A stretch of 29,108 bases of DNA from Dehalococcoidales bacterium. Its GTDB lineage: Bacteria > Chloroflexota > Dehalococcoidia > Dehalococcoidales > DAOVUZ01. The notes beneath the pieces are model-generated. The model saw nothing but the letters and a program-made list of their open reading frames with translations, was not told where the DNA came from and searched no databases. Position numbers and translations under genes: made by a program. This document shows positions 1 to 29,108 of this stretch, piece by piece. Within the stretch, counting starts at the first letter, position 1. The number at the start of each line of letters is the position of its first letter. The stretch covers positions 1 through 29,108 of the forward strand of contig DAOVUZ010000001.1 in NCBI GenBank assembly GCA_030632305.1, in the 5' to 3' direction.

Positions 1-627
1 GGCTGCCACAATATTAATTTTGTTTCACCCTCTCACTTTGTTCCCCAACTGGTCCGGGCAGTCCTGGAAGCCATACCCATGGGGCTTCGAGTACCACTGG
101 TTTACAACACTAACGGCTATGATTCTATTGCCTCTCTGAAAGAGCTTGACGGTATAATAAGTATTTACCTGCCCGATTTAAGATATGCCTCTGATGAGCG
201 GGCTAAGAAGTTCTCGCACACCCCCGATTATGTAGCACGGGCTCGGCAAGCTATTAGAGAAATGTACAGGCAAGTGGGAAACTTGATTGTGAATGAGCTT
301 GGTCTAGCACAACGGGGATTAATTGTACGCCATCTTATTCTGCCCAACGGACTGGCGGGTAGTGAGGAATCGTTAACCTGGATGGCTCGGGAACTTTCTC
401 CAACAGTGACTGTTAGCGTACTGTCTCAATACTTACAGCTGCACCGGGCCCGGCGAGGCCCTTTGCTTTCCAGGAAGATTTCAACGTCTGAGTATGAAAC
501 AGTGCTCCAGTTCCTGGATGATTTAGGTATAGAAAACGGTTGGGTACAAAAAATGGGGGCATCGGAAAATTACCTCCCCGATTTTGAACGGGAAGGCCAT
601 CCTTTCCTTGTTACTCCTGACAAATAG
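1..627 (+). CDS. Radical SAM protein, PflX-like, 5'-truncated by the window edge
   Basis: Frame is open from base 1 (GCHNINFVSPSHFVPQL...) and continues into YNTNGYD, YLPDLRY and VRHLILPNG, typical of PflX-like proteins. The CxxxCxxC motif lies outside the window. Confidence 0.8.
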   Translation, partial: GCHNINFVSPSHFVPQLVRAVLEAIPMGLRVPLVYNTNGYDSIASLKELDGIISIYLPDLRYASDERAKKFSHTPDYVARARQAIREMYRQVGNLIVNELGLAQRGLIVRHLILPNGLAGSEESLTWMARELSPTVTVSVLSQYLQLHRARRGPLLSRKISTSEYETVLQFLDDLGIENGWVQKMGASENYLPDFEREGHPFLVTPDK

Positions 628-913
628 AGATAACCTTTCTCGTTTACGTAGTCACAATAACACACAACTTTTACCTTTCAGGGTGTGCATCTGAAAGATA
701 CTTGGCGACTCAATAGAGGGCGACTCTTAGGAAGGGATTTGGCTCAAGGGGAGAGAGTATAACAAACCGCTATTTTGTGCAATGAGGTGACAAAACGCCC
801 TTTTGTTTAGCCTAGAATGTCCTTACTTCAGTGTACTGTCTTTTGCCGCAGCATCTTAATGCATGGCGGGTCATTTCTAATGCGGTTCTTGTTGCAGAAG
901 GTTGCTGTCATAT

Positions 914-2188
914 TCAGACATTGATGAACTTATTATAGAACGCGATATGCCTCTCAGCGATGGTCTCCCAGCTGAAGTAATTATGAATGGTCTTGCATCC
1001 CTCTTGTCCCATACTTGCGGCCAGCTGTCGGTCTTTCAACAGCATAATCAACGCCTCAGCAAACTCACTCACACTGGAAGGATCTACTAACAAACCATTC
1101 TCTCCTGACGAGATAGCATCCCTTATCCCTCCAAATTTGGAAGCAATAACTGCTTTGCCACAGGCCATAGCATCCAACGCGGTCATACCGAATGGTTCAA
1201 AAATTGAAGGCAGTACGAACAACTCCGACTGCTGATAGGAGGGAACAAGTAGTTTATCTGGCACATAACCCACGATGTGCACCCTACTGGGCATGCCCTT
1301 CTCGTTTATGATCCTCCTCATGGTAGCCAGTACTTCCAGCTCTCTCTGCTGCGGTTCGGGTGACCCGCCACCGATAACAAGGTGCACGTCGAGTACCGCC
1401 TTTCTCACGATATCAAAGGCATTGAGCAGAAGGTCATGCCCTTTATTAGAGTCGATCCGACTCAGGCAAAAAATATATTTATCCGGTAGGCCAGTTTTCA
1501 CCTTCCTCTCATCGGGCCTGAGCGGGTGGAAAACGTGAACATCCACACCTGGGGGGATAACAACAACATTGTCTGACGCAAACCTGTACAACTGCTCTAC
1601 TTTTTTTCTTTGGACTTTGGTTGTCACTATTTGCGCCTTCACCGACCTGAAGATTCGGAGTTCCTCTGATATTCGACGGTTGAACTTGTACTTGTTCTCC
1701 ATCTCTTTCGGTTCTCCCCCCATCTGCTCACGCTTCCACGCTCCCAAGGAATGGGCAGTGAAGAAGGTTGGTTTGCCAAACGCTTTTGCTACATCGAGTG
1801 AAACAATCCCCCCATCTACGTAATGGCCATGGAAGAGGTCATAGCGGATGTTCTTTTCCTGAATGAATCTTATCACATTCTCTGCCAGTTCCGGCAGAAT
1901 GTCGTAGATCTCCTCTTTGGGGATGAACTCCCACGGTCCGGCTCGTACCCGGATTACCCTCACACCGGGACAGTCCGGCATAGGGTCAATTTGCTTCTTG
2001 GAGGAATCAAACCACCGTGTATAAATATCGACTTTTACTTTGCATTTGGAGAGGGCTTTAGCCAACTGGAGCACATAGACGACCTGTCCCCCAGTATCTG
2101 TCCTCCCCAGTTGCGGAACTGGGTCAAAATATCCATGTGTGCTCAGCATGCAGATATTTTTAATTCTGCTATCTGCTTTTCCCCTCAT
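914..2188 (-). CDS. GT4 glycosyltransferase, sucrose-phosphate synthase / mannosylfructose-phosphate synthase (MfpsA)-like; glycosyltransferase domain only
   Basis: N-terminal STHGY...LGRTDTGGQVVYVL motif of the SPS/SuS/MfpsA group; HGHY, HSLG, SRIDSNKG and EPFGMTALDA motifs. No HAD domain. Confidence 0.85.
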   Translation of the reverse strand: MRGKADSRIKNICMLSTHGYFDPVPQLGRTDTGGQVVYVLQLAKALSKCKVKVDIYTRWFDSSKKQIDPMPDCPGVRVIRVRAGPWEFIPKEEIYDILPELAENVIRFIQEKNIRYDLFHGHYVDGGIVSLDVAKAFGKPTFFTAHSLGAWKREQMGGEPKEMENKYKFNRRISEELRIFRSVKAQIVTTKVQRKKVEQLYRFASDNVVVIPPGVDVHVFHPLRPDERKVKTGLPDKYIFCLSRIDSNKGHDLLLNAFDIVRKAVLDVHLVIGGGSPEPQQRELEVLATMRRIINEKGMPSRVHIVGYVPDKLLVPSYQQSELFVLPSIFEPFGMTALDAMACGKAVIASKFGGIRDAISSGENGLLVDPSSVSEFAEALIMLLKDRQLAASMGQEGCKTIHNYFSWETIAERHIAFYNKFINV

Positions 2189-2834
2189 TTTTAATTACCT
2201 TCTTCACCCTGTAATTGTCAGTTACAATAATGTCAGCTCGAGGCTTATGAGATGATATAATTCTGTGCTCGATCCTAAGTATCCTTTCGAGAAGTTCATC
2301 CTGTTCTTCTCTTAACCTTAGTTTGCGTATTTCTCTGGTATCAATGTAAGTTCGATCAATGAAAATACGCTGGTGAACATTTTTCAAGATGGTAGTATAG
2401 GTTCCATCAACTATGATTGTCTTAACCCCTTCAACTTTGACCACTTCTTCAGTGATTCTATCCTCATCAAAGATTACTAATGGTTTATCAATTTCATTTT
2501 CCCCATCGATGATGTCACGAAGATTCTGGTCGAGCACCTCAAGGTAAACTTCAGATAGCCCAACATGACTGATATCCTTTCTGCGCATCTCAGCATTTGT
2601 TCTTGGAGGGTACACGAAGTAATCATCCTGTTGGAGAATAATAGTTCTGATGCCCTTTTCAAAAAGAAACTCGAAGATAGCTGCAGCGATTTCTGACTTC
2701 CCGCTACCGGATTCACCGGCAATCGCAATAATGAATTTACTCTGCGCCTTCACAATTTGCGGGAGAAGCAATTCCGTTATGCTGTGCGCCGCCTTAACAT
2801 GCCCTTCTTGTACAACAAGCTTATCTCCCTTCAT
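2169..2834 (-). CDS. P-loop kinase, phosphoribulokinase/uridine kinase/pantothenate kinase family; substrate unknown
   Basis: Walker A GESGSGKS, plus QQDDYF and IIVDGTY. I prefer ATG 2834 (GGTGG upstream) over GTG 2843. Overlaps the GT4 start by 20 nt. Confidence 0.75.
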   Translation of the reverse strand: MKGDKLVVQEGHVKAAHSITELLLPQIVKAQSKFIIAIAGESGSGKSEIAAAIFEFLFEKGIRTIILQQDDYFVYPPRTNAEMRRKDISHVGLSEVYLEVLDQNLRDIIDGENEIDKPLVIFDEDRITEEVVKVEGVKTIIVDGTYTTILKNVHQRIFIDRTYIDTREIRKLRLREEQDELLERILRIEHRIISSHKPRADIIVTDNYRVKKVIKNEGKSR

Positions 2835-2871
2835 CCACACCACCTATCCCAGAATGATACTCCCACAATTT

Positions 2872-2950
2872 GGTATAACTTGTTCATATGCGCATTGTCG
2901 ATGTAAATGTCTTTGCGTGAGCTTCCGTGATTGTTTGCCCTTATTATACC
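2872..2950 (-). ncRNA. Candidate degenerate c-di-GMP-I (GEMM)-like riboswitch or other structured leader
   Basis: GGGCAAAC, GGAA, ACGCAAAG, UCGAC..UAUGA and AGUU occur in GEMM order, but the inner P2 and P3 stems do not pair well. Confidence 0.3.
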
Positions 2951-2951
2951 A
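2943..2951 (-). promoter_or_regulatory. Extended -10 element for the kinase-GT4 unit
   Basis: Minus strand reads TGGTATAAT about 110 nt upstream of the start. No -35 at 17 bp. Confidence 0.5.
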
Positions 2952-3121
2952 CTGTTGTTAAAAGCCGACCCAGTATCAATTTATAGCTATCTAGCCAAGG
3001 TTTGCAGGCAATTGCGGAGGTATAGTGCAATAATCAGTGCACATGACGCTATTTTGTCAATCTCCTTCGTATCACCTTTGTAGGGACCAATATGCCGCAC
3101 AACGGAGTAAACAAAACGAGT

Positions 3122-4669
3122 TCAAGCTTCCCACACCACCTTACCACCAATAATGGTCATCTCCACTTTAATCTCTTTTATCTGCTCCGGGGGTGATTTA
3201 ATAGGGTCACCGCTTAATACCACAATATCAGCCAGCTTACCCCGGGTAATGGAGCCCTTTATGCCCTCTTCAAAAGAGGCGTAGGCAGCATTTATGGTAT
3301 ACATAGCCAGCGCCTGTCGAGGTGAAATACACTCCTGGGGTAGAAGCTGCTGCCCCGATTCAGCCTGTCTGGTGACAGCGGCATATATGCCGACCAACGG
3401 GTTATTAGGAACTATCGGAGAATCTGAGCTACCGGCGACAATCAAGCCACTATCGTGGAAGGACTCAATTCGGTATAACAACGGGAACTTATTTGAAGTT
3501 AGCTCTCCCAGATACCTTTCACCACTATAATAGAGGAAGGGGGGTTGAGGAACCACCACCACCTGAAGCTTGCTTAATCGCTTAAGCAGGTGGGGAGGGC
3601 ACTCAGCACAATGCTCTATGCGGTGGCGTCGTCCAGTTTGAGGAAGATGACTATGGGCATATTCCAGGGCAGTGATGGCTGCCTCCACTGTGCTTTGCTC
3701 AATGGCGTGAATGGCAAGCTGAAATCCAGCCCGGTGAACATTAAATGCCTGCTGGTTTAACTCCGACTGCGGAGGATACAGTTGCCCCGTGGTTTCACTC
3801 AGTATTATCTTTACCCCGCCCAGGCGCAACTGGCTATCACCATAGCCCGGAGCCAAGCCTGCCTCCTGAAACTGGCTCAGGGCTTCAGCACCAAACATCA
3901 TAGATAGCCGACTCTTCAGTTTGCCGGTGTCCTCAAATTGGTGAAAGGCTTGCCAATGACTGAAACCATTGCCGATAGTTGCCTCCTGGAGAGAGGTAAT
4001 GCCCAGAGACAGGTAACGCCGATTGGCTAGGGCTATGCCCTGTGCTACCTCCTCTTCCGATAAAGGGGGTAATACCCTCTCCCTGACATAATCCAACATC
4101 TCAAAAAGGACACCGGTTGGTTCTCCGGTGCCTAGGTCTCTATCAATAAGCCCGCCAGGTGGTTCCTGGGTTTCCCTGGTAATGCCAGCCAGGGAGAGTG
4201 CCAGGCTGTTGAGCATGCCGGCATGCAGGGAGCAGTGAGCCAGGACTACCGGGTGGTGAGGTGCCACCTCATCTATATCCCAGCGGGTGGGGTGGCGCTT
4301 CTCGGCAAGATAAAACTCATTATAGCCAGCGCCAGTGAGCCATTTGCCTGGTGGGGTGTTTTGAGCTTGGTGGCGGATGGCTGCCTTTATATCGCTAATA
4401 GAGCTAACTGATGACGGGCTCAAGTCAATACTTAACTGCTTTCTTATCAAGAAGAAGATATGGCAATGGGCATCATTAAAACCAGGCACCACCGTCTTAC
4501 CCTGGCAATCAACTATTCTGGTTTTTGCCCCCGTAACCGACTCCAGCTCTTCCCTACCGGCAACCAGTAAGATTTTGTCACCAGTAATAGCCACCAGCCC
4601 AGCGGCAGGTTGCCCGGCATCCATCGTCAGCACATTAGCATTTTTGAGGATAATATCAGCGATTGGCAT
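3122..4669 (-). CDS. YtcJ/NfdA-like metal-dependent amidohydrolase (amidohydrolase_3)
   Basis: PGFNDAHCH, AIHAIEQ, RHRIEHC, GSSDSP and GKLADIVVL motifs. Start placed at ATG 4669 (MPIADIILKNANV). Confidence 0.88.
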   Translation of the reverse strand: MPIADIILKNANVLTMDAGQPAAGLVAITGDKILLVAGREELESVTGAKTRIVDCQGKTVVPGFNDAHCHIFFLIRKQLSIDLSPSSVSSISDIKAAIRHQAQNTPPGKWLTGAGYNEFYLAEKRHPTRWDIDEVAPHHPVVLAHCSLHAGMLNSLALSLAGITRETQEPPGGLIDRDLGTGEPTGVLFEMLDYVRERVLPPLSEEEVAQGIALANRRYLSLGITSLQEATIGNGFSHWQAFHQFEDTGKLKSRLSMMFGAEALSQFQEAGLAPGYGDSQLRLGGVKIILSETTGQLYPPQSELNQQAFNVHRAGFQLAIHAIEQSTVEAAITALEYAHSHLPQTGRRHRIEHCAECPPHLLKRLSKLQVVVVPQPPFLYYSGERYLGELTSNKFPLLYRIESFHDSGLIVAGSSDSPIVPNNPLVGIYAAVTRQAESGQQLLPQECISPRQALAMYTINAAYASFEEGIKGSITRGKLADIVVLSGDPIKSPPEQIKEIKVEMTIIGGKVVWEA

Positions 4670-4679
4670 TTTGAACCCT

Positions 4680-4729
4680 TTGACCAGATAGCTAGGGGGT
4701 AGTATACTACCAGCAACCTGATACCACAA
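4680..4729. promoter_or_regulatory. Bidirectional sigma70-type promoter with a shared palindromic -10
   Basis: Plus strand: TTGACC(4680)-17-TATACT(4703). Minus strand: TTGTGG(4729)-17-TATACT(4706). Perfect palindrome GGTAGTATACTACC at 4698-4711. Confidence 0.65.
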
Positions 4730-4740
4730 CGGAGATTCAT

Positions 4741-5487
4741 ATGAACACAGAGCAACTGGCTGAGAAGCTGACTTTGTGGATAAGAGACAAGGTAGTGACT
4801 GCCGGATATAAGGGGGTAGTAGTGGGGATGAGTGGCGGGCTCGATTCCTCGGTACTGGCAGTATTGTGTCACCGCGCTTTCCCCCAGAGTATGTTCGGCG
4901 TGCTTATGCCTTGCTACAGCAGCCAGGAGGACAGGGAGCATGCCCTGGCTACGGCTAGCAAATTTTCCATTCCGACCAAGACAGTGGCTCTTGATACCGT
5001 CTTTGATACTTTGCTCCAGGCTTTACCCCGTGATAGGGTAGACCCTGCTGTCAGCCGACTAGCTGAAGCCAATCTCAAGTCCAGGTTAAGGATGCTCACC
5101 CTTTACTACTTTGCCAACCAGCTTAAATATATGGTGGTCGGGGCAGGTAACCGGAGCGAGCTTTCCGTGGGCTACTTTACCAAGTATGGGGATAGCGGGG
5201 TAGATATTCTGCCCTTGGGCAATCTGGCCAAAGGACAGGTAAGGGAGCTAGCCAGCTTCCTGGGTATTCCCCAGCAAATTATTGATAAGCCTGTCTCGGC
5301 TGGTTTATGGCAAGGACAAACTGATGAAGCCGAGCTGGGGTTCAGCTATGAGGAACTCGACCGCTATCTGGTTACCGGCGAAGCCTCGGCTGAACTTAAA
5401 AAAAGGATTGAGTCCATGATAGCCGCCAGCGACCACAAGCGCCTGCCACCACCGGTAGCTAACTTTGATAATAGCGCGTCCGCCTGA
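4741..5487 (+). CDS. nadE: NH3-dependent NAD+ synthetase
   Basis: SGGLDSS, ANLKSRLRM, GYFTKYGD and QTDEAELG motifs. 248 aa with no glutaminase domain. Confidence 0.95.
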   Translation: MNTEQLAEKLTLWIRDKVVTAGYKGVVVGMSGGLDSSVLAVLCHRAFPQSMFGVLMPCYSSQEDREHALATASKFSIPTKTVALDTVFDTLLQALPRDRVDPAVSRLAEANLKSRLRMLTLYYFANQLKYMVVGAGNRSELSVGYFTKYGDSGVDILPLGNLAKGQVRELASFLGIPQQIIDKPVSAGLWQGQTDEAELGFSYEELDRYLVTGEASAELKKRIESMIAASDHKRLPPPVANFDNSASA

Positions 5488-5572
5488 GCAATATCAGCCA
5501 GTATAGAGATTGTTTGCCAGCCCCTCACCTTTTATCCCTTTACCCCTTTACTAAACAGCCCCGTATGTCCTC

Positions 5573-5601
5573 TTGTTTTGACAGGGTGGTTATGCTATGA
5601 T
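5573..5601 (+). promoter_or_regulatory. recA promoter
   Basis: TTGTTT-17-TATGAT with an extended TG. Confidence 0.55.
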
Positions 5602-5616
5602 TTAGGTAAGGCGAAT

Positions 5617-6630
5617 ATGACCACGGAGAAAGAGAAGGCGCTAGAGCTGGCTATTGGCCAGATTGAAAAGCGGTTCGGTAAGGGCTCAGTGATGAAGCTG
5701 GGAGAGTCCGCTATCATGTCATCGGTGGAGGCTATCCCTACCGGCTCACTGGGGTTAGACCTGGCCCTAGGTATTGGTGGAATCCCCAGGGGGCGGATTA
5801 CGGAAATATTCGGTCCTGAGGGGTCAGGAAAAACTACCTTAGGTCAACATGTAATTGCTGAAGCCCAAAAGCGAGGGGGCATGGCTGCCTACATCGATGT
5901 GGAGCATGCTTTGGACCCGGCCTATGCTGGTAATTGTGGGGTTAACACTGATGACCTACTCATCTCTCAACCTGATACCGGGGAACAGGCTCTGGAGATT
6001 ACCGAGGCACTGGTCAGGAGCGGGGCTATTGATGTGATAGTGATTGATAGTGTCGCTGCCTTAGTACCCCGGGCTGAGATTGAGGGAGAGATGGGGGACA
6101 CCCATGTTGGCTTACAAGCTCGCCTGATGTCGCAAGCGCTGAGAAAGCTAGCTGCTGCTATTGCTAAGTCGGGGACGGCGGTGATATTTATCAACCAGCT
6201 ACGAGAAAAGGTTGGCATTGTCTTTGGTAATCCTGAGGTAACACCCGGAGGCAGGGCTTTGAAATTCTATAGCTCAATAAGGCTAGACCTGAGGCGTGTG
6301 GAAACAATCAAGCAGGGAACCGAGGCAATAGGCAGCCATGTCAGGGCTAAGGTAGTTAAAAACAAGGTTGCCCCCCCGTTCAGAAGTGCTGAGTTTGACA
6401 TCATGTTTGACCATGGGATAAGCAGGGAGGGTAATCTTATCGACCTGGGAGCAGAGCTAGGGCTGATAAAGAAAGCCGGCACCTTTTTCTCTCACGGTGA
6501 CATTCGCCTGGGGCAAGGCAGAGAAAATGCCAAGCAATACCTGAAGCAGAATCCTGAGCTTGCTCAGGAGATTGAGCAGCAGATTAGAGCCTCAGCCGTC
6601 ACCAACCATCACCCTTTACCTAGTGATTAA
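5617..6630 (+). CDS. recA: Recombinase A
   Basis: [25 protein letters not shown] and [12 protein letters not shown] motifs. Start placed at ATG 5617 ([12 protein letters not shown]). Confidence 0.99.
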
Positions 6631-6666
6631 AAGCACTATAAATAGGTTAATAGGTAATAAAGCTAA

Positions 6667-6696
6667 ACAAGGCTGAGGCTTAGGCTTCAGTCTTGT
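6667..6696 (+). terminator. Stem-loop between recA and recX (partial terminator or mRNA stabiliser)
   Basis: ACAAGGCTGAGGC-TTAG-GCTTCAGTCTTGT: 13-bp stem with two G-U pairs and a weak T-tail. Confidence 0.5.
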
Positions 6697-6722
6697 GTCT
6701 TTGAAGGGGGTAAGGCAAATTA

Positions 6723-7370
6723 ATGAGCAAGATTACTGCCATCCGTGCCGGCAGGAAGCGAGGAAAACGGGCAAATGTGTTCCTGGACGGCGGGTTTGCT
6801 TTTAGCCTGGAAGCTGAGGTGGCAATAAGGGAGGGGCTACAGGTTGGACAGGAGCTATCGGCTAATCAGATTGAAGCCCTGGCTAGGTCTGACTGCTTCC
6901 ACCGCTGCCTTAATACTGCTGCTAACTACCTCGGCTACCGACCTCGGAGCGAGTTTGAGCTAAGGGAGCGGCTTCAACGGCGAGGTTTTGATGGTGATAG
7001 TGTAGATGCAGTGCTCGCCAAGCTAAAGGAGCAGGGAGTGGTGGATGATATGGCTTTTGCTCAATTCTGGAGGGACAACCGCCAGTCATTTAGCCCGCGT
7101 AGCCAGTGGTTAACCAAGTTAGAATTAAGGCGAAAAGGGGTAGCCGCTGACATCATAGACCATGTGGTAGATACTGTTGATAACGCCGATAGTGCCTACC
7201 GATCAGCGCTGAGTAAGGCTCGTGGTTTATCCCGGTCTGATTATCAGAGCTTTCGCCGCCGTTTGGGTGAGTATCTTAAGCGGCGTGGCTTCGGTTACGG
7301 GGTGATAAATCATACTGTGGAACGGATATGGCAGGAACAGGGAGTAGGACAGGATGGCATTTTACCCTGA
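6723..7370 (+). CDS. recX: RecA regulator RecX
   Basis: YLGYRPRSEFELRERL, DDMAFA and ELRRKGV motifs. Directly downstream of recA. Confidence 0.92.
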   Translation: MSKITAIRAGRKRGKRANVFLDGGFAFSLEAEVAIREGLQVGQELSANQIEALARSDCFHRCLNTAANYLGYRPRSEFELRERLQRRGFDGDSVDAVLAKLKEQGVVDDMAFAQFWRDNRQSFSPRSQWLTKLELRRKGVAADIIDHVVDTVDNADSAYRSALSKARGLSRSDYQSFRRRLGEYLKRRGFGYGVINHTVERIWQEQGVGQDGILP

Positions 7371-7454
7371 CACTAAATTAGTGAGGTGAATAGCATTAAC
7401 TAGCTATAGCTTGTCCCCAGCAATAGAAAGCTATAAGTGAAAGAGAGGTGAAAT

Positions 7455-8990
7455 ATGGTCATAAATGTATTATTTTATGCCTCCAGCTTTATTATCGGTG
7501 TAGTGCTTGGGGGTGTAGCTGTCTTTCTTACCAGACGGGTGATGATGGACCGTCAAATGCGCATTGCTGATAGGAAAGCAACCAGAGCAGTGGCTGAAGC
7601 CAGGCTTGAAGCTAAAAGTGTACTCGATGAGGCGAAACAGGAAGCGGAGAAGCTCAAATCACAAGCTGGAACCGATTATCATGAGCGGCGTTCTGAACTA
7701 CAGCGACAGGAGAGCCGTCTATCTCAGAAGGCAGAGACCCTGGAGCATAAGCTGGAAGGCGTAGAGCAACGCGAGCACAACCTGACTAACAAAGAAAAGG
7801 AGATAGAGTCCATCCATGCTAACCTTGGAGAGATTAAAAATAAGCAGTTAAAGCAATTAGAGCTGATTTCAGGCATGTCCAGTGCCGAGGCAAAACAATC
7901 ACTGCTTGAGGCTATAGAGATTGAGATACAAGAGGAGACATCACGGCGCCTTGGGCAATGGGAAGCTAAGCTAAAAGAGGAATCCAGCCAGAAAGCCCAG
8001 GAGATTTTGTCCCAGGCCATCCAGCGTTGTGCCTCTGAGGTTGTAACTGAGACTACAGTGGCTATTGTCCCCCTTCCCAGCGATGAGATGAAGGGGCGGC
8101 TTATCGGACGAGAGGGTCGTAATATTAGAGCTCTGGAGCAGGCTACTGGCGTTGACCTAATAATTGACGATACCCCCGAGGCAGTAACCCTGTCTAGTTT
8201 TGACCCGGTGCGGCGGGAAGTGGCTCGCTTAGCCCTCACCAAGCTTATCTTTGATGGCCGTATCCACCCAGCTCGCATTGAAGAGGTGGTAGCCAAGACC
8301 AAGGAGGAAGTAGAGGCTACTATTTGTAGCGCTGGAGAGCAGGCAGCATCCCAGGTAGGGGTACACGGATTGCGCCCTGAGTTAATTAGGTTGCTGGGGC
8401 GTCTTAAGTATCGCACCAGCTATGGGCAGAACGTCTTAGGGCATAGTATTGAGGTTGCCAACCTGGCGGGTATGATTGCTTCCGAGTTAGGAGCCAATGT
8501 TGCCATAGCTAAGAGAGCTGGACTGCTTCATGACATTGGTAAAGCGGTAGACCGGGAAGTGGAAGGCACTCACGCTGCCATCGGGGCTGACCTGGTTAAA
8601 CAATGGGATAAATCCCCTGAGGTAGTTCAGGGTATCGCTGAGCACCACGGCGAGACTGGTACCACCAGCATGTGGGGCTTTATCATTTCAGCCGTTGATG
8701 CTATCAGCAGCGCCAGACCAGGGGCAAGGCGTGAATCGTTAGAGGGCTACCTGAAGCGTCTGAAGGCACTGGAAGATATTGCCAACGGCTTCAAGGGAGT
8801 GGAAAAATCGTTTGCTATTCAAGCTGGCCGTGAAATCCGTATCATGGTTAAGCCAGAAGAGATTGATGATTTGGGGGCGATGAGGCTTGCCCGAGACATT
8901 GTTAATAAGATAGAGGAAGGTCTGGAGTATCCGGGACAGATAAAGGTTACCGTGCTCAGGGAGACAAGAGCTGTAGACTATGCTAAATAG
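7455..8990 (+). CDS. rny: Ribonuclease Y
   Basis: N-terminal TM helix and coiled coil, KH domain ([13 protein letters not shown]), HD domain (LLHDIGK), C-terminal YPGQIKVTV. Confidence 0.97.
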
Positions 8991-8999
8991 GAAGAGCTA

Positions 9000-9767
9000 A
9001 TGTTGATATTGGCAGTTGGTGATGTAATTGGTAGACCCGGCAGGCAGGCGGTGCACCAGCTTTTGCCCGAACTGCGGCAGCAATACAGGTTAGACCTGGT
9101 TATTGCTAATGCTGAGAATGTTGCCGGCGGTTTAGGCGTAACCCTGACTACAGCCAATGAACTGCTTGATGCCGGTGTTGATGTGTTGACCTCGGGTAAC
9201 CACATATGGGCTCAGAAGGAGATTATTCCCTACCTTGATAGTGAAATGCCTATCCTGCGCCCATTAAATTACCCGCCAGGGGTGCCCGGCAGGGGCTATA
9301 TAGTTAACGGTCAGGCTATAGTGGTTAACCTGCTGGGGAGAACCTTTATGGACGATTTCGACTGCCCGTTTAGAGCTATGGATAAGCTGCTAGCTGAGCT
9401 TAAGCACAAGCCACCAGTTATTATTGTTGATTTCCATGCTGAGGCAACCTCAGAGAAGGTGGCACTGGGGCGATACCTGGACGGTCGGGTTAGTGCCGTG
9501 CTCGGCACCCATACCCATGTCGGAACCATCGATACCCAGTTGCTGCCCAAAGGCACTGCCTATGTTACCGATATAGGAATGACCGGTCCTATGGATTCAG
9601 TAATTGGCGATGACACCGAGGCGGTAATTCACCGCTTTTTAACCAGAATACCCCACCATCTATCTGTGGGAAAGGGGAAAACAGCCTTTAATGCGGTCCT
9701 GATTGAGGTAGCTGAAGACACTGGCCGGGCAACAAGCATCGACCGAATCTATCGGGAAGTGGAGTAA
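9000..9767 (+). CDS. ymdB: YmdB/TIGR00282 metallophosphoesterase (2',3'-cyclic phosphodiesterase)
   Basis: GDVIG, NAEN, TSGNHIW, DFHAEATSEK, GTHTHV and TDIGMTG motifs. Confidence 0.93.
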   Translation: MLILAVGDVIGRPGRQAVHQLLPELRQQYRLDLVIANAENVAGGLGVTLTTANELLDAGVDVLTSGNHIWAQKEIIPYLDSEMPILRPLNYPPGVPGRGYIVNGQAIVVNLLGRTFMDDFDCPFRAMDKLLAELKHKPPVIIVDFHAEATSEKVALGRYLDGRVSAVLGTHTHVGTIDTQLLPKGTAYVTDIGMTGPMDSVIGDDTEAVIHRFLTRIPHHLSVGKGKTAFNAVLIEVAEDTGRATSIDRIYREVE

Positions 9768-10618
9768 TGAGCAAGGTAGACCTCCATATACATTCCACTG
9801 CCTCTGATGGCCGACTTAGCCCGGAAGCGGTTGTCCTCAAAGCAGCAGAGCTCGGGCTAACCACTATTGCTCTTGCTGACCACGACTCTGTGAATGGTAT
9901 TGCCCCCGCCCTGGTAGCTGCCAAAGCCTTCCCCCAGCTAAGAGTCATACCCTCTATTGAAATTAGCACTGATGTCCCTCATGGTGAAGCCCATGTTCTC
10001 GGCTATTTTATAGATTATACCAGTCATAAGCTACAAGCTAATCTGGCAAGGTTATGCAATTCCCGGCGGCAACGGGCTCAGGGAATGATTGCCAAGCTAG
10101 AAAAACTAGGTATTCACATTGAGTGGCAGCGAGTCCAGGAAATAGCCGGCAGCGGCACTATAGGTCGCCCTCACATTGCTCAAGCCATGCTGGAGAAGGG
10201 TTATATCACTTCGCTTAAAGAGGCATTTACTAAGTATATAAGTCAAGGCGGACCTGCCTATGTGAAGCGGGAAAAGATGACCCCAGTAGAAGCAGTGGCA
10301 CTAATACTGGGGGCTAACGGGTTGCCCGTGCTGGCACACCCATTCACTATTAACAACCCGGAAACGGTCATTATTGAGCTAAAGGCAGCCGGTATGGTAG
10401 GTATTGAAACCTACTATGGTGACTATTCTGCCGATAAAGTAAGCAGGCTGGTTAGCCTGGCTGATAGGCACAATCTTATTGCCACTGGTGGTAGTGATTA
10501 CCATGGTCTGGATGCCAGCAATGAGACTATGATCGGCGGTGTGGATGTGCCCACAGAGTCGGTGGAGCGACTTATAGCTCTGGCGGAGCAGCGAGGGCTA
10601 AAGTTAACTAATCCATAA
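9767..10618 (+). CDS. PHP-domain phosphoesterase/nuclease, YciV/TrpH (RNase AM)-like
   Basis: DLHIHSTASDG, ADHDS, GRPHIA, LAHP and GGSDYHG motifs. TAATG overlap with the ymdB stop. Confidence 0.88.
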   Translation: MSKVDLHIHSTASDGRLSPEAVVLKAAELGLTTIALADHDSVNGIAPALVAAKAFPQLRVIPSIEISTDVPHGEAHVLGYFIDYTSHKLQANLARLCNSRRQRAQGMIAKLEKLGIHIEWQRVQEIAGSGTIGRPHIAQAMLEKGYITSLKEAFTKYISQGGPAYVKREKMTPVEAVALILGANGLPVLAHPFTINNPETVIIELKAAGMVGIETYYGDYSADKVSRLVSLADRHNLIATGGSDYHGLDASNETMIGGVDVPTESVERLIALAEQRGLKLTNP

Positions 10619-10639
10619 TATTTTGAAAGGGAACCGTAG

Positions 10640-10654
10640 AGGGGCGAAGCCCCT
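10640..10654. repeat. Solo 'hairpin 2' of the interspersed repeat family
   Basis: AGGGGC-GAA-GCCCCT, the same stem as the hairpins at 21154-21176, 21225-21246 and 24272-24292. Confidence 0.5.
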
Positions 10655-10720
10655 GAAACTCAACCTGGGGTGGCAGGTGGGAAGAAAGAGACTGCTGAAT
10701 AATCTCTCACAGGAGAAGTT

Positions 10721-11446
10721 GTGGCTATTGAGTTTGTATTATTGGTATTAGCTGCCTACCTTTTGGGTTCAGTACCAGCCGCTTACCTAGCGGCTAGGTG
10801 GTCCCGGGGGATAGACATCAGGCAATATGGTAGCGGTAATGTGGGGTTAGCCAACTTATGGAGGTTAGCTCCCAGGTGGTCAGCTATCCTGGCGTGCATT
10901 TTTGATTTAGCTAAGGGAATGGTGATGGTATGGGTAGCTCAGGAGATAGGTCTAGGCATTGCCGAACAGGTAGCAGTGGGGGTGGCAGCAATTATAGGGC
11001 ACAACTGGCCAGTTTTTCTCGGCTTCAGCGGCGGCAGAGGGATTATAACCACCCTGGGAGTAGTCTTTATTTTGATGCCATGGGGGGCAGCAGTATTTCT
11101 GGCTATAGTCTCGCTCACCATACTGGTTAAGAGCTCACCCCTGCCAGTGCTGGCTGGCATAACCGCTCTACCTTTAGTTAGCTGGTTTTTTAGTCAGCCG
11201 CTCGGCATTGAAAAGCCACTTCCTGTCACCCTGGGATTTCTGGCTATATTTCTAATAATAGTTACCAGGCGGCTAACGGCACGGCAAACTGCCGCCGTTT
11301 CAATTGGGAAAAAACAGTTGCTGCTAAATCGCTTGCTTTTTGACCGGGACATAAGGGATAAGGAAGCCTGGGTACACCGAGTACCCCCCGAAGCCAGCTC
11401 AAGTAAACAACCTCTTGGACAACAGGAGAAGCAAGGGAAAGGTTGA
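10721..11446 (+). CDS. plsY: Glycerol-3-phosphate acyltransferase
   Basis: YLLGSVP, DIRQYGSGNVG, DLAKG and GHNWPVFLGFSGGRG motifs; multiple TM segments. Confidence 0.92.
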   Translation: MAIEFVLLVLAAYLLGSVPAAYLAARWSRGIDIRQYGSGNVGLANLWRLAPRWSAILACIFDLAKGMVMVWVAQEIGLGIAEQVAVGVAAIIGHNWPVFLGFSGGRGIITTLGVVFILMPWGAAVFLAIVSLTILVKSSPLPVLAGITALPLVSWFFSQPLGIEKPLPVTLGFLAIFLIIVTRRLTARQTAAVSIGKKQLLLNRLLFDRDIRDKEAWVHRVPPEASSSKQPLGQQEKQGKG

Positions 11447-11456
11447 CTATAATAAA

Positions 11457-11960
11457 ATGAGATGTGCTATTCACCCTGATGTTGAAACCAACCTGAGATG
11501 TGCTAAATGTGGTAAGCCGATATGTCCTAAGTGCCTGGTGGAGACCCCGGTAGGAGCCAAGTGCCGGGACTGTGCCGGATTATCTAAGTTGCCTACCTAT
11601 TACGTTTCTACCAAATATTATCTAAGGGCTGTAGGAACCGGGTTAGTTATAGCTATAATTTGTGGTCTTGTCTGGGGGGTAGTGGTGAGTCTGGTGCCTT
11701 TCTTTTACCTTAATCTGTTATTGGCTCCAGGTGTCGGCTATGTCATCGGAGAGCTGGTTAGCCTTTCGGTTAATCGTAAGCGTGGCACAGGACTGGCTGT
11801 TGTGGCTGGCATTACTGTGGTAATAAGCTACCTTATTTCCAGTATCAGATTCTTCCAGGGGATGATTTTGTTTTCGTTCTCTTTTAGTCCTTTTTACTTG
11901 GTTGTTATCGTGGTAGCCCTGGCACTGGGTATTTTTATAGCTGTTAGCCGTCTGCGCTGA
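11457..11960 (+). CDS. B-box-like zinc-finger membrane protein with about 4 TM helices; function unknown
   Basis: C-x2-H-x8-C-x2-C-x4-C-x2-C-x9-C-x2-C followed by four hydrophobic segments. Start placed at ATG 11457, 10 nt after plsY. Confidence 0.8.
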   Translation: MRCAIHPDVETNLRCAKCGKPICPKCLVETPVGAKCRDCAGLSKLPTYYVSTKYYLRAVGTGLVIAIICGLVWGVVVSLVPFFYLNLLLAPGVGYVIGELVSLSVNRKRGTGLAVVAGITVVISYLISSIRFFQGMILFSFSFSPFYLVVIVVALALGIFIAVSRLR

Positions 11961-12003
11961 AGTTCATTTTTACCCCGATAGCCCGCTTCCCTGTCTATCC
12001 ATC

Positions 12004-12696
12004 TTAACTGACTTCGCTGCTCGCCTCAAGATTAATGTAGAAGCGACAGATGTTATTGAGGCAACACTGGTGGCAAAGGAAACGGCGGCGGCAGACATTT
12101 TTAGCCAGGCAAACCAGTAAGGCATGGTATTCATTAAACAACCCGACATCAGCAGGTAGATTATCCATAAAAAGGACCTGATAGGCAGCGTAGCTGTCAC
12201 CCATCGGGGTCAGATCGATACGGCTAATGATACGGCGGGTGTAACTATCAATAACAAAAATCGGCTTGTTGGCAGCATACAGGATTATGGAATCAGCCGT
12301 CTCCTGTCCAATGCCATGAAGGGAAAGAAGCTGCTGGCGAAGGTAGCCAACATCGTTGGCAAACAGCTTATCGAGGTTGTCATCATAGTATTCTCCAAGC
12401 CAATGAGCAAAGGACTTAAGCTTTAGTGCTTTGGCATTGTAGTAACCAGAGGGATAGATAAGGGCAGCGAGTTCAGGGGTGGACAACTGGCGTAGCGCTT
12501 TTGGTGATAACGCCTTGGCCGATTTTAGATTTGCCATAGCCTTGGCTACATTAGTCCAGGCAGCCGACTGGGTAAGGATGGCACCAACTATTACCTCAAA
12601 TGGCTCCTGCGCCGGCCACCAATACTGAGGCCCATAACGAGCCATAAGCTGGTGGTAGATATCTTGTAGCACTTGACTTACAGATTGGTTACCCAC
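12004..12696 (-). CDS. HhH-GPD endonuclease III-related DNA glycosylase (COG2231-like)
   Basis: GAILTQSAAWTNV, HhH motif LHGIGQETADSI, VIDSY and a C-terminal Cys cluster. GTG 12696 preferred because the -10 at 12714-12719 lies too close to GTG 12711. Confidence 0.85.
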   Translation of the reverse strand: MGNQSVSQVLQDIYHQLMARYGPQYWWPAQEPFEVIVGAILTQSAAWTNVAKAMANLKSAKALSPKALRQLSTPELAALIYPSGYYNAKALKLKSFAHWLGEYYDDNLDKLFANDVGYLRQQLLSLHGIGQETADSIILYAANKPIFVIDSYTRRIISRIDLTPMGDSYAAYQVLFMDNLPADVGLFNEYHALLVCLAKNVCRRRFLCHQCCLNNICRFYINLEASSEVS

Positions 12697-12743
12697 GGCG
12701 GTACTTCTCACCCATTATAACAACATATCTAAAACAAATGAAG

Positions 12744-12769
12744 AGAGGCTGCCTTTCAAAACAGCCTCT
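12744..12769 (-). terminator. Probable intrinsic terminator of the citrate synthase gene
   Basis: AGAGGCTG/CAGCCTCT 8-bp stem followed by a T-rich tract on the minus strand. Confidence 0.55.
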
Positions 12770-12800
12770 GTGTTATTAGTTATTATTATCCGAAGCACAA

Positions 12801-14042
12801 CTATTCCAGCGGAATAAGGGTTAACAGCTTTCTGGCAATATTGGGATACTTAGCTATGAAGAGCAATTCATCCCCGACGAGGGGCTTCTGTGATTCTACA
12901 TTGGCATATCTCACCAGCTCCAAAACCTCGGTAGCCTCTTCTTTACTAGAGAATGAAACCTCCAGCTTCCCCATTATGTGGCTGAAGCCAGATATCCCAC
13001 TATACTCTCCGGCAGAAATTTCTCTCCCGGTCTCTACGAACTCTGGTTCACCCCTGCCCAGTTCTTCATAGCTAAATAGCTCATAGTTTTGTGGGTCTTT
13101 TAATACGCCATCGGCATGTATGCCAGATTCATGAGCAAAGGCATTAACGCCAACACCCGTCTGGTTTACTGGAATTGCCACCCCAAAGGCATAGCTGGCA
13201 AACTTGGCTATCTTCCATGCCTTAGATAAATCAATTGAACCTGCCAACTGATATTTATCACCGAAGCCCTTTGATTTAGTTGCCGCTAGAATGACCGCCA
13301 CCAGGTCGGCATTTCCCGCCCTCTCCCCGATACCATTGACAGTAGTATTGATATAAACATCCTGCCCACCATCTATAGCCCCTTTAGCTCCGGCGATAGA
13401 ATTGGCATTAGCCATCCCCAGGTCGCCATGACAGTGAGTCTCAATAGCCATGCCGATATTTTCCGCCAGTAGCCTGATAGTTTCATAGATAGTGAACGGG
13501 TTGTCATAGCCAAGGGTATCACAGTACCTGAGTCTATCAGCCCCATGCTCTTTGGCGGCAAGCCCAAATTTGATCAGGAAATTCAGGTCTGCCCTTGAGG
13601 CATCTTCAGCGTTAACCCCTATGCTTTCAGCGCCAAGAGCCCGAGCAGCATCAACTGCTTCGACCATACTATTCAGGATGTCATCTTTTGTCTTTCTCCC
13701 CTGGAACTTACCATTAATCATCTGGTCTGATGTAGATATGGAGACATTGAGGTGCCGTAGATTGGGTACCAGCTTAAAAGCTGCCTCTACATCAGCGGCA
13801 ACGGCTCTCAGCCATCCTCCCAGACGGATAGGTTTCAGGGCTCCCATCTCAGCTAGTTCCAGGTTGGCTTGCAGGTAGAGGGATTCGTGCTTGGTCGTGG
13901 GGAAGCCAAACTCAGACTGAAAAACCCCCATTTCGTTCAGGTAAATATTTATCATGGTTTTTTCGAGCTTGGATAAGCCAAGCTTCGCTGTCTGCACTCC
14001 ATCCCGATTGGTGACATCAAGAAGATAAATCTTAGGCATCAT
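12801..14042 (-). CDS. DRE-TIM metallolyase, probably Re-citrate synthase (usually annotated as homocitrate synthase)
   Basis: DVTNRDGVQT, HCHGDLGM, NGIGERAGNAD and FAHESGIHADG motifs. From recall, closely resembles the Dehalococcoides mccartyi Re-citrate synthase. Confidence 0.75.
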   Translation of the reverse strand: MMPKIYLLDVTNRDGVQTAKLGLSKLEKTMINIYLNEMGVFQSEFGFPTTKHESLYLQANLELAEMGALKPIRLGGWLRAVAADVEAAFKLVPNLRHLNVSISTSDQMINGKFQGRKTKDDILNSMVEAVDAARALGAESIGVNAEDASRADLNFLIKFGLAAKEHGADRLRYCDTLGYDNPFTIYETIRLLAENIGMAIETHCHGDLGMANANSIAGAKGAIDGGQDVYINTTVNGIGERAGNADLVAVILAATKSKGFGDKYQLAGSIDLSKAWKIAKFASYAFGVAIPVNQTGVGVNAFAHESGIHADGVLKDPQNYELFSYEELGRGEPEFVETGREISAGEYSGISGFSHIMGKLEVSFSSKEEATEVLELVRYANVESQKPLVGDELLFIAKYPNIARKLLTLIPLE

Positions 14043-14145
14043 CTCTACTCCTTGTGAAGCTCAATAATAACATATACTTACTATTTTTAACAAGCTTGTG
14101 ATATACTTTAGACCATAATCAGGTTAAAGGCGGGAAAGGTAAAAG

Positions 14146-15180
14146 GTGAGCAAGACAAAGGTAGGCATTATTAATGTTAGCGGTTATGCCGGTATTGAGC
14201 TGGCTCGGTTGCTATATCAGCATCCACAAGTAGAGCTTACCTCGGTTACCGGACGGAGTGCCACGGGACAGAAGTTAGGCACGGTTTTTCCTCATCTAGC
14301 CGGCATCGACCTGACTATTGAAGCCAAACTTGGGGAGGTTGACTTAGCCTTCTCAGCTATGCCCCACCAGGAGAGTGCTAAAGAGATCATACCACTGCTT
14401 GACCGTGGTATTAAGGTAGTGGATATTAGCGCCGATTTCAGGCTGAAGGATGCTGCCGAATACCTGTCCTGGTATGGTTTTACTCACCCCGCCCCACAAC
14501 TACTGGAACAAGCAGTCTATGGTCTAACCGAGCTATACCGCTCCCAGGTTGCCTCTGCCCAACTGGTGGCAAACCCCGGTTGCTACCCCACCGGGGCTAT
14601 TCTGGCTTTAGCCCCGGTAGTTAAGGCAGGGCTGATTGAGCCTGACATCGTTATTGATAGCAAGTCTGGGGTGTCAGGAGCTGGTAGGACTCTAAGTCAG
14701 CAGACTCACTACTCGGAGGTCAATGAAGATGCCACTGCCTACGCCCTGGACGGGCATAGACACCTGCCTGAGATTATCCAGGAACTAAAGCGGCTTCACC
14801 CCGGGCAGTCGCCTTCGGTGACCTTTGTCCCCCATCTAATACCGATGACCAGAGGAATATTGACCACCTGCTATGCTCCGCTGGTCTCAGGCAAGGTTGC
14901 TGACAGTGGAAAGAAAAAACTAAAACAGCTCTATCTGGACTTTTACCAGGATGAGCCATTTGTGAAGGTGGTAGAATTGCCTCCCCACACCAAGCACACC
15001 TGGGGGAACAACCTATGCCTCATCCACCCCACCGTTGACCAGAGGACAGGGAGACTCATCGTTATCAGTTGCATTGATAACCTGGTCAAGGGGGCGGCGG
15101 GGCAAGCCATCCAGAATATGAACCTTATGCTCGGCTTGCCTGAAACTACCGGGCTTCAGGCACTGGCAATCTACCCGTGA
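14146..15180 (+). CDS. argC: N-acetyl-gamma-glutamyl-phosphate reductase
   Basis: DISADFRL, ANPGCYPT, SGVSGAGR and IDNLVKGAAGQAIQNMN motifs. Confidence 0.97.
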   Translation: MSKTKVGIINVSGYAGIELARLLYQHPQVELTSVTGRSATGQKLGTVFPHLAGIDLTIEAKLGEVDLAFSAMPHQESAKEIIPLLDRGIKVVDISADFRLKDAAEYLSWYGFTHPAPQLLEQAVYGLTELYRSQVASAQLVANPGCYPTGAILALAPVVKAGLIEPDIVIDSKSGVSGAGRTLSQQTHYSEVNEDATAYALDGHRHLPEIIQELKRLHPGQSPSVTFVPHLIPMTRGILTTCYAPLVSGKVADSGKKKLKQLYLDFYQDEPFVKVVELPPHTKHTWGNNLCLIHPTVDQRTGRLIVISCIDNLVKGAAGQAIQNMNLMLGLPETTGLQALAIYP

Positions 15181-15223
15181 AATATCGCCTGAAGTAGTGC
15201 CTCTTCTTTATCCAGGGACGGCG

Positions 15224-15826
15224 TTAACCGAGGTAGGGCAACACAAATTCCCATCCATAAAAACCAGCCACCAGTAAACCTATATATTTTAAGCTCTTAC
15301 CAACCCAGCCTACCAACAAGAACTTCCATAGAGGGAAGCGCATGGCACCAGCCACCATACCAGCTATATCAAGGGGAAGGAAAGGGACTGCTGCGAAAAC
15401 AAAGACTGCCCAAGCTCCCCACCTCCTCATCCAACCCTCCATCCTGGCATACATTCGGCTATCCTGTATCATCCCGCTTCCACTATAACCAGCCATGTAA
15501 CCGGTTATCTCACCAATGATTCCTCCTGTGGCACCAACTAACCCCAGCAAAACGGGGTTAAAAGCAGTAACAATAGGGAGGAAGACCAGAATACCAGGAA
15601 CGGGTACGATAACAGTGGCATTGCTGACCATACTGATAAGGAAGGCACCCAGGTAGCCATAGTTCTCAAATGCCTCAATCTTCTCCGGATAACGTTGGGA
15701 AAAAACAAAAAGACCAACCGTAATAGCTATTACCAGGAGCACTGTTAACAGGAGAATAACTTTCTTCCTCAGCCGGTCTTCCCTCTCCACCCCAGCCTGC
15801 TTATCGTCGCTAATTTTCTGGTTCAT
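15224..15826 (-). CDS. DedA/VTT (SNARE-associated) membrane protein
   Basis: GGIIGEITGYMAG, VPFLPLDIAGMVAG and MRFPLWKFLL motifs. Start placed at ATG 15826, downstream of TGTTACAAT. Confidence 0.85.
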   Translation of the reverse strand: MNQKISDDKQAGVEREDRLRKKVILLLTVLLVIAITVGLFVFSQRYPEKIEAFENYGYLGAFLISMVSNATVIVPVPGILVFLPIVTAFNPVLLGLVGATGGIIGEITGYMAGYSGSGMIQDSRMYARMEGWMRRWGAWAVFVFAAVPFLPLDIAGMVAGAMRFPLWKFLLVGWVGKSLKYIGLLVAGFYGWEFVLPYLG

Positions 15827-15873
15827 CCTGTCATCCCCAGCATTGTAACACATTATGAGTAGGGGGAGGTAAG

Positions 15874-15902
15874 TTGCGCCCAATGAAGCTACAGCCTATA
15901 AT
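15874..15902 (+). promoter_or_regulatory. Promoter of the radical SAM gene
   Basis: TTGCGC-17-TATAAT; Shine-Dalgarno GGAGGA precedes TTG 15924. Confidence 0.6.
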
Positions 15903-15923
15903 GAGCAGTCTGGAGGAAGTAAG

Positions 15924-17762
15924 TTGAGCGACCTCAATAGCATACTGCACCAGGTTACCAAGCCCGCCCGCTATACCGGCGGTGAGTGGAATAGCAGAGT
16001 GAAGGATTGGGACAAAACCCAAATCAGGATTGCCCTCAGCTACCCCGACCTATATGAAATAGGCATGTCCAATATGGCACTGCCTATCCTCTATGAGCTA
16101 CTTAATAGCCAACCGGATGTTCTTGCTGAAAGGGTCTTTGCCCCATGGCCGGATATGGAAGCAGCAATAAAGACAGCCGGTATCCCTCTGTTTAGCCTTG
16201 AATCGAAACACCAGCTAAAGGAGTTTGATATTATCGGCTTCTCCCTGGGCTACGAACTTACCTACACCAATGTATTGAATATGCTTCACCTGGCTCAAAT
16301 ACCAGTCCTAGCCTCGGAGAGAAATGACTCCCACCCAATAGTAATAGCTGGCGGTAGCTGTGTTCTCAACCCAGAGCCTATGGCTGACTTTATTGACTTC
16401 TTTATAATTGGGGATGGTGAAGAAGTGTTGCTTGAGCTACTTGATAGCTTCCGAAATTGGAAAGGGCACAGAGCAACCAGAAAAGACCTGTTTCACCAGG
16501 TGGCGGCTATCCCTGGTATTTATGTGCCCAATCTATATCAGGTGGAATACCAGGCTGACGGCTTACTTAAAAGCATTACCCCCACTGTGCCACAGGCTAA
16601 GCCCACAATTCAGCGGCGGGTAGTAACCAAGCTACCTCCCCCACCCACCAAACCGGTCGTTCCCTACATTGAGGTAATTCAGGACCGGGGAGCAATAGAG
16701 ATTCAGCGGGGTTGCAGCCGTGGTTGCCGCTTTTGCCAGGCAGGAGTTATATATCGCCCGGTGCGCGAGCGCCCACAGCAAGAGGTGCTACAGGCAGTAG
16801 GAGAGCTTATTACCAACTGCGGCTATGATGAGGTCTCTCTGGTCTCACTGAGCACCAGTGACTACCCCGGCATTGACCAGATGTTGACTGGACTATCCCA
16901 CCGTTACCAGAATCTTACCCTGTCACTACCCAGCCTCCGCATTGATGGCTTTTCAGTAAAACTGGTGGATTCTCTGCCATCCCACAGGAAGACAGGGCTC
17001 ACCTTCGCCGCCGAGGCTGGAAGCGAAAGACTACGGCGAATCATCAATAAGACCGTCTCCGAGGATGACCTCCTGAAAACGGCTGCCGCTGCCTTTAACC
17101 GGGGCTGGACAAGCCTTAAGCTATATTTTATGCTCGGCTTACCCACAGAAACTATTGATGATATCGAGGGCATTATCCAGCTAGTAGATAAAGTCCGCTC
17201 CATAGGCAGGAAGGCTACAGGGAAAAAACCCCAGATAAGAATCAGCCTGTCAACCTTTGTCCCCAAGCCACATACACCCTTTCAGTGGGTAGCTCAGGAA
17301 GGCGAACAACAGCTAGCTTCCAAGCACGAACTCCTGAAGCAGGGGTTACACCGAAAAGGGATCAGGCTATCCTGGCAGGACCCTAAAGTCAGCCTGCTGG
17401 AAGCAGTATTGTCCCGGGGAGATAGACGATTAGGTAAAATTATCTACCGTGCCTGGCAACTAGGCTCAACCTTTGATGCCTGGAATGAGCACTTTAATTA
17501 TGAAAACTGGCTTGGTGCCTTTAATGAGACCGGGCTCAACCCCAGCTTCTATGCCCAGCGGGAGCGTCCCCTGGATGAGCTCCTGCCTTGGGCTCATATT
17601 GATGTCGGACCAACCACAGCTTTCCTGAAGCAGGAATATCAGCGAGCTATAGCTGGCGAAGAAACCCCTGACTGCCGCTATAACGCTTGTAATGCCTGCG
17701 GACTCCAGCACTGGCAACCAGCCTGCCAGCAAAAATATCAGGGGCTCAGTCAAAGCAAGTGA
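15924..17762 (+). CDS. TIGR03960-family B12-binding radical SAM protein
   Basis: [40 protein letters not shown] and [11 protein letters not shown] motifs; C-terminal Cys cluster. Confidence 0.9.
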
Positions 17763-20184
17763 TAGCCACTACCTTATCCTTATGACTAAGCTTCATCAGC
17801 CTCACCCCCTGGGTGCTCCTGCCCTGAATAGTAATGCCCTGTCTGGGGTCCTGCTCCTTCACCGGAGTGCGGATAACAATTCCCTCTGCAGATATAATCA
17901 TTGCCTGTTGAGATAGGGAAACCAGCATGGCACCAGCAATATCACCCGCTTTTTCAATCAGATTAAAAGTCCTGACCCCGCTGCCAGCCCGGTGTTGACG
18001 TGGATAGTCACCAACCGGGGTGAGTTTACCAAAACCTCCGGTGGTAACGACTAAAAGGAACTTATCCGGGTAGGCAATATCCATACCGACCACCTGGTCA
18101 CCAGGTAGAAGGCGGATACCACACACCCCACCACTGGTTCTGGAGGTAGCCCTTAAACCAGATACAGCAAACCTGATTGACTGCCCTTTTTGAGTTATTA
18201 ATATAACATCATCCTGGTCAGTAGCTAAACTTGCCGCCACCAATTCATCACCCTCCTCCAAATCCATGGCGATAAGCCCGCTACTGCGCACTGAAGCAAA
18301 CCTATCCAGAGCCGTCTTTTTTATCTCCCCCCGGCAAGTAGCCATCAATAAGTAGGCATCTGGACTAAAATCAGCCACCACTACCAGAGCCGTGACCCTC
18401 TCACCCTCGGTGATAGGGAAAAGGTTAACCACAGCCATCCCTTTAGCAGTGCGGGAGCTCTCAGATGGGATTTCATAGCACCTGAGGCAAAAGACCTTGC
18501 CTCGGTTGGTGAACAGCAATAGATTATCATGGGTATCAGCCACCGCCAGAAGTCTTACTGCATCTGCCTCCCTGGTTACCATGCCAATAATACCCCTGCC
18601 ACCACGATGTTGTGGCTTGTAACTACGAGATGGTACCCTCTTGATAAATCCTCTATCACTGAGGGTTACCACCACTCTTTGATGGGGGACAAGGTCCTCC
18701 TCATCAAATTCCACCACCCCTTCCTCACTTATCTCGGTTCGCCGTGGGTCGCTATATTTAGACTTTAACTCGTCCACCTCCTCCTTTATCAGCAGAAACA
18801 TTTTCTTCGGGTTAGCCAGAAGGTCTTCCAGATAGGCAATGGTTCTTATCACCTCAGTATACTCATCAATTATCTTGCGTCGCTCTAGATTAGCTAGCCG
18901 GCGCAACTGCATATCAAGAATGGCTTGCGCCTGAATCTGGGATAAGCTAAAACCCGTCATAAGGTTACGACGAGCCGTCTCAGCAGTTTCAGATTTCCGT
19001 ATAGTAGCAATCACCTCATCTATGTTGTCTAAAGCAATTTTAAGCCCCTCCAGGATATGAGCCCTCGCCTTAGCCACTTTCAGCTCAAACCGAGAGCGCC
19101 GGGTGATAACCTCGTAGCGGAAATTTATGTAATACCGAAGCGCCTCCTTAAGGCTAATTACCCGGGGCTGTCCATCAACCAGAGCCACCATATTGACGAA
19201 GAAAGCTGACTGCATCGATGTATACTTATACAGGTTATTTAAGACCTGCTCCGGTTGAGCTTCTCTCCTCAGCTCAATAACAATACGCATCCCCTGGCGG
19301 TCTGACTCATCGCGTAGCTCACTGATGCCCCCGATTTTCTTATCCTTGACCAGCTCGGCTATCCTCTCCACCAGGGCAGCCTTATTCGTCTGATAGGGAA
19401 GCTCGGTAACAATTATTTGACGGCGTCCAACCCCAAGCACATCTCCAAAATGAACCTTAGCCCGAACTACTATTCGGCCATGCCCGGTAGCATAGGCATT
19501 CTTAATCCCCTCCTGCCCCAGAATGATGCCAGCGGTAGGGAAATCAGGCCCTTTAACAAATTGAGTAAGTTCATCAACCGTGGCTTCGGGATTATCAATA
19601 AGGTAAGAGATGGCATCACACACCTCCCCCAGATTATGAGGGGGGATATTGGTAGCCATCCCGACAGCAATTCCAGAACTACCATTAACCAGTAAATTGG
19701 GCAGGCGGGTGGGTAAAACTGAAGGCTCGTTAAGGCTATCATCAAAGTTTGGCACAAAGTCGACAGTATCCTTATCAATGTCAACCAACATCTGCTCGGA
19801 AATGGGAGCCAGGCGTACCTCGGTATAACGCATAGCTGCCGGGGGATCATTATCCATGCTGCCAAAATTACCCTGACCATCAACCAGGAGATACCGCATC
19901 GAGAAATCCTGCGCCATACGCACCATGGCATCATAAACCGAGGTGTCACCGTGAGGATGGTATTTACCCAACACCTCACCAACAACACGGGCACTCTTCT
20001 TGTGAGGGCCAGTATGACTTAGCCCCAGACCAGCCATAGCATAAAGAATACGCCGGTGTACCGGCTTTAACCCGTCCCTGACATCAGGTAAGGCACGGGA
20101 AACGATGACGCTCATCGCATAGTCAAGGTAAGAGCTCCTCATCTCATCTTCTATATTTACTGGTCTAGTCTTTCCTAAAACCAT
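17746..20184 (-). CDS. gyrA: DNA gyrase subunit A
   Basis: [16 protein letters not shown], catalytic AAMRYTE, GyrA box QHRGGRG and beta-pinwheel repeats. Confidence 0.98.
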
Positions 20185-20199
20185 ATTCAGTTAAACCTC

Positions 20200-21018
20200 C
20201 TATTCCTCATCACTAGCTTTGTCATCATCAATATCAGGAGACTCCTCAGGCAATAATTCTGTCCCGTCTTCACTTACTATGGTATAACCAGGCTCCTCCA
20301 CCAATTCCTCTTCATATTCCAACTCACGCCTGAGTATTCTCTCGCCAACATAAGGTCGGAGTTCCTCAATCCCCTTCGCCGGGAAGGAGAGCCGCCCCGC
20401 CTGAGACGGGTCATGATATACCTCTCTAATAACGATACTCATCATGTCTTCTGCCGAGCTGATGATAGCAGCGGTATACTTATTGCCCCCCTCCATCAAT
20501 TTAATAAGTTGCCGCCCCTGCTTGGGGTCGACCTGCCCTAGATACTCCCCACGACCATCTTCCACTACTAAACTAGTCCCGTCTATCCTCAAATATACCT
20601 TATCACCAGCCACCATTCTGGCTAGTATCTCCGGTAGCGCCAGGCGATAAAGGTCAACCACCCCCGCCTTACCCGTTTCCTCAATAAAATGCTGCGGCTC
20701 AGCCTTTTGAGAACCACTCCCTAAACCAACCACTGCTTCCCCTAAACAGGATAAACGATGAAGGTTCTTTGTGGCAATGACATTATAAGAGTCAAGTTCC
20801 ATAGCTCGCTCGTAGGCTTCCTTTGCCCGAGAATAATCCCCCAGCTCCATATAGGCTCTACCCAAACGATTATAGGCACCAACATCGTTGGGGAAGCTGC
20901 CTATTATGCTTATATTAGCCGCTATTGCCTCCCGCCACCGACCCTGCATAGCTAAGGCTATAGCCTCCTTCGTGAGCTGCCGCCTTGGTCTTACCTGCCC
21001 CTCTTCCTGATACGACAC
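20200..21018 (-). CDS. TPR protein with a possible HIRAN-like C-terminal domain and an acidic tail
   Basis: TPR AYNRLGRAYMELGDYSRAKEAYERAMELD; acidic C-terminus; GGAG upstream of the GTG start; ends 15 nt before gyrA. Confidence 0.8.
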   Translation of the reverse strand: MSYQEEGQVRPRRQLTKEAIALAMQGRWREAIAANISIIGSFPNDVGAYNRLGRAYMELGDYSRAKEAYERAMELDSYNVIATKNLHRLSCLGEAVVGLGSGSQKAEPQHFIEETGKAGVVDLYRLALPEILARMVAGDKVYLRIDGTSLVVEDGRGEYLGQVDPKQGRQLIKLMEGGNKYTAAIISSAEDMMSIVIREVYHDPSQAGRLSFPAKGIEELRPYVGERILRRELEYEEELVEEPGYTIVSEDGTELLPEESPDIDDDKASDEE

Positions 21019-21047
21019 CTTCTACTCCGTAATCAGTATTGACCATT

Positions 21048-21076
21048 ATTCTACATCAGCCAAAACAGCTAAACAA
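21048..21076 (-). promoter_or_regulatory. Promoter of the TPR-gyrA unit
   Basis: TTGTTT-17-TAGAAT on the minus strand. Confidence 0.5.
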
Positions 21077-21095
21077 GTCAAAGTTTATGAGGTTA

Positions 21096-21307
21096 TTTAG
21101 CAACCTATCCCCCTGACCCCCTTCCCTTAATAAGGGAAGGGGGAGTGTAGGTAAGAGAGGGGCTCCACCCCTCTCTAAAATCTCTTCCCTCTCCTTTGAC
21201 GGAGATTAAACTAACGGGGCGTCTAAGAGGGGCGTTAGCCCCTCTTTTTAATATCCTTCCCCCTCTCCTTTAAAGGAGAGGGGGATTAAGGGGGTGAGGT
21301 TGATAAA
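21096..21307. repeat. Composite inverted REP/REPIN- or MITE-like element: two ~95-nt double-hairpin units in opposite orientation
   Basis: 12-bp stem at 21117-21143, 9-bp stems at 21154-21176 and 21225-21246, perfect 28-bp palindrome at 21258-21285. Imperfect terminal inverted repeats TTTAGCAACC / TTTATCAACC. Confidence 0.8.
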
Positions 21308-21308
21308 A

Positions 21309-21337
21309 TTGACAATCTATCGTAGCTATGTTACAGT
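21309..21337 (+). promoter_or_regulatory. Promoter of the NifU-domain gene
   Basis: TTGACA-17-TACAGT with an extended TG; abuts the end of the repeat. Confidence 0.65.
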
Positions 21338-21401
21338 TTAACTTGTCTGTCCAGCAATTCCCACTGAATAAAAGAAATAACTTTTGCCGAGAGGAGTTAT
21401 G

Positions 21402-21620
21402 ATGCGAGACAAGGTGGAAGAAGTTTTAGATAAGATACGACCCAACCTAATGCTCGATGGGGGTAATGTGGAACTGGTTGATGTCAACAACGGTGTAGTC
21501 AAGGTAAAACTAACCGGTGCCTGCGGTGGCTGTGCTATGGCTACCCTCACCTTAAAGATGGGAATTGAACGAATATTGAAGCAAGAAATCCCCGAAGTTA
21601 AAGAAGTGGTCGCTGTCTAA
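21402..21620 (+). CDS. NifU/NfuA-type Fe-S cluster carrier domain protein
   Basis: IRPNLMLDGGNVELV and GACGGC motifs; GAGGAG 5 nt before ATG 21402. Confidence 0.93.
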   Translation: MRDKVEEVLDKIRPNLMLDGGNVELVDVNNGVVKVKLTGACGGCAMATLTLKMGIERILKQEIPEVKEVVAV

Positions 21621-21704
21621 GCCTAATAGATATATTACTTGGACTGAGGGGGCTTTGCCTTTTCAAACTTATATCTCTTGTGTTGGGGAAGTTTGCCCGC
21701 CAGT

Positions 21705-22946
21705 TTAAGGGGAAACCTCCCTCTCCTCTTCCGCTACTTCCAACTGAAAAGTCTCGTGCAGGACACCAACTGCATCCTCAACCCTGGACTCATCAATAAT
21801 GCAGGTTATCCTTATCTCCGAAGTAGTAATAAGCTGGATATTAATGCCCTTTTCACTGAGTGCGCTAAACATCCTTACCGCATAACCAGGGGTATTGAGC
21901 ATCCCGGTGCCTATAATACTAACCTTGCCCAGCTTGGAATCACTGACGCAGTCCCTGGCGCTAATTGACTTGGCGATAGGTTCCACTAGACGCATTGCCT
22001 TAGCCAGCTGGCTTTTAGCCACAGTAAAGGTTAAATCAGTAATTTTATCAACACTGGCGTTCTGAACAATGGTATCGACACTAATACCCGCCTTAGCCAG
22101 AGGCTTCAAGATAGACACCGCAATGCCTGGTCGGTCAGGAACACCAACCACCGTTATCTTAGCCACATCAAGGTCGTAAGCCACACTTCTTACCTTATTT
22201 CTCACTTCCATAGATACCCCTCCGTGAATTAATGTACCTGAACTTTGAGTAAAACTAGAAGTTACCAGGATAGGAAGGTTAAATAGCTCCCCCAGTTCAA
22301 CCGCTCGGGGGTGCAACACCCTAGCCCCATAGCTTGCCAGCTCCAGCATCTCCTCGTAGCCAATCTCTGTGAGCTTCCGCGCTTTGGGAACAAGGCGCGG
22401 GTCGGCGGTATAGACACCATCAACATCAGTACATATCTGGCATACCTCTGCGTCCAGACTGGCAGCCAGAGCCACCGCCGTAGTATCAGAGCCACCCCGC
22501 CCCAGGGTAGTTATATCCATGTCATCAGTAACCCCCTGAAAGCCAGCAACAATGACAATATTCCCCTTATTCAGCTCCCTGACCACCCGTTTGGATTCAA
22601 CCCTTTCAATCCTAGCCCCACTATAATTAGCATCAGTCCGTATCCCTGCCTGAGCACCACTGAGGCTGATTGCCTCATAACCCAGAGCCTTCAGTGCCAT
22701 TGCCAGCAAGGTACTGGAAACAATCTCCCCGGTGGACAACAGAACATCAAGCTCCCGGTCACCGGGGTGCTTATTAATCCGGTAAGCCATCTCAATCAAG
22801 TCGTTGGTGGTATCCCCCATCGCCGAGACTACAACCACCACCTGGTCCCCCCTATCCCTGGACCAGGCTATACGCCGAGCCACCTTCTTAATCCGGTCAG
22901 CATCCGCCACCGACGAACCACCATATTTTTGAACAATTAAAGCCAT
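21705..22946 (-). CDS. lysC: Aspartate kinase with two ACT domains
   Basis: [39 protein letters not shown] and TSEIRI motifs. Confidence 0.96.
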
Positions 22947-22986
22947 TTATTTAAATCTCAAAAACCAAACAATTCGCCTCTAAACT

Positions 22987-23015
22987 ATTTTACACTACTC
23001 AGCAGGCTCAAACAA
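22987..23015 (-). promoter_or_regulatory. Aspartate kinase promoter
   Basis: TTGTTT-17-TAAAAT on the minus strand. Confidence 0.55.
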
Positions 23016-23019
23016 ATGA

Positions 23020-24213
23020 TTATACCCCTATCAATCGTCCCATAATATTATACCCCTGATCAATAAACAAGCCAGTATTTTCCGCTTCGGACTCGGTGAA
23101 TCTCTTTGCTCCGTTGGCAGCAAACCCCCCTCCCCAGAGCAGAAACGGCACCGGCTCAGGACTATGGGTCTGAGTCTTAATCGGTGTGGGGTGGTCGGGC
23201 ATAACCAGCACCCGAAGACCGTCTGGTTGCCACGAGCGGAGTCGGCTGATAACCTCCCTGTCCACCCTCTGGATAGCCTCCACTTTATCCTCAACGGAGC
23301 CATCATGAGCCGCCTCGTCCGGGGCTTCAATATGGATAACTACCAGATCGTGTTGTTTAAGTACTTCCAGAGCACCAACTGCCTGAGCCGCATAATCATT
23401 ATCCAGACCGTCGGTCACCCCCGGTATATCTAATACGTCCATTCCCACCATCTGGGCTAAGCCTCGGAGAAGGTCAACCCCGGAGGTCATCGCCCCGTCA
23501 ACACCATAAACCTGATTGAAGGCGGGCATATCAGGAACCTTGCCACTACCCCAGAAGAGCCAAATCATCGTCGCTGGTATATCCCCCCGCTCCCTGCGCT
23601 CCACATTCACCGGATGCTCCTGGAGCACCACTTCCGACCATGTCATCAGGTCTCGCAACAGGTCACTCCCCTGACCGCGGGGCATAAACCCATCAATAGG
23701 CTTGCCCGGAATATCATGCGGGGGGGTACAGATAGCGAGAAGGGTATCCTCTCGCCCCTTGAGCTTGCATATGTGGCGGTAGCTGACGCCGGGGTAAAAG
23801 TGAACTTTGTCACTACCAAGGCTCTCCTCCAGAGCAGCAATAAGGGCTTGAGCTTCGTCAGTGCTAATATGACCCGAGCTATAGTCCCACATCCTGCCAT
23901 CCCGAGTAGCCACCAGATTACACCGAAAAACAACATCGCCACTGTCTATAGGAATGCCCATGCTCCTAGCTTCAATCCCAGCCCGCCCCCGGTAATAGAC
24001 CTTCGCGTCGTAACCAAGCACCGACATACAGGCGCAGGCACTGCTGGCTTCCATCCCCTCAGGAACGGTGCGGACCAGCCCCACAGAGCCCTCCTGCGCC
24101 ATAGCATCCAGGTTTGGCGTATCAGCCAGCTCCAGGCAGGTCTTGCCGCCACGCTCAGTTAGCGGTAAGCCGGCGGCACCATCAATTATCACAACACAGT
24201 ATTTCTTTTTTAT
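23020..24213 (-). CDS. apgM: Cofactor-independent phosphoglycerate mutase-like protein (ApgM / TIGR02535 proposed homoserine kinase family); start codon uncertain
   Basis: KYCVVIIDG, TPNLD, EAPDEAAHDG, MPDHPTP and THSPEPVP motifs. The only canonical start is GTG 24192, inside the first conserved strand. Confidence 0.85.
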   Translation of the reverse strand: MKKKYCVVIIDGAAGLPLTERGGKTCLELADTPNLDAMAQEGSVGLVRTVPEGMEASSACACMSVLGYDAKVYYRGRAGIEARSMGIPIDSGDVVFRCNLVATRDGRMWDYSSGHISTDEAQALIAALEESLGSDKVHFYPGVSYRHICKLKGREDTLLAICTPPHDIPGKPIDGFMPRGQGSDLLRDLMTWSEVVLQEHPVNVERRERGDIPATMIWLFWGSGKVPDMPAFNQVYGVDGAMTSGVDLLRGLAQMVGMDVLDIPGVTDGLDNDYAAQAVGALEVLKQHDLVVIHIEAPDEAAHDGSVEDKVEAIQRVDREVISRLRSWQPDGLRVLVMPDHPTPIKTQTHSPEPVPFLLWGGGFAANGAKRFTESEAENTGLFIDQGYNIMGRLIGV

Positions 24214-24300
24214 TAACCCTATCCCCTTTATCCCCTTCCCCTTGGCAAGGGGAAGGGGAAGATCTTTTCTTAAGAGGGACTCCGTCCCTCTTTAACTCCT
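24209..24300. repeat. Single unit of the double-hairpin repeat family
   Basis: TTTATTAACCCTATCCCCTTTATCCCCTTCCCTT-GGC-AAGGGGAAGGGGA, then AAGAGGGAC-TCC-GTCCCTCTT. Colinear with both halves of 21096-21307. Confidence 0.75.
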
Positions 24301-24424
24301 CTTCAGTATTTTCTTCTCTGAAGAAGGCGATATCAAATTCTGAAGGGGTGTATCCTTTCACACTTCCCTTGACAAATAACCCCTGGTTTACAATTCAGGT
24401 CAAATCCGCCTATAATAATGCTGG

Positions 24425-24502
<78 letters not shown>

Positions 24503-24505
24503 CTC

Positions 24506-25285
24506 CTATTCCACCTTCTTCTTCGCCTCTTCCCACAGGGCGTTTTGCTCATCAAAGGATAGCTCACCAAAATTAAGCCCGCGCTGGCGGCAGAGCTCTT
24601 CCATACAGGAGAAACGGTGGTAAAACCGCCGGTTAGCCTCCCTCAGTGCCGACTCTAAATCTACCCCCAGGCGGCGGGCAACGTTAGCCAGAGTAAATAG
24701 TAAATCGCCAAACTCCTGCCCTTTCCGCTCCCGGCTATCGGCTTGTTTAAATTCACTAACCTCCTCAGCTAGCTTGTCGATAACGCCGCCAATATCCTCC
24801 CAGTCAAAGCCGACCCGAGCCACCCGGTCTTGAATTTCCTGACTATAACTTAAGGCTGGCATCTCCTGGGGCACATTGGACAGCATAGAGGTATCAGCCC
24901 CCCTCTCCTCTTTCTTGAGAGCCTCCCAGTTAACCAGCACCTCCTCGGCATCCTTTACCTTGATTGAGCCAAAGACATGGGGGTGACGATGAATTAGCTT
25001 GGTATTGATGCTACTTATTACATCCCCCACCTCAAATTCCCCGGCTTCAGTGGCAATCTGGGCATGGAGCACAACCTGCATCAGCAGGTCGCCTAATTCG
25101 TGGCAAAGCTTCCCCGAATCCCCCTCATCCAGAGCCTCCAACACCTCATAACACTCCTGCAGCAGGTTTTCCCTGAGTGAAGAATGGGTCTGCTTCCTGT
25201 CCCACGGACAACCATCGCCGGCTCGTAGTCGGGCTATAATGGCTACCAGGGCGTCAAACTGGCTCAGGTTCTCAGGTAAAGACAA
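24506..25285 (-). CDS. mazG: Nucleoside triphosphate pyrophosphohydrolase MazG
   Basis: GCPWDRKQT, ELGDLL, KLIHRHPHVFG and EFGDLLF motifs; GAGGAGG before the TTG start. Confidence 0.96.
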   Translation of the reverse strand: MSLPENLSQFDALVAIIARLRAGDGCPWDRKQTHSSLRENLLQECYEVLEALDEGDSGKLCHELGDLLMQVVLHAQIATEAGEFEVGDVISSINTKLIHRHPHVFGSIKVKDAEEVLVNWEALKKEERGADTSMLSNVPQEMPALSYSQEIQDRVARVGFDWEDIGGVIDKLAEEVSEFKQADSRERKGQEFGDLLFTLANVARRLGVDLESALREANRRFYHRFSCMEELCRQRGLNFGELSFDEQNALWEEAKKKVE

Positions 25286-25312
25286 AGTAGCCTCCTCAAG
25301 TTGTTACCACAG

Positions 25313-25341
25313 ATTATACAAGCTGGTCTGGAAATGAGCAA
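25313..25341 (-). promoter_or_regulatory. mazG promoter
   Basis: TTGCTC-17-TATAAT on the minus strand. Confidence 0.6.
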
Positions 25342-25397
25342 TGTTACCTGCTGTCCGTAAGGCGTAGCCCGAGGGGAAATTGCGGCATAGTTACCCT

Positions 25398-26345
25398 TCA
25401 ACTGTATGGCAGCGTTGCCCCGATGAAGTGCTTCTGCCCTCTCAAAAACTCAGCGGCAGACATAGCTTGCTTCCCTTCCAGTTGAACACTTAACACGCCC
25501 AAAATCCCGTCCCCGGTATAGATTCCAGATACAGCCCCCTCCCTGGCTGGTGTTAGAGCTACCACCCGCCCTGCTTCAAGCCTTGTTTCCTCGGGAAGAG
25601 GCACCGCCTCAATAATCTTGAGCTGCCTGCCTTGCCATCGGGTGTAACCCCCTGGCCAGGGATGAAAGGCACGCACTCGCCGCCATATGTCTACAGTCGA
25701 TAGATGCCAGTCAATCTCACCCTCTGCCTTGGCAATTGAGCTATGGTAGGTAGCTTCGGCTTCATTCTGGGGTTGCGGGCTGATTTCACCCTTTGTCCAG
25801 CGAACTAAGACCTCCTGAAGCAACCAGACTGCTATCTGGGATAATTTAGCCGTAAGTGAGCCGGTAGTATCCTGCGGGGAAATAGGAACCTGTGCCCTGG
25901 CTAATATGGGACCAGTATCCAAACCCTTGTCCATCAGCATAATGCTTACCCCGGTAAACTCATCGCCAGCCAGAATAGCTGCCGCCACTGGTGATGCGCC
26001 CCGAAATCTGGGCAGCAGAGACGGATGAATATTAATACACCCGTAGCTGGGGACAGCCAAAACCGACTTTGGCAGAATCTGACCAAAGGCAGCCACCACA
26101 ATAACATCAGGGTTAAACGCGGCCAGTTGCGCCACTGCCTCTGCCCCGTTTAAACTAACTGGCTGCACCACCGGCAACTTCCAGGTTAGGGCTGCCCTTT
26201 TCAGTGGCGGAGAAACCAGGAAACGCCCCCTGCCTGCCGGTTTATCACCCTGAGTATAAACAGCAACCACCTGGTAGTGATTAAGCATTAGGCGCTCCAG
26301 ACAGGGAACAGCAAACTCAGGGGTGCCCATAAAAATAACTCGCAA
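25398..26345 (-). CDS. fmt: Methionyl-tRNA formyltransferase
   Basis: RVIFMGTPEFA, INIHPSLLPRFRGASP, LDTGP and RVRAFHPWPG motifs. Start placed at TTG 26345 with GGGAGG 6 nt upstream. Confidence 0.96.
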   Translation of the reverse strand: MRVIFMGTPEFAVPCLERLMLNHYQVVAVYTQGDKPAGRGRFLVSPPLKRAALTWKLPVVQPVSLNGAEAVAQLAAFNPDVIVVAAFGQILPKSVLAVPSYGCINIHPSLLPRFRGASPVAAAILAGDEFTGVSIMLMDKGLDTGPILARAQVPISPQDTTGSLTAKLSQIAVWLLQEVLVRWTKGEISPQPQNEAEATYHSSIAKAEGEIDWHLSTVDIWRRVRAFHPWPGGYTRWQGRQLKIIEAVPLPEETRLEAGRVVALTPAREGAVSGIYTGDGILGVLSVQLEGKQAMSAAEFLRGQKHFIGATLPYS

Positions 26346-26365
26346 CTTAAGCCTCCCAGCGCTAA

Positions 26366-26394
26366 ATTCTAACACTAAAATTTTTTTCCAACAA
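26366..26394 (-). promoter_or_regulatory. fmt promoter
   Basis: TTGTTG-17-TAGAAT with an extended TG. Confidence 0.5.
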
Positions 26395-26498
26395 CCAGCC
26401 ATCATTAGATCTATCAGCTAAATATTAGGTAAAAAAACGAGCCTAACAGACCTAGCAAGGAAATAGCAAGCTTAAAGACAGCCCGCAACTGGTGCGCC

Positions 26499-26518
26499 AA
26501 AACTTGCCAGCAGGCAAG
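26499..26518 (-). terminator. Candidate intrinsic terminator
   Basis: CTTGCC-TGCT-GGCAAG followed by TTTT on the minus strand. Confidence 0.45.
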
Positions 26519-26553
26519 CCCAGCAGTATCATAAATATGGACAATTTAGGCAA

Positions 26554-26730
26554 TTAGAAAAATGAGTTCGACTGCTGGCATATTATATCTGTGATGGAGA
26601 TAACAGATAAAAGAGAAAGTTTGATAGACCTAGTAAGGGAGTTGATGTGTCCAAAATAACCAGCAACCAGCACCAAAAACCTTGCTATCAAAGAAGCCGA
26701 GGGTGATATGCTAGTACCATGATTTTTCAA
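26554..26730 (-). CDS. Candidate 58-aa hydrophobic small protein
   Basis: GGAGG 5 nt before the TTG start, a hydrophobic core and a downstream terminator. No recognisable homology. Confidence 0.3.
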   Translation of the reverse strand: MKNHGTSISPSASLIARFLVLVAGYFGHINSLTRSIKLSLLSVISITDIICQQSNSFF

Positions 26731-26852
26731 GTTTTCCTCCCTCACTCCTCAGCTAGGGCCGCTACCACCCCAAACCACCTGCCCTAAAACGGTACTTTGT
26801 TTTATAACTAAACTAGTTAATTTTAGAGGGTTAAACTGGGTCAAACAATGGG

Positions 26853-26912
26853 AGGAGGATTTAGTGGAAGATAGGTCGGCATAGGAGAATTTAGTGGGAG
26901 ATAGGTCGGCAC
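26853..26912 (+). repeat. 30-bp tandem duplication of the dnaA translation-initiation region
   Basis: AGGAGGATTTAGTGGAAGATAGGTCGGCAT / AGGAGAATTTAGTGGGAGATAGGTCGGCAC, 27/30 identical. Confidence 0.9.
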
Positions 26913-28234
26913 AAGAAATCTGGGAAGCTGCTCTGGGTGAGTTGCAAATTCAAGTCAACAAGCCAAACTACCGGACGTGGCTGGAAAAAACTATAGGCTT
27001 AAGTTATCAGGATAATCAGTTTGTTATTGGTGTCCCTAATACCTTTGCCGCTGAATATTTAGACCAGAACCTCCGCTCTTTAATTGAAAAAACTCTTGTT
27101 GGGCTTACCCACTGTGACGCCGAAGTCCTCTTTCAAGTAGATACCCACCATCAAGATACCTCACATAGCTATGGTAGCCGGGAGGGAATCCCCCTCGCCA
27201 CACAAGCAAGCCCCCCCAGATTCAACCCAAAATATACCTTTGATTCCTTCGTTGCCGGTGACAGTAACCACTTAGCTTACACTGCTGCCCAGGGGGTAGC
27301 TGAAAACCCGGGACACAGCCATAACCCGCTATTTATATATGGGGAGGTGGGTTTAGGCAAGACACACTTATTGCATGCTATCGGCCATGTAGCTCTAGCC
27401 AGCCATATGCAGGTGCTTTATGTTAGCGCCGAGCAGTTTACCCATGAGTTTATAAACGCTATTCAACAGCGGAAAACAGAGGAATTCCGCAACAAATATA
27501 GAAGTGTTGATATATTGTTGATTGACGACATCCATTTTATCAGCGGCAAGGAGCACACCGAGGAAAGTTTTTTCCATACCTTTAATGAGCTACATAACGC
27601 TAACCGCCAAATTGCTATTACCAGCAACCACCCCCCCAAATCCATACCCCTGTTAGACGAGAGGCTACGCTCTCGTTTTGAATGGGGGTTAATTGCTGGT
27701 ATCCAATCACCTGATTTTGAAACCCGCCTGGCTATTTTGCGAGCTAAGGCTGAAGAAAAAGGAGTAGCTGTCACTCAAGATGTACTGGAGTTTATTACTC
27801 ACCGAAGTCAACATAACATAAGGGAATTAGAGGGCTGTCTAAACCGGGTTATTGCTTATGCCAAGCTGGTTAGAGCCCTTCTTACCCCAGAGATAGCCGC
27901 TAAGGCACTTGAGGATATAGCCGACAAGGAGCCTAAAAATGCCCTTATTACTCCCAGCTTAATAATAGAAGCAGTGGCCAACAGCTTCCAGCTAACTCCC
28001 CCTGACTTAAGAAGCCGGAAAAGAGATAAGGAAACAGCTTTAGCCCGGCAAGTGGCAATGTATCTAATCAAACAGGAAACCAATTACTCACTGGCCCAAA
28101 TTGGCAAGGAACTGGGAGATAGAGATCATTCAACTGTTACCCACGCTTACGGGAAGATAGCTGGTGATATTGATGCCAGCCCTTCTTTAAAGCGAAAAAT
28201 CCTTGACATCCAGCAAAATATCTCCCCCAGGTAA
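26894..28234 (+). CDS. dnaA: Chromosomal replication initiator DnaA
   Basis: FNPKYTFDSFV, NPLFIYG..GLGKTHL, LLIDDIHF, RLRSRFEWGL, NIRELEG and RDHSTV motifs. Confidence 0.98.
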   Translation: MGDRSAQEIWEAALGELQIQVNKPNYRTWLEKTIGLSYQDNQFVIGVPNTFAAEYLDQNLRSLIEKTLVGLTHCDAEVLFQVDTHHQDTSHSYGSREGIPLATQASPPRFNPKYTFDSFVAGDSNHLAYTAAQGVAENPGHSHNPLFIYGEVGLGKTHLLHAIGHVALASHMQVLYVSAEQFTHEFINAIQQRKTEEFRNKYRSVDILLIDDIHFISGKEHTEESFFHTFNELHNANRQIAITSNHPPKSIPLLDERLRSRFEWGLIAGIQSPDFETRLAILRAKAEEKGVAVTQDVLEFITHRSQHNIRELEGCLNRVIAYAKLVRALLTPEIAAKALEDIADKEPKNALITPSLIIEAVANSFQLTPPDLRSRKRDKETALARQVAMYLIKQETNYSLAQIGKELGDRDHSTVTHAYGKIAGDIDASPSLKRKILDIQQNISPR

Positions 28235-28555
28235 ACAGCAAGGAATTTCTAATCACCATAAACTACCCGACTATAAACAAAACTATCTCGTTTAAAAGTG
28301 CGGGAATTGTTAATGACTTTACCATTTTGTTGATAAGCTCTCTGGAAGTCAGCTTCACTTCTACCCTTGATTCAACTAGGACTAAGGTTTTTACTTCTGG
28401 GGTAGTGTCTCGCCATTATTATAAAGATTAGCTAAATCAATAGAATTAACTAATCTGTTGTTATAGAATAAAGGTTAACAGAATTGTTGATAAAGAAGTG
28501 CATTTAAACAGGATAATAGCTCTCCTCTACCAAGGGAAATGGTGATTAAGTAATA
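28235..28555. other. Candidate oriC
   Basis: AT-rich dnaA-obgE spacer with two TGTTGATAA boxes (28328-28336 and 28485-28493; one mismatch to the consensus) flanking an AT-rich tract at about 28414-28475. Confidence 0.5.
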
Positions 28556-29108
28556 ATGTTTGACTTAGTGGAAATAGTGGTAACAGCGGGTGGTGGTGGT
28601 GACGGAGTGGTCAGCTTTCGGCGGGAGAAGTATGTCCCCTTTGGCGGTCCTGATGGTGGTGATGGCGGCGATGGTGGTGATGTAGTGATTGTGGCTGATT
28701 CTGGTATTAGCCACCTGCGTATATTTGAGCACAAAAGATTTTATAGAGCGGCTGATGGTAAGAAGGGCAAGGGGAAAAAGAAGCACGGCAGGAAAGGGGA
28801 GAACCTGATATTGATGGTGCCGGTGGGGACCGTGGTCTCCGCTAAGACACAAATCAACGGTGATGCCGTTATCGCTGATTTGGAGCAGCATGGTCAGCAG
28901 GCAGTGGTAGCTAAGGGTGGCAAAGGGGGGTTGGGCAATACCCATTTTGCTTCGTCTATCAATCAAGCGCCCCAGATTGCGCAGAAGGGGGAGGCCGGGG
29001 AGGAGTATTCCATAATAATGGAGCTGAGGCTTATTGCTGATGTTGGCATTATCGGTTATCCTAACGTAGGTAAGTCTACCATGCTGGCAGCGGCTTCAGC
29101 CGCTAAAC
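28556..29108 (+). CDS. obgE: GTPase ObgE/CgtA, 3'-truncated by the window edge; not in the ORF track
   Basis: Read by hand: MFDLVEIVVTAGGGGDGVVSFRREKYVPFGGPDGGDGGDGG...ELRLIADVGIIGYPNVGKST. Confidence 0.97.
   Translation, partial: MFDLVEIVVTAGGGGDGVVSFRREKYVPFGGPDGGDGGDGGDVVIVADSGISHLRIFEHKRFYRAADGKKGKGKKKHGRKGENLILMVPVGTVVSAKTQINGDAVIADLEQHGQQAVVAKGGKGGLGNTHFASSINQAPQIAQKGEAGEEYSIIMELRLIADVGIIGYPNVGKSTMLAAASAAK

Follow-up and report, generated by a model that had tools for sequence, protein, structure and literature searches.

The window analysed here, a stretch of 29,108 nucleotides, carries a minus-strand unit of two overlapping genes, one for a P-loop kinase and one for a GT4 glycosyltransferase of the SPS/MshA clade. 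With a probability of about 0.5, the kinase is a sucrose 6F-kinase and is coupled to an SPS-type enzyme that runs in both directions, the two forming a module centred on sucrose-6F-phosphate (S6FP). The pair most likely points to an unstudied mode of sucrose use or recycling rather than to a new stress-protectant pathway.

An overlapping and widely conserved gene pair

The kinase reading frame (2169-2834, minus strand) encodes 221 aa from an ATG. An alternative GTG start is present at 2843, but the N-terminus MKGDKL is kept in 19 of 19 homologues aligned with the window kinase, which supports the ATG. The GT4 gene (914-2188, minus strand) encodes 424 aa; its ATG at 2188 is supported by nine homologues that align from residue 1. 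The coordinates of both reading frames confirm the 20-nt overlap (2169-2188, minus strand) that the first-pass annotation had described between the kinase and the GT4. Because this overlap places the kinase stop on the GT4 start, translational coupling is implied; relatives show anything from an overlap of a few bases to a gap of up to about 100 nt. The genes would also be co-transcribed. A perfect extended -10 element, TGGTATAAT (2943-2951, minus strand), read from the sequence about 110 nt upstream of the kinase ATG, is tentatively predicted to be the promoter of the unit. It was not flagged by a two-hexamer consensus scan because it lacks a good -35 element. A c-di-GMP riboswitch in the leader was considered and rejected (zero Rfam matches at E <= 10).

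A gene-neighbourhood survey bears out the linkage proposed in the first-pass annotation. Across 80 kinase homologue loci from more than 15 phyla, a same-strand GT4 gene occurs within 400 nt of the kinase in 59; of these linked enzymes, 29 are orthologous to the window GT4 and 30 are more SPS-like. Natural fusions exist in both orders, GT4-kinase (P0126) and kinase-GT4 (P0284, P0389). The linkage is real, ancient and widespread, far beyond chance. Other partners are a GH100-like domain (seven fusion clusters) and a GH13_31 alpha-glucosidase, likewise fused, and the two GH13_18 neighbours that the genome survey brought up belong to the S6FP phosphorylases. A sucrose transporter adjoins the pair neither in the window nor in most type-A loci, which counts against the sucrose kinase reading.

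The kinase family and its sucrose-linked relatives

The window kinase reaches the gathering score of Pfam PRK (PF00485; 27.9 bits, cut-off 22), whereas on the Udk equivalogs NF004018 and TIGR00235 its 51.6 and 50.8 bits lie far below the cut-offs of 180 and 220.3. An AF2 model built on 75 sequences reached a pLDDT of 92.5 (65.7 with an earlier set of 20 close sequences) and predicts a PRK/Udk/PanK fold: Foldseek matched it with probability 1.0 and TM 0.6-0.7 to PanK, UCK2 and PRK, no single subfamily being singled out. Uridine-cytidine kinase, phosphoribulokinase and type I pantothenate kinase share with it this fold, the Walker A motif, the catalytic Asp after strand 2 and an Arg-rich lid, but differ in identity (14-25%), in sub-cut-off scores and in gene context. 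The family comprises 679 representative clusters spread over more than 15 phyla, is routinely labelled uridine kinase, and a literature search found no publication describing it.

By profile comparison, the nearest characterised relative is the SK domain of AgaSK from Agathobacter rectalis (hhalign probability 99.7%, E 1.5e-25, 97.7 bits), ahead of archaeal PRK (58.2 bits), UCK2 (43.9), T. thermophilus Udk (34-36) and the FrcK-like protein 3C8U (22.8). AgaSK was located by tblastn against plasmids; it was not among the matches of a word-index search, a representative search or the ESM Atlas, and viral contigs gave no match. To our knowledge, AgaSK is the only known sucrose kinase, and the enzyme of Ruminococcus gnavus E1 reportedly goes back to work by Bruel in 2011. 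It is a GH36 alpha-galactosidase/sucrose kinase with an orthologue in A. rectalis (PMC7688924; PMC6521584), and the paper cited on AgaSK gives an identity of more than 90% between the E. rectale protein and RgAgaSK, the characterised enzyme. The SK domain and the window kinase have in common the P-loop Udk/PRK fold, a similar size (about 212 and 221 aa) and many family-invariant residues (D70, Y72, P77, N80, R84, G92, E95, K117, T145, three lid arginines and E189); in RgSK, the domain spans residues 724-935 of UniProt G4T4R7. In contrast to AgaSK, the window kinase stands alone, begins with an additional conserved helix (G3, D4, H12) at the N-terminus and is coupled to an SPS-like GT4 instead of a phosphorylase.

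In sucrose, the kinase would phosphorylate the fructofuranosyl half at its primary hydroxyl, comparable to the action of uridine kinase on the 5'-OH of a ribofuranoside. Two observations speak against this assignment. Identity to the SK domain is only 23-25%, with several family-invariant residues differing there (D71N, H190Q, G144W), and RgSK reportedly places the phosphate on the glucose C6 of sucrose instead of the fructose C6 (PMC7688924), a regiochemistry that conflicts with the S6FP-specific partners of the family. Among 93 kinases, 41 positions are at least 95% conserved irrespective of the partner enzyme and only eight, mostly conservative, are group-specific, which argues for a single substrate throughout the family.

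These partners emerged from a reverse survey of 72 informative metagenome loci encoding a TtSPP-type S6FP phosphorylase. The kinase family adjoins the phosphorylase in 56 of them, the genomic coupling expected of an AgaSK-type sucrose kinase being found here at family level, and a PfkB kinase fills the same slot in 15; the two kinases are mutually exclusive. The same family is thus joined either to a GT4 or to an S6FP phosphorylase. The phosphorylases retain R134 and H344 in 82 of 82 cases, and residue 201 is Tyr in 79 and Phe in three; R134 and H344 bind the 6F-phosphate according to mutagenesis, and Y201 holds a sulfate there in the crystal structure (PMC6720575). The loci are sucrose/raffinose uptake loci whose transporters are of MFS, ABC or TonB type, not PTS, so that a cytoplasmic kinase is needed to make S6FP. 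The GH13_18 literature leaves the source of S6FP unexplained in bacteria without a sucrose PTS, and a kinase family adjoining or fused to S6FP phosphorylases and SPS-like transferases offers a testable answer. Three loci (L126, L128, L137) have the order GH36-kinase-phosphorylase-MFS, the kinase lying after GH36 and before the phosphorylase, and correspond to the R. gnavus AgaSK-SPP locus in unfused form (PMC6521584, PMC7688924). Like the known pairs of kinase and S6FP phosphorylase (TtSPP with PfkB, RgSPP with AgaSK), the window unit would place a kinase beside an S6FP-using enzyme, and TtSPP-type enzymes are most often partnered by its kinase family; unlike in those pairs, the glucosyl group would leave as NDP-glucose, not as glucose-1-phosphate. 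We infer the functions of this kinase clade from sequence and gene context.

The acceptor site of the glycosyltransferase and the phosphatase

The GT4 matches Pfam Glycos_transf_1, Glyco_transf_4 and the sucrose-synthase N domain, and lies below every equivalog cut-off of NCBIfam. Its score is slightly higher on the MshA model TIGR03449 (226.9 bits, cut-off 462.5) than on the SPS model TIGR02472 (201 bits, equivalog-domain cut-off 576), and its orthologues carry the JGI label mannosylfructose-phosphate synthase; both points count against an SPS-type enzyme. The best PDB matches are SPS of T. elongatus (6KIH, 2e-49), MshA (3C48, 2e-47) and SPS of H. orenii (2R60, 1e-43). Among 56 kinase-linked GT4s, G33-G34-Q35, K91, H122, H146-S147, K152, R172, R244, K249 and E331 are invariant, and residue 123 is Tyr in 51 and Phe in five. 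Positions G33-G34-Q35, K91, H122-Y123, H146-S147, K152, R172 and E331 align with the ligands of TeSPS and HoSPS (PMC7264703); the residues that bind fructose-6-phosphate and its phosphate are present, as are the catalytic His and Glu, and the acceptor motif is GGQ where MshA has GGM.

The window GT4 shares with the bacterial enzymes (T. elongatus Tll1590, 6KIH; H. orenii, 2R60) the GT-B GT4 fold, the GGQ motif, the Lys, Tyr, Ser, Lys and Arg that bind the acceptor phosphate, the HSLG motif with its catalytic His and the EPFG motif with its Glu. It differs in being about 30% identical and in having neither an SPP domain nor an SPP gene. Whereas the usual partner of SPS is a HAD phosphatase or a PfkB fructokinase, here it is a P-loop kinase, and the enzyme is proposed to run at least in part towards cleavage. 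Given the SPS-type acceptor set of the GT4, the phosphorylase partners of the kinase and its sucrose kinase relative, the metabolite shared by the two enzymes would most simply be S6FP.

Pfam scans found neither a HAD phosphatase nor a PfkB kinase in the 24 window ORFs of at least 181 aa (the cut ORF at 28556-29107 excepted), as the first-pass annotation had stated for unit and window. A dedicated sucrose-phosphate phosphatase, the partner expected of SPS, is likewise absent from the unit and the window. Genome-wide, in an assembly that is 83% complete, the only Hydrolase_3/S6PP match is on contig C62 and two PfkB matches are on C43 and C61. The C62 protein is the only HAD-IIB hydrolase of the genome and is of Cof type, with 79.6 bits against the SPP-subfamily cut-off of 107; it is the candidate for a cognate phosphatase that may exist elsewhere in the genome. 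A TIGR01485 search of five pair-carrying genomes stayed below the cut-off, but so did the cyanobacterial control. In the genome of the window, tblastn found no S6FP phosphorylase, GH13-like c10 protein, GH100-like protein, GlgC or sugar-binding protein.

Competing substrates and the proposed direction of sucrose turnover

The best surviving alternative, though a rather unlikely one, is that the kinase is a non-PfkB fructokinase, which would feed fructose-6-phosphate to the GT4 and mop up the fructose that invertase-like or alpha-glucosidase partners release. Sucrose synthesis would then be of the ordinary kind, with a generic phosphatase such as the Cof-type protein on C62 for the last step. 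PfkB fructokinases adjoin sps genes in Methylomicrobium and Halothermothrix, and this known adjacency favours the idea, as does the PfkB kinase in the same slot of 15 phosphorylase loci. The FrcK-like 'fructokinase' 3C8U has the same fold. The GH100-like invertase-type and GH13_31 alpha-glucosidase fusions, whose products would include fructose, and the displacement by PfkB fit a fructokinase at least as simply as a sucrose kinase. However, a fructokinase would be redundant beside an S6FP phosphorylase, since this enzyme yields fructose-6-phosphate directly, yet the kinase is present in 56 of 72 such loci, where the phosphate site is kept. In ten phosphorylase operons, a ScrK-like ROK fructokinase is already present next to the P-loop kinase, and the latter is therefore unlikely to be their fructokinase. 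The PfkB protein of the slot is not a canonical fructokinase (139 bits, cut-off 450), and 3C8U scores 22.8 bits against 97.7 for the sucrose kinase domain.

Improbable, too, is the proposal of the first-pass annotation that the kinase makes an unusual phospho-acceptor (for example a glycerate, polyol or inositol phosphate), which the GT4 glycosylates to an undescribed compatible solute. It would account for a GT4 that reaches no equivalog cut-off and has its best score, by a small margin, on MshA, for the absence of a dedicated phosphatase, and for a self-contained unit moving through many phyla, with saline and sediment MAGs among its carriers. Against it, the GT4 keeps the GGQ motif and the phosphate ligands, its acceptor-site residues being of SPS type, including Gln35, while the active-site positions of the kinase are conserved with those of S6FP-phosphorylase-partnered kinases, and partners and nearest relative alike point to sucrose. 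The neighbours give no pointer to glycerate, glycerol or inositol. A glycerate 3-kinase acting in glucosylglycerate synthesis was specifically rejected: neither of the two GH13_18 neighbours is a glucosylglycerate or glucosylglycerol phosphorylase, both being S6FP phosphorylases, and there is no GpgS or GpgP among the annotated neighbour families.

There is only a slight chance that a PRK-like 1-kinase acts on fructose-6-phosphate, as a new phosphofructokinase that would draw what S6FP cleavage yields into glycolysis. Archaeal phosphoribulokinase, which acts on C1 of a ketose phosphate, is the best solved-structure match by sequence, and the kinase beside TtSPP was first annotated as a phosphofructokinase (PMC7178133). 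Such an activity would leave the S6FP source missing in the non-PTS loci and give the fusions to SPS-like enzymes no clear logic, and the family is about 40 bits closer to the sucrose kinase domain than to PRK.

The first-pass annotation had also suggested that the kinase runs backwards (S6FP + ADP -> sucrose + ATP), replacing a phosphatase and conserving energy. The reaction is the one proposed here and the unit lacks a phosphatase, but the direction is almost certainly wrong. ATP hydrolysis yields about -30 kJ/mol and hydrolysis of a sugar 6-phosphate ester about -14 kJ/mol. Since the forward phosphorylation of a sugar hydroxyl is downhill by roughly 17 kJ/mol, the reverse is uphill by as much, would give only trace sucrose at cellular ATP/ADP ratios and could not accumulate a solute; the other contexts of the family, moreover, are catabolic uptake loci. 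Hardly any weight attaches to a genuine uridine/cytidine kinase that neighbours a glycosyltransferase by chance, a reading favoured by the Pfam family name and the JGI 'uridine kinase' labels on homologues but opposed by the equivalog scores (about 51 bits against cut-offs of 180-220), by adjacency or fusion to GT4, GH13_18, GH100-like and GH13 enzymes conserved across phyla, and by recurring annotated neighbour families (GT4, GH13_18, GH100-like, GH36, sugar transporters) that include no pyrimidine-salvage enzyme. The interpretation of the first-pass annotation stands as regards linkage, a unit without phosphatase or PfkB, and a 'uridine kinase' label that is almost certainly wrong; the new osmolyte and the reversed kinase are not supported.

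On the preferred reading, in which the kinase is a stand-alone relative of the AgaSK SK domain and phosphorylates sucrose with ATP, the GT4 would catalyse NDP-glucose + fructose-6-phosphate <-> S6FP + NDP. Free sucrose, imported or stored earlier as an osmolyte, would be converted into two activated sugars at the cost of one ATP, by a scheme of 'phosphorylate, then split'. The SPS reaction is reversible, and its forward pull comes solely from SPP (PMC9971976). It can be put forward only tentatively that cleavage of kinase-made S6FP, the glycosidic bond being conserved as NDP-glucose, is the physiological direction of the GT4. We know of no demonstration in any organism that SPS physiologically runs in reverse. 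Cleavage could be the NDP-glucose source of the cell, since no PF00483 nucleotidyl-transferase was found in the 83%-complete assembly of this small genome. If it occurs, kinase and GT4 would constitute an undescribed third route of sucrose splitting, beside invertase/phosphorylase and sucrose synthase. Confirmation of the preferred reading would correct thousands of annotations and define the stand-alone bacterial sucrose kinase; it would show that sediment anaerobes use SPS-type enzymes to break down or turn over sucrose, with a bearing on carbon flow where sucrose is abundant.

The proposed pathway has the same stoichiometry as sucrose synthase with fructokinase (sucrose + NDP + ATP -> NDP-glucose + fructose-6-phosphate + ADP), but would use other enzymes and would phosphorylate first and transfer second. 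Run forward with a generic Cof-type phosphatase, the GT4 could make sucrose, so that the module may close a loop of sucrose synthesis and recycling.

The kinase-glycosyltransferase pair

The kinase is encoded on the minus strand by a 221-aa ORF with an ATG start (2169-2834), and its stop lies 20 nt within the ORF of its 3′ neighbor, the 424-aa SPS/MshA-like glycosyltransferase GT4 (914-2188, minus). Both annotated starts are supported by conserved N-termini: every kinase homologue aligned begins with MKGDKL, and GT4 residue 1 aligns in nine homologues. ORF coordinates thus confirm the overlap reported in the first-pass annotation, and family scans likewise find neither a HAD phosphatase nor a PfkB kinase within the window. 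The kinase scores 27.9 bits on the Pfam PRK/uridine kinase model (cut-off 22) and only 51 bits on two NCBI Udk equivalog models (cut-offs 180 and 220). GT4 reaches 227 bits for MshA and 201 for the SPS N-domain, both far under the cut-offs; among solved structures it comes closest to T. elongatus SPS, C. glutamicum MshA and H. orenii SPS. The unit has a 278-nt leader (2844-3121) and a 286-nt trailer, with a co-oriented amidohydrolase gene upstream and a radical-SAM-like fragment downstream. A perfect extended -10 element, TGGTATAAT (2951-2943, minus), is visible in the leader. A c-di-GMP-I (GEMM) riboswitch had been proposed there; a permissively filtered cmscan of 2700-3300 gives no match to any riboswitch family at E ≤ 10.

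Screening one genome per species turned up 410 relatives of the kinase, of which the 80 best loci were retained. These belong to WOR-3/Stahlbacteria, Zixibacteria, Chloroflexota, Acidobacteriota, Bacteroidota, Gemmatimonadota, Cloacimonadota, Thermotogota, Spirochaetota, Actinomycetota, several proteobacterial classes and others. The neighborhood survey suggested at first reading bears out the pairing: a same-strand GT4 lies <400 nt from the kinase in 59 of these best 80 loci, with other partners in 15 and six cut too short to judge. Of the 59 GT4s, 29 are orthologous to that of the window (identity of 50% or higher), and the other 30 belong to a more SPS-like type of 470-500 aa. No other conserved gene surrounds the window-type pair, which therefore travels as a two-gene unit. 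Natural fusions occur in both orders (GT4-kinase, P0126; kinase-GT4, P0284 and P0389). In proteobacteria the neighbors of the pair are glgC (glucose-1-phosphate adenylyltransferase, scoring above cut-off) and a HIT/DUF4922 nucleotide-sugar-phosphorylase-like gene. In Thermotogota and Bipolaricaulota the pair has a DeoR regulator on one side and a sugar ABC importer on the other.

In GT4, G33-G34-Q35 aligns with the GGQ of SPS (A48/Q51 in TeSPS, G33/Q35 in HoSPS), which hydrogen-bonds fructose hydroxyls; MshA, in contrast, has GGM. Residues K91, Y123, S147, K152 and R172 map onto the acceptor-phosphate ligands of SPS, and H146 and E331 onto its catalytic His and Glu. Across the 56 kinase-linked GT4s of either type these residues do not vary, apart from Y123, which is replaced by F in five. 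Retention of the SPS ligands indicates, on sequence grounds, that the acceptor is a phosphorylated, fructose-6-P-like compound. SPS catalyses a reversible reaction, with forward pull only from the phosphatase, and cyanobacterial SPSs take ADP-, GDP- and UDP-glucose (PMC9971976).

Association with sucrose-6F-phosphate phosphorylases

In two Anaerolineae loci (L073 and L063) the kinase adjoins a close homologue (E 2e-222 and 3e-191) of PDB 6S9V, the sucrose-6F-phosphate (S6FP) phosphorylase of T. thermosaccharolyticum (TtSPP). Scanning metagenome contigs with this phosphorylase gave 80 loci, 8 of them without upstream sequence. In the 72 informative loci the P-loop kinase of this family is adjacent in 56 (directly upstream in 54), a PfkB kinase of 318 aa occupies exactly that slot in 15, and neither is present in one; the two kinases never occur together. 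R134 and H344 are invariant across all 82 phosphorylases, and Y201 is Y in 79 and F in three. By mutagenesis, R134 and H344 of TtSPP bind the 6F-phosphate; in place of this His, plain sucrose phosphorylases carry Tyr, and in the crystal structure Y201 holds a sulfate ion at the 6F-phosphate site (PMC6720575).

The genes around phosphorylase and kinase are those of classic uptake loci for sucrose, raffinose or fructan: GH36-kinase-phosphorylase-MFS, LacI-TonB receptor-kinase-phosphorylase-MFS, GH32-kinase-phosphorylase, and ABC importers with MalK. No PTS is found among the transporters of these loci, so S6FP must arise in the cytoplasm, where the adjacent kinase is the only candidate.

The PfkB kinases beside the phosphorylase (296-334 aa; L110, L114, L123, L138, L151-L159, L161, L162, L166) precede it in 15 loci and closely follow it in L138; the order in L114 is GH36-PfkB-phosphorylase. 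They score top on IolC-type rather than fructokinase models and may represent a second, non-homologous sucrose kinase. In L144, an APH-family phosphotransferase lies nearby instead of the P-loop kinase. A divergent kinase paralogue (about 30% identity, 100-116 bits) is found upstream of a ScrK-like gene in paralogue-ROK-kinase-phosphorylase operons (L099:1-600, L107:2448-3086, L112:789-1424, L113:790-1425). A recurrent neighbor of the kinase-phosphorylase pair is a CE7 acetyl-xylan-esterase (AXE1) gene (L063:8961-9935, L129:6495-7469; cluster members in L115, L121, L130 and L131), which hints at the use of acylated sucrose-type sugars. Only two loci of the phosphorylase survey have both partner types: here a GH32-kinase-phosphorylase operon is joined, ~2.2 kb upstream of the kinase, by a remote GT4 (L094:802-2091, L095:802-2091) that shares 23% identity with that of the window.

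Sucrose or fructose as the kinase substrate

The only sucrose kinase known is a domain of AgaSK. In R. gnavus, AgaSK consists of a GH36 alpha-galactosidase and a C-terminal kinase domain of about 212 aa (RgSK). This domain carries a Walker A motif, has been modelled with uridine kinase as template and, when isolated, phosphorylates sucrose with ATP; the following gene encodes a strictly S6FP-specific phosphorylase (PMC7688924, PMC6521584). The E. rectale enzyme is >90% identical to RgAgaSK (AgaSK paper). Plasmids searched by tblastn with a GH36-linked member of the family yielded the Agathobacter rectalis copy (946 aa, annotated "alpha-galactosidase"), which is followed by gtfA. The kinase domain of this copy matches the family profile over its full length (25% identity; hhalign probability 99.7%, E 1.5e-25). 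With the same profile and database size, this domain scores 97.7 bits, archaeal phosphoribulokinase 58.2, human UCK2 43.9, T. thermophilus uridine kinase 34-36 and the FrcK-like "fructokinase" 3C8U 22.8, which makes the sucrose-kinase domain the closest characterised relative of the family. However, RgSK is reported to phosphorylate C6 of the glucose moiety, at odds with partners specific for S6FP, whose phosphate is on the fructose half; the 6F position is therefore a putative one for this family.

In a tree of 93 kinases, the phosphorylase-linked members form one clade (SH-aLRT 100) and the GT4-linked members the other half, with short connecting branches. Conservation reaches 95% or more at 41 positions across these kinases, many of them polar and located outside the P-loop, among them H12, Q69-D70-D71-Y72-F73, N80, R84, E95, K117, E130, T145-Y146, T166, R170, R173, R175 and E189-H190. 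Just eight positions distinguish the two groups, mostly by conservative exchanges. These patterns point to one family, likely with one substrate. The AF2 model (pLDDT 92.5) has the full Udk-type architecture, with beta-hairpin and arginine lid, and Foldseek singles out no relative: PanK, UCK2, PRK and FrcK-like proteins each reach TM 0.6-0.7.

A fructokinase would explain three features at least as simply: the fusion of the kinase to a distant GH100-like (alkaline/neutral-invertase-like) domain in seven representative clusters (P0292, P0294, P0332, P0338, P0349, P0370, P0395), its fusion to a GH13_31 oligo-1,6-glucosidase-like enzyme (P0345), and its displacement by PfkB in phosphorylase loci. 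The S6FP phosphorylase context and the far better match to the sucrose-kinase domain nevertheless speak against it. So does the presence, in ten phosphorylase loci, of a ROK kinase directly beside the P-loop kinase; by far the top match of this ROK kinase is the fructokinase ScrK (284 bits vs. 111 for the next family). The new osmolyte envisaged in the first-pass annotation finds no positive support, although GT4 falls under all equivalog cut-offs, which leaves room for such a product. Its other proposal, a kinase passing phosphate to ADP in place of a phosphatase, fails thermodynamically, the reverse sugar-kinase reaction being ~17 kJ/mol uphill on textbook values.

Proposed route, host genome and further partners

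As a sucrose 6F-kinase, the protein would convert sucrose and ATP to S6FP and ADP, and GT4 would then interconvert S6FP and NDP with NDP-glucose and fructose-6-P. The net result would equal that of sucrose synthase plus fructokinase and would parallel the kinase-phosphorylase combination. In proteobacteria, the HIT-like neighbor could free glucose-1-P from the nucleotide sugar; if so, GT4 and the HIT enzyme would together amount to a phosphorylase. For a few gut bacteria, an association of kinases with S6FP phosphorylases is on record (PMC6521584; PMC7178133). The family comprises 679 representative clusters at E ≤ 1e-3, and a literature search found no paper on the stand-alone kinase family, its scale or its coupling to SPS-like GT4s.

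The window comes from a very small genome, whose 122 contigs total 762 kb at 83% completeness. Searches of this assembly for an S6FP phosphorylase, a GH100-like enzyme, GlgC and any other PF00483 nucleotidyl-transferase found none, which fits, but does not prove, a role of the pair as NDP-glucose supplier. The genome holds two ribokinase-like PfkB genes (contigs C43 and C61) and one Cof-type HAD, a HAD-IIB hydrolase (C62) with 182 bits on TIGR00099 and under the SPP-subfamily cut-off. GT4 could also run forward with this hydrolase to make sucrose, which the kinase would recycle. The rest of the window (nadE, recA, recX, rny, ymdB, plsY, asd, gyrA at 17746-20184, an aspartokinase gene, fmt, and dnaA at 26894-28234) is core chromosome near the origin. 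The cumulative GC skew has its minimum near 28 kb of the window, consistent with an oriC just upstream of dnaA.

Unfused GH100-like, kinase and SSF transporter genes occur together in L010, L048 and L051. In Spirochaetota, Actinomycetota and Chloroflexota the next gene downstream of the kinase encodes a member of an uncharacterised ~720-aa family (L042:3812-5938, L049:2883-5102, L053:4914-7049, L054:10602-12791, L068:3636-5795, L075:10648-12951, L082:10653-12788) and often adjoins ABC sugar-binding proteins. It has no Pfam or NCBIfam match; its sole profile match, a weak one, is to T. maritima maltodextrin glycosyltransferase (GH13-like motifs). It is probably a new alpha-glucoside-active enzyme working with the kinase.
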